Source: Candidatus Fervidifonticultor tertius
Lineage (GTDB): Bacteria; Sysuimicrobiota; Sysuimicrobiia; Sysuimicrobiales; Humicultoraceae
NCBI GenBank assembly: GCA_031459235.1
Contig: JAVKIY010000007.1
Coordinates: 200-64,199, forward strand
Direction: 5' to 3'
DNA: 64,000 nucleotides
Made by a program: the position numbers and the translations under genes. Below the pieces are notes generated by a model. The model did not search any database. It saw only the letters and a list, made by a program, of their open reading frames with translations, and had not been told where the DNA came from. This document shows, piece by piece, positions 1 to 64,000 of the stretch. The stretch's first letter is position 1. Every line of letters begins with the position of its first letter.

Positions 1-401
1 GACCTCGAGCCCCGTCCGAGCGAATAAGAGCCTGAGGCCAAGGGGGGTGAAGCGGAAGTAGTCATCGCCATGAAAGGGGTGCATGAACGGCACCTATACC
101 AAGATCCGTCCAGCGGGCTTCAGCACCCGCTCCACCTCGCGCAGCGCGGCGAGCGGATCGTGGAAGTGCTCGAGGCTGTCGCAACTCAAAACGACGTCGA
201 AGATCCCGTTTGTGAACGGCAGCGTGTTGCGTCTCCCGCCACGCGCCAGCCGGTCCCGCCGGGGCGGAGGTCGACGTTCACATAGCGGTAGCCCAAACCC
301 TCGACGCGGGCGCGCAGCGCCCCCGATCCACCGCCGAGGTCGAGCAAAAGGCCCTCCCCGCGCGGCAGACGCGACAGCACCCACCTCTTATCCGATGACA
401 C
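1..401 (-). pseudogene. Class I SAM-dependent methyltransferase (type 11), disrupted; 3' end runs off the window
   Basis: N-terminal frame from GTG at 401 gives LLLDLGGGSG (SAM motif I). The homologous sequence continues in another frame (LPFTNGIFDVVLSCDSLEHFHDP...VLKPAGRILV), consistent with a 1-nt deletion near 222-226 (ACACGC-TGCCG). An in-frame TAG lies at 91-93 between RILV and VPFMHPFHGDDYFRFTPLGL. Confidence 0.7.
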
Positions 402-503
402 GACTGCCAGCCCCGAGTTTCCGTCCGACCGTCATCCTGACCCCCGGAAGGCACGTGACCTGACTGCTGAACACGACCGGTGCCTCGAGGACGTGTACCG
501 CCC

Positions 504-905
504 GTGAGCGTCTTCATCGACACGTCGGCGTTCCTGGCGGTCCTCGACGCGGACGACCGGTTCCACCAGCAGGCCCGCGGTATCTGGGAGCGGCTGTTGA
601 CCGGTGCGGAAGATCTCCTCTGCACCAACTATGTCCTGGTCGAGACCGTGGCCCTCGCGCAGCGGCGGCTCGGGTTGGAGGCGGTGCGGGCGCTGGAAGA
701 GGACGTCCTTCCGCTCATCAAAGTAGTCTAGCTCGACGAGAGCCACCACCGCGCCGGGATGGCCGCGCTTGCGACCGCAGGCCGGCGCGACCTCACCTTC
801 GTGGACTGCGTCAGCTCTCTCGTCATGAGGGGGTCCGGGGTCAAGACCGTCTTCGCCTTCGACGAGGGTTTCCGCCGCCAGGGGTTCGCCATACTGCCTG
901 GCTGA
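504..905 (+). pseudogene. VapC-like PIN-domain toxin interrupted by a single in-frame TAG (729-731)
   Basis: GTG at 504 gives SVFIDTSAF...LVETVAL...LIKVV, then TAG, then the same frame continues LDESHHRAG...DLTFVDCVS...VFAFDEGFRRQGFAILPG and stops at TGA 903-905. All four PIN acidic positions (D, E, D, D) are present. The TAG sits where PIN proteins commonly have W (TGG). Confidence 0.65.
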
Positions 906-911
906 CGTTCC

Positions 912-941
912 CGTGCACCACCACGCCGACGGTGGGGGCAC
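912..941. terminator. Hairpin between the convergent vapC remnant and the tyrosine kinase gene (possible bidirectional terminator)
   Basis: CGTGC-A-CCACC acgccgac GGTGG-G-GCACG inverted repeat in the 57-nt convergent spacer. No clear U-tract. Confidence 0.3.
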
Positions 942-962
942 GTCTCAACCTCTCGTTGCGCG

Positions 963-3182
963 TCACCTGTCCGCGCCGGCCGCCGCCTCTTCGCGCGCGT
1001 ACGGGTAGTACCGGTAGTAGTAATACCCCCGCCCGTTGGCCGGCACGTTGGTCACCACCACCCCCGCCACCCTCGCGCCCACGGCCCGCAGCTGCGCGGC
1101 GACCCGGCGGGCGGCGTCGCGGGGCGTGCGGGCGAGGTGGACCACCAGCAAGACCCCGTCCACGTGGGGGGCCAGAGCCACGGCGTCGCTCACCGGCAGC
1201 ACGGGCGGCGCATCCAGGACCACGGCGTCGGCCCGCTCGCGGGCGGCGGCGAGGAACGCCCGCATGCGCTGGCTGCCGAGGAGTTCAGCGGGGTCGGGCG
1301 GCAGGGTACCGGCGGGCAAGAACGACAGGTTCTCGATCTGCGTGGGGGCGAGGGCGCCGGCGGGCTCGACCCCTTCGATCAGCACGTCGGAGAGGCCGCG
1401 AGTGCCCAACGGTTGGAACGCCCACGACATCCCGGGTTTGCGCAGATCGGCCTCGACCATCCACACGCGGCGGCCACCCAGGGCCAGGGCCGCAGCCAAG
1501 TTGGCGGCGACGGTGCTCTTGCCTTCCTCCGGGCCGGTGCTGGTGACGAGCACCGTCCGCAGCGGGCGGTCGGGGCTCAGGTAGACGAGGTTGGTGCGCA
1601 GGTGGCGGAAGGCCTCGGCGAAGGGCGAGCGGCGGTGCTCGGCGCTCATGAGCGGTATGGTCGCGGCCGAACTACCGCCCCTGGCCCGCCGACCGTTGCG
1701 GCGGCCCCGGCCGGCGCCGTTGCCCGACGCTTCAACCGAGGGCGGGTTCGTCCGCGGGATCGCGGCCAGCAGCGGCAGGCCCAGCACCTGCGCCGCCTCT
1801 TCGGGCGTGCGAAACGTGTCGTCGAGCGCCTCCGCCAGGTACGCGCCGCCCAGCCCGACGACCAAGCCCAGCAGCGCGCCGAACAGCATGTTCCGCAGCG
1901 GCCGCGGCCGCACCGGCACCTCAGGCGGCTCCGCGCGGTCCACGACGCGCAGGTCGCCGACGACCGACGACTCGGCGATGCGGGCTTCCTGCAGCTTCTG
2001 CGAGAGGAGCAGATAGGTCTCCTCAGCGACCTTGAGGTCTCGCGTGAGGCGGGCCAGGGCCACCTCGCGGGGCGGCAGGTCTCGCACGTCGCGGACGTAC
2101 TGGCCCACGACCGCGGCCAGGGCGGCCTCGCGGGCCTGCAGGGCCTGGCGCTCGACCTCAAGCTTGATGATCTGGCCGGCCAGGTCGGAGCGCAGGGGGT
2201 TGGCCGCGAACTCCTGCGAGAGCAGCGTCCGGCCGGCCTGCCGGCGCAGGCGGGTCTTGGCTTCCTCGATGCGCGCCCGGGTCGCGAGCACCTGCGGGTG
2301 GCGGTCGGTGAACTGTCGTCGCAGACCCACCAGCTCCAGCTCGAGCCTCGCCAGGTCACCGCGGACCTGGGCGACCACGGGGTCTTCGCCCTCGACGAAC
2401 GACGCGGGCACGGTAGGGGCCTGGCGCGCCAGCGCGGCCCGGGCCTCGCGCAGACTGGCTTCGACCCCTCGGCGCTCCGTGGCCACCGCTCGCCGCTGGG
2501 CTTCGAACTCGGCCAGTTTGGTCACCGCCAGCGTGCTCTGCTCCGACAGCGAGACCTGTCCGGCCCCCACCTTGTAGCGGGCCAGGGTGTCCTCAGCGGC
2601 GCGCAGCTCGCGGCTGACGGTCTCGACCTGGCCCTCGATGAACTGTCGGCCGGCTGAGGCCTGCTTGCGCCGCGATTCCACGTGCCAATCGAGCATGGCC
2701 TCGGCCACGGCGTTGGTGTAGAGGGCCGCGTCCTGTGGCGTGGCGCCTTCGGCTTCGATGACGATGAGGTCAACGTTGCGCACGCGGCGCACCCGCAGGC
2801 TGGTCTGGAGCGCGCGCAGCGCGGCGGGCCGGGCTTCCTCGGAGACACCCAGGCGCAGGAGGGCCTGCTCGGCCACGGCCCGACTCTTGACCAGTTCGGC
2901 CAGGGTGTCTACGAAGGCCTGCTGGCTGATGCCCGTCAGGTCGGCGGTCATGGCGAACGACGAGCCGCTGCGGTCGACCACCACGGTAGCCTGGCCGCGG
3001 TAGACGGGCGCCATGCCCAGGCTCAGACCCAGCGCCACCAAGAATGCCACGGCGGTGGTGATCGCCAGCAGCCACCATCGCCGGCGCAACGCATCCAGAT
3101 GCTCGCGCAGGCCGGGCTCGGCCTGGGGCTCAGGGGGCAGTAGTCCACCGGGCCGCTCGACATCGGTGCGCTCAGAACCCAT
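963..3182 (-). CDS. Polysaccharide co-polymerase / tyrosine autokinase (Wzc/EpsG-like BY-kinase)
   Basis: 739-aa ORF. N-terminal Wzz-like region with a TM segment and long coiled coil. Walker A (GPEEGKST), A' (VWMVEADLRKP) and B (VVLDAPP) are present. C-terminal Tyr cluster GRGYYYYRYYPY. Confidence 0.9.
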   Translation of the reverse strand: MGSERTDVERPGGLLPPEPQAEPGLREHLDALRRRWWLLAITTAVAFLVALGLSLGMAPVYRGQATVVVDRSGSSFAMTADLTGISQQAFVDTLAELVKSRAVAEQALLRLGVSEEARPAALRALQTSLRVRRVRNVDLIVIEAEGATPQDAALYTNAVAEAMLDWHVESRRKQASAGRQFIEGQVETVSRELRAAEDTLARYKVGAGQVSLSEQSTLAVTKLAEFEAQRRAVATERRGVEASLREARAALARQAPTVPASFVEGEDPVVAQVRGDLARLELELVGLRRQFTDRHPQVLATRARIEEAKTRLRRQAGRTLLSQEFAANPLRSDLAGQIIKLEVERQALQAREAALAAVVGQYVRDVRDLPPREVALARLTRDLKVAEETYLLLSQKLQEARIAESSVVGDLRVVDRAEPPEVPVRPRPLRNMLFGALLGLVVGLGGAYLAEALDDTFRTPEEAAQVLGLPLLAAIPRTNPPSVEASGNGAGRGRRNGRRARGGSSAATIPLMSAEHRRSPFAEAFRHLRTNLVYLSPDRPLRTVLVTSTGPEEGKSTVAANLAAALALGGRRVWMVEADLRKPGMSWAFQPLGTRGLSDVLIEGVEPAGALAPTQIENLSFLPAGTLPPDPAELLGSQRMRAFLAAARERADAVVLDAPPVLPVSDAVALAPHVDGVLLVVHLARTPRDAARRVAAQLRAVGARVAGVVVTNVPANGRGYYYYRYYPYAREEAAAGADR

Positions 3183-4668
3183 AGGTCGCCTCCCACAGAA
3201 TGAACCAGCCCTGGTGAGTCGCGCCGGCGACGTGCCCGGCGTTGGACGCGGTACTCCAGACCGCGGTCAGGGCCGCGCGCAGGTCGCCCGCAGACCACCA
3301 GGCCGCAGCGCGCAGGGCGTGCGTGGTCTCGACCACACCGGACAGGTAGTAGCGCCGCCACGCGTTGGCGGGGTCGGTCCAGGTCTCGCCCAGCCGTCCC
3401 TCGCCCTTGCGGATCAGGTCGTAGCCGACCAGCACGCCAGAGCGCGGGGACAGGCGCCTGGTTATGGCCGCCGACCACACCTCGCAGTCGGGCGCGCACC
3501 AGTGACCGATCGCCCGACTGCCGCGAATGGTGTGCGCGCCCGGCGCGGGCGCCGCGTAGATCCAGTTCGTCGCCCGGCTGTGTTCGACACGCAGACCGGT
3601 GCGGCCGTCGCCGAAGGGGTCGGCCAGGTACAGGCCCACGGTGCCGGCTGCACGGTGCGGGAAGGGGTTGTAGGGGTCGAAGACGACCAGATCGTCCACG
3701 TAGAGCTCGCCGTAGACCACCACCCCGGGCCGCGGCCGCCAGTCGGCGTCGAGGGTGAAGCTATAGTTGTCGCCGTAGGCGGCGCGCACATGGAGGGCGA
3801 TGGCGTAGGCGATCCCCGGAATGACGTTCAGGGCATACAGCGTCGAGGGCCCGCCGGCGCCGGCCATCACCTCGCCGAAGCCGATCCGCAGGTCGTCGCG
3901 CGCCTGCCAGTCCACCCGCAGCCCGTAGAGATACCGCTCGGGGTCAGCCAGCGACGCCACCAGCTTGACCACGCGGAACCGACCCGAGGTCAGCGCCAGG
4001 CTCAGGTAGCTGAGCGGCCCGGCGTTGTCGGAGAGCAGGAACGCGCCGCGGAAGCCCGGCCCCCACCAAACCGTGTCGCGGCCCGCCTGGAGCGCGACGT
4101 CACCGGCGCGCGCGCCGAGGGAGGCGCGGTCGAGATCGAGCCAGCCGACCTCTTGTCGCAGGAAGCGCGGAGCGGTGCCGCTTGCCGCGCGCACCCTACC
4201 GGCGGCACCGAGGGCCACACCCAGGGCCGCGCTGGTAGCAGCCCCGTGGGGCTGCCGGCCGGCATGCGCCTCCGCGAGCAAGCGCAGCTCGGCGGCGAAC
4301 TCATCGCGCAGCGCAGCCAGGTCGGCCTGCAGGGATTCCCGTGGCCGCGCGCCGACAGTTTGGGACTGGACCGCGCGCTCAAGCGCTTCGGCCACCATGC
4401 GCGCGACTTCGAGACGGGGCAGCGGTCGGGCTGAGGTAGCCCAAAGGGGCGCCAGCCCCGCGGCGGCCAGTCTGTAGAGGGCCGCGTAGGCCCAGTGGTC
4501 GGCGGCAACGGCGGCGTTGGGACGGGGCGCGGCCGCGCCGGGGTGGACGCCGGCGCTTGAGTGCGCGGCCGCGCCGGTGAGGAGGCCCAGCGCCAGGCCG
4601 GCAGCGACGGTCACGGCGGCCCATACGGCCGTGTTTCGGGTCTGATAGGCACCAGGCAGGGGCGTCAT
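3172..4668 (-). CDS. Wzi-like capsule-assembly outer-membrane beta-barrel protein with SLH-like N-terminal segment
   Basis: Signal-peptide-like start MTPLPGAYQTRNTAVWAAVTVAAGLALGLLTGAAAHS. DHWAYAALYRLAAAGL resembles an SLH motif. WWGPGFRGAFLLSDNAGPL resembles the Wzi family motif. C-terminal ...WEATYGF is typical of OMP barrels. An alternative GTG start lies at 4740. Confidence 0.6.
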   Translation of the reverse strand: MTPLPGAYQTRNTAVWAAVTVAAGLALGLLTGAAAHSSAGVHPGAAAPRPNAAVAADHWAYAALYRLAAAGLAPLWATSARPLPRLEVARMVAEALERAVQSQTVGARPRESLQADLAALRDEFAAELRLLAEAHAGRQPHGAATSAALGVALGAAGRVRAASGTAPRFLRQEVGWLDLDRASLGARAGDVALQAGRDTVWWGPGFRGAFLLSDNAGPLSYLSLALTSGRFRVVKLVASLADPERYLYGLRVDWQARDDLRIGFGEVMAGAGGPSTLYALNVIPGIAYAIALHVRAAYGDNYSFTLDADWRPRPGVVVYGELYVDDLVVFDPYNPFPHRAAGTVGLYLADPFGDGRTGLRVEHSRATNWIYAAPAPGAHTIRGSRAIGHWCAPDCEVWSAAITRRLSPRSGVLVGYDLIRKGEGRLGETWTDPANAWRRYYLSGVVETTHALRAAAWWSAGDLRAALTAVWSTASNAGHVAGATHQGWFILWEATYGF

Positions 4669-4872
4669 GAGTGCGCGCACGAGCCCGAACCCGACCTGGT
4701 GGTGGTCGGAGGGCCGCCGCGAAGTGGCGCCGAGCGCCACCCGGCCACGGCCGCCTCGATCGCTTCGCCCAACGCCGCACCCAGCTCTTGGCCCACTTCG
4801 TGTCCCACGCGCTTCAGCCAGGGCGCGACGCTACGCGGGTCCGACTCGTCCGCGTCGGCATTGACACCCCTC

Positions 4873-6168
4873 TTACCAGCGGAACGGCCAGGCGAGCCCC
4901 GCCAGGATGTTGAGGGCGATCTGCAGGCCCGTGAGCCCGGACTGGGGCACGACGATCACGTCGCCGGGTTGCACGGTGACATCCCGCGTCGCGCCGTTGC
5001 GCAGCAACATTTGCAGGTCGGCGCTGATCAGCGCCCGGCCGCCCGGCAAAGCCTCGACCCGGATGCCGCTGGCCGCGCCCGCCACCACCGCGCGCTCGAC
5101 GACACCCCCCCGCACGATGTGGATCGTGCGGGCCGTGGCCGGCCCGCGCTGCACCGGCCCGCCCGCCATGGCCACGGCCTGCAGCAGCGTGACCTCACCC
5201 TTGAGGGGGAAGACGCCGGGGCTGTTCACGTCGCCCAGCACGTAGATCTTGTTGTTGGTCTCTTCGGGCACGAGCAGCGTGTCGCCGGGGCGCAGGCGCA
5301 CGTTGTGGCTCATGTCCTGGCGCAGCAGCAGGGCGTCGAGCGCGAGACCGTGGGCCTGGCCGCCCCGCACCAGGCGCGCCGCGGTGACCGAGGCCCGCTC
5401 GGTGAGGCCGCCCGCTAGCAGCAACACGTCGAGCACGCGCATCTCACCCTTAAGGCGATAGCGACCCGGTTTGATAACCTCGCCGGCGACGTTGACGATG
5501 TTGATCAGATCCTCACGGACCACCAGCGCCTCGCCGCCGGTCAACTCCACGTTGGCCTCGGGGTCTCCGCCCAGCACGCGATCGAGGTCGACGGTGACCG
5601 GCGGCCTGCCGCCGCGCAGCAACTGGGCGTCGCCCAACGACGCCACCTCGGTGAGACCGCCCGCGGCCGAGATCAGGTCGAGCAGCCGCGCCCCGGGCGG
5701 CAGCGCGTAGGTGCCGGGCCTGGCCACCTGGCCCAGGACTGAGGCGCGCACCTTGCGGAACTCTTTGACGATCACCGTCACCTGCGGCTCGCGGATATAC
5801 CGCGCGAATCCCCGCACCAGCGTTCGGGTGAGCTGCTCGACGGTTTGACCGGCCGCCATCACGGCGCCGACCAGGGGCACGCTGATGCGGCCGTCGGGCA
5901 GCACGGCGACGACGCGCGTGAGGTCGGGGTATCCCCACACCGAGATTTCCAGCACATCTTCGGGGCCGAGCACGTAGGTGGAGGGGACCGCGCCAGGGGA
6001 CGACGTTCCCGGCGGCGGCGCCCCGGTCTGCGCCCACACGGGCGCGCCGCCGACGAGCAGCAGGCCGACCAGCACGGCCGCCGCCCGCGCGAGCGCGGCG
6101 CCGCGACCGGTTGCCCGATGCCAGGTCCGCCGGGCGGATGGAGACGTAGCAATCGCATGCTGCATCAT
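4873..6168 (-). CDS. Polysaccharide export protein (Wza/OPX family, Poly_export + SLBB domains)
   Basis: YVLGPEDVLEISVWGYPDL...LPDGRISVPLVGAVMAAGQTVEQL, followed by repeated SLBB-like segments. ATG at 6168 is preceded by GAGGAGG 8 nt upstream. Confidence 0.88.
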   Translation of the reverse strand: MMQHAIATSPSARRTWHRATGRGAALARAAAVLVGLLLVGGAPVWAQTGAPPPGTSSPGAVPSTYVLGPEDVLEISVWGYPDLTRVVAVLPDGRISVPLVGAVMAAGQTVEQLTRTLVRGFARYIREPQVTVIVKEFRKVRASVLGQVARPGTYALPPGARLLDLISAAGGLTEVASLGDAQLLRGGRPPVTVDLDRVLGGDPEANVELTGGEALVVREDLINIVNVAGEVIKPGRYRLKGEMRVLDVLLLAGGLTERASVTAARLVRGGQAHGLALDALLLRQDMSHNVRLRPGDTLLVPEETNNKIYVLGDVNSPGVFPLKGEVTLLQAVAMAGGPVQRGPATARTIHIVRGGVVERAVVAGAASGIRVEALPGGRALISADLQMLLRNGATRDVTVQPGDVIVVPQSGLTGLQIALNILAGLAWPFRW

Positions 6169-6239
6169 CGTGGGTAACCTCCTCGGGGTCTGCCGCTGTC
6201 GTGGCACCGTCTGTGCACTGCGGACGGTCGAGAAAGCCA

Positions 6240-6298
6240 GGAGGGGGCCGAGCGTCTGCGCACCGGGCACGGCGCGCATATGACGGTCGGCCCCCTCC
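6240..6298 (-). terminator. Strong intra-operon hairpin (candidate intrinsic terminator/attenuator) between the YezD-like gene and wza
   Basis: 12-bp perfect stem (G)GAGGGGGCCGA / TCGGCCCCCTC(C) enclosing about 35 nt. On the minus strand it is followed by UGGCUUUCUCG. Confidence 0.4.
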
Positions 6299-6394
6299 CG
6301 TCTCGTCGGGTCAGGGACCCGGTCTGGGGCTATTCGGTTGCGGTCCTGCGGTGCCTCGTTTCGGCGGGGGCGGACCCGCGCGGGTGCAGGCTTC

Positions 6395-6625
6395 CTACCT
6401 CAACTTCTCCTCCCGGACGATGTTCCCCGTCACCCGGATGAGCACCGGCACGCCGTCCTGGTACTCGATGACCAGCCTGACCTCTCGCGTGCCGAAATCC
6501 AGAGCCCAGTGGTTGCGAATGCACGCCACCAGCTTGGCCTCGCACGGCCGCAGGGCCTGCTCGCCGCCCGGCACCGTGACCGCCTCGGGGAGGATGCGGC
6601 CTGCTCGCGGAGGGGTCATGCTCAT
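6395..6625 (-). CDS. Small YezD-like (DUF2292-like) protein
   Basis: C-terminal FGTREVRLVIEYQDGVPVLIRVTGNIVREEKLR resembles the DUF2292 pattern (FG.v.i.i..G.vv.i....ek.r). GGAGG lies 6 nt upstream of the ATG at 6625. Confidence 0.5.
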   Translation of the reverse strand: MSMTPPRAGRILPEAVTVPGGEQALRPCEAKLVACIRNHWALDFGTREVRLVIEYQDGVPVLIRVTGNIVREEKLR

Positions 6626-6765
6626 CGCCGGCCTCCATGATCTTCGAGGCCCGGGCACAGCTCCGCCGCTGGGGTACGTTCCATTGGCCCCCGGTTACCC
6701 CTGAATTGTGCCGAGCACAACTGCATGTCCGGCGAGGCGGACCACCAGCCGGTGCCAGCCTCCAG

Positions 6766-7311
6766 TCAGCACCGTTCCAGGACCGCCTCGTCGACCTCCA
6801 CGACCACCGAGGTGCCCATCAACAACAGCAGCACCCGCACCCGATCGACCCGCCCAGCCTGCCGCTCGATGATGCCTTCCAGCAACGCGAACGGACCGCC
6901 GACGAACCGCACGCGATCGCCGGCCGCCAGCGGCCGGCCGGCGGCGATGTAGCCGTGCGCCACTTCGCGCGCCCTGAGATAGTCCACGATGTCGCGGTCA
7001 ATGGGAATCGGGCCGTCGTCATCGCCCAGCAGACAGCGGACGCCTGGCGTCCACCGTACCCGCGCGATGGCCTCGGGAACAGGCAGGAAATGGCAGAACA
7101 GGTAGCCCGGGAACAGCGGCTCCAGCGCGTGCCAACGCCGTGAGCCGTGACGCCTGCGCACCAGCAGGCGGGGTAGGAACGTCGGGACGTCGCTCCGATG
7201 GAGGAACTGCTGTGCCTGGTATTCGGCGCGGGGCTTTGTCTGGATGACAAACCAAGCGGCGCCGCCCGGACCGACCAGGGTAGGACCACCGCACGCGCCA
7301 GACGGCCCCAT
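6766..7311 (-). CDS. NusG-paralog transcription antiterminator (RfaH/LoaP/UpxY-like)
   Basis: NGN domain WFVIQTKPRAE...FLPRLLVRRRHGSRR...PLFPGYLFCHF. KOW-like GDRVRFVGGPFALLEGIIER...VRVLLLLMG. It is the first gene of the polysaccharide export cluster. Confidence 0.8.
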   Translation of the reverse strand: MGPSGACGGPTLVGPGGAAWFVIQTKPRAEYQAQQFLHRSDVPTFLPRLLVRRRHGSRRWHALEPLFPGYLFCHFLPVPEAIARVRWTPGVRCLLGDDDGPIPIDRDIVDYLRAREVAHGYIAAGRPLAAGDRVRFVGGPFALLEGIIERQAGRVDRVRVLLLLMGTSVVVEVDEAVLERC

Positions 7312-7824
7312 TGCCTCACAACTCGGGAAAGAGAGTATACTGGTGCAAGTTATTGACTCCCGCTATTCTGCGCCCGCCACAGAGTTCCTTCCATTCTCGC
7401 CGTGCCTCTGGTGCTGTTAAGCGCCGGGGGCCACCGGTCCCCCTCTGTGGAGGACCATCGATTGGATTGCCAGGGATTTCGTCTCCGACCAGTTGCTGAC
7501 CAGTCGCTGCGCAATTGGCGGGCCGAGGCGGCGCATCTGGAGTCGCTCGCCAGTCGCCCGCCCTGTCCGTACGTGCCGGAGGTGCGCCGTCGGATCTGAC
7601 GGCACGCCTATGGGGCCAATCGCTCCTCCGTGCCCTGGGCGGCGGCCGGCCGCGAGGTGTGGCCGGGCACGATCACGCCTAGGTACGCAGCCTCAGGTTA
7701 AGGTCCGGCGGCCACAGACGAGCCGGCCTATGCGGAGGTCGTCTGCGACCTTCTGGACCGAGAGGTGGAGGCTCGGCGCGCCCGGTCCCTGCGCACGTGA
7801 ATGCGGTCCCACCGAGGCGGGGAG

Positions 7825-7853
7825 TTTCTAATCGGCGCTCTGGGAAGATTCAA
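7825..7853 (-). promoter_or_regulatory. Candidate sigma-70 promoter for the NusG-paralog/EPS export operon
   Basis: On the minus strand: TTGAAT (7853-7848), 17-nt spacer, TAGAAA (7830-7825), in one of the few AT-richer patches. It would give a leader of about 500 nt. Confidence 0.35.
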
Positions 7854-7879
7854 ATCGGCGTTGACACACGGTCAGCGAA

Positions 7880-7910
7880 GCCGCCCGCAGCGCTCTCTAC
7901 GGCGGGCGGC
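7880..7910 (-). terminator. Hairpin downstream of the DUF971 gene (candidate terminator of the ispH-der-mutM-DUF971 unit)
   Basis: Perfect 9-bp stem GCCGCCCGC / GCGGGCGGC with a 13-nt loop, about 70 nt after the stop at 7977. No U-tract. Confidence 0.35.
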
Positions 7911-7976
7911 GACGCGTGCGAACCCGTGCCCGCCCTCCCGCCGCGAGGATCACGCCGAGCCTTACCAGCGTCGCGC

Positions 7977-8315
7977 TCAACCGGCGCGCGATCGTATGCA
8001 CTCCTCGCACTCGCACAGCTCGCCGCGCAGCGACCGGTACGTGTACAGCCCGGTGTTGTGGCCGTCCGACCACTCGAATCGCAGCGCGTACGCGCCGACC
8101 TTCGAGACGCTCATCGCGCGGATGTCCGGTCGGATGTCCTCCGGTCGCGGCCTGGGCGGTCGGTACCTCCACTCCCCGACGCAGTGTGCGCACGGGCAGT
8201 GGACGCGGAGGTGCCTCCACGTGTAGGTGGACCGGTGGCCGTCCGACCAGGTGATGGAGAATGACCGGTCGGTGGCGCTCCCCAGCTCGACCGGCACAGG
8301 CGTGCGCGGGCTCAT
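7977..8315 (-). CDS. DUF971 domain protein
   Basis: SFSITWSDGHRSTYTWRHLRVHCPCAHCVGE...YALRFEWSDGHNTGLYTYRSL matches the DUF971 pattern. The ATG at 8315 overlaps the mutM TGA (ATGA). Confidence 0.75.
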   Translation of the reverse strand: MSPRTPVPVELGSATDRSFSITWSDGHRSTYTWRHLRVHCPCAHCVGEWRYRPPRPRPEDIRPDIRAMSVSKVGAYALRFEWSDGHNTGLYTYRSLRGELCECEECIRSRAG

Positions 8316-9115
8316 CGTTGGCACTTTGGGCACCAGAATGCGGGCCGGCCCCCCACGCGCCCGGTAGCGATCCTGGTCCCGCACACGCGGCACGGCTGTC
8401 CGCCGCGGCCGTAGACCGCCGGGCGGAAGCGGCCCCGACGTCCGGTCGCATCGATAAACTCGGGCTCGCCGCCCGCCCGGATGCCGCGCCGCAGCACGGA
8501 GCGCGTCGCCTGGTGCAGGCGTTTCCACTGCTCCTCCGAGAGGGTCTGGACCGCCCGGCCGGGCCGCAGGCCGGCCGCGAACAGGACCTCCAGCGCCCAC
8601 AGGTTGCCGATGCCGGCCAGACGGGACTGGTCGGTGAGCATGTTCCGTATGGCGCCGCGTCCGGACAGACGCTCGCGGAAGCGCGCCAGGGTCAGCGACG
8701 GGTCGAGCGGGTCCGGCCCGAGGCTGGCCAGTGCCGGCATGCTGGCCAGCGCCGCGGTCCGGTACAAGTTGAGGTTGCTGAGCTGCAGCTCCCGGAACTC
8801 CACCACCTTGCCGTCGTCAAGCGCCAGCAGCGCGGCGGTCGAGGCGTCGGGCACGACCGCCCCGCGCACGAGCACGACGCCCCACAACGCGTAGTGAAAC
8901 GCCAGCGTCCAACCGCCGCTGAGGTGGACGAGCAGCGTCTTGCCCCGCCGGTCCACGCCAAAGACGTGCCGGCCTGCGACGACCCGGGCAGCCTCGGCCG
9001 GCGTGTGCGAGCGCATGGCCTCGGGCCGACGGACGTCCAGGCGCTCGATGCGTCGGCCGGTCACCAGCGGGCCCAGCGTCAGGCGCGCGGTCTCGACCTC
9101 GGGGAGTTCAGGCAT
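8312..9115 (-). CDS. mutM: Formamidopyrimidine-DNA glycosylase (Fpg/Nei family)
   Basis: Starts MPELPEVE. C-terminal zinc finger CRVCGTRI...WCPKCQ. Confidence 0.9.
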   Translation of the reverse strand: MPELPEVETARLTLGPLVTGRRIERLDVRRPEAMRSHTPAEAARVVAGRHVFGVDRRGKTLLVHLSGGWTLAFHYALWGVVLVRGAVVPDASTAALLALDDGKVVEFRELQLSNLNLYRTAALASMPALASLGPDPLDPSLTLARFRERLSGRGAIRNMLTDQSRLAGIGNLWALEVLFAAGLRPGRAVQTLSEEQWKRLHQATRSVLRRGIRAGGEPEFIDATGRRGRFRPAVYGRGGQPCRVCGTRIATGRVGGRPAFWCPKCQR

Positions 9116-10457
9116 GCTGGGCCTCGGACTCGCGCCGCCGCCGCAGCACCAGCCGCAGGGGCACACCCGTCAGGTCCACCTGGGAACGGATCGCCCGCTC
9201 CAGGTAGCGCCGGTAGGTGTCGGGCATGCGCGAGGGCTCGTTGACGAACAGGACGATCGTCGGCGGCGCGGCCTCGGGCTGGGTGGCGTAGTAGAGGCGC
9301 AGCCGCCGGCCCGCGGCGTCCGCCGGCGGCGGCTGCGCGGCCACGGCCTCGCCCACGATGCGGTTCAGAACCCCGGTGCCGATACGTGACCGGTGGTTGG
9401 CCGCCACCCGGTCCACGGTGTCGAACAGCGCCTCCACGCCCCAGCCGCGCGCGGCCGAGAGCCGCACCAGCGGTGCGTAGTCGATGAACCGGAGCGCGGC
9501 GCGCGCGGCCTGCTCGCGCTGTCGGTCCGGGCGTGGCTGGGCCGCCACCAGGTCCCACTTGTTCATCGCCACCACGACCCCACACCCGGCCTCGGCGGCT
9601 TCGGCGGCGATGCGCTGGTCCTGGTCGGCCACGGGTACGCTCGCGTCGAGGACCACAACCGCAACGTCGGCGCGTTCGATCGCGCGCCGGGTGCGCGCCG
9701 CGCTGTACGCCTCGACGGGATGACCGACGCGCGCGCGCCGCCGCAGCCCGGCGGTGTCGATGAGCAGGTAGCGGCGCCCGCCCCGCTCGCAGAGCGTGTC
9801 CACCGCATCGCGCGTGGTGCCAGGTGCGGCGTCCACGATCACCCGCTCCTCGCCGAGCATGGTGTTCACGAGCGACGACTTTCCCACGTTGGGCCGGCCG
9901 ACGACGGCCACGGCCACCGGCCGCTCGGCCGGCGGGGCCGTTTCCACGTCGGGCAGCAGGGCCACGATGGCGTCCAGCAGGTCGCCGGTGGCCCGGCCGT
10001 GCGTGGCCGAAACGGCGATGGGATCGCCCAGACCCAGACTGTAGAACTCGTGGGCGGCACTCTCCTGCGAGGGATGGTCCACCTTGTTCGCGACGAGCAG
10101 CACCGGGAGACGGGCCTCCCGCAGCCGCTGCGCGATCTCGCGATCTTCGGGGACGACCCCCTGCCGGGCGTCCACGACCAGCACGGCCAGATCGGCCTGC
10201 TCGATCGCGGCTTCGGCCTGGGCCCGGACGCGGGCGTCGATGGGCTCATCAGAGGTTGAGCGCAGTCCGCCGGTATCCACCAGCGCGAACCGGCGGCCCT
10301 GCCAGTCGGTTTCGGCGTAGAGCCGGTCGCGCGTGACCCCCGGGGTGTCCTCGACGATGGCCAGGCGCTGGCCGACGAGCCGGTTGAACAGGGCGGACTT
10401 GCCGACGTTGGGCCGGCCGACGATGGCGACGACCGGGAGGCCGGCCCGGGCGCTCAC
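9108..10457 (-). CDS. der: Ribosome-associated GTPase Der (EngA), two GTPase domains
   Basis: GRPNVGKSALFNRL and a second GRPNVGKSSLVNTM P-loop, plus a KH-like C-terminus. The GTG at 10457 overlaps the ispH TGA (GTGA). Confidence 0.92.
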   Translation of the reverse strand: MSARAGLPVVAIVGRPNVGKSALFNRLVGQRLAIVEDTPGVTRDRLYAETDWQGRRFALVDTGGLRSTSDEPIDARVRAQAEAAIEQADLAVLVVDARQGVVPEDREIAQRLREARLPVLLVANKVDHPSQESAAHEFYSLGLGDPIAVSATHGRATGDLLDAIVALLPDVETAPPAERPVAVAVVGRPNVGKSSLVNTMLGEERVIVDAAPGTTRDAVDTLCERGGRRYLLIDTAGLRRRARVGHPVEAYSAARTRRAIERADVAVVVLDASVPVADQDQRIAAEAAEAGCGVVVAMNKWDLVAAQPRPDRQREQAARAALRFIDYAPLVRLSAARGWGVEALFDTVDRVAANHRSRIGTGVLNRIVGEAVAAQPPPADAAGRRLRLYYATQPEAAPPTIVLFVNEPSRMPDTYRRYLERAIRSQVDLTGVPLRLVLRRRRESEAQHA

Positions 10458-11326
10458 GACGTCCGGCTGGCGGCGGGTGCCTCCATGGCGGCGCCGATCT
10501 CCTCGAGCCGGCCGACAACCTCGGCGATGATCCAGTTCGGCGTCGAGGCGCCCGACATCACGCCCACCGAGCGGACCCCGGCGAACCACTCGGGTCGGAG
10601 CTCGGCGGCCACCTCGACGTGAAAGGTGGGCAGGGCGTGTGCGCGGCCGATCTCGGCCAGGCGCGTCGTGTTGCTGCTGCCGTGCCCGCCGACGACCACC
10701 AGCGCGTCCACGCGCTCCACCAGCACGTCGGCTTCCTCCTGGCGAACGGTGATCGCCGGGCACAGCGTGTTGACGACCTTGAGCTCCTTGACCCGCAGCG
10801 CGATGTCGCCGACGATCTCGCGGAAGTTCTGGAGCGACTGTGTGGTCTGCGAGATGACGCCGATCTTGCCGCGCAGCTTCAGCGCGGCGGCCTCCTCGCG
10901 CGTGTGGACGACAGTGACGCGATCGCCCAGGGCCTCCTTCAGCGTGACCATCTCGGGGTGCCCGTGGTCGCCCACGGCGATGAGCTGGTAGCCTTCCTCG
11001 ACGAGTTTGTGGGCGAGCGAGTGGGAACGTGTCACCACCGGGCAGGTCGCGTCGATCACCTTCATGCCGCGGGCGGCCGCGGCGTCGAGGACCGCGTGCT
11101 CGACCCCGTAAGCCGAGACCACGAACGCTTCACCCCGCAGCCCGTCCAGTGCCTCGGTCACCGCGACCCCGGCGTCTTCGAGCCGGCCGACCACCTGGGG
11201 GTTGTGGATGAGCGGGCCCCAGGTCTGGACGCCGCCGGGGTGCGCGCGCGCCGCGGCCTCCGCCATCTCCACGGCGCGGCGGACGCCGCCGCAGAACCCC
11301 TGGTGCCTGGCCATAATGATCTCCAC
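10454..11326 (-). CDS. ispH: 4-hydroxy-3-methylbut-2-enyl diphosphate reductase
   Basis: VEIIMARHQGFCGGVRRAV..., HNPQVV, and conserved Cys residues. The GTG at 11326 gives about 290 aa. Confidence 0.88.
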   Translation of the reverse strand: MEIIMARHQGFCGGVRRAVEMAEAAARAHPGGVQTWGPLIHNPQVVGRLEDAGVAVTEALDGLRGEAFVVSAYGVEHAVLDAAAARGMKVIDATCPVVTRSHSLAHKLVEEGYQLIAVGDHGHPEMVTLKEALGDRVTVVHTREEAAALKLRGKIGVISQTTQSLQNFREIVGDIALRVKELKVVNTLCPAITVRQEEADVLVERVDALVVVGGHGSSNTTRLAEIGRAHALPTFHVEVAAELRPEWFAGVRSVGVMSGASTPNWIIAEVVGRLEEIGAAMEAPAASRTS

Positions 11327-11479
11327 GAGCGACCCCCCGGCGAGCTTCCGAGCCTGAGGATAGCACAGGCCCCGGGGGGCCACAACGAACCGTCGGGCCG
11401 CGACCCGAGGACCACGCCGAGGCCGCGGCGTATGCTGGAGGTGGCCGCCGCGCCAGCGGCGCGCTGGGAGGGATCGGCG

Positions 11480-13155
11480 ATGCGCACGACCGCCCGCGAC
11501 GACGTGCTCGGGGCGCTGGCCCGGGGCGTGGACGTGCTGGTGATCGGCGGCGGGATCACCGGCGCCGGGGTCGCGCTGGACGCGGCGACGCGCGGGTTCC
11601 GCGTGGGGCTCGTCGAGCGGGCGGACTTCGCGAGCGGCACGAGCAGCCGGTCTACCAAGCTGGTCCACGGTGGCATCCGCTACCTACCGCAGGGACACGT
11701 CGCGCTGGTCCGCGAGGGGCTGCGCGAGCGCACCCGTCTGTTCCGTCTGGCGCCCTCGCTCGTGCGGCCCCAGCCGTTCGTCGTCCCGCTGTACGAGGAC
11801 ACACGCCGGCCCCTGGGGGTCCGTCTCCCGGGCGTCATACGGCCGCTGGCGCCGCTTGGCATCCGCGCCGGGCTGTTCGCCTACGATCTTCTCGCCGGGC
11901 AACCGGACCTCCGGCACCGGGCGCTGTCGCGCGTGGCCATCGAGGAGCGGCTCCCAAACCTGCGCACCGACGGTCTGCGGGCCGCCCTGGTGTACTACGA
12001 CGGGCGGACCGACGATGTACGACTGACGCACGCGGTGCTGGCCGCGGCGCGCGCGCACGGCGCGGTTGCCGCCAACTACGCCGCGGTCACGGGGCTGCTG
12101 CGCACGGGCGGGACGGTCGGCGGAGCGGTCGTCGAGGACCGCCTGCGTGGCGGCACGCTCACCGTGCCCGCCCGCTTCGTCGTCAACGCCACGGGCGCGT
12201 GGGGCGAGCAAGTGGCTGCGCTCGACGCACCTCCGCCCTTCCGCATCCGGCACAGCAAGGGGACCCACCTGGTCTTGCGGGACGGGGCCGTGCGGACGGA
12301 GACCGCGCTCGTCATCCCCGAGACCGACGACGGCCGGCTGGCGTTCATCGTGCCGTGGGCCGGGCGGCCGCTGCTCGGGACGACCGACGACGCCTACGAC
12401 GGTGACCTGGCGGCGCCACGTGCGACGCCAGCCGACGTTGACTACCTGCTCGCGCACGCGAACCGCTATCTGCGATGGCCGCTCGATCGGCGCGATGTAA
12501 CCGCGGCGTGGGCGGGCATCCGCCCGCTGATCTCGGCAGCCGGCGGCAGTACCGCCGCGCTGGCCCGGGACCACATGGTCTCGGTCTCGCCCGGCGGCGT
12601 AGTCAGCATCGTCGGCGGGAAGCTCACGAGCTACCGCAAGATGGCCGAAGACGCAGTGGACGCGGTCGTGGCGCGCGACGGCGGTGGCCGGCCCTGCCGG
12701 ACCGCCGACCTGGTGCTCGACGACACGGCCCGGGCCGAGGCGGCGCGCGCCGCGCTGGCGGCCGCCGGGGTGCCCGCGGCGACCGTCGCTCACCTGCTCG
12801 AGTGGTACGGCGGCGCGGCGCTCGCGCTGGCCGAGCTGATCCGCGCAGAGCCCGCGCTGGGACGGCCGCTCCACCCGGCGACGCCCGCGGTGGCTGCGGA
12901 GGTCGTCTATGCCTGTCGGGTCGAGATGGCCGCGAATCTCAGCGACATGATGTTCCTGCGCGTCAGACTCGCGGCGATCGACGTGGACGCCGCGGCGCAC
13001 GCTGTGGGGGGGGTTACGGCCCTGATGAGCCGCGAACTTGGCTGGGACCCCCCGGAGACTACCCGACAGCGAGAGGCGTTCGAGGCCGCGCTCGCGCGCG
13101 AGTCCGGGTGGGTCGCGCCCCCCTCGCCGGCTGATCCCGGCAGGCCGCGGACTGC

Positions 13156-13165
<10 letters not shown>
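11480..13165 (+). CDS. glpD: FAD-dependent glycerol-3-phosphate dehydrogenase/oxidase
   Basis: DVLVIGGGITGAGVALDAATRGFRVGLVERADFASGTSSRSTKLVHGGIRYL. GGGAGG lies 8 nt upstream of the ATG at 11480. Confidence 0.9.
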
Positions 13166-13911
<746 letters not shown>

Positions 13912-13918
13912 GCGCGCC

Positions 13919-14734
13919 TCATGCCGGGAGGAGCTGGTCCAGCCGATCGAGCACGAAGTCGGGCGCCGGGTCGGCGGCCTCCGCCGCCAGGGCCGTGGTC
14001 ACGCCGGTCAGCACGAGCGCGGTGACCATACCGGCCGCGCGGCCCATGGCCACGTCGGTCTCCAGGCGGTCGCCGACCATCAGGCTGTCGGGCGGTGGCG
14101 TGCCCAGGCGCTCGAGCAGCGCCGCGCCCATGATCGGCGAGGGCTTGCCCACGACCTCGTCCACCCGATGCCCGGTGGCGGCCTCGACCGCGGCCACGAT
14201 CGCCCCGCAGTCCGGCAGGCCGCCCTCGGGGGTCGGGCAGTACGCGTCGCGGTTGGTTGCCACGAACCTGGCGCCCGCGCGGATCGCGTCGAACGCGATC
14301 TGGAGCTTGCGGTAGTCGAACGTGCGGTCGAAGCAGGCCACGACGATGTCCACCTCCGCCGCCCGGTCCACCAGCCGGAACCCGGCCTCGGCGAGCTCCC
14401 GTTGCGCCGACGGCTCGCCGATCACGAACAGGCGCGCGCCGGGCGCCGTGCGTTGCAGGTGGCGCACCAGGACCCACGAGGAGTTGACCACGTCTTCGGG
14501 CGGCGTCGGAATGCCCAGCCGCGTGAGCTTGGCCGCGTAGTCCGCCCGGGTGTGCAGCGGATTGTTCGACAGGAACACCACGGGTCGGCCGCGGAGGCGG
14601 AGCGCGGCCACCGTCTCGGCGGCACCGGGCAACAGCGCCTCGCCGAGGTACGTCGTTCCGTCGAGGTCCAGCGCGTAGCCGGCGAACCACCGGTCGGGCC
14701 GGCGGCGGCCGGCCGCCCTAGCCGCCGCCGCCAA
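13919..14734 (-). CDS. HAD-IIA family phosphatase (NagD-like)
   Basis: YALDLDGT...VVFLSNN...MVGDRLETD motifs. TTG start at 14734 with GGGAGG 5 nt upstream. Confidence 0.8.
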   Translation of the reverse strand: MAAAARAAGRRRPDRWFAGYALDLDGTTYLGEALLPGAAETVAALRLRGRPVVFLSNNPLHTRADYAAKLTRLGIPTPPEDVVNSSWVLVRHLQRTAPGARLFVIGEPSAQRELAEAGFRLVDRAAEVDIVVACFDRTFDYRKLQIAFDAIRAGARFVATNRDAYCPTPEGGLPDCGAIVAAVEAATGHRVDEVVGKPSPIMGAALLERLGTPPPDSLMVGDRLETDVAMGRAAGMVTALVLTGVTTALAAEAADPAPDFVLDRLDQLLPA

Positions 14735-16438
14735 AGAACCCTCCCATGCGCGCGCCGGTGAGCCGGTAGACCGCGAACAGCGTGACGGCGCAGAGCAGGA
14801 TCAGTACGAAGCCGAGCGCGGCCGCCTGACCGATGGTGCCCGAGGTGTAGTACGTGAAGATGCCGATCGTCATCGTCTCCCACCCGGGTAGGAACAGCAG
14901 GATGGTGGCCGCGGCTTCCTGTAGCGCGAACATCAGCGAGAACAGCGCGCCGGCGAGCACGCCGCGCCAGATCAACGGCAGCGTGATGTCCAGGACGACC
15001 CGGACCCCCGAGGCCCCCACGCTTGCCGCGGACTCCTCCATCGAACGGTGCAGCCCGAGCAGGGACGCGTACGTCGCGCGCACCGTATAGGGCATCCGGC
15101 GGATGGCCAGCACCAGCGGCATGATCAGCCACAACCGGCTCAGGACCAGGCCGAAGGGCGGCAGCGGGAAGTGAAACGCGCGGATGTAGGCGATCCCGAT
15201 TGCGGTGCCGGGGAGCGCCAGCACGAGCGTGACGATCGCGTCCAGCGCGCCGCGCCCGGGAAGCGTCGTGCGCGCCAGAATCCACCCGAGCGGGGTGCCC
15301 ACCGCGAGAATGATCGCGACCGCGAGCGCGCTCCATCGCAAGGTGTTGATGACGTAGATCGGCGTCAGGTGCAGGACCGCGTCCAGGTGGGCCAGGGTAA
15401 AGCGCGTCGGGAACGGCGTGAGCGACCAAGCCCGCCCGAAGGCCGCGAGCGTCACGCCGAGGTACGGTAGGAACGCGAGCGTGAGCACGGCGACGAAGAA
15501 CGCGGGGGCGAGCACGCGCGGTAGCCCGCGCAGCGGCCTGCGCTCCACGGCACGATACGACAGCACGGCGTACTCCCGGAGCGCCACGATCCGACGCGCG
15601 ATGACCAGGAAGACGATGGCCATCGCGGCCATCAGCGCGCCGATCACGATACCCATCTTGAACAGGCGCCGGTCCACGAACTGCACGATGTTCAGGTAGG
15701 CCTGCGACGAGATCAGGTCCTGGAGGCCGACCACCAGCGGCGTGGCGAAGTCGGCGAACGCCAGAATGAAGACGAGGGTCGCCCCCGAAACGAACCCGGG
15801 GGTCACGAGGGGGATCACGATGTCCCGGATCCGCCGCAGGCCGCGCGACCCGACGGCCTCCGCCGCCTCCTCGAGCGAGGCGTCCAGCCGGCTCAGCCCG
15901 TCCACGACGTTGAGCGTGACCAGCGGGAAGTAGTGGAGCACCATGGCGAGCAAGACGCCGTGCCAGCCGTAGATGAAGTTGACCGGGCGCGCGAAGCCGA
16001 AATAGTCTTGGAGCAGCACGTTGACCGTGCCCGCGCGGCCGAGCACGAACACCAGGCCCATGATGCCGACCAGCGGCGGCATGATGATCGGGAGCATGGT
16101 CAGGTACCCGAAGACGCCGCGGCCCGGAAAGTCATACCGCACGAGCAAAAACGCCGCCAGGAACCCCAGGACCGCGCATCCCGCGACCGTCCCCCCGGCC
16201 ACGATCAGCGAGTTGAGAAGCGCGCGGCGGTAGAACCGGTCGCCGGCGAAGTCGCGCAGGAACGCCAGCGTGAACTCGCCGGCTTCCGTGGTCAGGGCGT
16301 CGGCGAACAGCCGGTACAGCGGGAACAGGATGAAGAGCGCGAGGAAACCGTAGACCGGCAGGGCCCACACCAGGCCCGGGACGCGCACGCGGCGCACGGC
16401 CATCGGCGCCCGGGCCGCGGCCGCCACGGCAGGCGGCG

Positions 16439-16442
<4 letters not shown>
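14718..16442 (-). CDS. Fused two-domain ABC transporter permease (FbpB/ThiP-like)
   Basis: 574 aa with two tandem 6-TM permease halves. The GTG at 16442 overlaps the ATPase TGA. Confidence 0.85.
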
Positions 16443-17518
<1,076 letters not shown>

Positions 17519-17539
17519 GCCGTGGTCACGCTCCTGCGC

Positions 17540-17570
17540 GGGGAGGGACGCCTGGGCAGCGTCCCTCCCC
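17540..17570 (-). repeat. Perfect 12-bp GGGGAGGGACGC hairpin immediately after the SBP gene
   Basis: GGGGAGGGACGC ctgggca GCGTCCCTCCCC in the 81-nt SBP-ATPase spacer. Likely an intercistronic stabiliser or partial terminator. Confidence 0.5.
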
Positions 17571-17599
17571 CGTTACACGACCGGCGCCGCGCGCGGCCG

Positions 17600-18742
17600 C
17601 TACTGGCAGTGCAACCGCTTCAGTTCGTTGTGACGCTCGAGGACGAGCTTGCGGAATGTGTCGTTGACCAGGCTGTAGCGCTGCTGCGCCACCGCGTCGT
17701 CGTAGATGTTCTGTAGCGGTCGGTCGAAGAACGACCGTGCGCCAGCGAACTCGGCCATACGCTCGAGCGCCGAGCCCCGCGGGCCCTCCATACGGTACTT
17801 CGGCGTGATCGCGTACTGACCGCGCGCCATGATCGTCCGCTGGCCCTCCTCGCTCAGGATGAACTGAATGAACGCGCGCGCCGTACGCGCGTTCCTCGCG
17901 TTGGCGATGACCGCGAGCGGCTCCGGGGTCACGAAGCCCGCGGTCGGGGTGACGTACTTCAGGTCGTGGCCGTCGAGCAGGTCCTCGAAGGCCATGTACG
18001 CCGGCACGGCAAACCCGGCCGCGAACTCCCCCTTGGCCACCACGGTTGGCACGTCGCGGCTGCGGGCGACGAAGATGCCCGTGTTGGCGCCGAGCCGCTG
18101 CGCCCACTCCCAGCCCCGCTGCCAGCCGAGCCGCTGGAGGATGACCTCGTAGGAGGCGTGGTTGGAGCTGGACCGGTCCGGGGTGGCCTGCGAGATCTGA
18201 CCCTTCAGCCGACAGTCGAGCAGGTCGTCCCAGTCGCGGATCGCCTCCATGCCGAGCCGCCGGAGCAGGCGGGGGTGCCAGGTGACGCCATAGGGGGTCA
18301 GGCAGCACCCGACCCAGAAGTTCCGGGGATCCTTGAGCGCGATCGGCTTCGGCGTGCCGATCGACGCCGGGATCTCGCGCATGACGGCCTCGGGCAGCTC
18401 GAGCGGCGCCAGCAGCCGGCGCTCGGCCAGGTCGTCGAACAGCGCGGGCTCCCCACCCCAGAAGACGTCGGCCTCCGGCCGCCCGCCCCACTCGCGGATG
18501 CGGCCGTACGCCACGGGCGTGCCGGCTGAGACCACCGTGGCGTTGACGCTCACCCCGAACTGGCGCTGCGCGAACGTCCGGAACGCGGCCACCGCGGGGT
18601 CGGCCACGGTGCGGGCAACCGGCGTGATGATCACGAGCCGGTCCTCGATCGCGGGCTGCGCGCCCAGCCGTACGGCCGGCATCACCGCGAGCGTCACCGC
18701 GATGAGCACGGCAACGCCCCATAGCCTCTGTCGTGGCATCAT
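17600..18742 (-). CDS. ABC transporter substrate-binding protein (family 1, Fbp-like)
   Basis: Signal peptide MMPRQRLWGVAVLIAVTLAVMPAVRLGAQ. GGAGGG upstream of the ATGATG at 18742. The long N-terminal extension of the listed ORF is unlikely to be translated. Confidence 0.8.
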   Translation of the reverse strand: MMPRQRLWGVAVLIAVTLAVMPAVRLGAQPAIEDRLVIITPVARTVADPAVAAFRTFAQRQFGVSVNATVVSAGTPVAYGRIREWGGRPEADVFWGGEPALFDDLAERRLLAPLELPEAVMREIPASIGTPKPIALKDPRNFWVGCCLTPYGVTWHPRLLRRLGMEAIRDWDDLLDCRLKGQISQATPDRSSSNHASYEVILQRLGWQRGWEWAQRLGANTGIFVARSRDVPTVVAKGEFAAGFAVPAYMAFEDLLDGHDLKYVTPTAGFVTPEPLAVIANARNARTARAFIQFILSEEGQRTIMARGQYAITPKYRMEGPRGSALERMAEFAGARSFFDRPLQNIYDDAVAQQRYSLVNDTFRKLVLERHNELKRLHCQ

Positions 18743-18906
18743 CGGCGTCCCTCCTTCAGACTGTGCAGGTTCCGAACACGACAAGACCCCGCCACAGCGG
18801 CGTCCGGCCCGGCTGCAACGGGGCTCCTCTGCCATGCGCACCCCATGGGTCTGTGGTCGTCTCGTCTTCCCCGGTGAGGTTCGCCGCCTTCCCGACCCAT
18901 CCCTGG

Positions 18907-19272
18907 TCAGCGGATCCGACCCACGCCCAGCAGGCGGGCGACGTGGCCCAGCAGCGCACCCTCGTTGAGGCCGGTTAGCACGGCGCCGCCCACCAGGAAG
19001 ACCGGATAGCGCCGCGGCCGGTACCGCAAGACCCGAACGATCCACGCCCAGGAGAGGGGCTCGATCAGGTAGACCTCCACCCGGCTGCCGAACTCGCAGT
19101 GGAGCCGGTCCAGCAGGTCGAGCACGCGGTAGGCCTCCTCCCCGCCGACGTCACCCGGCCGGGGCCGGCGGGATCGGGCCTCCGCGGCCAGGCGCGGCAG
19201 GCCGAGGCCGGCGAGGCCGGGCGCGAGGACTTCGACCACCAGGCGACGGGAGGGCGCACTCAGCACGGCCAC
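18907..19272 (-). CDS. Hypothetical small protein
   Basis: Coding-like third-position GC bias. The architecture is loosely YuzD/thioredoxin-like but without the Cys pair (APGLAGLG). Start is uncertain. Confidence 0.35.
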   Translation of the reverse strand: MAVLSAPSRRLVVEVLAPGLAGLGLPRLAAEARSRRPRPGDVGGEEAYRVLDLLDRLHCEFGSRVEVYLIEPLSWAWIVRVLRYRPRRYPVFLVGGAVLTGLNEGALLGHVARLLGVGRIR

Positions 19273-19351
19273 GCGTGAGTAGTCCGCGCCAAGGCGGCGC
19301 AACTCCTGCCCGGGGCAGGACTCATCCCGCGGCCTCCGAACAGCACGCACT

Positions 19352-20224
19352 GTGCGCGTGTGCGCCGTCGTCAATCCCACCTCCGGCGGCAACCGGGGCC
19401 TGCGGCACTGGCAGCAGGCCCGGCCCATCCTGCGCGAGGCCGGCTGGCAAATCACCGAGCGCGTCTCCGAACGACGCGGACATGCGGTCGAGCTGGCCGC
19501 GGCCGCCGAGGCACCGCTCGTCCTCGCGGTCGGTGGCGACGGCACGGCCCACGAGGTGGCCAACGGCATCCTGAGCAGCCGCCGTGGGGCCTCGCTCGCC
19601 GTGCTCCCGGTCGGCACGGGCAACGACTTCGCCCGCGCCCTGGGTCTGCCGCGCGACCCCGTGGCCGCGGCAGGCGCGCTGGCGTCTGGCCGGCCGCGCC
19701 GCATCGATGTCGGGGAGGTCAACGGCCGCTACTTCCTCACGATCGCGGGCGCCGGCTTCGACGGTGAGGTGGCGCGGCTGGTCAACGCCTGGCCCAAGCT
19801 CCTCGGCGGTGTCGTCATGTACGCGCTCGGCATCCTGAAGATGCTGGTCACCTATCGTCCCGTGGAGGTGCGCATCACCATCGACGGCACCCCCCAGGAG
19901 GACCGCCTGTTCCTGATCGCGGTCGGCAACACGGCCTGGAACGCCGGCGGGATGTGGCTGGTGCCCGCGGCCCGGCCGGACGACGGCCTCCTGCACGCGG
20001 TGATCGCCGGACCGCTGTCCAGGCTGGAGACGCTCGCGGTCCTGCCCCGGGTCTTCTCAGGCGGGCATCTGGGCCACCGCAAGGTCCGTCAGGCAACCGC
20101 GCGCGCGATCACCGTCGAGGGCCCGCCGCTCGCGGTGCAGGCCGACGGCGAGCCCGTGGGGACGCTGCCGGCGCGCTTCGCGGTGCGGCCGCAGGCGCTC
20201 ACGGTTCTCGCGCCGCTCGCCTAA
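19352..20224 (+). CDS. Diacylglycerol/lipid kinase family protein (YegS/DagK-like)
   Basis: VNPTSGG...VLAVGGDGTAHEVANG...PVGTGNDFARALG. Confidence 0.88.
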   Translation: MRVCAVVNPTSGGNRGLRHWQQARPILREAGWQITERVSERRGHAVELAAAAEAPLVLAVGGDGTAHEVANGILSSRRGASLAVLPVGTGNDFARALGLPRDPVAAAGALASGRPRRIDVGEVNGRYFLTIAGAGFDGEVARLVNAWPKLLGGVVMYALGILKMLVTYRPVEVRITIDGTPQEDRLFLIAVGNTAWNAGGMWLVPAARPDDGLLHAVIAGPLSRLETLAVLPRVFSGGHLGHRKVRQATARAITVEGPPLAVQADGEPVGTLPARFAVRPQALTVLAPLA

Positions 20225-20862
20225 GCGAGCGGTCGCTGGTCGTCGGGCAGCAGCGCGGCCAGGGCGTCGCGCAGCAGCGCGCCCCAGCGCTCCACGGTTT
20301 CCCGGTCGATGCGGTCACCCAGCCTCGGCACCTCGATCGGTGGCCCGACCCGCGCGACGACGGGGATGCGCCTAGGGAAGCGCGCGCCGCGCGGCATGGC
20401 CCGATGCCCGCCGATGATCGCGATGGGGAGCACGGGCGCGCCCGCCCGCAGCGCAAGCAGCGCGGCGCCGGGCTGGACGGGCTGCAGGCGCCCGTCCGGG
20501 CTCCGTGTTCCCTCGGGGAACATCAGCACGACATCGCCCTGCGCGAGGAACTCCTGGGCCATCCGGAGCGCGCGGCGGTCGGCCTCGCCGCGCCTGACCG
20601 GGAAGGCGCCGCCCGAGCGCAGGAACGGGCCGATCAGGGGGATGCGGAGCAGTTCCTCCTTGGCCATGATCCGCGCGGGCCGCAGCAGGGCCAGGCCCGC
20701 GATCGGCGGGTCCACCGCGCTCGTGTGGTTGGCGATGGCGAGCACCCCTCCGGTGCGCGGGAGCCGTTCGGCACCCTCGATCCGCAACCGGAAAAAGAAC
20801 CAGGCGATGGTGCCGAACAGCGCGCGAAGGAACAGGTAGTAGGCGCGCGAGCGGAAGATCAC
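20221..20862 (-). CDS. plsC: 1-acyl-sn-glycerol-3-phosphate acyltransferase
   Basis: IANHTSAVDP (HX4D-type box) and FPEGTRS motif. Confidence 0.88.
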   Translation of the reverse strand: MIFRSRAYYLFLRALFGTIAWFFFRLRIEGAERLPRTGGVLAIANHTSAVDPPIAGLALLRPARIMAKEELLRIPLIGPFLRSGGAFPVRRGEADRRALRMAQEFLAQGDVVLMFPEGTRSPDGRLQPVQPGAALLALRAGAPVLPIAIIGGHRAMPRGARFPRRIPVVARVGPPIEVPRLGDRIDRETVERWGALLRDALAALLPDDQRPLA

Positions 20863-21548
20863 GCCTCCGTCCGCCTCCGCACGACCTCGAGCACCGCGGC
20901 GATCGCCTGCTCCAGCGTGAGGTCGGTCGTGTCCACCACGACCGCGTCCGGCGCCGGCCGCAGCGGCGAGTGCGCACGTGTCTCGTCCCGCCGGTCCCGG
21001 TCTTCGACCTGGCGGCGTACCTCGTCGAGCGTGACCGCCAGGCCCCGCGCCAGCAACTCGGCGTGCCGACGGGCCGCGCGCGCCTCCAGACTGGCGGTCA
21101 GGAACACCTTCACCTCGGCGTCGGGCAGCACTACGGTCCCGATGTCGCGGCCCTCCATGACCACGCCGCCGGCGGCCGCGAGCACGCGCTGCCGGGCCAC
21201 CATCGCCTCCCGCACACCCGGTTTTGTGCTGACGCGTGACGCCGCCTCGCTGATCTCGGGCGAGCGGATCGCGTCGGTGACGTCCTCGCCGTCGGCCAGC
21301 ACCCGGCCGCCGTCGGGGGAGCCGGTGAAATCGATGGCAAGCCCGCGCGCCAGGCGGGTCAAGGTCTGATCGTCACGGAGCGCCACGCCGCGGCGCCGCG
21401 CGGCCAGCGCGACCGCCCGGTACATCGCGCCCGTGTCCAAGTAGGCGTACCCGAGCCGCCGCGCGACCTCCCGGGCGACGCTGGACTTCCCGGCGGCCGT
21501 GGGGCCGTCGATCGCCACGGCGGGCCGGCGGCCGCTACCGCGCGACAC
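20859..21548 (-). CDS. cmk: Cytidylate kinase
   Basis: VAIDGPTAAGKSSVAREVARRLGYAYLDTGAMYRAVA. An alternative GTG start lies at 21518. Confidence 0.92.
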   Translation of the reverse strand: MSRGSGRRPAVAIDGPTAAGKSSVAREVARRLGYAYLDTGAMYRAVALAARRRGVALRDDQTLTRLARGLAIDFTGSPDGGRVLADGEDVTDAIRSPEISEAASRVSTKPGVREAMVARQRVLAAAGGVVMEGRDIGTVVLPDAEVKVFLTASLEARAARRHAELLARGLAVTLDEVRRQVEDRDRRDETRAHSPLRPAPDAVVVDTTDLTLEQAIAAVLEVVRRRTEA

Positions 21549-22812
21549 GAGGCGCGCCGACCAGGTCCGCGATCACCCGCAGGGCGGCATCCAGATCGGC
21601 GGCCGCGACCGCGCCTGCGGCACGCAGCCGCGCGACCGCGTCGGCGGCCAGCCCACCGGTGAAGTCGCGGTGCCCCACCCCATCCACGATCACCACGGGC
21701 ACGCCGCGGGCTCGGGCACGGGCCGCGACGTCCAGGTTGCGCAGGTTCCCGGGGCCGAAGGGCACCGCGGTCACGAGCACGGCGCCCGCACGGCCGGCGG
21801 CCGCGCTCGCGTCCTCGAAGGCGCGGTCGCCGATGGGCGAGAACGGCGCCTCCTCCACCAAGTCCACGCCCAGCGCCCGCGCAGCCTCGTCGTCGGTGTC
21901 CACTACGTGGAGCACGCCGGCACTCACTTCATAGCCGGCTTCGACACAGCGTGCCAGCGCCTCGGCACCACTCCCCCCCCCGCAGATGACGTGCACCCGG
22001 GGACCCGCCTGCCGCGCGCGGGGCGGCGCCGCGACAACGTACGGCCGTCCGGTGACCGGGTGCGCGCGGACGCCCACCGCGTCGCCGTAGGCCTGGCGAA
22101 TCGTCTCAGGCCGGATGACCTCGGCCGCCGGGCCCGCGGCCAGCACGCGGCCACGGGCAAGGAGAGCCAGGCGGTCGGCGTAGGCCGCCGCCAGGTTCAC
22201 ATCGTGCAGTGCGGCGATGACCGTGAGGCCGCCCGAGGCGAGGCCGCGCAACAGCCCTGCGATCTCGACCTGGGCGCTCATGTCCAGGTGCGCCGTGGGC
22301 TCGTCGAGCAGCAGCAGTCGGGGACGCTGGGCCAGCGCTCGGGCGATCAGCACCCGCTGCCGCTCCCCACCGCTGAGCGCCTCCACCGGGCGAGCGGCCA
22401 ACGCCAGGGTCCCGGTCTGCGCCATTGCCGCGTCCACCGCCTCCAGATCCGCGCGGGTGGGACGCGCCAGCCTGACCAGATGGGGCATGCGGCCCCAGGC
22501 GACGGCTTCCCGGGCGGTGACGCCTGCCGGGGTGGCCGGCCGCTGCGGCAGGACCGCCATGGCCCGCGCCAGTGTGCGCACCGGCAACGCCCGCGGGTTT
22601 GCGCCGTCCACCAGCACCGAGCCCGCCTCGGGACCGAGCGCACCAGCCATCGCGCGGAGCAGCGTGGTCTTGCCCGCGCCATTGGGGCCGACGACGGCGA
22701 CGACCGTTCCCGGCTCGATGGTCAGCGAGACCCCGTCCAGGGCGGTGATCCCGCCCAGGCGGCAGGTGAGCCCGAGAACCTCCACTCGCAGGCCGGCGCC
22801 GGCGCCGCTCAT
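21535..22812 (-). CDS. FepC/BtuD-like ABC ATPase with a C-terminal extension of about 160 aa and unknown function
   Basis: N-terminal part has [33 protein letters not shown]. The C-terminal VHVICGGGSGAEALARCVEAGYEV... looks Rossmann-like (GGGSGA). Confidence 0.8.
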   Translation of the reverse strand: MSGAGAGLRVEVLGLTCRLGGITALDGVSLTIEPGTVVAVVGPNGAGKTTLLRAMAGALGPEAGSVLVDGANPRALPVRTLARAMAVLPQRPATPAGVTAREAVAWGRMPHLVRLARPTRADLEAVDAAMAQTGTLALAARPVEALSGGERQRVLIARALAQRPRLLLLDEPTAHLDMSAQVEIAGLLRGLASGGLTVIAALHDVNLAAAYADRLALLARGRVLAAGPAAEVIRPETIRQAYGDAVGVRAHPVTGRPYVVAAPPRARQAGPRVHVICGGGSGAEALARCVEAGYEVSAGVLHVVDTDDEAARALGVDLVEEAPFSPIGDRAFEDASAAAGRAGAVLVTAVPFGPGNLRNLDVAARARARGVPVVIVDGVGHRDFTGGLAADAVARLRAAGAVAAADLDAALRVIADLVGAPRVAR

Positions 22813-23666
22813 CGCGCGTTGTAGAGATACCGGGCGACCGCCGTCAACCCCTCCGCGACACGGGGGCCCGGCCGGCTCACGAGCGCCGTGGGAAGCTCGT
22901 ACACCCGGCCGGACCCACCCGCGGCCGTCGCGCGCCAGCCGGGTCGTGCCAGCACCGTTCCGCGTCCGGGGTACATGAGCAAGATCACGTGCGGATCGCG
23001 GGCGAGCACCGCCTCCGCGGAGACGGGCGCGTAGCCGCGGAGGTCGGCGAAGATGTTTCGTCCGCCCGCGCGCCGAGCGAGATCGTCGACGAGGGTGGCC
23101 CGGGCAGCGGCCAGGAGCGGCTCGCCCCAGGCCTCAATGTACACGCTCACCGGAGGGCCGGGACGGACCTCGCCGGCCCGCGCCGCGAGGCCGGCGACGA
23201 GCCGGCCTGCCTGGACGCTGCGGCCCGTGATGCGACCCAGCGTGCGAATCAGTGCAAGCGTCTCGTCGAAGGTGGCCGCGTCCACGGCGAAGACGGGCAG
23301 GCGCAGACCGCGCAGCCGCGCCAGGGCGTCCCGCTGCAGGCTGGGGACGCCGACCACGAGGTCCGGCCGCAGCGCCGTGATGCGCTCGATGTTGAGGACG
23401 ACGCCGCCGATGCGCGGCCGATCCCGGACCCGCTCAGCCGGGTGGTCATCCGCGTCGCTGATCCCCACGACCTCGCGATCCAGCCCGAGCGCGAAGAGCG
23501 TCTCGGTCACGCTTGGCGCGAGCGACACGATGCGCGCGGGCGGGCGGGCCAGCACGACGATAACGCCTTCGGCGTCGCGCACCGTCAGCGGGAAGTCCGG
23601 GGTCGCCGCGCTTGGCGCACTCGCAACGAGGACCAGCAGGCCGATCCAGAGCGCCGTGCGCCTCAC
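22809..23666 (-). CDS. BtuF/FecB-type (class III) periplasmic substrate-binding protein
   Basis: RIVSLAPSVTETLFALGLDREVVGISD. GTG at 23666 with GGAGG 5 nt upstream. It overlaps the methyltransferase TGA (GTGA). Confidence 0.8.
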   Translation of the reverse strand: MRRTALWIGLLVLVASAPSAATPDFPLTVRDAEGVIVVLARPPARIVSLAPSVTETLFALGLDREVVGISDADDHPAERVRDRPRIGGVVLNIERITALRPDLVVGVPSLQRDALARLRGLRLPVFAVDAATFDETLALIRTLGRITGRSVQAGRLVAGLAARAGEVRPGPPVSVYIEAWGEPLLAAARATLVDDLARRAGGRNIFADLRGYAPVSAEAVLARDPHVILLMYPGRGTVLARPGWRATAAGGSGRVYELPTALVSRPGPRVAEGLTAVARYLYNAR

Positions 23667-24295
23667 CGCGACCTCCGACCTCTCGCACGCCGCGGACGGC
23701 CCCGCAGCCCCGGGCGCCCGCCGCCGCCCGGTCGTCGCGCGACGATGCGGCCGAGCGCCACGCGCTGCCCGCCCTCGGTGAACACACCCTCTGCGTACTC
23801 CAGGACCTCCCATCCCCGGAAGCGCCGCGCGAGCTCACCGGACCGCAGGCGGTGCGCCGGGGTGCGGACGCGGCTCGGGGTCGCGTCCGAGACCAGGTGC
23901 GTCTCGAAGATCACGACGCCCCCGGGCCGCACCGCGGCGCGCAGCGCCGGGAACAACCCACGCTTGAGGAAGAAGGCGTTGACGACCACGTCATAGCAGG
24001 CGCGCGGCAGGCGGTAGTGGTCGAGATCGGCCTCGATCCAACGCACGTGCAGCCCGCGCCGTCGCGCGCGGCGCGCGGCTTCCGCCAGGCAGGTGGGCGC
24101 GATGTCGATGGCGTCTACCCGGTAGCCGGCGCGCGCGAGGAACAGGGCATTGCGGCCGAGCCCGGTGGCGACGTCGAGAGCACGACCGCGCGGCAGGTAC
24201 GACAGCCAGCGCACCAGCAGCGCGGACGGCGGCCCGTCGTGGGCGCGGTCGCCCGCCTGGTAGCGGGCTTCCCATTTGAGTCGCTCTGCGCGCAC
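23663..24295 (-). CDS. Class I SAM-dependent methyltransferase (TehB-like)
   Basis: ALDVATGLGRNALFLARAGYRVDAIDI...VRPGGVVIFE. Start taken as the GTG at 24295, 7 nt after the dacB-like stop. Confidence 0.7.
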   Translation of the reverse strand: MRAERLKWEARYQAGDRAHDGPPSALLVRWLSYLPRGRALDVATGLGRNALFLARAGYRVDAIDIAPTCLAEAARRARRRGLHVRWIEADLDHYRLPRACYDVVVNAFFLKRGLFPALRAAVRPGGVVIFETHLVSDATPSRVRTPAHRLRSGELARRFRGWEVLEYAEGVFTEGGQRVALGRIVARRPGGGGRPGLRGRPRRARGRRSR

Positions 24296-24302
24296 CGCCG
24301 GC

Positions 24303-25463
24303 TCAGCGTGCCCGGCGCTCGGTTGCGACCAGGACCGACCGGGCCACCACCAGGGCGGCGTCCTCGACGAACTCGACGGTGCCGACGCGGGTGCCCGGAG
24401 TGATGGGACCCCGCAGGTCAGGCCGCAACGCCACCCGCGCGGTGAGGGTGGCCCCGCGCCGCACCACGGCGTGGACGTCGGCCGGCGGGACGGCGACGAG
24501 GTGCCCGGCGCCAACGACGGCGTCTAGCGGCGCGAGCGGCTCGCCCCGCGCTGCCAGGCGGCGGGAGATGAACGACGCGAAGCCGAAATCGAGCAGCCGG
24601 CTCGCGTCGCCGTAGTGGTCGTCGCTGCGGAGGACCGCCGCCAGGAGCTGCCAGCCGTCCCGCGTCGCGGACGCGACGATCGTATTGCCGGCCGCGCGCG
24701 TGGACCCGGTCTTCACGCCGTCGGCGCCCGGGTACCGCCCCAGGAGCCGGTTCCGGTTCTCCAGGTCCTCCCGGGCGCCGTCGGGCCGGACGAGTGTCCA
24801 GACGGGTGTCCGGACGATCTCAGCGAACGCGGGGGCGCGCAGCGCGTGCCGGCTGATCAGCGCGAGGTCGGCCGCGGTGGTGTAGTGCTCGGGATGGTCG
24901 AGGCCGTGGGCGTTGGCGAATCGTGTGTGGCGCGCGCCGAGCGAGCGAGCGCGGGCGGTCATCAGGACGGCGAAGCGCGACTGGTCACCCGCTACGGCCC
25001 CGGCCAGCGCCGCTGCGGCGTCGTTCGCCGAACGCAGCAGCATCACGCGCAGCAGGTCGCCGGTGGTCCACCGCTCGCCGGCGGCCAGCCCGATGTGCGA
25101 GCCAGTCCGCAGCGCCGCGGCGTCTCTGTCCACGGTCACGGTCGCCTGCGGCCCGAGCCGCTCGAGGACCAGGAGCGCGGTCATGATCTTGGTCGTCGAG
25201 GCGGGCGCCATGCGCTGGTGGGCAGCGCGCGCATAGAGCACGCGCCCGGTGCGGACGTCGACCAGCACCGCGGCGGCGGCCCGGACGGCTGGCGCTGCGG
25301 TCCCGGCGCCGGCAGCCGCCGCGCCAGGGGGCGCGACGCCAGTGGACGAGCCGCTTGCCACGGCAGCCAGCGCCGCGGCGGACGGCCCGGCGGCGAACGC
25401 CACCACCAGGAGGGCCGCCCCCCAGACCCTGCACAGCGACCGACGGCCCGGTCCGCGCGTCAT
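24303..25463 (-). CDS. D-alanyl-D-alanine carboxypeptidase (peptidase S11)
   Basis: Signal peptide, then STTK (SxxK), SANDAA (SxN) and KTGST (KTG) motifs. Confidence 0.9.
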   Translation of the reverse strand: MTRGPGRRSLCRVWGAALLVVAFAAGPSAAALAAVASGSSTGVAPPGAAAAGAGTAAPAVRAAAAVLVDVRTGRVLYARAAHQRMAPASTTKIMTALLVLERLGPQATVTVDRDAAALRTGSHIGLAAGERWTTGDLLRVMLLRSANDAAAALAGAVAGDQSRFAVLMTARARSLGARHTRFANAHGLDHPEHYTTAADLALISRHALRAPAFAEIVRTPVWTLVRPDGAREDLENRNRLLGRYPGADGVKTGSTRAAGNTIVASATRDGWQLLAAVLRSDDHYGDASRLLDFGFASFISRRLAARGEPLAPLDAVVGAGHLVAVPPADVHAVVRRGATLTARVALRPDLRGPITPGTRVGTVEFVEDAALVVARSVLVATERRAR

Positions 25464-26059
25464 CGTACGGTGTCGAGCAGGGCCTGCATGCCTCGCTCGC
25501 CTATCGGGGGCAGCTCGCTCAGGTCGTTGAGCCCGAAGTAGCGGAGGAACAGCTCGGTCGTGGCGAAGAGCACCGGCCGGCCGGGTGTCGGTCGGCGGCC
25601 GGCCTCCCGAATCAACCCGTGCTCGAGCAGCCGCTCGATATGCCAGTCGCTCCGCACGCCACGCACCGCCTCGATGTCGCCGCGCGTCACGGGCTGGCGG
25701 TAGGCGATGACCGCGAGCGTCTCCATCGCGCCGCGCGTCAGGCGTTCGCCGTGCTCCCGCTGGAGGAACCGGCGGACCAAGTCGGCGTGGCGCGGGTGCG
25801 TGCCGAGTTGATAGCCTCCGGCGACGGCCTGGAGCAGCAGCCCGGTCCCTTCGAGACGTCGGCGCAGCGCCTCCAGCCCCTCCCGGGCGGCGCCGGGCGG
25901 GACGCCGGTGAGTTCTGCCAGGCGGTCCAGCGGCACCGGACGTTCGGCCACGAAGAGGACCGCCTCATACGCCCGGGCCAGCCCTTCGGCGGCGTCGCCG
26001 ACCGCGATCGGCGCGGCGTCCGTTCCGACGAAAGCCTCGGGCCCGCGCTCCTCGCTCAC
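25460..26059 (-). CDS. scpB: Segregation and condensation protein B
   Basis: EAVLFVAERPVPLDRLAELTG...IAYRQPVTRGDIEAVRGV. Confidence 0.9.
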   Translation of the reverse strand: MSEERGPEAFVGTDAAPIAVGDAAEGLARAYEAVLFVAERPVPLDRLAELTGVPPGAAREGLEALRRRLEGTGLLLQAVAGGYQLGTHPRHADLVRRFLQREHGERLTRGAMETLAVIAYRQPVTRGDIEAVRGVRSDWHIERLLEHGLIREAGRRPTPGRPVLFATTELFLRYFGLNDLSELPPIGERGMQALLDTVR

Positions 26060-26802
26060 GGCCGGGCCGCCACGACGATGATCGGTGCCAACGGCGAGGC
26101 CTGCTCCACGCGCACCTGCCGGTCCTTGATCAGATCGAGGAGCGCCAGGAACGTGACGATGACGAACACAACGGTGACGCGGCCCGGGAAGAGCCGGGCG
26201 AACTCGACACCGCCGGGCGAGCGCCGCAGCGCATCGAGGATCGCCGCGCGGCGGTCGGCAACGCGGACCGGCTCGTCGGCCACCTCGGCGGCACGGGTGG
26301 TGCGCGCGCGCGCCAGCACGGCGTGGAAGGCCTTGAACAGGTCGTCCACGGTCAGGCCCTCGAGCAACAGCTCGGGCTCCGCCTGCGGGGCCCGGACGAA
26401 CACCCGCGTCTGGTACTCCTCGAGCGCGCGCAGCGCGGCCGCGGCCTCCTTGAAAGCCCGGTACTCGCCGAGCTGCTCCTCGAGGCGTTCCGGCAGGTCG
26501 CTCGCGCCGACCTCAGGCGCGGGCTCTGCCGGCGGCGGCTTGGGCAGCAAGAGCTTGGCCTTCATCTCGACAAGCGCGGCAAGCATCCACAGCGCCTCGG
26601 TCGCCTCGTTCAGGTCGAGGGCGCGCCTCGTGCGGTCGAGGAACTCGCGGGCGAGATCGGCGAGCGGAATCGCGGCGAGGTCGATCTTGCCCTGGTGCGC
26701 CAGGGTCACCAGCAGGTCGAGCGGTCCCTCGAACCCCGGCACCTTGACCGCGTAGCCGGCCGGACCCCGCGGGGCCGCGTCCGGGCCCTGCGGTTCGCTC
26801 AC
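26056..26802 (-). CDS. scpA: Segregation and condensation protein A
   Basis: GFEGPLDLLVTLAHQGKIDLAAIPLADLAREFL. Confidence 0.9.
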   Translation of the reverse strand: MSEPQGPDAAPRGPAGYAVKVPGFEGPLDLLVTLAHQGKIDLAAIPLADLAREFLDRTRRALDLNEATEALWMLAALVEMKAKLLLPKPPPAEPAPEVGASDLPERLEEQLGEYRAFKEAAAALRALEEYQTRVFVRAPQAEPELLLEGLTVDDLFKAFHAVLARARTTRAAEVADEPVRVADRRAAILDALRRSPGGVEFARLFPGRVTVVFVIVTFLALLDLIKDRQVRVEQASPLAPIIVVAARP

Positions 26803-27431
26803 AGTCCCGCCGCGCCGAAGGCGCGGGCGAACAGCCAGAGGTACGCCGGCCGGAGCACCGCGCCAAACAGACTCACCCCTGGAATGATGCGGGGCAGCAT
26901 GATGAGCGCGAGCAAGATCGGCGGGCCGTACGGCGCGAGCCGGTCGTAGGCCGCGGCCTGCTCTGCGGGGAGGAGCCCGGTCAGGATGCGCGAGCCGTCG
27001 AGCGGATGGACGGGCAGCAGGTTGAACACCGCCAGGATGGCGTTGATGAATCCCAGGAACTGCACGAACGTCCCCAGCGGTCCGCCCAGCGGTAGCACGC
27101 CGACCTGGACCAGCAGACCGACCAGGAACAGCAGCGCGATGTTGGACAGCGGCCCGGCCGCGGCGACGAGCAGCATGCCGCGGCGCCAGTCACCGAAGTA
27201 GCGCGGGTTGACCGGCACGGGCTTCGCCCACCCGAATCCGACCAGCACGAGCAGCAGGCTCCCGAGCGGGTCGAGGTGCACGAGCGGGTTCAGCGAGAGC
27301 CGGCCAACCGACCGCGGCGTCGGGTCGCCGAGCCGGTCGGCGGTCCAGGCGTGCGCGTACTCGTGTAGGGTGATCGCGATGACGACGGCTGCGAGCCAGT
27401 ACGGCAGGAGCTCGATGCGGCCGAAGATCAT
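26799..27431 (-). CDS. Site-2 protease family (M50) membrane metalloprotease
   Basis: HEYAHAW (HExxH) and NLLPVHPLDGSR, multi-TM. The ATG at 27431 overlaps the lysA TGA. Confidence 0.85.
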   Translation of the reverse strand: MIFGRIELLPYWLAAVVIAITLHEYAHAWTADRLGDPTPRSVGRLSLNPLVHLDPLGSLLLVLVGFGWAKPVPVNPRYFGDWRRGMLLVAAAGPLSNIALLFLVGLLVQVGVLPLGGPLGTFVQFLGFINAILAVFNLLPVHPLDGSRILTGLLPAEQAAAYDRLAPYGPPILLALIMLPRIIPGVSLFGAVLRPAYLWLFARAFGAAGL

Positions 27432-28762
27432 CGCGCACGCGCCGCTGGCGAGGGGACCAGGGGGCGGTCGTGCCGGACCAGATCGGCGGTCGTCTCGCGC
27501 TCGACGACGATCTGCGCGCTGCCGTCGCGCGCGCACACGACCGCCGGCCGCGGGTAGCGGTTGTAGTTGCTCGCCATAGAGTAGGTGTAGGCGCCCGTCG
27601 AGAACACGGCCACCAGGTCGCCCTCGCGCACCTCGGGCAGGTCGGCCTCCCAGATCAGGACGTCGCCGGACTCGCAGCAGCGGCCGGCGAGCGCGACCCG
27701 ACGCGAAGGCGGCTCGGCGGCCCGCGTGGCGACCACCGCGGTGTACCGGGCGTCGTAGAGCGCCGGCCGCGGGTTCTCGTACATCCCGCCGTCCACGGAG
27801 ACGTAGGTGCGCACGCCGGGGATCGCCTTGATCGCCCCGACGGTGTACAGGGTGACGCCGGCGTCGCCAACGATCGAACGGCCCGGCTCCAGGTAGACGG
27901 TCGGGGTCGGTAGCCGGTGGCGGGCGAGCGAGTCCCGCACCGTCTCCATGAGGTCGTGGACGAACACCGCGGGCGCCGGCGGCTCGTGCTCGGGCCGGTA
28001 GCGGATGCCGAGCCCCCCGCCCAGGTTGAGCTCGTCCATCACGAAGCCGGCCCCGCGCATCTCGGCGGCGAACGCGATGACCGCGCGCGCCGCCAGCAGA
28101 AACGGCTCCACATCGAGAATCTGCGAGCCGATATGGCAGTGCAGTCCGCGCAGCCGCAGCCCGGGCGCGTCCAGGGCCAGCCGCACCGCGCGCTCCGCAT
28201 CTGGGCCGAGGAGGCCAAACCCGAACTTCGAGTCCACGCCACCGGTCTGGATCGCCCTGTGCGTGTGCGGCTCGATGCCGGGGGTCACGCGTAACAGCAC
28301 ATCCGCGCGCCGGCCCCGCTCCCGCGCGAACCGGTCGAGGAGTCCTAGCTCGTACTCGTTGTCCACGACGAAGCGGCCAACCCCGACCTCCAGCCCGTAG
28401 GCGATCTCCTCCGGCGTCTTGTTGCTGCCGTGGAAGACGAGCGCGTCGGCCGGGACCCTCGCCTGGAGCGCGGTGTAGATCTCGCCGATGCTCACGACAT
28501 CGAGGCCCATGCCCTCGTCGTACGCGAGCTGGCAGGTCGCAACGATGCACAGCGCCTTTGAGGCGAACAGCGCGCGGCTGGGCCCCGGGGCGTACCGGCG
28601 CAGGGCCTCGACATACGCCCGGCAGTTGGCTCGCACGCGCGCCTCGTCGAGCACGTGGAGGGGCGTACCGAAGCGCGCCGCCAGGCCGGCGGCGGCGGCG
28701 CCGCCGATCAGCAGATTGCCGGAGGGATCGACGTCGAAACCGAAGCGCTGAGGGAGTTGCAT
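27428..28762 (-). CDS. lysA: Diaminopimelate decarboxylase
   Basis: 444 aa. Full-length similarity pattern to LysA (alanine racemase-like fold), including ...CESGD... Confidence 0.92.
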   Translation of the reverse strand: MQLPQRFGFDVDPSGNLLIGGAAAAGLAARFGTPLHVLDEARVRANCRAYVEALRRYAPGPSRALFASKALCIVATCQLAYDEGMGLDVVSIGEIYTALQARVPADALVFHGSNKTPEEIAYGLEVGVGRFVVDNEYELGLLDRFARERGRRADVLLRVTPGIEPHTHRAIQTGGVDSKFGFGLLGPDAERAVRLALDAPGLRLRGLHCHIGSQILDVEPFLLAARAVIAFAAEMRGAGFVMDELNLGGGLGIRYRPEHEPPAPAVFVHDLMETVRDSLARHRLPTPTVYLEPGRSIVGDAGVTLYTVGAIKAIPGVRTYVSVDGGMYENPRPALYDARYTAVVATRAAEPPSRRVALAGRCCESGDVLIWEADLPEVREGDLVAVFSTGAYTYSMASNYNRYPRPAVVCARDGSAQIVVERETTADLVRHDRPLVPSPAARAR

Positions 28763-28774
28763 CAGGTCACGGCC

Positions 28775-28803
28775 AATCTAACATGGGGGTCTGGGAGTGT
28801 CAA
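28775..28803 (-). promoter_or_regulatory. Near-consensus sigma-70 promoter for lysA with a very short leader
   Basis: On the minus strand: TTGACA (28803-28798), 17 nt, TAGATT (28780-28775). Only 12 nt separate the -10 from the lysA ATG at 28762, and there is no SD. Confidence 0.6.
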
Positions 28804-28813
28804 CGAACCGCGC

Positions 28814-30055
28814 CTAGTCCCACCGCCGTTCGTCCACGATCCGCTTCGCGTCGTCACCGAGCGTGCCGGCGGCCAGCAGCTCGACATCGCAGCGCAACCG
28901 CAGGCCGGTCGCCAGCGCCTCGCGCAGCGCCGGGGCCTCCGGCGCCGCGGCGCCCGGCCGCAACTCCACGCGCACCGTCATCTCGTCCACCTCGCCTGGT
29001 CGCCGCACGACGACCTGCGCGCGCGCGACCTCGGGGAACTGCGCGACGATGCGCGCCACCTCCGCGGGGTGCACGAACAGGCCACGGACCTTCACCGCTT
29101 CGCCGATCCGGCCCACGACGCGCGCGATCCGCGGCGCGGTGCGGCCGCAGGGACAGGCGCCCTCGGCCATCGTGACCAGGTCCCCGGTCCCGAACCGCAG
29201 CAAGGGATACACGGGGTTGAGCGCGGTCACCACGGCTTCGCCCGGCTGCCCGGGCGCGACCGGCTGGCCGGTGTGCGGGTCGAGCACCTCCAGGATCGTC
29301 TCGCGCGCCAGGTGCATCCCCGCGCGCACGCCGCACTCGTACGCGACAGACCCCAGGTCGGCCGTGCCGTAGCCCTGGGTCGCGGTGATGCCGAAGTCGG
29401 CCTCCAGGCGCCGGCGCAATGACTCGGGCAGCATCTCGGCGATCACGAACGCGCGCCGCAACCCGTGGCGCACGCCCGCGCTCCGCGCGGCGTCGAGCAA
29501 GGTGACCAGGAAGCTGGGCGTGCCCACGAATCCACTCACGCCCAGCTCGCCCAGGATCTGCACCTGGGCGTCGGTGTTCCCCGGGCCGCTCGGCACGACC
29601 GGACAGCCGATCGCCCGCAGCGCGTCGTCGAACATGTGGCCCGCCGGCGTCAGGTGGTACGAGAGCGTGTTCAGCGCCACGTCGCCGGCGCGGAACCCCG
29701 CGGCGAACAGCGCGGGCGCAAACCGCCAGTAGTCGGGCTCCAGACCTTCGGGGTCGTAGATGGGCCCGGGCGAGCGGTACGCGCGTGCCAGCCTGGCAAG
29801 GGGCACACCCAGCCAGCCGGCAAAGGGTGGCGACGCGCGCTGCGCCGCGGGGAGGGTATCTTTCGACAGCACCGGGAGCCGCGTCAGCGCGTCGAGCCCC
29901 AGCGCCTGTGGGTCGAGCCCGGCCGCCGCCAGCCGCTCGCGCAGGGCGGGCGCGTGCGGTGCGGCCGCCGCGGCGACCTCGCGGAGCCGCGCGTCCTGCC
30001 AGGCGCGGCGCTCGGCCTCGGACCAGCGCTCGGACGGGTGCCAGACCTCCTCCAC
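28814..30055 (-). CDS. Phenylacetate-CoA ligase family adenylate-forming enzyme (PaaK-like)
   Basis: 413 aa with PaaK-like N-terminal pattern (...LTRLPVLSKDTL...) and adenylation core. Confidence 0.8.
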   Translation of the reverse strand: MEEVWHPSERWSEAERRAWQDARLREVAAAAAPHAPALRERLAAAGLDPQALGLDALTRLPVLSKDTLPAAQRASPPFAGWLGVPLARLARAYRSPGPIYDPEGLEPDYWRFAPALFAAGFRAGDVALNTLSYHLTPAGHMFDDALRAIGCPVVPSGPGNTDAQVQILGELGVSGFVGTPSFLVTLLDAARSAGVRHGLRRAFVIAEMLPESLRRRLEADFGITATQGYGTADLGSVAYECGVRAGMHLARETILEVLDPHTGQPVAPGQPGEAVVTALNPVYPLLRFGTGDLVTMAEGACPCGRTAPRIARVVGRIGEAVKVRGLFVHPAEVARIVAQFPEVARAQVVVRRPGEVDEMTVRVELRPGAAAPEAPALREALATGLRLRCDVELLAAGTLGDDAKRIVDERRWD

Positions 30056-30131
30056 CGCCGCCCCCCACGGCCGGGCCGGGCACCGGCCGCGCTGAAGGTT
30101 TCACGCGCCGCCCGGCCGTATTCCTCCCTCG

Positions 30132-30926
30132 ATGGGGCCCGCTACCCCGCTCGCGGACACCGTGCTCCGCATCGAGAGGGTCACGCTGCGCTTTGTGGGC
30201 CTAACGGCGATCGACGATCTCTCGCTCGCCGTCCGCGCGGGCGAGCTGCTCGGGATCATCGGCCCCAACGGCGCCGGTAAGACGAGCGTGCTCAACTGCA
30301 TCAGCGGGTTCTACCACCCGCAGGCCGGCCGCATCCTCTTCCGCGACCAGGACATCACGCATCGGCCGGCGCACGCGCGGGCGCGCCTGGGCATCGCTCG
30401 GACCTTCCAGAACATCGCGCTCTACCCGGGGATGACCGTGCTCGCGAACATCACCTCGGGCCGCCTCCTCCACATGCGCGCCGGCGTGCTCGCCGGTGGG
30501 GTCTACTGGGGACCGGCACAGCGGGAGCTCGTCAGGCACCGCGAGCGCGTCGAGGAGATCATCGACTTCCTGGAGCTCGAGGGGCACCGCGACCACCGCG
30601 TCGCGGAACTGGCCTACGGCGTGCAGAAGAAGGTCGAGCTCGGCCGGGCGCTGGCCATGGAGCCCCGGCTGTTGCTGCTCGACGAGCCCATGGCCGGGAT
30701 GACCGCGGACGAGAAGGCGGACATGGCCCGCTACATCCTGGAGCTGCGGGAGGTTCGCGGCATCCCCATGATCCTGATCGAGCACGACATGGGCGTCGTG
30801 ATGGACCTCTGCGACCGCCTCGTCGTCATGGACTACGGCCGCAAGATCGCCGAGGGGCTACCCGAGGCGATCCAGCACGACCCGCGGGTCATCCAGGCCT
30901 ACCTGGGCGAGGAGACCGTGGCGTGA
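30132..30926 (+). CDS. Branched-chain-type ABC transporter ATP-binding protein (LivG-like)
   Basis: [18 protein letters not shown] and LLLDEPMAGM. Confidence 0.88.
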   Translation: MGPATPLADTVLRIERVTLRFVGLTAIDDLSLAVRAGELLGIIGPNGAGKTSVLNCISGFYHPQAGRILFRDQDITHRPAHARARLGIARTFQNIALYPGMTVLANITSGRLLHMRAGVLAGGVYWGPAQRELVRHRERVEEIIDFLELEGHRDHRVAELAYGVQKKVELGRALAMEPRLLLLDEPMAGMTADEKADMARYILELREVRGIPMILIEHDMGVVMDLCDRLVVMDYGRKIAEGLPEAIQHDPRVIQAYLGEETVA

Positions 30927-32872
30927 GCGCGCGCGCTGTCCTCGATCGGCCCCACGCCCCCGTGGAAGCGCCGGCGGCCCTGGACACCTTCCCCAAGCGC
31001 CTGCTGGCCAACGCCGGCCGCTTCGGCGACCGCGTGGCCTTCCGCGAGAAAGAGTTGGGCGTCTGGCGGGAGATCACGTGGCGGCAGTACCTCGACCGCG
31101 CGCGGGCCTGCGCGCTCGGGCTCCACGAGCTGGGCGTCCGGCGCAGCGACGTGGTCGCGCTGGTCGGCGACAACCGACCGGAGCTCTACTACATGGCGAT
31201 GGGCGCGCAGGCCATCGGCGCCATCTCCTGCGCCTTCTACCAGGATAGCCTGGCCGAACAGCTCGCCGAGCTCATCGCGTTCGCGGGGGCCCGCGTGGTC
31301 TTCTGTGAGGATCAGGAGCAGACGGACAAGATCCTCGAGACGCTCGACCGCCTGCCCCAGCTCGAGTGGATCGTCGTGGAGGACTGGCGCGGGATGTGGC
31401 GCTACCGCCACCCGCGCCTGCTGGCCTACGAGGACCTGGCGGCGCGTGGTGCCGAGGCCGCGCATCGGGCGCCCGAGCGGTTCGAGCACGAGGTCGCCGC
31501 GGGCCGCGGGGAGGAGATCGCCATCCTCTGCCAGACCTCGGGGACCACGGCCATGCCCAAGCTCGCCATGCTCTCGCACGACAACCTGCTCAGCCAGAGC
31601 GAGAACTTCCACGCCGTCGAGCCGCACATCTCGGCGCGCGACGAGTTCGTGAGCTACCTGCCGTTCGCGTGGATCGGCGAGCAGATGATCTCCTACAGCC
31701 TGCACCAGCTGGTCGGGTTTACGGTGAACTTCCCGGAGGAGCCCGAGACCGCGCAGCGCGACCTGCGCGAGATCGGCCCGCAGTTCACCTTCGCGCCGGC
31801 CCGCATCTACGAGGGGCTGCACTCTGCGGTCACGGTCCGCATGCTCGACGCCGGGCGGCTGCGGCAGGCGATCTATCGGGCCGCCATGCGGGTCGGCATC
31901 CGGGCCGTCGAGCTGGAAGCCGAGGGCCGGCCGGTCCCCCTGGGCCTGCGTCTGGCCCGGCGGGCCGCCTACTGGACCGTCTACCGTCCCATCCTGGACA
32001 AGATCGGGCTCTCGCGGATGCGCGTGGCCTGGAACGGCGGGGCCTCGCTCGGTCCGGACTACTTCAAGTTCTTCCGGGCGATGGGGCTGAACCTCAAACA
32101 AATCTACGGCCAGACCGAGATCGCCGGCATCTCGTGCGTCCACCGCGACGGGCAGGTGCGGTTCTGGACAATGGGCGCCCCGATCGCGAACACCGAGGTC
32201 CAGCTCACGCCCGAGGGCGAGATCATCGAACGCAGCCCCTCGGTCTTCCGGGGCTACTACCGCAACCCGGAGGCCACGGCCCGGGCCCTGCGGGACGGCT
32301 GGCTCTACTCCGGCGACTACGGCGCGCTCGATCCGACCGGCGATGTCATCATGTTCGACCGCATGGGTGACGTGCTCCAGACCGCCGGCGGCGTGCGGGT
32401 GGCACCGCGCGTCATCGAGGACATGCTGAAGTTCACGCCCTACATCCAGGAGGCGATGGTCGTCGGCGACGGCCAGCCGTTCCTGGCGGCCATCCTCAAC
32501 ATCGACCTGCGCAACGTGGGTAAGTGGGCCGAGGACCGCGGGCTGGCGTATACCTCGTACACCGACCTCTCGCAGAAGCCCGAGGTGCTCGAACTCCTGA
32601 GGCGGCTGGTGGCCGAGACCAACACCCGGCTGCAGCCCGAGTGGCGGTTGCGCCGGTTTGTCTCGCTCTACAAGGAGTTCCACCCCGACGACGACGAGCT
32701 CACGCGCACGCGCAAGCTCCGTCGGGGGCACATCACCGACCGCTACCGCGACCTGATCGCCGCGATCTACGGCGGGCAGCCCACGTTCCAGGCCACGTTC
32801 ACCGTACGCTACGAGGACGGCCGCACCGCCGAGATCCGGCCCGTGATGCGGATCGTGGCCGCGGACGAATGA
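30923..32872 (+). CDS. AMP-dependent acyl-CoA synthetase/ligase embedded in the ABC transporter operon
   Basis: TSGTTAMPK AMP-binding motif, 649 aa. The GTG at 30923 overlaps the livG-like TGA. Confidence 0.88.
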   Translation: MSARAVLDRPHAPVEAPAALDTFPKRLLANAGRFGDRVAFREKELGVWREITWRQYLDRARACALGLHELGVRRSDVVALVGDNRPELYYMAMGAQAIGAISCAFYQDSLAEQLAELIAFAGARVVFCEDQEQTDKILETLDRLPQLEWIVVEDWRGMWRYRHPRLLAYEDLAARGAEAAHRAPERFEHEVAAGRGEEIAILCQTSGTTAMPKLAMLSHDNLLSQSENFHAVEPHISARDEFVSYLPFAWIGEQMISYSLHQLVGFTVNFPEEPETAQRDLREIGPQFTFAPARIYEGLHSAVTVRMLDAGRLRQAIYRAAMRVGIRAVELEAEGRPVPLGLRLARRAAYWTVYRPILDKIGLSRMRVAWNGGASLGPDYFKFFRAMGLNLKQIYGQTEIAGISCVHRDGQVRFWTMGAPIANTEVQLTPEGEIIERSPSVFRGYYRNPEATARALRDGWLYSGDYGALDPTGDVIMFDRMGDVLQTAGGVRVAPRVIEDMLKFTPYIQEAMVVGDGQPFLAAILNIDLRNVGKWAEDRGLAYTSYTDLSQKPEVLELLRRLVAETNTRLQPEWRLRRFVSLYKEFHPDDDELTRTRKLRRGHITDRYRDLIAAIYGGQPTFQATFTVRYEDGRTAEIRPVMRIVAADE

Positions 32873-32897
32873 CGCGGTCCCGCGCGGAGCCGCGGCC

Positions 32898-33818
32898 ATG
32901 ACCCTCCACTTCGTGCTGGAGGGAGCTCTGGTCGGAGTGGCGGTCGGCTCGATCTATGCGCTCATCGCGCTCGGCTTCGCGCTACTCTACAAGTCCACGA
33001 AGATCCTGAACCTGGCGCACGGCGAGATGGTGCTGTTCGGCGGCTACCTGGCCATCGCGCTGACGCGGAGCCTGGACCTGCCGGTCTGGATGGCCTTCGC
33101 CCTCGCGGTGGCCGGCACGCTGGCCGCGGCCGCGGCGCTCGGGTTCGTGGTCGAGCGCGGGATCATGCGGCCCCTGTACGGGCAGTCGCTGCTGTCGGTC
33201 ATCATCGTCACCCTGGCGCTGGGCTACATCATCCGGGGGCTCATGGTCGGGCTGTGGGGCGGGGACACGCGTCAGTTCCCGCCTGTGGTGCCCACGGGCG
33301 TGGTGCGGTTCGGCGACCTGATCGTGCCACGGGTCGGCATCTACAGCGCCGCGGTGGCGCTGGCGTTGCTGGTCGGGTTCTCGCTCTTCTTCCGCTACTC
33401 GCTGGTCGGCATCGCCATGCGCGCCGCGGCGAACGAGCAGCTCACGGCCAGCACGCTCGGCGTGAGCCTCAAGCGGGTCTTCGCCTACGCCTGGGCGTTC
33501 GCGGCCATCGCGGCCTCGTTCGGCGGCATCCTGCTGGGGCTGTGGCTGGGCGTGAACTTCGCCCTTGACTACGTGGGTCTCAAGGCGCTTGCCGCGGTGA
33601 TCCTCGGCGGGCTGGACAGCATCCCGGGCGCTATCCTGGGCGGGTTCCTCATCGGCATGTTGGAGAACATCCTGGGAGCCTACATCGACGCGAACGTGAC
33701 GGCCTTCGGGGTCAGCCTCCACGGCTTCAAGGAGATCACGCCGTTCGTGGTCATCCTATTGGTGCTGCTGATCAAGCCCTACGGGCTGTTCGGCACGGAG
33801 CATATCGAGCGACTGTGA
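32898..33818 (+). CDS. Branched-chain-type ABC permease (LivH-like)
   Basis: 306-aa multi-TM protein with LivH-like N-terminus. GGAG 8 nt upstream of the ATG. Confidence 0.88.
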   Translation: MTLHFVLEGALVGVAVGSIYALIALGFALLYKSTKILNLAHGEMVLFGGYLAIALTRSLDLPVWMAFALAVAGTLAAAAALGFVVERGIMRPLYGQSLLSVIIVTLALGYIIRGLMVGLWGGDTRQFPPVVPTGVVRFGDLIVPRVGIYSAAVALALLVGFSLFFRYSLVGIAMRAAANEQLTASTLGVSLKRVFAYAWAFAAIAASFGGILLGLWLGVNFALDYVGLKALAAVILGGLDSIPGAILGGFLIGMLENILGAYIDANVTAFGVSLHGFKEITPFVVILLVLLIKPYGLFGTEHIERL

Positions 33819-33849
33819 GGCGCCCCCGTCCCCGCCCGGCCCCCCGGCC

Positions 33850-34890
33850 ATGAGCGTGCGTCCCGCCGGCGACTTCAAAACCTCCTACGCCCAGGACATG
33901 GCGCTCCTGGACACGGCCCTCTATCGCATCGGGTTCGCGCTGCTGCTCGGGGCTCTGCTGGCCGCGCCGCTCGTGCTCGGACGCTACCTGTTCCTGCTCA
34001 ACACGATCGGCATTTTCGCGCTGGGGGCGGTGGGCCTGTCGCTGCTCACGGGGTTCGCGGGACAAATCTCGCTCGGGCACTCGGCGTTCATGGCGATCGG
34101 CGCCTATGCCTCGTGGTACGTGACCACGCGCCTGGGCCTGCCCTTCCTCGCGGCCCTGGCGTTTGCCGGGGCCGCGACGTTCGCCATCGGCGCGCTCGTC
34201 GGGCTGCCGTCGCTGCGCATCAAGGGGCTTTACCTGGCGATTGCGACGATGGCGTTCCAGTTCATCACGGAGTACGTGATCATCCACACCGCCGGCGGCA
34301 TGGGGGGCACGGTCGTGCCCGCCGCGTCGCTCTTCGGGTTCCAGATCCGCACCGAGACACAGTTTTACTACCTGCTGTTGCCGATCTGGGTCGCGGGCGG
34401 GGTGTTCGCGGCGAACCTGGTCCGCGGCCGGGTGGGGCTGGCGCTGATGGCCGTGCGCGACCGCGATTACGCGGCGCAGGTGTTGGGGGTCAACCTGCTG
34501 CAGTACAAGACGCTGGCGTTCGCCCTGGGCGCCTCGTACGCCGGGGTCGCCGGCAGCCTGTTCGCGCACTACAACCGGGTGATCGGCGCCGAGCACTTCA
34601 CGATCCTGCAATCCATCGACTTCATCGCGATGATCGTGATCGGCGGGCTGGCGAGCGTCTGGGGGCCGCACCTGGGCGCCGGGTTCGTGATCCTGCTCAA
34701 CCAGGGGCTGCGCTACGTGACGCCGTCGCTGGTGACGCTGCTGCCGACCTTCGCGCGGGCGGCCACGCCGCTGCGGGAGATCGTCTTCGGGGCGCTGTTG
34801 ATCGGGCTGCTGATCTGGGAACCGGGCGGGCTGGCGATGCTGTTCCGGAAGCTGAAGCGCTACCTGGACCTGTGGCCCTTCCCGCACTGA
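33850..34890 (+). CDS. Branched-chain-type ABC permease (LivM-like)
   Basis: 346-aa multi-TM protein with LivM-like core. Confidence 0.88.
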   Translation: MSVRPAGDFKTSYAQDMALLDTALYRIGFALLLGALLAAPLVLGRYLFLLNTIGIFALGAVGLSLLTGFAGQISLGHSAFMAIGAYASWYVTTRLGLPFLAALAFAGAATFAIGALVGLPSLRIKGLYLAIATMAFQFITEYVIIHTAGGMGGTVVPAASLFGFQIRTETQFYYLLLPIWVAGGVFAANLVRGRVGLALMAVRDRDYAAQVLGVNLLQYKTLAFALGASYAGVAGSLFAHYNRVIGAEHFTILQSIDFIAMIVIGGLASVWGPHLGAGFVILLNQGLRYVTPSLVTLLPTFARAATPLREIVFGALLIGLLIWEPGGLAMLFRKLKRYLDLWPFPH

Positions 34891-34897
34891 GCGGCGG

Positions 34898-35686
<789 letters not shown>

Positions 35687-35756
35687 ACGGGCGGCGCCCC
35701 ACCGCCGGGAGGCCCGGGCGGGAGCGACCGCCGGCCCCGGGCCCCCGCGCGCTCGC

Positions 35757-37031
35757 TCAGTACCCCAGCCAGTCGCGGCGCCGCTCGATGGTGACCTGCT
35801 CCACCAGCACGATGCGGCCACCCTTGATCTGCATGATGCGTGTGGTCGTCGAAGGCCGGTGGTCGTCGCGCGCCAGCGTGATCGGCGGCGCCAGGCCCTC
35901 GGGGTCCCAGTTCTTCAGCAGCTCGAGCGCGGAGCGCACGTTGGTCCCCACGAAGCCCCCGAGCCGGCCGTAGGTGCTCCAGCCATCCACGATCGTCTCC
36001 AGGCCGCGCCGCAACAGGTAGACGTTCAGCCAGCCGCGGATGTAGGACGCGATGTAGGGCGTCTGCGTCGTGCCCCAGGCGAACTGCGGCACCTCGCGCC
36101 CCTGGAACCGGCGGTAGGCATCGTAGATCGTCCGCATGCCGGGCACGGGTTCACCGAAGTAAGCGTGTGGGGTCGAGCCGTAGACGCCCTCCGCCGAGGT
36201 TCCGATCAGCTTGATCATGTTCTCGTCGTAGCCCCACACGTTGACGAACCAGCGCGTCCGCAGGCCGGCCTGGGCCGCGTCGCGCACGGTCACCGACGCG
36301 GAGTTCGTGGTACCGCCGAACCAGGCGAACTCGGCGCCCGCGGCGCGGATCGCGGAGACCTGCGCGCGGGCTTCCAGGGCCGTGAGCGCGACGAGCTGGT
36401 CGGGTACCACCTCGAAACCGAGCTCCCGGGCGTAGTCCTTGCCCGCGGGAATCGGCGCGCGGCCGTAGGGGTGGTCGGGGTAGACGAAGACGAACTTCGG
36501 CCGCGCGATGCGCTCGCGCTGCGCTTGCTCGCGCGCGAACTTCAGCACGGCCCGGATCTGGTCGGAGTAGGACGACACCGGGTAGAAGTTGTACGGCGTC
36601 TTGGACGGGTCGTTCAGATGCGAGGAGTACGAGGCGGAGATGTAGGGAATCTGGTCGGCCGCGATCTGCTCCTTGAGCGCCTCGGTGTCGTTCGTGCCCC
36701 AGCCGATGATCGCCTGGACACGGTCCACGTCGCGGTACTTGCGGTAGAGGTTCAGGCTCTCGGGGATGCGGTACGCGTAGTCCGCCCACACCAGGTCGAT
36801 GCGGACGCGGCCGCGGATGCCGTTCTGCACCTCGTTGATGTACCGGACGTGGTCGAGGACGCCCTTGTGGTAGTCCACGCCGACGTCGGAGGTGGGGCCG
36901 GTCAGGTCGAAGAGCGCCCCGACCTTGATCGTCGCGGGCATCGGGGGCGGCGCCTGCGCCACCGCGGGGATGCCTGTCAGGGCCAGCAGCACAGCCAGGA
37001 CGAGCGCGGTCCCGAAGACGTGCCCTCTCAC
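35757..37031 (-). CDS. Liv-type (class I) ABC substrate-binding protein
   Basis: Signal peptide MRGHVFGTALVLAVLLALTGIPAVAQA, then IKVGALFDLTGPTS. Confidence 0.85.
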   Translation of the reverse strand: MRGHVFGTALVLAVLLALTGIPAVAQAPPPMPATIKVGALFDLTGPTSDVGVDYHKGVLDHVRYINEVQNGIRGRVRIDLVWADYAYRIPESLNLYRKYRDVDRVQAIIGWGTNDTEALKEQIAADQIPYISASYSSHLNDPSKTPYNFYPVSSYSDQIRAVLKFAREQAQRERIARPKFVFVYPDHPYGRAPIPAGKDYARELGFEVVPDQLVALTALEARAQVSAIRAAGAEFAWFGGTTNSASVTVRDAAQAGLRTRWFVNVWGYDENMIKLIGTSAEGVYGSTPHAYFGEPVPGMRTIYDAYRRFQGREVPQFAWGTTQTPYIASYIRGWLNVYLLRRGLETIVDGWSTYGRLGGFVGTNVRSALELLKNWDPEGLAPPITLARDDHRPSTTTRIMQIKGGRIVLVEQVTIERRRDWLGY

Positions 37032-37094
37032 CGGGATCCACCCCCTTCTGAGGTCACGATGCGGTTGGACGGTCGCGGGGTGCTTCGGCGGACG

Positions 37095-38792
37095 CTAGCG
37101 GGCTCCCTTCCGCACGGTGACGCGGCGCACCACCAGGTCGGCGGCCCGGTTGCCGGCGGTGTTGATCGCAAAGTCCCAGCCCCACGTGTTGGCCATCGTG
37201 GCGTCGGTCAGGCGCACCGTCACCGTCCGCCAGCCGTCGCCGGGCTCGAGCCACTGCCACGGCGTGAACCGGTAGCCGCCCGTCGAGTCGTAGAGAAGGT
37301 TGAAGCCGACCTGGCCCGCAACCCCAGGCGCCAGGACCTCGAGGATGACCTCCACAGGCACCCGGCCCTCGGCGAAGTACAGGAAAGTGTCGTCGATGTC
37401 GAAGTAGACGTAGATCACCTGCCGCGCCACGCTGGTTTGCACGGCTTCCTCCCCGCCTACGTCCACGGGCTCGACGGCGCCGTTGCGCCGGGCGCGGTAC
37501 GGCAGGTTGTACAGGCCCCGCTCGTCCCCCACCCGGCCGAGGCGTGCGGAGACTTCAGCGGCCCTGGCGTAGTCGCGGTCGGGCGCCACCACTGGCAGCC
37601 ACGGTCCACGCGCGGCCGTGGCCCGGGCCTCCTCCGCAAACGCCGCCGGGAGGCCGCTCACCACCACGGGTGCCGGGCCGAGGCGCAGCAGCGCCCGGCC
37701 GTCGCGCACCTCCTGGTCGACCGCCGCGCCGTCGAGGGCGACCGCGCGCGCCGTGCCCGGGACGTCGAACAGCCGGCCGGGGGCCGTGGCCCAGGCGAGC
37801 GCCACGGCCTCGCCCGAGCCGTCGCGCGGGCCGAGGACCACCGCGTAGGTGTCTGGGTCGCGGATCAGGTAACCCGCGAACGGTCGGGCCAGCACCACGG
37901 AGGCGGCCCGGAGGTGAATCAGGTCACCCAGCGTGAGCGCGTGGACGCGCTCGACCCCGGCCGCCTGCGCCACCGCGAGCAGCCGGGCCCACGCCGCGGC
38001 CGACGAAGGGACACCGTCGGCCGGCGGTGTCCAGTCGATCCAGATCGCCTTGCGGGCGGGCCGTGCCCGCTCGCCGAGTACCGCCAGCGGCCGCAGCAGC
38101 ATCTCGGGCCCAAACCCCTGCGGGCTGAGCGCGACCGCGTCGAAAGCGGCCGGCGCGTCCTGGATCATCCGCGTGATGAACCCCAAATCCACGCCGCCCG
38201 GCGTGGCGAGCGCGACGCGCGCCGAGGGATCGGCGGCGCGCAGCCGGGCGCTGGCGCCGCGCAGCAGTGCGAGGTACTCGGTACCGGTACCGCGGAACTG
38301 GGGCAGCCCGATCTGCGTCCACACCTGCCACTCGCCAACCCGTCCCCGGTACCGCGCGGCCGCCGCGGCGACGAAGCGCTCCCAGTCGGCGACCTCGCGG
38401 GGCGGCTGCCGCGAGTAGACCTCGGCGCGCGTCAGGTCCGCGCCGGTGCCGATGCTCGCCCAACGCGGCGTGTGCGCGAGCACGAGCACAACCCGCAGGC
38501 CCTGTTGCGCGGCCTCGGCCACGGCACGGTCGAGGGCGGTCCAGTCGAGCCGGCCGCGGTCCGCCTCGATCAGGCTCCAGTCCGCCAGCACTTTGACCGC
38601 GCGGACGCCGACCTCGCGGGCCGCCGGCGGCAGCGGTCCGCCGGCGAGGCCCAGCCCGAGCTGCGTGGCCGGCGGGGCGGGCGCACCGGGCCCCTGGCCC
38701 AAAACCGCAGGGGCCAGCGACGCCGTCAGGGCCACCGCGACGATGGTCGCTGCGATCACGGGTGGCCGCGAGGAGGTCCAGCCGCCGCTCAC
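37095..38792 (-). CDS. Secreted/membrane-anchored glycoside-hydrolase-like (TIM-barrel) protein with an unknown C-terminal beta-rich domain
   Basis: N-terminal hydrophobic segment, then W..IE...G.LDW..LD..V...QQGLRVVLVLAHTPRWA, typical of clan GH-A. The usual W-N-E-P acid/base motif reads EWQVWTQIG. The GTG at 38792 overlaps the vanZ-like TGA. Confidence 0.5.
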   Translation of the reverse strand: MSGGWTSSRPPVIAATIVAVALTASLAPAVLGQGPGAPAPPATQLGLGLAGGPLPPAAREVGVRAVKVLADWSLIEADRGRLDWTALDRAVAEAAQQGLRVVLVLAHTPRWASIGTGADLTRAEVYSRQPPREVADWERFVAAAAARYRGRVGEWQVWTQIGLPQFRGTGTEYLALLRGASARLRAADPSARVALATPGGVDLGFITRMIQDAPAAFDAVALSPQGFGPEMLLRPLAVLGERARPARKAIWIDWTPPADGVPSSAAAWARLLAVAQAAGVERVHALTLGDLIHLRAASVVLARPFAGYLIRDPDTYAVVLGPRDGSGEAVALAWATAPGRLFDVPGTARAVALDGAAVDQEVRDGRALLRLGPAPVVVSGLPAAFAEEARATAARGPWLPVVAPDRDYARAAEVSARLGRVGDERGLYNLPYRARRNGAVEPVDVGGEEAVQTSVARQVIYVYFDIDDTFLYFAEGRVPVEVILEVLAPGVAGQVGFNLLYDSTGGYRFTPWQWLEPGDGWRTVTVRLTDATMANTWGWDFAINTAGNRAADLVVRRVTVRKGAR

Positions 38793-39142
38793 GGTGCGCT
38801 CGCGCCGGCGCGGCGGCGCACGGGCAGCACCAGGGCGAGCGCGACGCCGATACTGTTCGCGATCAGATCGCGCACCTCGAAGTGCCGGTGTGGCGACAGT
38901 GCCTGGAGCGCCTCCAGCCCGAAACCGAACAGCCACGCGAGCGCGCCGGGAACCAGCGCGCCCCACCACAGCCCGCGCCCGCCGAGCGCGCGGCGCAGCA
39001 GCCAGGCCAGACCCAGGTAGGCCACTAGGTGCAGGGTCGTATCGCTGACGTCGAGGACATCGGGCGCCGGGGAGAGCGACCCCCAGGCGATGCCGAGCGT
39101 CCAGGCGGCGACGAGCAGCCAGTCGAAGGCACGAGAACCCAC
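38789..39142 (-). CDS. VanZ family membrane protein
   Basis: HLVAYLGLAWLL...EALQALSPHRHFEVRDLIANSIGVALA. AGGAG lies 5 nt upstream of the GTG at 39142. Confidence 0.75.
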   Translation of the reverse strand: MGSRAFDWLLVAAWTLGIAWGSLSPAPDVLDVSDTTLHLVAYLGLAWLLRRALGGRGLWWGALVPGALAWLFGFGLEALQALSPHRHFEVRDLIANSIGVALALVLPVRRRAGASAP

Positions 39143-39276
39143 AACGGCTCCTGGTTCGGTGTGCAGCGTGCGGTCCCTCTCTCTGTGAGATACCCGACGG
39201 GCAGGAAGGCCACACCTCGGATGGAATAGAAGCGCCTTGTGCCCCCGGGGCCAACCCTCAGCCAGGAGGACCGACC

Positions 39277-39738
39277 ATGTGGATGGTTCCGCGCGCCGTG
39301 ACCGTCGTGGCCGGCGCGGGCGAAGGCGCGACCGACCTCAATGCGTTCGACCACGCGCTGCTGGACGCCGGCATCGCGAACCTGAACTTCCTGCGCGTGA
39401 CCAGTATCTTCCCGCAGGGCGCGCGGGTGGTGCCGATGCGCCCGTTCGTCCCGGGCACGCTGATGCCCGCGGTCTATGCCCGCATCAGCCGGCACACCCC
39501 CGGCGAGCGCATCGCGGCCGCGGTGGGCGTCGGGATCGGCGAGGAAGGGTACGGCGTCATCATGGAGCACTCGCACACCGGCACCGCTGAGAACGCCGAG
39601 GAGATCGTCCGGAAGATGGTCGCCGACGCCATGGCCGCCCGCGGCCTGCATCTCCGGGAGATCGTGATCGGCGCGAAGGACCACGTGGTGCAGCGGATGG
39701 GCTGCGTGGTCGCCGCGGTCCTGTTCTGGCCGGACTGA
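39277..39738 (+). CDS. pdaD: Pyruvoyl-dependent arginine decarboxylase
   Basis: 153 aa. VAGAGEGATDLNAFDHALLDAGIANLNFLRVTSIFP matches the PdaD self-cleavage region. AGGAGGA lies 6 nt upstream. Confidence 0.85.
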   Translation: MWMVPRAVTVVAGAGEGATDLNAFDHALLDAGIANLNFLRVTSIFPQGARVVPMRPFVPGTLMPAVYARISRHTPGERIAAAVGVGIGEEGYGVIMEHSHTGTAENAEEIVRKMVADAMAARGLHLREIVIGAKDHVVQRMGCVVAAVLFWPD

Positions 39739-39751
39739 CGGGGGATCGGGC

Positions 39752-40600
39752 GTGAGCGCGGAGTGGATCACCGACATGGGCGGCCCGGGCTTCGCCCACA
39801 TCTACCGGGTGGACGCGCTGCTGCACGACAGCCAGTCGCCCTACCAGCGCGTGCGCGTCATCCAGAATAGCGACTTCGGGCGGATGCTCGTGCTCGACGA
39901 CGCCGTCCAGACCACCGAGGGGGACGACTTCATCTACCACGAGCTGCTGGCGCACGTGCCGCTGTGCGCCCATCCCGCGCCGCGGCGGGTGCTCATCGTC
40001 GGCGGGGGCGACGGCGGGCTCCTGCGCGAGGCCCTGCGCCACCCGATCGAGCACGCGACCATGGTCGAGCTCGACCGTGCGGTCGTGGACGTCGCGCGGC
40101 GGTTCATGCCCTCGATCCCCGGCGCGGCGTTCGACGACCCCCGCGCGCGCCTGGTCATCGACGACGGCATCCGGTTCGCGCGCGAGTCGAGCGAGGCGTT
40201 CGACGTGGCGCTGGTGGACTCCACCGACCCCAAGGGGCCCTCGCTCGGCCTGTTCTCATCCGCGTTCTACGGCGACCTGGCGCGCCGGCTGGGCCCGGCC
40301 GGCGTGCTCGCGGTACAGAGCGGGTCGCCGCTCTACCAGCAGGACGTCGTGGCGATGGTGCGCCGGCACATGCGGCCCCACTTCGCGTGGGTGCGCACGT
40401 ATCTCGGGACCGTTCCCACCTACCCCGGCACGCTCTGGTCGTTCACGATCGGCTCGCAGGCGCGCGACCCGGCCGCGGTCGGGGCCGACGAGGTCGCCTC
40501 GCGCTTGGCGGGCATGGCGACCCGCTACTACACGGCCAGCCGCCACGCGGCACTGTTCGACCTGCCGCCCTTCGTCCGCGAGGCCGTCGGGCCGGACTAG
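39752..40600 (+). CDS. speE: Spermidine synthase (polyamine aminopropyltransferase)
   Basis: QSPYQRVRV...LVLDDAVQTTEGDDFIYHE...VLIVGGGDGGLLRE...VDSTDP. Confidence 0.9.
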   Translation: MSAEWITDMGGPGFAHIYRVDALLHDSQSPYQRVRVIQNSDFGRMLVLDDAVQTTEGDDFIYHELLAHVPLCAHPAPRRVLIVGGGDGGLLREALRHPIEHATMVELDRAVVDVARRFMPSIPGAAFDDPRARLVIDDGIRFARESSEAFDVALVDSTDPKGPSLGLFSSAFYGDLARRLGPAGVLAVQSGSPLYQQDVVAMVRRHMRPHFAWVRTYLGTVPTYPGTLWSFTIGSQARDPAAVGADEVASRLAGMATRYYTASRHAALFDLPPFVREAVGPD

Positions 40601-40603
40601 CCG

Positions 40604-41422
40604 ATGCCGTTCCTGGGCGCCCGCTCGCACGCACGGCCGGCGGCCGTGGTGCTCGGCGCACCCTACGACGCCACGGCCACGCACCGCCGCGGGGCGCGCG
40701 CCGCGCCCGCCGCGATCCGCTGGGCATCCGACGCGATCGAGACCTACAGCCCGCTGCGGGGCCGCGACCTGGACGATCTCGCCCTGGCCGATGCCGGCGA
40801 CGTGGATCTCGACGGCTGCACACCGGAGGCCGCGGTGGCCCGGGTGCGCGACGCGATCGCGGCCGCACCCGGGCTGCCGCTACTGCTGGGCGGGGAGCAC
40901 ACGGTCACCGCAGGCGCCGTGACCGCGCTCGCCGCCAGACACCCGGACCTGGCGGTCATCGCGGTGGACGCCCACCTGGACCTGCGGGAGGAGTACGACG
41001 GCCACCGGTGGTCGCACGCCACGACACTGCGGCGGGTCGGCGAGCTCGTCGGGTTCGAGCGTCTGGTCGTGCTGGGCGCGCGATCGGGCACGCGCGCCGA
41101 GTGGGCGGCCGCGCATGCGCTGGCCCACTGCGCCCGCACCGGCGCGCTGCCCGACCACGTCTGGGCCGGTCTCGCCGACCGGCCGCTCTACCTCTCGGTG
41201 GACGTGGACGGGTTCGACCCCTCGGTGGCGCCGGGCACCGGCAACCCCGAGCCGCTGGGGCTGTCGGTATCCGATGTCGTCGCGCTGGTGGAGGTGCTGC
41301 GCCGCGGCCGCGTGGTCGGCTGTGACCTCGTCGAGGTCAGTCCCCCGCACGATCCCTCGGGCCAGACCGTCATGCTCGCGGCCTGGCTCGCTCGCGAGCT
41401 GCTGCTGGCGTTCTGCGGCTGA
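40604..41422 (+). CDS. speB: Agmatinase (ureohydrolase family)
   Basis: Arginase-fold motifs: GGEHTVT, AVDAHLDL, SVDVDGFDP. Confidence 0.9.
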   Translation: MPFLGARSHARPAAVVLGAPYDATATHRRGARAAPAAIRWASDAIETYSPLRGRDLDDLALADAGDVDLDGCTPEAAVARVRDAIAAAPGLPLLLGGEHTVTAGAVTALAARHPDLAVIAVDAHLDLREEYDGHRWSHATTLRRVGELVGFERLVVLGARSGTRAEWAAAHALAHCARTGALPDHVWAGLADRPLYLSVDVDGFDPSVAPGTGNPEPLGLSVSDVVALVEVLRRGRVVGCDLVEVSPPHDPSGQTVMLAAWLARELLLAFCG

Positions 41423-41458
41423 CGACTGCCGCGCGCCGCCGCCGGCGCCGTCTTTGCA

Positions 41459-42394
41459 CTATGCCCAGACCTGGCGGAAGACCCGCAGGGCGTTGCCGCC
41501 CAGGATCTTGTGGATGTGCTCGGGCGCATGCCCGCGGGCCCGCAGGCCGGCCGACAGGTTCGGCAGCTTCGACGCGTCCTCCAGGCCGGCGGGCGCCTGC
41601 GGGATACCGTCGTAGTCCGAGCCAAGGGCGACGTGGTCGGCGCCCATGACCGTCGCCATATACTCGATGTGATCGAGCACCCGGTCAAGCGAGGCGGCGC
41701 CCAAGAAGCCGGGATAGAAGTTGACGCCGACCACACCGCCGCGCTGCGCGATCGCCCGGAGCTGCGCGTCGGTCAGGTTCCGGGGGTGCGGGTGCAGGGC
41801 CCAGGCGTTCGAGTGCGAGGCGACCACCGGGCCGCGCGCGACGTCCATCAGGTCCCAGAACGACGCCTCGGAGAGGTGCGAGGCATCGATCACCATGCCC
41901 AGCTCCTCCATGCGCCGAACCACGGCCCGACCCAGATCGGTCAGCCCGCCGTGCTGCCGGCCGAGCACGCCGTCACCGAGCGGGTTGCTGGGGTTCCACG
42001 TCAGGCCGAGCATCCGCACGCCCTGCCGGTAGAGGTCGTCGAGGGCCTCCAGCCGGCCGCCCAGCGCGTCGCCGTTCTCGACGGACAGCACGGCGGCCAC
42101 CTTGCCGGCGCCGCAGGCTTCCTCGATCGAGGCGACCGTCGTCGCATGCACCACGGCCTCGGGGCTGGCCTCGACCGACGCCCGGAACGCCTCGATCAAC
42201 TCGCGCGCGCGCTGTGGGCCGCGCGGTGCGAGTCGGGGGGCCACGTAGGCCGCAAAGACCTGGACGCCCACCCCACCCTCTCGCAAGCGTGGCAGGTCAA
42301 CATGCCCCCGGGCCGAACGCTCGGCCAGGCGCCGCGTCCCGGACTGGATATCGAGAAGGGTGTCGCAGTGCAGATCGACCACGACGGGGGACAT
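41459..42394 (-). CDS. Membrane dipeptidase (peptidase M19)
   Basis: VVDLHCDTLLD...GGVGVQVFAAYV...ASHSNA. ATG at 42394 with GGGAGG upstream. Confidence 0.88.
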   Translation of the reverse strand: MSPVVVDLHCDTLLDIQSGTRRLAERSARGHVDLPRLREGGVGVQVFAAYVAPRLAPRGPQRARELIEAFRASVEASPEAVVHATTVASIEEACGAGKVAAVLSVENGDALGGRLEALDDLYRQGVRMLGLTWNPSNPLGDGVLGRQHGGLTDLGRAVVRRMEELGMVIDASHLSEASFWDLMDVARGPVVASHSNAWALHPHPRNLTDAQLRAIAQRGGVVGVNFYPGFLGAASLDRVLDHIEYMATVMGADHVALGSDYDGIPQAPAGLEDASKLPNLSAGLRARGHAPEHIHKILGGNALRVFRQVWA

Positions 42395-42414
42395 GCGGAC
42401 CTCCCGGACCGCGG

Positions 42415-42705
42415 CTACAGCGAGCCCGGGCAGGCGCAAGGGCTGGCCCCGCACTTGGGGCAGCCGGCGGCGTATCGGGACGCGGCGCGGGCCACATCGA
42501 CGCCAGCCAGGGAGGCGACCGTGGCCGTCCAGGCCAGCACGTCGCTGACCTCCACCTCCAACCGCGCGGGGTCGCGATCGCGCAGCGCCCGCGCGAGCTC
42601 GCCCACCTCCTCCACGAGCCAGCGGAACGCGGCATCGGTGCCCCGCGCCCGGTCGCGGCCCCCGTAGGTCAGCTCGATTTGCCGCTGGAACTCGGCCAGG
42701 GTCAC
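42415..42705 (-). CDS. MazG-like nucleotide pyrophosphohydrolase domain protein with Cys-rich tail
   Basis: LVEEVGELARAL...EVEVSDVLAWTATVASLAGVDV, and a C-terminal GCPKCGASPCACP. The GTG at 42705 overlaps the upstream TGA. Confidence 0.7.
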   Translation of the reverse strand: MTLAEFQRQIELTYGGRDRARGTDAAFRWLVEEVGELARALRDRDPARLEVEVSDVLAWTATVASLAGVDVARAASRYAAGCPKCGASPCACPGSL

Positions 42706-43739
42706 GGCGCCGCCTTCCCGACGGCGGATGCGAGCGCGATCAACTCTGCCAGCGGCAGCGGGCCAACCAGGGTCAGGCGCGTGCGCGGGCCGTCCCACAG
42801 CACCAGGCGCATGCTGCCCACCACGGCGGTGCGCGCCCCCGGCCCCAGCGCCGCCACGGCATCGCCGCGGCCGGACGGGCCGAAGCGGCCGGCCGGCGCC
42901 ACGAACAGCGAGATCACCCGCGCCCCGTCGGAGTACTGCACGTGCGCGGCCAGCACCGGACCGTCGCGGACAGGCACACCGCCCAGGAGCGCGAACCCGC
43001 CGGGCAGCGTCTGCGGTACCCGCACGGGGAAGCCGACGCCGCGCTCCAGCACCGCGAGCGGGAGCACCGGGCCGGTCACTTCGGCCTGCGTGACGATCCG
43101 CGCCCCGGCCGGGGGCCGGGGCTGGAACAGGGCGGGCGGCAGGTTCAGACCGAAGCTGATGCGCGTGAAGTACGCGGTCAGGACGAGCCCGTCCGCCGGG
43201 TCGCGCTCCTCGACGCGCAGGGCCACGCCGGTCGTACGGTCGATCCACAGCCGGCGCTCACGACCGCCGGCGCGCGGCCACAGGCTGATGACTGCGGTCG
43301 GCCGGCCGATCACCTCCTCGGTACCGAGCCACCGCGCCCCGTAGCGCTCGATCGGGAAGCTCAGCGGCGCGTCGGTCATCGGCCCGAGGGAGGGACCCAC
43401 GAACACCATATGGAGGCGCGGCTCGTAGTGCCAGGCCTGCAGGCCGTCGTCGATCAGGATGCGGCCGGCCACACCTTCGGGCGAAAGGAAGTCGAGTCGG
43501 GTGCGAGCGGGCCGCTTGTGCGCCTCGTTGAGCGTGACCGTCTCCATCTCGGCGCCGCGGAGCACGGAGAGGATTTTCGTGCCCTCGTAGTCCACGATCT
43601 GCGGGGCGAGCGCCGCGTGCCGCACCACCTGCTCGATGGTCACGCCGTCCGGGGTGGGCTGCCGCGGCCCGGTCTGGGAGGCCACGGGTGCGGCGGTCGT
43701 CAGCACCGCGGCCAGGGCCAGCAGCGCCAGCCAGCTCAC
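42702..43739 (-). CDS. MucB/RseB-like (LolA-fold) extracytoplasmic protein
   Basis: Signal peptide VSWLALLALAAVLTTAAPVASQ. The DYEGTKILSVLRG...RLDFLSPEGVAGRILIDDG pattern is RseB-like. It is coupled to the anti-sigma gene by a GTGA overlap. Confidence 0.55.
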   Translation of the reverse strand: MSWLALLALAAVLTTAAPVASQTGPRQPTPDGVTIEQVVRHAALAPQIVDYEGTKILSVLRGAEMETVTLNEAHKRPARTRLDFLSPEGVAGRILIDDGLQAWHYEPRLHMVFVGPSLGPMTDAPLSFPIERYGARWLGTEEVIGRPTAVISLWPRAGGRERRLWIDRTTGVALRVEERDPADGLVLTAYFTRISFGLNLPPALFQPRPPAGARIVTQAEVTGPVLPLAVLERGVGFPVRVPQTLPGGFALLGGVPVRDGPVLAAHVQYSDGARVISLFVAPAGRFGPSGRGDAVAALGPGARTAVVGSMRLVLWDGPRTRLTLVGPLPLAELIALASAVGKAAP

Positions 43740-44224
43740 CGGCGTCCCCCGCGCGGGTCCTCGCCGGCCAGGCGCAGGTTGGCGTCGGTCGAAACGAGCC
43801 CGATGTAGGCCCGATCGAGGAACGGGTCCTCGGCTGCGCTCTGCACCGCGGCGCGCATGAAGAGGTCTGGGCCGACCTCGGCCGCGCGCAGCCGCGTCTG
43901 GTGGTCGCGGACAATCGGGACCGCCACCAGGACCACGGCCAGCGCCGCGGCCGCCAGGGCCAGGGTCGGCCGCGGCCGCCCGAGCCACCAGGGCCTGGTC
44001 GGCTGCGCGAGCTTGGCGAGCACCCCGGCCTCGAAGTCCGGGGGCGGGGCCGGCGCGTCCAGCGCGCCGAGGAGGCGCTTGGTCTCGCGGAAGGCCTCCA
44101 GCCGTGTCTGACACGACGGGCAGCCATCCAGGTGCCGCCTGATCTCGTCGGCCTCCGCCGGGGAGATCTCGGCGTCGAGGTAGGCACTCAGCTCGCGCTC
44201 GAACGGGTGGCTCACTTCAGGCAC
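43736..44224 (-). CDS. Anti-sigma factor (zf-HC2, single TM)
   Basis: H-x3-C-x2-C motif (RRHLDGCPSCQ), followed by the TM segment LALAAAALAVVLVAVPIV. Confidence 0.8.
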   Translation of the reverse strand: MPEVSHPFERELSAYLDAEISPAEADEIRRHLDGCPSCQTRLEAFRETKRLLGALDAPAPPPDFEAGVLAKLAQPTRPWWLGRPRPTLALAAAALAVVLVAVPIVRDHQTRLRAAEVGPDLFMRAAVQSAAEDPFLDRAYIGLVSTDANLRLAGEDPRGGRR

Positions 44225-44804
44225 CTGCCAGACTTCGTCGGATCGACCCCAGGCGCTCGCGCAGCGCGCGGCGCGCCCGGTGCAACCGTGACTTCACGGT
44301 CCCGATGGGGACACGCATCATGGACGCGATCTCCTCGTACGCGTACCCCTCCACGTCGGCGAGGACGACGACCATCCGGAGGTCCGGCGCCAGCCCGAGC
44401 AACGCCTGCTGGATGCGGCGGTCGATGGACGCGTCCAGGACCCGCTGCTCGACGTCTGTGGCCGGGTCCGCCCGTTCCCGCTGCACTTCGCCCGAGGCGG
44501 TCGCGAGCGGCTCATCGAGCGAGTGCAGACGGACGCCGCGCCGGCGCCGGAGCAGGTCGATGTACAGGTTGGAGACGATCCGGTACAGCCATCCCTCGAG
44601 CTGCGCCTCCGGGTCGATCCGGCTCCACGCCCGCCAGACGCGGATGAACGCCTCCTGCGCCAGGTCTCGCGCATCGGCTTCATTGCCAGCCATCCGATAG
44701 GCGATCGCGTACACGTGCCGTCCGTAGCGCCCGACGAGCCGCTCGAACTCCTCGCGATCGACCGGGCCCGGCGCCGGGCCCCTGAGCTTCTGGCGTCCCG
44801 CCAA
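44217..44804 (-). CDS. ECF (sigma-70 family group IV) RNA polymerase sigma factor
   Basis: Region 2 (RHVYAIAYRMAGNEADARDLAQEAFIRVW) and region 4 (YEEIASMMRVPIGTVKSRLHRAR). TTG start at 44804. Confidence 0.88.
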   Translation of the reverse strand: MAGRQKLRGPAPGPVDREEFERLVGRYGRHVYAIAYRMAGNEADARDLAQEAFIRVWRAWSRIDPEAQLEGWLYRIVSNLYIDLLRRRRGVRLHSLDEPLATASGEVQRERADPATDVEQRVLDASIDRRIQQALLGLAPDLRMVVVLADVEGYAYEEIASMMRVPIGTVKSRLHRARRALRERLGSIRRSLAGA

Positions 44805-44838
44805 CCTCCACCTGCGGCCGCCGATGCCTACTCCATGC

Positions 44839-44864
44839 TACGGGGCCGGACCCACGCGGGTTCC
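44839..44864 (-). promoter_or_regulatory. ECF-type (autoregulatory) promoter upstream of the sigma factor gene
   Basis: On the minus strand: GGAAC (44864-44860), 17 nt, CGTA (44842-44839). It sits directly after the comEA stop and about 35 nt before the sigma start. Confidence 0.5.
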
Positions 44865-44865
44865 G

Positions 44866-45492
44866 TCACTCGAGCCGGAGGTAGGGTTCCAACCGGCGGA
44901 AGAGTTTCGGGCCGATGCCGCGGACCTCCTGGAGGTCCTCCAGCCGCCGGAACAGCCCCTTGGCCTCGCGATGCTCGACGATCCGGCGCGCCAGGACCGA
45001 CCCGACCCCGGGCAGGCGCTCAAGCTCTGCGGCGGTCGCCGTGTTCACGTTCACCGTCCCAACGGGCTCCCCTGCCCGGGCGGCATCCCCCGCCAGAGCC
45101 TCGCCGGGCGCGGTCCGGCGCCCGGGCGGAGGATGCGCGACGCGCCGGACCTGTTCGAACGGATACGGCGGCTGCGCGATCCGCGGGATGACCACGCGGT
45201 CGCCATCGCGCAACGGCGCGGCCAGGTTCACCTTACGCAGGTCGGCGATGAGGGTCGGTCCGTGCGCGGCGAAGATCGCGTCCTGGAGGCGGCTACCTGC
45301 CTTGAGGACATAGAGCCCGGGCCAGAGGACCTCACCCGCAACGTGGACGCTGATGAGCGCTACGTCCGGCGGCTGCTCCACTCTCGGCGGCGGCACCGGC
45401 CGGTAGGCGCGGCTGGCGACGACCACGGCGATACCGAGCGCCGCGGCCAGACCGAACAGCGCGATAGCTTCGGATCGGTCGATGGCGACCAC
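44866..45492 (-). CDS. comEA: ComEA-like DNA receptor (SLBB + helix-hairpin-helix)
   Basis: N-terminal TM. VHVAGEVLWPGLYVLKAGSRLQDAI. C-terminal VNVNTATAAELERLPGVGSVLARRIVEHRE. Confidence 0.85.
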   Translation of the reverse strand: MVAIDRSEAIALFGLAAALGIAVVVASRAYRPVPPPRVEQPPDVALISVHVAGEVLWPGLYVLKAGSRLQDAIFAAHGPTLIADLRKVNLAAPLRDGDRVVIPRIAQPPYPFEQVRRVAHPPPGRRTAPGEALAGDAARAGEPVGTVNVNTATAAELERLPGVGSVLARRIVEHREAKGLFRRLEDLQEVRGIGPKLFRRLEPYLRLE

Positions 45493-45538
45493 CCCCCTCG
45501 CCCGATTCCATCGGCCGAGGGGGCCCGGTGTACCGGGG

Positions 45539-47977
45539 CTACCTGGCGACCACGTTCACGAGCCGGCCGGGCACGACGACGACGTCGGCCACGGTCTTGC
45601 CGTCCAGGTGCTGCCGGATCTTCGGGTTGGCCAGCGCGAGCGCGCGCGCCTGCTCCGCGCTGATACCCGCGTCCACCTCCACCCGGTCGCGCACCCGGCC
45701 GTTCACCTGGAGGACCAGGGTCACGCGCGGTGCGGTCGCCTTCGCGGCGTCGTAGGCCGGCCAGGGCTGATCGTGGACGCTGTAGGCACCACCCAGGTGT
45801 TCGACCCACAGCTCCTCGGCGATGTGCGGGCACAGCGGCGCCAGCAGCAGGACCAGCGCCCGGACGGCCTCGTCCCACAGCGACGCCGACGCCGAGGTCT
45901 GCGCGCGCTGCAACACGTTGGTGTACTCCATCAGCGCGGCGAGCGCGGTGTTCCAGCGAAACCCCTCCATGTCATCGGTCACTCGCCGGATGGTGCGGTG
46001 CATCCAGTATTCCAGCTCGCGGGCCGACACGCCCGCGCCCGCCGCCACGGTCTTCGCTGGGCCGGTGACCAGCGTCCAGACCCTGGTCAGGAACCGGGCG
46101 ACGCCCTCGATACCCCGCGGGTTCCACGGGCCGCCCTGATCCCAGGGCCCGATGAACATCAGGTACGCGCGCAGGGTGTCGGCGCCGTAGCGCCGCACCA
46201 GTTCGTCGGGGTTGACGACGTTGCCGCGCGACTTGCTCATCCGATTGCCATCAGGCCCCAGGATGATGCCCTGGTTGAACAGGCGCAGCATCGGCTCGCC
46301 GAACGCGACCAGGCCGAGGTCACGCATGACCTTGGTCCAGAACCGCGTGTAGAGCAGATGCATGACCGCGTGCTCCACCCCGCCGGTGTATTGGTCTACC
46401 GGCAGCCAGTAGCGGCCGGCCTCGGGGTCGAACGGGCGGTCGGGGTCGTGCGGGCTTAGGTACCGGTACTGGTACCACGACGAGTCGACGAACGTATCCA
46501 TCGTATCCGTCTCGCGCCGCGCCGCGCCGCCACACGACGGGCAGGCCGTGTGCAGGAACCCCTCGTGGTAGCGTAGCGGCGACTCGCCGGTCGGCCGGAA
46601 CGCGGCGTCCTCGGGCAGCCGGACCGGCAGGTCGCGGTAGGGCACGGGCACGACCCCGCACCGGTCGCAGTAGACGATCGGGATGGGCGTGCCCCAGTAG
46701 CGCTGCCGGCTGATCAACCAGTCGTGCAGACGGTAGTGAACCTTGCGCTCGCCGATGCCGCGCCGGACGATCTCGTCGGCCACCCGCCGCCAGCCCTCGT
46801 CCGATGGCAGCCCGTCGAAGGGCCCGGAGTTGACCATGGTCCCCTCGCCCAGGTAGGCCTCCCGGAGCGGCTGGCCGTCCCAGCCCGGCGGCGCGATGAC
46901 CACCGGAACGGGCAGGTCGTACTTCCGCGCGAAGTCGAAGTCGCGCGCATCGTGCGCCGGCACGCCCATGATGGCGCCGGTGCCGTACGTCAGCAGCACG
47001 TAGTCGGCGACGTAGACCGGGACCGGCGCCTGGCTCATCGGGTTGATCGCGTAGGCGCCGGTGAAGACCCCGTCCCGCTCCCGCTCGGTGGACAGCCGCT
47101 CGATGTCCGACTCGCGGGCGGCCTTGTACTTGTAGGCTTCCACCGCCGCGCGTTGTGCCGGCGTCGTCAGCGCGTCCACCAGTGGGTGCTCGGGTGCCAG
47201 CACACAAAACGTCATCCCGTAGACGGTGTCGGGCCGCGTCGTGAACACGCGGAACGCCGCATCCGGGTGATCGCGCACGCGGAGCTCGAACTCGACGCCC
47301 TCGCTCCGGCCGATCCAGTTGGTCTGGAGCGTGCGCACCCGCTCGGGCCACTCGATGCCGGAGAAATCGAGCAGCTCGTCGGCGTACGCCGTGATCTTGA
47401 GGAACCACTGTTCCAGGTTCTTCTTCACGACCGGCGTGCCGCACCGCTCGCACACGCGCTCCTCGCCGACGACCTGCTCGCGCGCCAAGGTGGTGTTGTC
47501 CTTGGGGCACCAGTCCACCGGCGCCAGCGCGCGGTAGGCCAACCCGCGCTCGTACATCTTCAGGAAGAACCACTGGTTCCAGACGTAGTACTCGGGGTCG
47601 CAGGTGACCACCTCGCGCTGCCAGTCCCACATCGCGCCCATGGACCGGAGTTGCCGGCGCATGCGCTCGATGTTGTCCATCGTCCACCGGTAGGGGTGGA
47701 TGCCGCGCTCGATGGCCGCGTTCTCCGCGGGTAGCCCGAAGGCATCGAACCCGATCGGCAGCATCACGTTGTAGCCGCGCCGCCGCTTGTACCGGGCGAG
47801 CGCGTCCGAGGGGCCCATGGGGTACCAGTGGCCAACGTGGAGGTCGCCCGAGGGATACGGGTACATCGTGAGCAGGTAGAACTTCGGGCGCGGGTCACCG
47901 TCGGGCGCGTGGTGCAGCCCGTCGGCCTCCCACCGGGCCTGCCACTTCGGCTCGATCGTCGCCGGGTCGTACCGCAT
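45539..47977 (-). CDS. leuS: Leucine--tRNA ligase
   Basis: MRYDPATIEPKWQARW, HVGH (HIGH) and KMSKS motifs, 812 aa. GGGAGGA lies 6 nt upstream of the ATG at 47977. Confidence 0.95.
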   Translation of the reverse strand: MRYDPATIEPKWQARWEADGLHHAPDGDPRPKFYLLTMYPYPSGDLHVGHWYPMGPSDALARYKRRRGYNVMLPIGFDAFGLPAENAAIERGIHPYRWTMDNIERMRRQLRSMGAMWDWQREVVTCDPEYYVWNQWFFLKMYERGLAYRALAPVDWCPKDNTTLAREQVVGEERVCERCGTPVVKKNLEQWFLKITAYADELLDFSGIEWPERVRTLQTNWIGRSEGVEFELRVRDHPDAAFRVFTTRPDTVYGMTFCVLAPEHPLVDALTTPAQRAAVEAYKYKAARESDIERLSTERERDGVFTGAYAINPMSQAPVPVYVADYVLLTYGTGAIMGVPAHDARDFDFARKYDLPVPVVIAPPGWDGQPLREAYLGEGTMVNSGPFDGLPSDEGWRRVADEIVRRGIGERKVHYRLHDWLISRQRYWGTPIPIVYCDRCGVVPVPYRDLPVRLPEDAAFRPTGESPLRYHEGFLHTACPSCGGAARRETDTMDTFVDSSWYQYRYLSPHDPDRPFDPEAGRYWLPVDQYTGGVEHAVMHLLYTRFWTKVMRDLGLVAFGEPMLRLFNQGIILGPDGNRMSKSRGNVVNPDELVRRYGADTLRAYLMFIGPWDQGGPWNPRGIEGVARFLTRVWTLVTGPAKTVAAGAGVSARELEYWMHRTIRRVTDDMEGFRWNTALAALMEYTNVLQRAQTSASASLWDEAVRALVLLLAPLCPHIAEELWVEHLGGAYSVHDQPWPAYDAAKATAPRVTLVLQVNGRVRDRVEVDAGISAEQARALALANPKIRQHLDGKTVADVVVVPGRLVNVVAR

Positions 47978-48002
47978 GCGCGTCCTCCCGCCGGGTGCCG
48001 GC

Positions 48003-48935
48003 TCAGGCACCGGAGAGCACGGGCACCGGGGTCAGCCAGCCGTGCCGGTCGGGCAAGCGTCCCGCGGTGATGCCGAAGAACTCCTCCTGTAGCCGCGCCG
48101 TGATCGGGCCGCGGCGGCCCGCGCCCACGGGCACGCGGTCCACGGACCGCACCGGCGTGATCTCGGCGGCGGTGCCGGTGAAGAAGACCTCGTCGGCGAC
48201 ATAGAGCATCTCGCGGGGGATCGGCATCTCCCGCACCTCGATCCCCAGGTCGCGGCACAGCCGCAGCACGACGGTGCGGGTCACGCCGCCCAGGATCGAG
48301 GCGGCCAGCGGCGGGGTGAGGACCACCCCGTCCCGAACCACGAAGAGATTCTCTCCGCTGCCCTCGCTGAGCGTCCCGCCCACGTCCAGGGCGATACCCT
48401 CGGCGAACCCATTGTCCGTCGCCTCCATCACGACGAACGCCGAGTTCACGTAGTTGCCGCCGATCTTGCCCATGCCCGGGTGCGTGTCCGGGGCCATGCG
48501 GCGCCAGGAACTCACCATGACGTCCACGCCCTGCTCGATCGCCTCGGCGCCGAGGTACCGGCCCCACTCGATGGTGATCACCGCCACGTGGAGCGGGCAC
48601 TTCCGGTGGTCCACGGCGAACGACTCGACGCCGCGGAACACGACCGGCCGGATGTAGCAGCTCCGGTGGCCGTTGGCGCCGACGGTGTCGAGAATCGCCC
48701 GCGAGAGCTCCTCGCGGCTGTAGGACAGCGGCATCCGAAAGATGCGGCAGGAGTCCTCCAGCCGCCGCACGTGCGGTTCCAGGCAGAAGACCGCCGGGCC
48801 GGAGGCGGTCTCGTAGCACCGGATGCCCTCGAAGACGCTCGACCCGTAGTGGACGACGTGCGCGGCCACGTGGATCTTCGCGTCCTCCCAGGGCACCAGC
48901 GCCCCGTCCATCCAGATCCGACTCGACGCCTTCAC
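48003..48935 (-). CDS. ilvE: Branched-chain amino acid aminotransferase
   Basis: IWMDGALVPWEDAKIHVAAHVVHYGSSVFEGIRCY. The start is the GTG at 48935 (GGGGG 8 nt upstream) or at 48944. The listed ORF extension to 49067 runs through the T-box terminator and a tRNA and is not coding. Confidence 0.88.
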   Translation of the reverse strand: MKASSRIWMDGALVPWEDAKIHVAAHVVHYGSSVFEGIRCYETASGPAVFCLEPHVRRLEDSCRIFRMPLSYSREELSRAILDTVGANGHRSCYIRPVVFRGVESFAVDHRKCPLHVAVITIEWGRYLGAEAIEQGVDVMVSSWRRMAPDTHPGMGKIGGNYVNSAFVVMEATDNGFAEGIALDVGGTLSEGSGENLFVVRDGVVLTPPLAASILGGVTRTVVLRLCRDLGIEVREMPIPREMLYVADEVFFTGTAAEITPVRSVDRVPVGAGRRGPITARLQEEFFGITAGRLPDRHGWLTPVPVLSGA

Positions 48936-48948
48936 CGCCGTCACCCCC

Positions 48949-48989
48949 AGAAAACAGCGACGCCGCCTCGTCCCAGGGACGAAGGCGGC
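48949..48989 (-). terminator. T-box terminator helix plus U-tract
   Basis: GCCGCCU(U)CGUCCC ug GGGACGAGGCGGC (48989-48962), then GUCGCUGUUUUCU with UUUU at 48954-48951. The 5' arm can alternatively pair with the T-box sequence to form the antiterminator. Confidence 0.7.
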
Positions 48990-49022
48990 CTCCGCGGTAC
49001 CACCCCGGTTGACAGGCGCATC

Positions 49023-49097
49023 TGGTGGACCCGAGGGGAATCGAACCCCTAACCTCCCGCACGCCAAGCGGGCGTTCTCCCGTTGAACTACGGGCCC
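49023..49097 (-). tRNA. tRNA-Ala (anticodon GGC), CCA encoded
   Basis: GGGCCCG-UA-GUUC-AACGGGA-GAAC-G-CCCGC-UUGGCGU-GCGGG-AGGUU-AGGGG-UUCGAUU-CCCCU-CGGGUCC-A-CCA. All four stems are perfect cloverleaf pairs. U33, purine 37, the G3:U70 alanine identity pair and A73 are present. Confidence 0.93.
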
Positions 49098-49296
49098 GGA
49101 TGCCTGTCCGCTTGTCCCCGTCTCGTGGGGCCGCCGGTGGAGGCTACGGCGTCAGGTCGCCTCCACGGCTCGCGGGCGAGTTCGGCCCGGCCGCCGGTCG
49201 GATCGCACCCGCTCCCGACTCTCTCGACGGCAGCCCGTCGGCCTACTGCTCCCGGTCTTCGCCGGTCTGGCGATGGGCGACGCGCCCATCGGTGGC

Positions 49297-49326
49297 ATTA
49301 TAGCCATCGGGGCGAAACAGCGTCAA
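49297..49326 (-). promoter_or_regulatory. Near-consensus sigma-70 promoter driving the T-box leader / tRNA-Ala / ilvE-leuS
   Basis: On the minus strand: TTGACG (49326-49321), 18 nt, TATAAT (49302-49297). Confidence 0.7.
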
Positions 49327-49356
49327 CACGCGCCCCAACGCCGGCGGCGAGATGCC

Positions 49357-49842
49357 TCAGAGCTTGTACCCGAACCGCCGCAAGAGGTCCTTCCGCCACG
49401 CCACCTCGCCGGGGTCCTCTACCCCGAGGGGGACCTGGCCGTCCAGCACGCCGAGCACCCCGCGCTGGTCGCCGTCGGCGGCCACGACCACGCGCAACGG
49501 GTTCGCCGTCGCACAGAAGACGCGGACCACCTCGGGGCAGGCCTTGACAGCATGGAGGACGTTGATCGGAAAGAACCCGTCGCCGAGGACGACGACGAAG
49601 ACGTGGCCGGCGCCGATCGCCTGCGCGTTGCGTGTCGCCAGGTCGACCAGCGCGTCGTCGGTGCCGGAGCGACGGATCAGCCGCTTGCCGCTCGCCTCGC
49701 AGAAGGCCAGGCCGAACCTGATCCCGGGCACCGCGGTGACCATCGCCTCGTGCAGGTCCTCCACCGTCTTGATGAAGTGGGCCTGCCCGATGATCACGTT
49801 GAGCGTCTCGGGCTTCTCGACCGGCACCAGGGTCAGCTCCAC
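49357..49842 (-). CDS. Adenosine-specific kinase family protein (PF04008-like)
   Basis: LNVIIGQAHFIKTVEDLHEAMV...PGIRFGLAFCEASG...GAGHVFVVVL...PINVLHAVK...VVRVFCATANP. Confidence 0.7.
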   Translation of the reverse strand: MELTLVPVEKPETLNVIIGQAHFIKTVEDLHEAMVTAVPGIRFGLAFCEASGKRLIRRSGTDDALVDLATRNAQAIGAGHVFVVVLGDGFFPINVLHAVKACPEVVRVFCATANPLRVVVAADGDQRGVLGVLDGQVPLGVEDPGEVAWRKDLLRRFGYKL

Positions 49843-49860
49843 GGCACTATCGTATCACCG

Positions 49861-50376
49861 TCAGGGCTGGTGGGGCGCGCCCCAGGCCCGCGGCTCCTCG
49901 GCGAGCAGCGAGAGCGCGTGCGGCAGGACGGGCAGCAGGACCTCCAGCCACTCGCGCACCGCCCTGGGACTGCCGGGCAGGTTGACGATCAGGGTTCGGC
50001 CGCGGATGCCGGCGACACCACGGGAGAGCACGGCGAGCGGTGTCGCGATCGAGGTGCGCAGGCGCGCGAGCTCTGGCAACCCGGGCACGAGGCGCTCCAC
50101 GACCTCGACGGTGGCCTCGGGCGTGATGTCGCGCGGCGCCAGCCCGCTGCCTCCGGTGGTCAGCACCAAATCCACGCGCAGATCGTCGGCGTAGCGGCGC
50201 AACCTCGCCGCGATGCGCGCGCGGTCGTCTGGCAGGACCTCGCGTACCTCCACTGCAGCGCCGACCGCGGCGAGGGCGGCGGCGACCGCATCGCCGCTCT
50301 CGTCGGCGCCCGCGCCCCGCGCGACGGTCTCGCTGAGGGTGAGCACCGCGACGCGGCGGCCGTGGAGCGAGGCCAC
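49861..50376 (-). CDS. mog: MogA/MoaB-family molybdopterin adenylyltransferase
   Basis: VAVLTLSETV...VDLVLTTGGSGLAPRDITPEAT. Confidence 0.85.
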   Translation of the reverse strand: MASLHGRRVAVLTLSETVARGAGADESGDAVAAALAAVGAAVEVREVLPDDRARIAARLRRYADDLRVDLVLTTGGSGLAPRDITPEATVEVVERLVPGLPELARLRTSIATPLAVLSRGVAGIRGRTLIVNLPGSPRAVREWLEVLLPVLPHALSLLAEEPRAWGAPHQP

Positions 50377-50378
50377 GC

Positions 50379-50858
50379 TCAGCGCTCCCCGGGCCGGCGG
50401 TAGGTACCGCTGCGGCCGCCGCGCTTAGCCACCAGGCGGACCCGGTCGATGGTCATGCCGCGGTCGGCGGCCTTGCACATGTCGTAGACCGCAAGCGCGG
50501 CCACGGCGGCGGCCACCAACGCCTCCATCTCGACCCCGGTCGGGGCCACGGTCCTGGCGCGCGCCTCGATCGCCACGCCCCGGGCCGCGGGCGCGGCGCG
50601 CACCTGGATGTCGGTGAGCGGGATCGGGTGGCAGAGCGGGATCAGCTCCGCGGTGCGCTTGGCGGCCATGACGCCGGCGAGCTGCGCGACCTCGAGCACG
50701 TTGCCCTTGGCGATGCGATTCGCTCGGACGAGCGCCAGGGTCTGGGGCCGCATGCGGACCACGGCCCGGGCGACGGCCTCGCGCGCGGTAGCCGGCTTGG
50801 CGGACACATCGACCATGCGCGCGCGACCCCGCCGGTCGGCGTGCGTGAGGCGCGTCAT
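50379..50858 (-). CDS. moaC: Cyclic pyranopterin monophosphate synthase
   Basis: MTRLTHADRRGRARMVDVSAK...KGNVLEVAQLAGVMAAKRTAELIPLCHP. The ATG at 50858 overlaps the moeA TGA. Confidence 0.9.
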   Translation of the reverse strand: MTRLTHADRRGRARMVDVSAKPATAREAVARAVVRMRPQTLALVRANRIAKGNVLEVAQLAGVMAAKRTAELIPLCHPIPLTDIQVRAAPAARGVAIEARARTVAPTGVEMEALVAAAVAALAVYDMCKAADRGMTIDRVRLVAKRGGRSGTYRRPGER

Positions 50859-51982
50859 CCCCATAGCCGGACCTCCACCTCGTCGCCCTCCGCCACGCGG
50901 GCGCCCGGCGCGAGGACCACGATGCCGTCCGCGCGCACGAGCGAGGTCAGCACCAGCGAGCCGGCCGGCAGCGCCACGGCCCACACCTCGGTGCCTCTCG
51001 CTTCCAGGCGTACGCGCCGGTAGTCCTCGCGGCCCTTCGCTCCCTCGATCGCGGTAGCCGCGCGCGCGCGCACCGTTCGCCACGGCCCGGTGCGGGGATC
51101 AGCGCCAAGGAGTCGGTCCAGCACCGGCCGGGCAAAGAGCTCGAAGATCACCAGCGCGGACACCGGGTTGCCGGGCAGCCCGATCACCGGCACCCCACCC
51201 GCCGCGGCGAGCACGGTGGGCTTCCCGGGGCGGACGGCGACGCCGTGCACGAGGATGCCCGGCGGCCCCAGCGCCTCGATCGCCTCGGCGACCACGTCGC
51301 GCTCGCCGACCGACGAGCCGCCCGAGATCAGTACCATCTCGTGGATGGCTGTCGCGTCGCGCAGCGCGTCCTCGACGGCGGTGCGCTCGTCCGGCACGAT
51401 CCCCAGCACCGTGGGCAGGCCCCCGGCCGCGCGGACCGCGCCAGCGAGGGCCGCACTGTTCATGTCGTGCACCTGGCCCGGCCCCAGGCGCACGCCGGGC
51501 GGTACCACCTCGTCACCGGTGGCCAGGATCGCGACACCGGGCGGCCGCGTGACCTGGACGCGCGCGACCCCTTGCCCGGCCAGCACGCCCAGGTCGGCCG
51601 GCCGCAACCGCCGGCCGCGCGACAGGAGCGTCTCACCCGCACGCACGTCGATGCCGCGGTCGACCACGTTCTCGCCCGCCCGCACCGACCGTCGCACCGC
51701 CACCGTCTCGGAGGTGATCTCCACCTCCTCCTGCATCACGACCGCGTCCGCGCCAGGGGGCAACATGCCGCCGGTGGGCACGCGCACAGCCGTACCCGGG
51801 ACGACCGTCGCCGTCGCGGCGGCGCCCATCGGCACCGCGCCGGCCGCCCGCAGGACCACCGGCGCCGCGGCGCTCGCGGCCGCGGTATCCGCGGCACGCA
51901 GCGCCCATCCGTCCACCGCCGAGCGCGCAAACGGCGGCTGGTCGGTGAGGGCCACCAGGTCCGCCGCGAGCACGCGGCCCAC
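50855..51982 (-). CDS. moeA: Molybdopterin molybdotransferase (coordinates are to the first canonical start; the true start is probably upstream, see findings)
   Basis: GRVLAADL...PPFARSAVDGWALRA..., with the MoeA domain order. The conserved N-terminal roughly 36-40 aa are encoded in frame upstream of the GTG at 51982, with no ATG/GTG/TTG available. Confidence 0.85.
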   Translation of the reverse strand: MGRVLAADLVALTDQPPFARSAVDGWALRAADTAAASAAAPVVLRAAGAVPMGAAATATVVPGTAVRVPTGGMLPPGADAVVMQEEVEITSETVAVRRSVRAGENVVDRGIDVRAGETLLSRGRRLRPADLGVLAGQGVARVQVTRPPGVAILATGDEVVPPGVRLGPGQVHDMNSAALAGAVRAAGGLPTVLGIVPDERTAVEDALRDATAIHEMVLISGGSSVGERDVVAEAIEALGPPGILVHGVAVRPGKPTVLAAAGGVPVIGLPGNPVSALVIFELFARPVLDRLLGADPRTGPWRTVRARAATAIEGAKGREDYRRVRLEARGTEVWAVALPAGSLVLTSLVRADGIVVLAPGARVAEGDEVEVRLWG

Positions 51983-52103
51983 CGCCTCGGCGACCGGGAC
52001 GGTCTCGACGCCCGGTAGCGCCAGGCGGAGCGCGTCGAGGTAGCGCGCCAGCGCCTGCGCCGGGGTCGGCAGATCGGTGAAGGCGGTCAGTCGGGGGGTC
52101 AGC

Positions 52104-53294
52104 CTACAGCACTCCTACCGCGCGGCCCGCGCGGGCGAACGCCTCGAGCGCCGCCTCGAGCTGCGCGTCGGTGTGCGCGGCGGTGACGATCGTGCGCACA
52201 CGGGCGCGGCCGCGTGGGACCGTGGGGAACGCGATGCCGAGCGCAAAGACGCCCTCCTCGAACAGGTGGTCCGAGAGCGCCATGGCGCGCCGCTCGTCGC
52301 CCACGATCACCGGCGTGATCGGGGTCTCGCTGGCCCCCGTGTCGAACCCGCGCCGCTGCAGGCCTTCTTTGAAGCGGCGCGCGTTGCGCCACAGCCGGGC
52401 GATCAGGTGCGGCTCCTGCTGCACCAGGCGCACCGCGGCGAGCGCCGCTGCGGCCACCGACGGCGGGTGCGAGGTCGAGAAGAGCAGTGGCCGCGCCCTG
52501 GCCATCAGCAGCTCCACCAGCGCGCGGCTGCCCGCCACGTAGCCGCCCAGACCCGCGAACGCCTTGGAGAGCGTCCCGACCTGGATGTGGACGCGACCGT
52601 GGAGCCCGAAGTGGTCCACCGTACCCCGACCGTCTTGGCCCAGCACCCCGCTCGCGTGCGCGTCGTCCACCATCATGATCGCGCCAAACTCCTCGGCGGC
52701 CTCGACCAGCGCCGGCAGCGGCGCGATGTCGCCGTCCATGCTGAACACCCCGTCGGTGATGAGCAGGCGCCGGCGCGCACCGCGCGAGGCGGCCAGCAGC
52801 CGGCGGGCCGCCTCGGCGTCCTTGTGGGGGAAGATCTTCTTCTCGGCGCCGGAGAGCCGGCAGCCGTCGATGATGCTCGCGTGGTTTAGCTCGTCGCTGA
52901 CGACCACGTCCTCGGGCCCCAGCAGGGCGGCGACCGTCCCGGCATTGGCCGTGAAGCCGGACTGGTAGAGCAGGACGGCCTCGGTACGCTTGAACGCGGC
53001 GAGCTCGGCCTCCAGCTGCTGGTGGATCGCCATGTTCCCGGCGATGGTGCGCACCGCGCCTGAGCCGACCCCCAGCGTGGCGATGGCGTCGAGGGCCGCC
53101 GCCTTCAGCGCCGGGTGGTCGGCGAGACCCAGGTAGTTGTTGGAGCACAGGTTGATGACCTCGCGGCCGTCGTAGCGCGCGATGGGCCGCTGCGGTCCCT
53201 CGAGCAGGCGCGGCCACCGCCCCAACCCCCGCGCGCGAAGGTCGGCCAGCTCCGCGTCCACGAAGCCGAGCGGCGAGGTCAGCTCAAGGCTCAA
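52104..53294 (-). CDS. kbl: Glycine C-acetyltransferase (2-amino-3-ketobutyrate CoA ligase)
   Basis: INLCSNNYLGLADHP...DDAHASGVLG...GTLSKAF (PLP lysine). TTG start at 53294 with GGAAGGTGA upstream. Confidence 0.9.
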   Translation of the reverse strand: MSLELTSPLGFVDAELADLRARGLGRWPRLLEGPQRPIARYDGREVINLCSNNYLGLADHPALKAAALDAIATLGVGSGAVRTIAGNMAIHQQLEAELAAFKRTEAVLLYQSGFTANAGTVAALLGPEDVVVSDELNHASIIDGCRLSGAEKKIFPHKDAEAARRLLAASRGARRRLLITDGVFSMDGDIAPLPALVEAAEEFGAIMMVDDAHASGVLGQDGRGTVDHFGLHGRVHIQVGTLSKAFAGLGGYVAGSRALVELLMARARPLLFSTSHPPSVAAAALAAVRLVQQEPHLIARLWRNARRFKEGLQRRGFDTGASETPITPVIVGDERRAMALSDHLFEEGVFALGIAFPTVPRGRARVRTIVTAAHTDAQLEAALEAFARAGRAVGVL

Positions 53295-54312
53295 TGGTCA
53301 GGATCACCTTCCCGGCCCCGCCGGCCTCCAGGAGGGCGAAGGCCTCCTCGAACCGCTCCAGGGGCAGCCGGTGCGTGATCACCGGCGCCACATCGAGCCC
53401 TCGCCGCAAGAGCGTGGTCATCTGTTCCCATGTCTGCCACAACCGTCGGCCGAAGATACCCTCCAGGCGCACGGCTTTGAAGATCACCTGGTCGGCCAGG
53501 TCGAGCTCCACCGGCGCCGACGGCAGGCCCAGCAGGCCCACCCAGCCGCCGCTGCGAACCGCGCGCAGCGCGTCGCGGATGCCCGCGGGATGCCCGGACA
53601 TTTCCAGGACGACGTCGGCGCCGCCACCCGTCAGCTCCTGGATGCGCTCGGCCGCCGGCTCGGCAGAGGCATCGATGACCACGTCGGCGCCCAGCCCCCG
53701 GGCCAGGGCAAGCCGGCCAGGCCGGACGTCGGTTGCGATCACCAGCCCCGCGCCCGCCGCCCGGGACACGGGAATCGCCATAAGCCCGATCGGGCCGCAG
53801 CCGGTAATCGCGACGGTGCGCGTGGTGATGTCCGTGGCGAGCGCGGTGTGGACCGCGTTCCCGAGCGGGTCCATGATGGCGCCGATCTCGGTGCGAATCG
53901 CCGGGTCGAGCCGCCAGGCGTTCCTGGCGGGCATCACCACGTACTCGGCGAACGCGCCGTCGCGGTCCACACCGATGATCTCGAGTCGGTCGCAGATGTG
54001 CGCCTGCCCGTGGCGGCAGCGCGGGCACCACCCGCAGACGACGTGACTCTCCCCGGCCACGCGGTCCCCGACCGCGACCTCGACAACGCCCTCGCCAACC
54101 GCGGCCACCGTGCCGCAGAACTCGTGGCCGATCGTGCGCGGCGGCCGCACACGGGACCGCGCCCAGGCGTCCCAGCGGAAGATGTGCAGGTCGGTCCCGC
54201 AGATGCCCCCCGCGGCGACCCGGACGAGGACCTCGCCGCGGCCGGGCGAGGGGACCGCTACCTCCACGATCTCGAACCCGGGCGCCGGCGCGGTCTTCAC
54301 CAGCGCCCGCAT
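53284..54312 (-). CDS. tdh: L-threonine 3-dehydrogenase
   Basis: MRALVKT...GICGTDLHIFRWD...GHEFCG, a zinc-ADH pattern. It lies immediately upstream of kbl. Confidence 0.9.
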   Translation of the reverse strand: MRALVKTAPAPGFEIVEVAVPSPGRGEVLVRVAAGGICGTDLHIFRWDAWARSRVRPPRTIGHEFCGTVAAVGEGVVEVAVGDRVAGESHVVCGWCPRCRHGQAHICDRLEIIGVDRDGAFAEYVVMPARNAWRLDPAIRTEIGAIMDPLGNAVHTALATDITTRTVAITGCGPIGLMAIPVSRAAGAGLVIATDVRPGRLALARGLGADVVIDASAEPAAERIQELTGGGADVVLEMSGHPAGIRDALRAVRSGGWVGLLGLPSAPVELDLADQVIFKAVRLEGIFGRRLWQTWEQMTTLLRRGLDVAPVITHRLPLERFEEAFALLEAGGAGKVILTIEP

Positions 54313-54541
54313 GCGTGTCGGGAGGACCGCCAGGCCGGCCCGCGTCGGCGCAGGCTGCATCCGGGTCACGCGTGAGGCTTCGACGCCCCGCCAAGCCTCC
54401 TCCTGCGCCGCCCCGGTGACACGCTCGTGACCCGCGGGTGGGAGCCTGTGGGGTCGATGGCAGGAAGCCCGCCGGGGCGGCGCCAAAGGGTTCTCGCCCG
54501 GAGGCCGGGACCCAGGCCCGCCCGCGGGGAGGAGTCGCGGT

Positions 54542-54943
54542 ATGTCACAGCTCTGGCACCCCCTGGTCGTCCACTTCCCGATCGCGCTATGGATCACGAG
54601 CGCTCTTTTCGACCTGCTGTACCTGTGGCGGGGCGAGGCGTTCCACGCGCGGGCGGCGAAAGTTCTGATCGGCCTGGGGCTGCTCGGCGCGCTGGTCGCC
54701 GTGGGCACAGGCTACCTGGACCTGGGCCGGTTCTCGCCCGAGGAGCTGGGGCCAGCGTTCCTCGGCCTGCACCGGACGCACCAGGCGTTCGCGGTGGCCG
54801 CGACGCTGACCTACGCGGCCAGCTTCGCCGTCCGGCTCCGGCGGACGCCGGGACGCGGCGTCGTGGCGCTGCTGGCGCTGACCGGTGCGGCCCTGATCGG
54901 CTGGGCCGCGTGGCTGGGCGGCGAGCTGCGCATGAGGATGTGA
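54542..54943 (+). CDS. DUF2231 family membrane protein
   Basis: HPLVVHFPIALWITSALFDLL, 4 TM. GGGAGGAG lies 7 nt upstream of the ATG. Confidence 0.75.
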   Translation: MSQLWHPLVVHFPIALWITSALFDLLYLWRGEAFHARAAKVLIGLGLLGALVAVGTGYLDLGRFSPEELGPAFLGLHRTHQAFAVAATLTYAASFAVRLRRTPGRGVVALLALTGAALIGWAAWLGGELRMRM

Positions 54944-54945
54944 CC

Positions 54946-55665
54946 GTGGCCGGGCCGCGCATCCTCGTCGTCGACGACGAGCCGCACATCGTCGAGCTGG
55001 TCCGTTACAACCTCCAGCAGGAGGGGTTCGAGGTGCTCACGGCCGGTGACGGCGAGACGGCGATCATGCGCGTGCGGGCCGACCGCCCGGATCTCGTGGT
55101 GCTCGACATCATGTTGCCGGGGCTGGACGGGCTGGAGGTCTGCCGGCGGATGCGGCGGGAGTCCGCGGTACCGATCATCATGCTCACCGCGCGCGGCGGT
55201 GAGGTCGAGCGGGTCGTGGGGCTCGAGCAGGGCGCCGACGACTACGTGACCAAGCCGTTCAGCCCGCGCGAGCTGGTCGCGCGCGTGCGCGCGGTGCTGC
55301 GCCGGCGCGTGCGCGAGGTGGCGGCGGCGCCCCACGAGCCCCTGCGCGTGGGCGCGCTCCACCTGGACCCCGCGACGCGCGACGTCACGCTCCACGGCCG
55401 GCGCGTGGACCTGACGACGCGCGAGTTCGACCTCCTGTGGCTGCTCATGCGCTATCCCAACCGGGTCTTCTCGCGTGACTTCCTGCTGGAACACCTGTGG
55501 GGCCACGACTTCTACGGCAGCACGCGCACCGTGGACATGCACGTCAGCCGGCTGCGCGAGAAGATCGAGGACGATCCGGCCACACCCACCTACATCGCCA
55601 CCGTGCGGGGGGTGGGCTACAAGCTACAAGCCGCGGCGTCCGGCCGCCAGCGGGTACGCTCATGA
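54946..55665 (+). CDS. OmpR/PhoB-family response regulator
   Basis: Receiver domain (ILVVDDE...VVLDIMLPGLDG...KPF) plus a winged-helix output domain (...TREFDLLWLL...VDMHVSRLREKIE). Confidence 0.9.
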   Translation: MAGPRILVVDDEPHIVELVRYNLQQEGFEVLTAGDGETAIMRVRADRPDLVVLDIMLPGLDGLEVCRRMRRESAVPIIMLTARGGEVERVVGLEQGADDYVTKPFSPRELVARVRAVLRRRVREVAAAPHEPLRVGALHLDPATRDVTLHGRRVDLTTREFDLLWLLMRYPNRVFSRDFLLEHLWGHDFYGSTRTVDMHVSRLREKIEDDPATPTYIATVRGVGYKLQAAASGRQRVRS

Positions 55666-57379
55666 AGACCCGGTCCGTCCGCGCCCGTCTCGTCAGCTCG
55701 TACATCCTGCTCGTGTCGCTCTGCCTGGTCCTGGTCGCCACGTTCGTCACCTGGCGGCTGCAGCGGCAGTACATGACCACCTACGGGTCGGTCGTGCTGA
55801 CGCAGTCACGCATCATCAGTCGTATGCTCGAGCAATACGTCGCCGAGGGGGAGCGCGATGTGGCGCGGCTCGAACGGCTCGCCCAGGAGTTCCGGTGGCG
55901 GCCCGACCTGACCATTACCGTGCGTTCGCCCGCGGCGGTAGCCGGGGACGCGCCGCCCGAGCTGGTTGCCGCGCTGCGAGGCGAGCCGGCCCAGGTGGTC
56001 CGCGACGACGCGGCCACCGGCGAGCAGCGCGTCTTCGCGGCCGCGCCGGTCGCCGCCGGCGGACAGACGGTCGCCGTGGTGCATCTCTCGGTGCCCACCG
56101 GCTGGGTGTGGGTGCAACTCCGGCGCATGCTGCCGCAGCTGGGGATCGCGCTCTTCATCGGCCTGGTGGCCGCCTGGCTCGTGGGCGGACGGCTGGCCCG
56201 CAGCCTGGTAGAGCCGATCGACGAGCTGACCCGCATCGCGGCGCGGATGAGCGCCGGCGACCTAGCGCAGTCGGTGCGGCCGCGCGGTCCGGACGAGATC
56301 GGCCGCCTCGGCGAGATGTTCAACCAGATGGCGGACCGCCTACGCGCGACGATCACGACCGTGACCGCCGAGCAGACGAAGCTGGCCGCGGTGATGGCCG
56401 CGATGGTGGACGGGGTCATCGCCACCGACCGGAGCGGCCGGGTCATGCTGGCCAATCGCGCGGCGACCGAGCTGCTAGGCTGGGCGCCCGGGGCGCCGGG
56501 CCGCGACGGGATCGGCTGGCCCCGGCTCCGCGCGGTACTCGACGACGCGGCGGCGTACGGCCGGGTGACCGCCGAGGAGCTGCCGCCGTCGGAGACGGCC
56601 GACCGGCTCGTGGAGGTCCACTGCGCGCCCCTGCCCGGCGACGGCCGCCCCGGGGGCGCGGTGGCGGTGCTGCGCGACGTGACCGAACTGCGCCGGCTGG
56701 AGCGTGCGCGCCGGGAGCTGACGGCCAACGTCTCCCACGAGCTGCGCACGCCGCTGACCTCCATCAAGGGGTTCGCGGAGACGCTGCTGGCCGGGGCGAT
56801 GCGCGACGAGCGCACCTGTCGGCACTTTCTGGAGATCATCGACCAGGAGGCGAACCGGCTGGTGAAGCTCGTGGACGACCTGCTGGACCTCTCGCGTCTG
56901 GAGAGCAAGCGCCTCAGCCTGGAGCTCGGCCAGGTGCGCGTCGGCGACGTGGTGGCCGAGGCGGTCACGAAGATGCGCCAGCTGGCCGGCGGACGGGCGC
57001 TGGAGCTTCATCCTGCCCCGGGGGACGTCACCGTGCTCGCGGACCGCGACCGGCTGGCGCAGGTGATGACCAACCTGCTCGACAACGCGATCAAGTTCAC
57101 GCCCGACGGCGGCCGCATCGCCGTGGGGTGGCGCACGCTGAACGGCGAGGTCGAGGTGACGGTGGCCGACGACGGCCCGGGGATTGCGCCGGCCGACCTC
57201 CCGCACATCTTCGAGCGCTTCTACAAGACCGACCGGTCGCGGGCCGCGGCCGCGGGCGGTACCGGGCTCGGACTGGCGATCACCAAGCACATCGTGGAGG
57301 CCCACGGCGGCCGGATCCGGGTCGCGAGCGCGCCCGGCCAGGGGACGACCTTCGCGTTCACGCTGCCGCGAGACGCCGA

Positions 57380-57383
<4 letters not shown>
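55662..57383 (+). CDS. Sensor histidine kinase (TM-HAMP-PAS-HisKA-HATPase)
   Basis: H-box SHELRTPLTSIKGF, N-box LLDNAIKFTP, DDGPGI and GTGLGLAI. The ATG at 55662 overlaps the regulator TGA. Confidence 0.9.
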
Positions 57384-58089
<706 letters not shown>

Positions 58090-58090
<1 letters not shown>

Positions 58091-58884
58091 CAGGACCGGG
58101 TCCCCCCCGCGCCGGTCGCCTGGCCGCGCGCGCGGCCCAGGTAGGCCTCGATGACCTTCGGGTCGCGCTGAACCTCCGCGGGCGAGCCTTCGGCGATCTT
58201 CACCCCGTAGTCGAGCACCGTGACCCGGTCGGAAACGCCCATGACCACGCGCATGTTGTGCTCGATAAGCAGGATCGTGAGGCCCAGGTCGGACCGCAAC
58301 CGGCGCAGGAACGCCATGAGCGTCTGCGCCTCCGCCGGCGACATCCCCGCGGTCGGCTCGTCGAGGAGCAGCAGGCGCGGCCGGCTGGCCAGCGCCCGCG
58401 CGATCTCCAGCCGGCGCTGGTCGCCGTAGGGCAGGTTGTGGGCCGGCTCGTTGGCGCGGTCGGTCAGACCGACCAGCCGGAGCAGCTCCCCCGCGCGCCG
58501 CAGGGCGTCGCGCTCGACCGCGTGGAACCGCGGCGTGTGAAGCAGCGCATCCCACACCCCCAGCGGCAGCCGGCTGTGCATCCCGACCAGCACGTTCTCG
58601 AGCGCGGTCATGTTGCCGAACAGTCGGATGTTCTGGAAGGTGCGGCACACGCCCAGCGCGGTGATCTGGTCGGGGCGCAGCCCCACCAGCGGCCGACCGG
58701 CGAAGGTCACCCGTCCCTCGTCCGGCACGTAGGCGCCGGTGAAGACGTTGAACAGGGTAGTCTTGCCGGCGCCGTTCGGTCCGATGATGCTGGCGATCAG
58801 ACCCTCGTCGAGCGTGAAGTCCACGCGGTTCACCGCGACGAGGCCGCCGAACCGTTTGGTCACCCCCGCCGCCTGGAAGAGCAT
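58090..58884 (-). CDS. LivG-like ABC ATP-binding protein
   Basis: [18 protein letters not shown]...[10 protein letters not shown]. Confidence 0.9.
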
Positions 58885-58887
58885 GGC

Positions 58888-60201
58888 CTACGAGCTCCCT
58901 CCCGTCACCACCTGCTCCGCCGCCGCGGCGCGCGCCTCCTCGATCTCCATGCGCCGCCGCGCCGACGGCAGGATGCCCTGCTGGCGGAAGATCATCATCG
59001 CGATCAAGATGACCCCGAAGACCATGCGCTCGTACTTCGCGGGCTCGAGCTGCGTCGGCAGGTCGGCCAGGTTGAACCCCAGGATCGAGACGCCGGCCGA
59101 CTTCCACGCGTTGAGCGTCAGCGAGAGCTGCTTGAGGACCTGCAGGTTGAGGATGGTGACCGCGCTGGCGCCCAGGATCGCGCCGGGGATACTCCCCATG
59201 CCGCCGAGGATGACCATCGCGAGCACGCCGATGGATTCCATGAACGTGAAGCTCTCCGGGTTGATGAAGAGCTGCTTGGCCCCGAACAGCGCTCCCATCG
59301 CGCCGGCGAACGAGGCCCCCGCGGCGAACGCCAGCAGCTTCATCGGGACCAGCGGAATGCCCATCGCCACCGCGGCCGCCTCGTCCTCCCGGATCGCTTC
59401 CCACGCACGCCCGATGTGCGAGTCCTTGAACCGCTGGGTGACCAGGATCACCACCAGCACGATCACCATGACCAGGAAGTAGAAGTAGAGCGGGTAGAGG
59501 AAAGCGGGCTCCGTGGACACCCCCAGGCGGGCCACCACCGGCGCGAAGAACAGGGGCGGCCGTCCCACCGGCGTGATGCCGATCGGGCCGTTGGTGATGT
59601 TGACCGGCTTGTCCAGGTTGTTGGCCAGGACGCGGATGACCTCCCCGAAGCCCAGCGTGACGATGGCCAGGTAGTCGCCGCGCACCCGCAGCACGGGCAG
59701 CCCCAGCAGCACCCCGGTCAGCGCCGCCAGCGCCACGGCCACCAGGAGGAACGGGAAGAACCACCAGCCTGGCAGCGGGAAGATGGCGGTCGCCGCCGGC
59801 CAGATCTTCAGCGCCTGCGGCGACCCGAAGATCGCCCACGCGTACGCCCCGACCGCGTAGAACGCCACGTAGCCCAGGTCCAGCAGGCCGGCCAGCCCGA
59901 CGACGATGTTGAGCCCCAGCGCGAGCGCGACGAAGATGCCGACCTGCGTCGCGACCTCGAGGTAGAAGGTGTTGCTCGTCCCGACCACCGGCATGATGAC
60001 GACCAGGATCGCGAACACCGCCGCGGCCCGGAACCGGGGCGGGACCTCCAGGCGGTAGACCAGCAGCATGGAGGCCATGAACAGCAGGAACGCCGGCAGC
60101 GACCGCGGCACCGCGGCGACCAGCGCCCCGGTGCCGACCACGTAGGCCGCGACCAGCGCCGCGCGCAGGGTGGGGCTAGAGCTTCTCACGCACCACCTCA
60201 C
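58888..60201 (-). CDS. LivM-like ABC permease
   Basis: Multi-TM protein with LivM-like core ([25 protein letters not shown]). Exact start is uncertain. Confidence 0.85.
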
Positions 60202-61147
60202 CCAGCAACCCGCGCGGCCGGAACATCAGGATCAGGATGAGCACGCTGAACGCGAAGATGTCCTTGTACTCGGCGCCGAACGCCCCGCCGGTCAACAGCG
60301 ACATGTAGGAAGCCGCGAGCGTCTCGAGCATGCCCAGCACCAGCCCGCCCACCATGGCGCCCGGGACGTTGCCGATGCCGCCCAGTACCGCGGCGGTGAA
60401 CGCCTTGATGCCGGGGATGAAGCCCGTGTAGGGGTTGATGGTGCCGAACTGCACCCCGAACAGCGCCCCCGCCGCCCCGCCCATCGCCCCGCCGATCAGA
60501 AAGGTCAGCGAGATCATGCGCCCCACGTTGATGCCCATCAACCCCGCGGCCGCCTGGTCCTCGGCCACGGCGCGGATCGCCGTCCCGAGCCTGGTCCGGT
60601 TGACGAAGAGCGTGAGCACGACCAACATGAGCAGCGACGCGACGACGACCAGGATGGACTTGATCGGCACGTCGATGTCGCCCGCGATCGCGATGCGGAG
60701 GTCGAAGAACTCGACGACCGGGTAGGTCAGGTAGAAGGCGTTCCGCCACAGGCTCTCGACCAGCCGGATCGCATCCTGCAAGAAGAACGACACCCCAATG
60801 GCCGAGATGAGCGGGATCAGCCGTGGCGCCCCGCGCAGCGGCCGGTAGGCAATGCGCTCGACTGCGACCGCGAGTACCGCGCTCACCAGCATGGCCACGA
60901 GCACGATGACCGCGAGCAGCGCCAGCGGATGCAGGGCACCCAGTGTCCCACCGGCTTGCATGATGAGCAAGATCTCCGCCCCGACGAACGCCCCGGTTAC
61001 GAAGATCTCGCTGTGGGCGAAGTTGATCATCTGGAGCACGCCGTAGACCATCGTGTAGCCGAGCGCGATCATGGCGTACACGAAGCCCAGCACCAGGCCG
61101 TCGACGACGACCGAGGGGAAGATGGCGATGAGCACGTCCCACTCCAC
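60176..61147 (-). CDS. LivH-like ABC permease
   Basis: LGFVYAMIALGYTMVYGVLQMINFAHSE. Confidence 0.9.
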   Translation of the reverse strand: MEWDVLIAIFPSVVVDGLVLGFVYAMIALGYTMVYGVLQMINFAHSEIFVTGAFVGAEILLIMQAGGTLGALHPLALLAVIVLVAMLVSAVLAVAVERIAYRPLRGAPRLIPLISAIGVSFFLQDAIRLVESLWRNAFYLTYPVVEFFDLRIAIAGDIDVPIKSILVVVASLLMLVVLTLFVNRTRLGTAIRAVAEDQAAAGLMGINVGRMISLTFLIGGAMGGAAGALFGVQFGTINPYTGFIPGIKAFTAAVLGGIGNVPGAMVGGLVLGMLETLAASYMSLLTGGAFGAEYKDIFAFSVLILILMFRPRGLLGEVVREKL

Positions 61148-61201
61148 GGGCGCTCCGGCTCCTCCCCGGGCTAGGCAGTCGGGGGCACGTCCCAGGCGCG
61201 C

Positions 61202-61236
61202 CGAGGGAGGGGCCTCGGGCGACGACCCCTCCCTCG
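61202..61236 (-). repeat. Perfect 11-bp CGAGGGAGGGG hairpin immediately after the SBP gene
   Basis: CGAGGGAGGGG cctcgggcgacga CCCCTCCCTCG in the 111-nt livK-livH spacer. Same GGGAGGG-type arm as the hairpin at 17540-17570. Confidence 0.5.
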
Positions 61237-61258
61237 CGATACCACGACCGTGGCGAGC

Positions 61259-62470
61259 TTACATCGACCCGCTGGGCGGTTTGATGTCGAGACGCTTCAC
61301 CAGCCGGTTCTGGCCCCACTTGGTGGGGTCGCCGGAGACGATCTGGATCACGAAGTACGTCGCGGGGACCGGGTCGCCCTTCGCGTCGAACGTGAAGGTA
61401 CCGGTCAGGCCCTTGAACGCCCGCGTCTTATGGACCTCGGCCGTGACCTGCTCGCGGGTCGGCCGGCGGCCGCCGTTGGCCGTCACCGCGCGCTGGATCG
61501 CGGCGAGCCCGATCGCCATGGCGTCATACGCCTGCGCGGCGAACGGCTCGGGGTCCTTGCCGTACTTGGCCTTGTAGTCCCGCGCGAACTTCGCCGCGGC
61601 CGGGTAGACCGCGGTCGGGCCGGCGACGGTGCTGTAGGTCATGCCCACGATCGCGCTCCCCGCGATCTTCGCCAGCTCGCTGGAGTCCATGCCGTCGGGT
61701 CCCATGAACCGGGATCGCAGTCCCTTGGCCCGCGCCTGCTTGAAGAAGACGCCGGCCTGGTCGTAGATGCCACCGAAGTAGACCAGCTCGGGGTTCCGCG
61801 CCCGGATGGGGTTGATGATGGGGTCGAAGTTGGCCTTCTCCTCGGTGCCCTCGAAGCCGAGCACCCGCATGCCCACCTTCGGCGCGTGCTGCCGGAAGAA
61901 CTCGGCGACGCCCTGGCCGTAGGCGGTCTTGTCATGAAGAATGTAGACCGTCTTCACCTTCAGCTCGGTGGCCGCATACTCGGCGCCCACCACGCCCTGG
62001 ACGTCGTCGCGGCCGACGATGCGGAAGACGTTCCTGAGCTTGCGGTCGGTAATGAGGGGGTTGGTGTTCGCCGGGGAGATCATCGCCAGCATGCTGTCCT
62101 TGTAGACCTCCGACGACGGGATGGCCACGCCGGAGTTCAGGTGCCCCACCACGAGCAGGATCGCGGGGTCGGTCACCAGGTTCCGCGCATTCGCTACGCC
62201 CACGTCCGGCTTCGCCTGGTCGTCGAACGGGACGAGCTCCAGCCGGAACCCCATCCGGGTCAGCGGGCCGCCCAGCTGCTCGAGCGCGAGCTGCGCGCCG
62301 TTCTTGATGCCCTCACCGAGGGCCGCCTGCCCGCCCGAGAGCGGGCTCTGCGTGGCGATCTTGATGGTCCCCAGCTGCTGCGCCTGGACGGGCAGTGCCG
62401 GCAGGGACAACGCCGCGATCGCCAGGGCGGCGAGCACGGCCGCGAGGACGCGTGATCCCTTCATAGACAC
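61259..62470 (-). CDS. Liv-type ABC substrate-binding protein
   Basis: Signal peptide ...AALSLPALPVQAQQ, then IKIATQSPLSGGQAALG. AGGGAGAGG lies upstream. Confidence 0.88.
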   Translation of the reverse strand: MSMKGSRVLAAVLAALAIAALSLPALPVQAQQLGTIKIATQSPLSGGQAALGEGIKNGAQLALEQLGGPLTRMGFRLELVPFDDQAKPDVGVANARNLVTDPAILLVVGHLNSGVAIPSSEVYKDSMLAMISPANTNPLITDRKLRNVFRIVGRDDVQGVVGAEYAATELKVKTVYILHDKTAYGQGVAEFFRQHAPKVGMRVLGFEGTEEKANFDPIINPIRARNPELVYFGGIYDQAGVFFKQARAKGLRSRFMGPDGMDSSELAKIAGSAIVGMTYSTVAGPTAVYPAAAKFARDYKAKYGKDPEPFAAQAYDAMAIGLAAIQRAVTANGGRRPTREQVTAEVHKTRAFKGLTGTFTFDAKGDPVPATYFVIQIVSGDPTKWGQNRLVKRLDIKPPSGSM

Positions 62471-62559
62471 CTCTCCCTTTGGCCGAGAGTGTGGTGGCAG
62501 TTGACGCCGGGAAGCGTTCGCTGGGTGGCGGGAAGTTCCTTCTTTCGCGGCTCCCGCGG

Positions 62560-63345
62560 CTACCGGTCGCCTCCCGATGCCCGCCGACTGCCCAGATAGG
62601 CCTCGATCACCCGGGGATCCCCCTGCACCTCGCGGGGGGTCCCCTCGCTGATCTTGGTCCCGTAGTCGAGCACCGTCACCCGGTCGGAAATGGTCATGAC
62701 CACCCGCATCTGGTGCTCGATCAAGCCGATGGTGATCCCGAGGTCGTCCCGGAGCCGCCGGATGAAGTCCATCATGTCGTGCGTCTCCCGAGGGTTCATC
62801 CCGGCCGTGGGTTCGTCCAGCAAGAGGAAGACCGGCCGGGTCGCCAGGGCGCGGGCGACCTCCAGTCGCCGCTGGTCCCCATAGGGCAGGTTCCGGGCGA
62901 GCACCCCACCCTTCCCGCGCAGCCCGACGAAGGCCAGCAGCCGCTCGGCCTCCCGATGCGCCTGGAGTTCCTCCTGGCGCGTAAACCGGCTGGCGACGAT
63001 CGCGCCGACCCAGGTGGAGCGCAGGTGCACGTGCTGGCCCAGCAAGACGTTCTGCCGCGCGGTCATGTTGGCGAAGAGGCGGATGTTCTGGTAGGTCCGC
63101 GTAATGCCCAAGCGGCAGATCCGGTCAGGCCGCAGGCCCTCGATGGGCTCGCCCCGGAACAGGATCCGACCCTCCTCGGGCTGGTAGAACCCCGTGACGC
63201 AGTTGAACAGCGTTGTCTTGCCGGCGCCGTTCGGCCCGATGACGCTGTGGATCGCGTGCTCGGCTACGACCAGATCCAGGGCGTTCACGGCGACGAGCCC
63301 GCCGAAGCGCTTCGTCAAGCCCTGGACCACCAGCAAGCCGGCCAC
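62560..63345 (-). CDS. LivG-like ABC ATP-binding protein (second cluster)
   Basis: [18 protein letters not shown]...[13 protein letters not shown] at 63345 with GGAGGG 5 nt upstream. Confidence 0.88.
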   Translation of the reverse strand: MAGLLVVQGLTKRFGGLVAVNALDLVVAEHAIHSVIGPNGAGKTTLFNCVTGFYQPEEGRILFRGEPIEGLRPDRICRLGITRTYQNIRLFANMTARQNVLLGQHVHLRSTWVGAIVASRFTRQEELQAHREAERLLAFVGLRGKGGVLARNLPYGDQRRLEVARALATRPVFLLLDEPTAGMNPRETHDMMDFIRRLRDDLGITIGLIEHQMRVVMTISDRVTVLDYGTKISEGTPREVQGDPRVIEAYLGSRRASGGDR

Positions 63346-63347
63346 GG

Positions 63348-64000
63348 CTACCCTCCGGTCGGCTCCCCGGCGGTGGGAGGGGCAGCCGCTGCCTCCAGCG
63401 CCGGCTCGGTGGCCTCCACGTGCTCCCGGAGCTCGCGGCGCTGCTCGGCGGCCGGCCACAGGCCTTCCGGCCGGAGCAGCATCATGACGACGAGCAGCGC
63501 GCCGTAGACCAGAAAGCGGAACTCGCCGAACTCGCGCAGCAGCTCGGGCAGACCGACGAGCGCCAGGGCCCCGACGATCACGCCGGGCAGGCTGCCTAGC
63601 CCGCCCACGATGATCAGCGCTAAGACGTTGATCGAGATGAGGAGCTGGAAGCTGTGGGGGAACACCGACCCCAGCATGACCGCGAAGATCGCGCCGCCCA
63701 CGCCCGCGAAGGCGGCTCCCAGGCCGTACGCCAGGAGCTTGGCGCTCACCAGGTCCACGCCGAGCGCCTCCGCCACGTCCTCGTCCTCCCGGATGGCCAT
63801 CCACACCCTGCCCAGGCGCGAGTCCTGGAGCCGCCAGGCAACGTAGGCGACCAGGGCCGAGAACGCGAGCGTGACGTAGAAGAGATGCTCCGGCCCCACT
63901 AGCTCGACCCCCCCGAACACAGGCTTGGGGATGTCGAGCAGGCCCTGGGACCCGCCCAGCCACGGCCGGAGGAAGTCGGAGAGCACGAGCAGCCGGACGA
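63348..64000 (-). CDS. LivM-like ABC permease, 5' end outside the window
   Basis: The C-terminal LivM-like core (...WMAIREDEDVAEALGV...) continues past the window edge. Confidence 0.8.
   Translation of the reverse strand, partial: VRLLVLSDFLRPWLGGSQGLLDIPKPVFGGVELVGPEHLFYVTLAFSALVAYVAWRLQDSRLGRVWMAIREDEDVAEALGVDLVSAKLLAYGLGAAFAGVGGAIFAVMLGSVFPHSFQLLISINVLALIIVGGLGSLPGVIVGALALVGLPELLREFGEFRFLVYGALLVVMMLLRPEGLWPAAEQRRELREHVEATEPALEAAAAPPTAGEPTGG

Follow-up and report, generated by a model that had tools for sequence, protein, structure and literature searches.

A tRNA-Ala(GGC) gene nested in Stem III of the Leu(CUC) T-box leader of leuS operons

Canonical transcriptional T-box leaders (RF00230), such as those of B. 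subtilis leuS, tyrS, thrS, and glyQS, combine a Stem I that carries a K-turn and specifier loop with Stem II, Stem IIA/B, a Stem III flanked by RRRxG and AA, a UGGN bulge, and mutually exclusive antiterminator and terminator structures; upstream of leuS, the specifier is Leu. The leaders described here share all of these elements but differ in that a 75-nt tRNA gene of another amino-acid identity occupies the Stem III loop, which in some lineages holds roughly 100 nt more, unlike in canonical T-boxes. The T-box discriminator is defined by Stem III lying between 5'-RRRxG and AA-3', the UGGN bulge, and helices A1/A2, of which A2 has a G-U pair at its base, together with a competing terminator; the RRRxG...AA purines around Stem III are essential for sensing aminoacylation (PMC7583486).

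Extra RNA is likewise tolerated at peripheral loops in lineage-specific discriminator insertions, such as "stem Sa" of staphylococcal glyS and the Stem III/helix A2 insertions of translational T-boxes (PMC9177973, PMC7583486). These are plain hairpins without a gene product, whereas the insert of the nested leaders is a putatively functional gene that is conserved across phyla. GOLLD RNA, a large structured non-coding RNA that contains a complete tRNA, is similar in that a whole tRNA is embedded in structured RNA (PMC12990946). However, GOLLD does not serve a cellular operon as its riboswitch leader and has no assigned function, while the host of the nested tRNA is a tRNA-sensing regulator of defined mechanism and the insertion site is a specific functional helix.

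Co-transcription of tRNAs with other RNAs is known from tRNA-Ile/Ala in 16S-23S spacers and from thrU-tyrU-glyT-thrT-tufB in E. coli. As predicted for the nested leaders, these operons use a shared promoter, and RNase P plus 3' processing frees the tRNA and parts the flanking RNAs; their tRNAs lie between functional units, whereas the nested tRNA lies inside a folded sensing domain. T-box leaders can themselves be processed. In B. subtilis, RNase Y/J1 cuts the thrS leader 6-9 nt before the terminator (PMC8096251), and this processing has, to go by the title of Condon et al. 1996 (cited in PMC8096251), a major role in induction. In thrS and in the S. aureus met leader (cut by RNase III), cleavage occurs near or upstream of the terminator and affects turnover and mRNA stability (PMC8096251, PMC7913692). 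In the nested leaders, by contrast, the expected cutters would be tRNA-maturation enzymes, and one product would be a tRNA. Finally, the tRNA-Ala gene trnSL-Ala1 of B. subtilis is monocistronic, starts with an 8-nt 5' leader, and ends in a terminator hairpin of its own (PMC1874595). It resembles two natural variants described below (L121 and L141) as a single tRNA-Ala gene closely followed by a terminator hairpin but, unlike the nested genes, stands alone without a T-box around it. We considered trnSL-Ala1 as a relic of nesting and rejected this, as it is monocistronic with its own terminator (PMC1874595).

We analyzed a 64-kb stretch of DNA (the window) for which an earlier note had described a tRNA gene embedded in a T-box leader. 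Every coordinate in that note was reproduced. The features are:

45539..48010, minus strand: leuS, leucine-tRNA ligase (TIGR00396, 968.6 bits); public annotation gives an 812-aa form starting at 47977, minus strand
48003..48944, minus strand: class IV aminotransferase, ilvE-like (Aminotran_4, E 7.7e-47); public annotation gives a 302-aa form starting at 48911, minus strand
48949..48989, minus strand: terminator hairpin GCCGCCUUCGUCCC-UGG-GACGAGGCGGC (48989-48962), then UGUUUUCU (48956-48949)
48972..49268, minus strand: T-box leader, whole RF00230 match, with the tRNA as an 82-nt insertion (RF00230 alignment)
48992..49006, minus strand: T-box sequence GGGGUGGUACCGCGG (RF00230 alignment)
49002-48999, minus strand: UGGU bulge, which pairs with a tRNA 3'-ACCA end
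49009..49022, minus strand: Stem III 3' side, GAU (49022-49020), GC bulge, GCCUGUC (49017-49011), and AA (49010-49009)
49023..49097, minus strand: tRNA-Ala(GGC) gene (ARAGORN, Rfam, cloverleaf covariation), with G1 at 49097, anticodon GGC at 49065-49063, A73 at 49026, and CCA at 49025-49023
49099..49108, minus strand: Stem III 5' strand GACAGGC (49108-49102) plus AUC extension (49101-49099) (alignment, fold, covariation)
49109..49113, minus strand: purine motif AAGCG, the RRRxG element 5' of Stem III
49116..49166, minus strand: Stem II (49166-49137) and Stem IIA/B region (49136-49116) (alignment and fold)
49167..49262, minus strand: Stem I (RF00230 alignment)
49178..49180, minus strand: specifier codon CUC (Leu) (RF00230 alignment)
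around 49209-49203, minus strand: Stem I distal loop GGUGCGA
around 49224-49219, minus strand: Stem I AGAGAG
49260-49242, minus strand: Stem I GA/K-turn region GAAGACCGGGAGCAGUAGG
49271..49292, minus strand: 5'-terminal hairpin CCGAUGGGC...GCCCAUCG, between the -10 box and Stem I
49297..49326, minus strand: sigma-70-type promoter, TTGACG (49326-49321), 18-nt spacer, TATAAT (49302-49297)

The sole tRNA that ARAGORN finds in the window is the minus-strand tRNA-Ala(GGC) of positions 49023-49097, and it also scores 66.8 bits (E 2.4e-12) against the Rfam tRNA model RF00005, above the gathering score of 29; the canonical tRNA-Ala(GGC) claimed for these positions was accepted by both. The identity set recognized by AlaRS is the G3:U70 wobble pair plus A73, and the window tRNA carries both in addition to an encoded CCA. 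Its GGC anticodon does not match the CUC specifier, and thus the embedded tRNA is non-cognate, as the earlier note had stated. A tmRNA, which Rfam (RF00023) ranked above tRNA for some nested copies, was rejected: the matches span only the 75-nt tRNA, reach 41-45 bits against a gathering score of 47, and coincide with no tmRNA from ARAGORN. A tmRNA is about 350 nt long and combines a tRNA-like domain with pseudoknots and a reading frame for the tag peptide.

RF00230 aligned end to end (model positions 1-219) with 48972-49268 on the minus strand (51.6 bits, E 2e-10, E-value mode), placing Stem I and the antiterminator in one covariance-model alignment that flanks the tRNA, as predicted. A Stem III insertion of roughly 75-95 nt had also been predicted; the alignment shows a single one of 82 nt in the Stem III hairpin loop, between GGACAGGC and GCCUGUC, and it is the tRNA. 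Without this insertion, the leader is 215 nt against the 219-position model, in agreement with the claim that it is otherwise of ordinary T-box length. The window leader (51.6 bits) remains below the RF00230 gathering score of 93, and the shortfall coincides with the 82-nt insertion and a 30-bit composition bias. Several nested leaders, including that of the window, fall below the gathering score because of the insertion penalty. When we tested nine diverse loci, RF00230 spanned the tRNA full length in 9/9, and 5/9 were above the gathering score (133.2, 119.7, 115.9, 104.7, and 93.7 bits).

Stem I has its GA/K-turn, its GAA-NNN-purine specifier loop, and its distal loops, all with high posterior probabilities in the alignment; the loop sequence GAA-CUC-G at 49183-49177 specifies Leu. 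The discriminator is equally complete (AAGCG-GACAGGC...GCCUGUC-AA, GGG-UGGUACC-GCG...CGU-CCC, and the terminator at 48989-48962). In the minimum-free-energy fold of the whole leader, a 7+3 bp clamp (49108-49099 / 49022-49011) encloses the cloverleaf, reproducing the 10-bp interrupted helix of the earlier note; the whole-leader folding energy is no different from that of shuffles (z-score -0.9), a comparison that says little at 72% G+C. The 3-bp AUC/GAU extension leaves just one unpaired nucleotide 5' of G1, a spacing that might slow RNase P in the window. The terminator hairpin (-39 kcal/mol, z-score -2.9) overlaps the antiterminator 3' strand with its 5' strand. Its U-tract is short, and a simple terminator scan missed it because the tract sits 5 nt from the stem. 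Upstream, the single near-consensus promoter that had been proposed (TTGACG-18-TATAAT, 49326-49297) has 11/12 consensus matches, compared with 0.0 such sites in shuffled sequence. Among six clade relatives, its TATAAT is invariant and TTGAC is conserved.

The Leu specifier stands upstream of ilvE-leuS and so matches a gene that it precedes. By homology search, the window leuS product is 100% identical to a protein (P0001) of the Armatimonadota MAG GCA_031081715.1. The earlier note had spoken of ilvE/leuS leaders. Downstream leuS is present in 105/105 loci with enough sequence among the matches listed, and it is the leuS operon that forms the unit under regulation, with ilvE along as a clade-specific passenger.

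To look for relatives, we scanned species-representative genomes with a pattern (T-arm, 20-50 nt, T-box sequence) that gave at least 119 matches; since it demands G52-G53, U60, and ACCGCG, the scan is non-exhaustive. A tRNA-Ala(GGC) is nested alike in Leu(CUC) T-boxes of leuS operons in 107 of the 119 matches listed, the remainder being chance matches or loci that end too early. Because nesting recurs to this extent in other genomes, chance resemblance is excluded, and the comparison with relatives that had been suggested for this leader bears out the arrangement. Phylum labels of the nested loci among the matches listed include Chloroflexota, Bacillota, Armatimonadota, and Coprothermobacterota, and isolate genomes are represented by Desulfofundulus (L036), Desulfitispora (L064), and Thermosyntropha (L045, where the tRNA is cut by the locus end). 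Among loci picked by LeuRS similarity, independent of the RNA, 10/10 had a leader-linked tRNA-Ala(GGC), nested in eight and tandem in two. The tRNA does lie in Stem III as first described, but it is not a local event, as the architecture is conserved across phyla.

We found no second kind of nested tRNA among the matches listed, with a pattern that needs G52-G53, U60, and ACCGCG. The only non-Ala tRNA matches listed, a tRNA-Thr (L034) and a tRNA-Leu (L095), were both without a T-box. Two other candidates were also rejected: L020 is a tmRNA, and in L031, which is a T-box, the string resembles a T-arm by chance. In the string CUCGCC, we considered GCC as a second (Ala) specifier and rejected it, as the bases that follow CUC are variable (GCC, GUC, GUU, ACC) and form part of the helix of Stem I. 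No free-standing copy of the tRNA was detected: 0/42 bacterial metagenomic occurrences of the clade's anticodon arm lay outside such a leader, a proxy for gene-copy count that a diverged second copy would escape.

Both parts of the arrangement are conserved. Among the 108 nested tRNAs in the matches listed, all have a 7-bp acceptor stem (108/108), 107/108 have G3:U70, 107/108 have A73, and 85/108 encode CCA. Across 37 diverse sequences, the cloverleaf has 0 broken pairs and compensatory changes in 15/21 pairs, and GGC is invariant. Position -1 is U in 72 of the 104 distinct flanks listed, compared with 24% T in the surrounding flanks, which fits the preference of bacterial RNase P for U(-1). 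These comparisons demonstrate that the nested element evolves under selection as a tRNA. GCC makes up 50/121 Ala codons in three window genes. Invariant GGC, U(-1) enrichment, and heavy GCC codon use are indirect signs of a tRNA-Ala(GGC) that is putatively matured, aminoacylated, and used in translation.

The surrounding T-box is similarly maintained. Among the matches listed, GAA-CUC-R is at the same place in 103/108 leaders, a RAGNG motif lies 5' of Stem III in 101/108, AA lies 3' of Stem III in 101/101 anchored leaders, a CGUCCC-type antiterminator strand is kept in 102/107, and a U-rich tract is at the terminator position in 96/107. Stem III covariation was assessed with motif-only anchoring in 76 distinct sequences: 79% of cells are paired, versus 57.5% in shuffles and 23-43% with partners slid, and the covariation score is 0.63 versus 0.24, which 0/500 shuffles reached. 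Covariation and conserved motifs thus demonstrate selection on the T-box around the tRNA. The linkers that join the tRNA to Stem III are highly variable in sequence as well as length: on the 5' side, 3-28 nt separate G1 from the base of Stem III, and the 3' side can hold as many as about 100 additional nt; in some lineages, extra hairpins of about 100 nt adjoin the tRNA.

Across 97 related loci among the matches listed, promoter-like sites are concentrated immediately before Stem I, 175-225 nt upstream of the tRNA, and none was found within 70 nt upstream of the tRNA; a separate promoter that would detach the tRNA from the leader is not seen in these sequences. Natural variants break up the arrangement in two ways. 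In L121 and L141, Stem I/II is deleted and the same promoter lies about 20 nt from the tRNA, which is kept. In L173 and L174, the tRNA is outside, just upstream of a plain T-box (tandem), and in L173, the tRNA and the T-box each have a separate promoter-like site. As far as their sequences go, these variants show that the two functions are separable, because they lose T-box parts yet keep promoter and tRNA, or carry the tRNA upstream. The relatives with the tRNA outside a plain T-box further argue that the switch does not need the tRNA. Nesting appears dispensable for either function in L173 and L174, so no selective advantage of nesting itself is demonstrated.

The comparisons above demonstrate the anatomy and its conservation, selection on the tRNA as well as the T-box, and a promoter position common to both, and they lead us to regard as probable a working tRNA-Ala(GGC) gene nested in a working Leu(CUC) T-box, co-transcribed with it and excised by tRNA-processing enzymes; co-transcription, excision, and any effects of excision on mRNA fate are what we infer from that evidence. 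In this scheme, the tRNA gene would fill the Stem III apical loop of a transcription-terminating T-box that controls the leuS operon, here ilvE-leuS. One promoter upstream of Stem I would transcribe both tRNA and riboswitch, and with that promoter shared, every leader transcript, whether terminated or read through into ilvE-leuS, would contain a pre-tRNA-Ala. The tRNA would fold independently, while the base of Stem III would shut around it and offer the RRRxG...AA purines to the antiterminator, and the riboswitch would still sense uncharged tRNA-Leu(GAG) normally. RNase P (5' end) and 3'-end processing enzymes would be expected to excise the tRNA, which would turn an otherwise wasted attenuated leader into a productive tRNA precursor and sever Stem I/II from the discriminator and the mRNA. 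History, more than mechanism, seems to account for the pairing of Ala with Leu, and most simply this is a single ancient arrangement, retained because both functions are needed.

A related proposal is that tRNA excision is itself regulatory logic, setting ilvE-leuS mRNA stability via a hairpin at the new 5' end and/or speeding turnover of the terminated leader. It is compatible with a nested, co-transcribed tRNA and could be additional to it. The tRNA precedes the T-box sequence by about 25 nt, near the thrS leader cleavage position; RNase III cleavage sets mRNA stability in the S. aureus met T-box (PMC7913692); the U(-1) enrichment suggests efficient RNase P cleavage; and the Stem III position is kept across phyla. 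However, a plain Stem III suffices in relatives whose tRNA is placed outside the leader, and the variable tRNA-Stem III linkers argue against a precise processing-dependent structure, so that we view regulatory excision as possible but rather doubtful. Still less likely, in our judgment, is that nesting is functional in itself, with tRNA folding and RNase P/3'-end excision built into the riboswitch output. If it were, termination (OFF) would yield a productive precursor of tRNA-Ala, while excision from the ON transcript would sever Stem I/II and leave a hairpin-protected 5' end, which would tune either the stability of the ilvE-leuS mRNA or the threshold for switching. A riboswitch that senses tRNA would in that case double as a substrate of tRNA processing, making processing kinetics part of gene control.

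Other explanations do without a decoding tRNA or without a shared transcript. The element could be a tRNA-like structural module, serving as a scaffold that steadies Stem III, a timer that postpones the decision to terminate, or a cis decoy with an elbow that competes for the Stem I platform. Its fixed place inside the discriminator domain would suit such a role, and Stem III/helix A2 insertions elsewhere have been proposed to help folding or touch the tRNA (PMC7583486, PMC9177973), but a scaffold or timer would have no need of invariant GGC, G3:U70, A73, an encoded CCA, and U(-1). Moreover, the tRNA persists in L121 and L141, where the T-box has decayed, as well as in L173 and L174, where the tRNA sits outside the leader, and extra hairpins of about 100 nt are tolerated alongside, all of which makes this very improbable. 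We give equally little weight to two independent overlapping transcription units, in which the tRNA has an internal promoter and the T-box is a relic or separately transcribed. The paired promoter-like sites of L173 are what this would predict, and sigma-70 consensus scans can overlook real promoters, especially at 72% G+C; yet the 97 loci that lack a promoter-like site within 70 nt upstream of the tRNA include AT-rich Bacillota, in which one would be easily seen, the tRNA sits between both strands of a covarying helix, and the T-box elements are conserved, without decay, in most loci. As for an assembly or binning artifact or chance resemblance, the window and most related loci are metagenome-assembled genomes, and some taxon labels look mis-binned (e.g., Methylocystaceae, Bacteroidales). 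Recurrence effectively refutes this explanation: the arrangement is seen in >150 independent assemblies, isolate genomes included, and the substitutions are compensatory and lineage-consistent.

We found no account of a tRNA inside a T-box in the searchable literature, where a passing mention is possible; a complete, putatively separately functional gene inside a T-box sensing domain, at no fewer than 107 loci and in over 100 species of several phyla, thus appears to be undescribed there. For T-box structural biology and engineering, it is useful that the Stem III tip tolerates 75-200 nt of folded RNA with discriminator motifs kept. The default attenuated transcript is here probably a tRNA precursor and not waste, and the system makes it possible to study how a single transcript accommodates both an RNA switch that acts co-transcriptionally and the enzymes of tRNA processing. 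Regulation of leuS is under-annotated in Chloroflexota, Armatimonadota, and relatives, because the insertion penalty drops real T-boxes below the Rfam threshold, as in the window. The natural variants (nested, T-box-degenerate, and un-nested tandem) form a small model of overlapping-gene resolution. The 5'-terminal hairpin of the window leader is found in two related loci too (L083 and L044) and is possibly a 5' stabilizer.

ARAGORN finds one tRNA in the 64-kb window, a tRNA-Ala with anticodon GGC at 49023-49097 on the minus strand, which the Rfam tRNA model accepts at 66.8 bits (gathering score 29). The sequence reads as canonical, as the earlier note had claimed, with G1-C72, G2-C71, G3:U70, A73 and an encoded CCA. 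At Rfam gathering thresholds no T-box was reported in the window. In E-value mode, model positions 1-219 of RF00230 align to 48972-49268 on the minus strand (51.6 bits, E 2e-10), with a single 82-nt insertion that falls exactly in the Stem III hairpin loop, between GGACAGGC and GCCUGUC; minus this insertion, the match is 215 nt. This bears out the claim that the tRNA lies inside the T-box at Stem III, where an insertion of about 75-95 nt had been anticipated. The aligned specifier, GAA-CUC-G, designates Leu, and the GGC anticodon does not fit it, in agreement with the claim that the tRNA is non-cognate. The minimum-free-energy fold of the leader reproduces the proposed interrupted 10-bp clamp, with the cloverleaf enclosed, and a promoter scan of 48700-49600 found no second promoter-like site beside the single near-consensus promoter claimed. 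All coordinates were re-derived, and the observation was confirmed in every particular. The features around the tRNA are:

49357-49842, minus strand: adenosine-specific-kinase-family gene (PF04008), directly upstream of the leader
49326-49297, minus strand: sigma-70-like promoter TTGACG-18-TATAAT, 11 of 12 matches
49271-49292, minus strand: stable hairpin CCGAUGGGC...GCCCAUCG, directly after the -10 box at the predicted leader 5' end
48989-48962, minus strand: terminator hairpin, fold -39 kcal/mol, z-score -2.9
First ORF after the leader: class IV aminotransferase, ilvE (Pfam Aminotran_4, E 7.7e-47)
Second ORF after the leader: leucine-tRNA ligase, leuS (TIGR00396, 968.6 bits)

The hairpin at 49271-49292 is kept in two related loci, L083 and L044, and may be a 5'-end stabiliser.

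The comparison with related leaders shows that the nesting extends far more widely than could be seen from the window, recurring in at least 107 other loci. We searched 185,579 species, each represented by a single genome, for GGTTCRANTCC-N{20,50}-GGTGGNACCGCG, i.e., a T-arm followed 20-50 nt on by the T-box sequence, and at least 119 loci matched. In 107 of the 119 loci listed, ARAGORN places a tRNA-Ala(GGC) over the match on the same strand. Of the remaining listed matches, several are nested loci truncated where the locus ends, and the others are chance matches that we rejected as nested tRNAs (tRNAs without a T-box, one tmRNA, and one T-box in which a T-arm-like string occurs). No nested tRNA of any species but Ala(GGC) occurs among the matches listed. 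The 107 listed loci and the window give 108 leaders, 103 of which carry GAA-CUC-R at the specifier position. In each of nine diverse loci, the full length of RF00230 aligns across the tRNA; five of the nine lie above the gathering score, and the T-box of locus L012 scores 133.2 bits; the window is below the Rfam T-box threshold, but relatives with the same nesting pass. According to record titles, the 107 listed loci comprise 58 from Chloroflexota (Thermomicrobiales, Limnocylindria, Chloroflexia, Anaerolineae, Ktedonobacter, Caldilineae), 31 from Bacillota (Syntrophomonadaceae, Peptococcaceae, Desulfofundulus, Desulfitispora, others), three from Armatimonadota or Fervidifonticultor, two from Coprothermobacterota, and 13 that are unclassified or bear labels that may reflect mis-binning. 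A MAG artefact is ruled out because isolate genomes occur among the nested loci listed. The nested leaders are a conserved class rather than an accident of this locus.

Both partners are well conserved. Among the tRNA copies from the matches listed plus the window (108 copies, 59 distinct sequences), all have seven acceptor pairs, 107 have G3:U70, 107 have A73, and 85 encode CCA. In 37 diverse copies, not one cloverleaf pair is broken, compensatory double changes occur at 15 of 21 pairs, and the GGC anticodon and G3:U70 are invariant; GCC accounts for 50 of the 121 Ala codons in three window genes. A U precedes G1 in 72 of 104 distinct flanks (vs 24% T nearby), which matches the preference of bacterial RNase P for U(-1). 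Stem III was anchored by motifs only, namely the last RAGNG before the tRNA and AA 4-5 nt before GGTGG. Its seven anchor-adjacent pairs are standard in 79.3% of cells, compared with 57.5% when shuffled and 23-43% with partners slid; double-change cells number 152 against 57 expected, the covariation score is 0.63 versus 0.24, and no shuffle among 500 attains these values. The RRRxG...AA purines that flank Stem III, described as indispensable to T-box sensing of aminoacylation (PMC7583486), are kept in nested leaders. Of the 107 leaders listed, 102 retain an antiterminator strand of the CGUCCC type, and a U-rich tract follows the terminator in 96. These patterns indicate that the tRNA and the riboswitch are both under selection.

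Promoter-like sites gather 175-225 nt upstream of G1, just before Stem I, in the 97 loci whose upstream sequence runs to 330 nt or more; the 70 nt upstream of the tRNA contain none. TATAAT is invariant across the window's own clade.

Downstream, leuS is present in every listed locus with enough sequence, coming first after the leader in 70, after ilvE in 11 (window included), after an acyl-CoA-synthetase-like gene in two, and after a GNAT acetyltransferase gene in 22. A GNAT gene (~185-195 aa, Pfam Acetyltransf_1) separates leader and leuS in 24 Chloroflexota loci, such as L003, L011, L016 and L021. In three relatives, a second tandem LeuRS paralogue of 787-850 aa directly follows the T-box-controlled leuS (L170:5578-8130, L177:5004-7430, L178:5136-7499). 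The window LeuRS is 100% identical to a protein of the Armatimonadota MAG GCA_031081715.1, on whose contig JAVHMA010000005.1 the leader and tRNA fall in a 445-nt gap between an adenosine-kinase-family gene and ilvE. The PF04008 gene is also directly 5' of the leader in L175 (612-1103), a relative with 80% identical LeuRS, and this 5'-side synteny is conserved between the two.

Natural variants were sampled by scanning metagenomes with the clade's anticodon arm and, independently of the RNA, by following ten LeuRS relatives. The metagenome scan gave 49 matches, 42 bacterial and seven archaeal-looking. Among the 42, the T-box sequence lies 17-126 nt after the tRNA in 38, two are cut by the contig end, and none is a free-standing copy of the clade's tRNA gene. 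In seven loci (L126, L130, L133, L134, L151, L152, L160) the 24-nt anticodon arm belongs to a low-GC-flanked tRNA-Ala(GGC) that differs from the clade's in acceptor and D arms, and these are probably archaeal in origin; in L130 and L152 non-tRNA sequence follows the anticodon arm, perhaps the mark of an intron or of a split gene.

Within Stem III, extra hairpins totalling ~90-100 nt flank the tRNA on one side or on both in L127, L128, L140, L146, L150, L153, L155, L161 and L170:1560-1800, where the T-box sequence follows the tRNA by 107-126 nt; in some scanned loci ~100 nt of hairpins separate the tRNA from the Stem III 3' strand. Rfam detects no T-box in L170 at E<=0.001. Degenerate leaders are found in L121 (tRNA from 643, plus strand) and L141 (tRNA from 3843, plus strand), which have lost Stem I, Stem II and the Stem III 5' strand; their leader promoter, TTGACG-17-TATAAT, precedes the tRNA by ~20 nt. 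Compared with L121, L141 has a further 23-nt deletion that removes the T-box bulge. Both keep the tRNA, the terminator hairpin and ilvE after it. In two un-nested relatives, L173:1047-1500 and L174:1781-2370, tRNA-Ala(GGC) is directly upstream of a T-box with a plain Stem III. L173 runs promoter, tRNA-Ala(GGC), second promoter, ordinary T-box, ilvE, leuS, with separate promoter-like sites for tRNA and T-box; L174 runs tRNA-Ala(CGC), tRNA-Ala(GGC), plain T-box, leuS. Thus, the linkage of tRNA and leader persists without nesting, and tRNA-Ala(GGC) is linked to the leader in all ten LeuRS-anchored loci (eight nested, two tandem).

These variants show the tRNA as the more persistent partner, apparently using the leader's promoter, and argue for a T-box that has no need of the tRNA. 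They likewise show a tRNA-Ala(GGC)-leuS leader linkage that outlives nesting. A possible route between nested and tandem forms would be leader duplication followed by complementary losses. Three further loci are altered in other ways. In L143 (~1100-1200, minus strand) the leader is intact through the tRNA CCA, and the next 1150 nt are unrelated and contain no T-box; integration of an element at the tRNA 3' end or a chimeric contig could account for this. Stem I is truncated in L090:2046-2501 (minus strand), which keeps the K-turn and CUC specifier and lacks the distal platform, and in L144, where the specifier loop is unrecognisable and GAUGGUACC replaces GGUGGUACC.

The best-supported account, and in our view a likely one, is a nested gene pair co-transcribed on one transcript. 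The anatomy, its conservation and the placement of the promoter are shown by the sequences; from them we infer co-transcription and excision, with their consequences, as follows. Transcription would start upstream of Stem I, and Stem I and Stem II would recognise tRNA-Leu(GAG) by its anticodon and elbow. The tRNA-Ala would fold autonomously on emerging from the polymerase, and Stem III would close under it and position the purine strings. The UGGU bulge would then test the bound tRNA-Leu at its 3' end, and either terminator or antiterminator would form. Because the tRNA is upstream of the terminator, terminated and read-through transcripts would both carry it. Its release by RNase P and 3'-end enzymes is expected, the 3' side being matured by endonucleolytic cutting and then exonucleolytic trimming where CCA is encoded and by RNase Z where it is not. 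Excision would split Stem I/II from the discriminator and mRNA. Endonucleolytic cleavage of the thrS (PMC8096251) and met (PMC7913692) T-box leaders affects leader turnover and the stability of the mRNA; an added regulatory role of excision is therefore conceivable, though unsupported. We regard it as rather unlikely that nesting has a regulatory role of its own. We found no mechanistic Ala-Leu link: the anticodon misfits the specifier, and the bases that follow CUC are not constant. The presence of Ala(GGC) as the sole tRNA among the nested cases listed points to a single origin of nesting, kept by need for both products.

By structure the element is both a T-box leader and a tRNA-Ala, the exception being the Rfam T-box score threshold. 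Known T-box insertions (stem Sa; Stem III/A2 of translational T-boxes) are plain hairpins, whereas here the insertion is a tRNA gene. The nearest precedent is GOLLD RNA, a large structured RNA with an embedded tRNA. In rRNA spacers and tRNA-mRNA operons, tRNAs sit between functional units, unlike this tRNA-Ala, which sits inside one; B. subtilis trnSL-Ala1 differs in being free-standing. No account of a tRNA gene within a T-box turned up in the full-text literature searched, whose coverage does not guarantee priority. Altogether, the finding is real and appears to be undescribed: a T-box riboswitch in which a probably functional, non-cognate tRNA gene is nested.

Several nested tRNA-Ala copies (L002, L003, L036, L062, L064, L072) go to the tmRNA model instead of the tRNA model in Rfam clan competition, at 41-45 bits, short of the tmRNA gathering score of 47. 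The Ala-type acceptor stem is presumably the cause, and this is a possible source of mis-annotation for nested tRNA-Ala.
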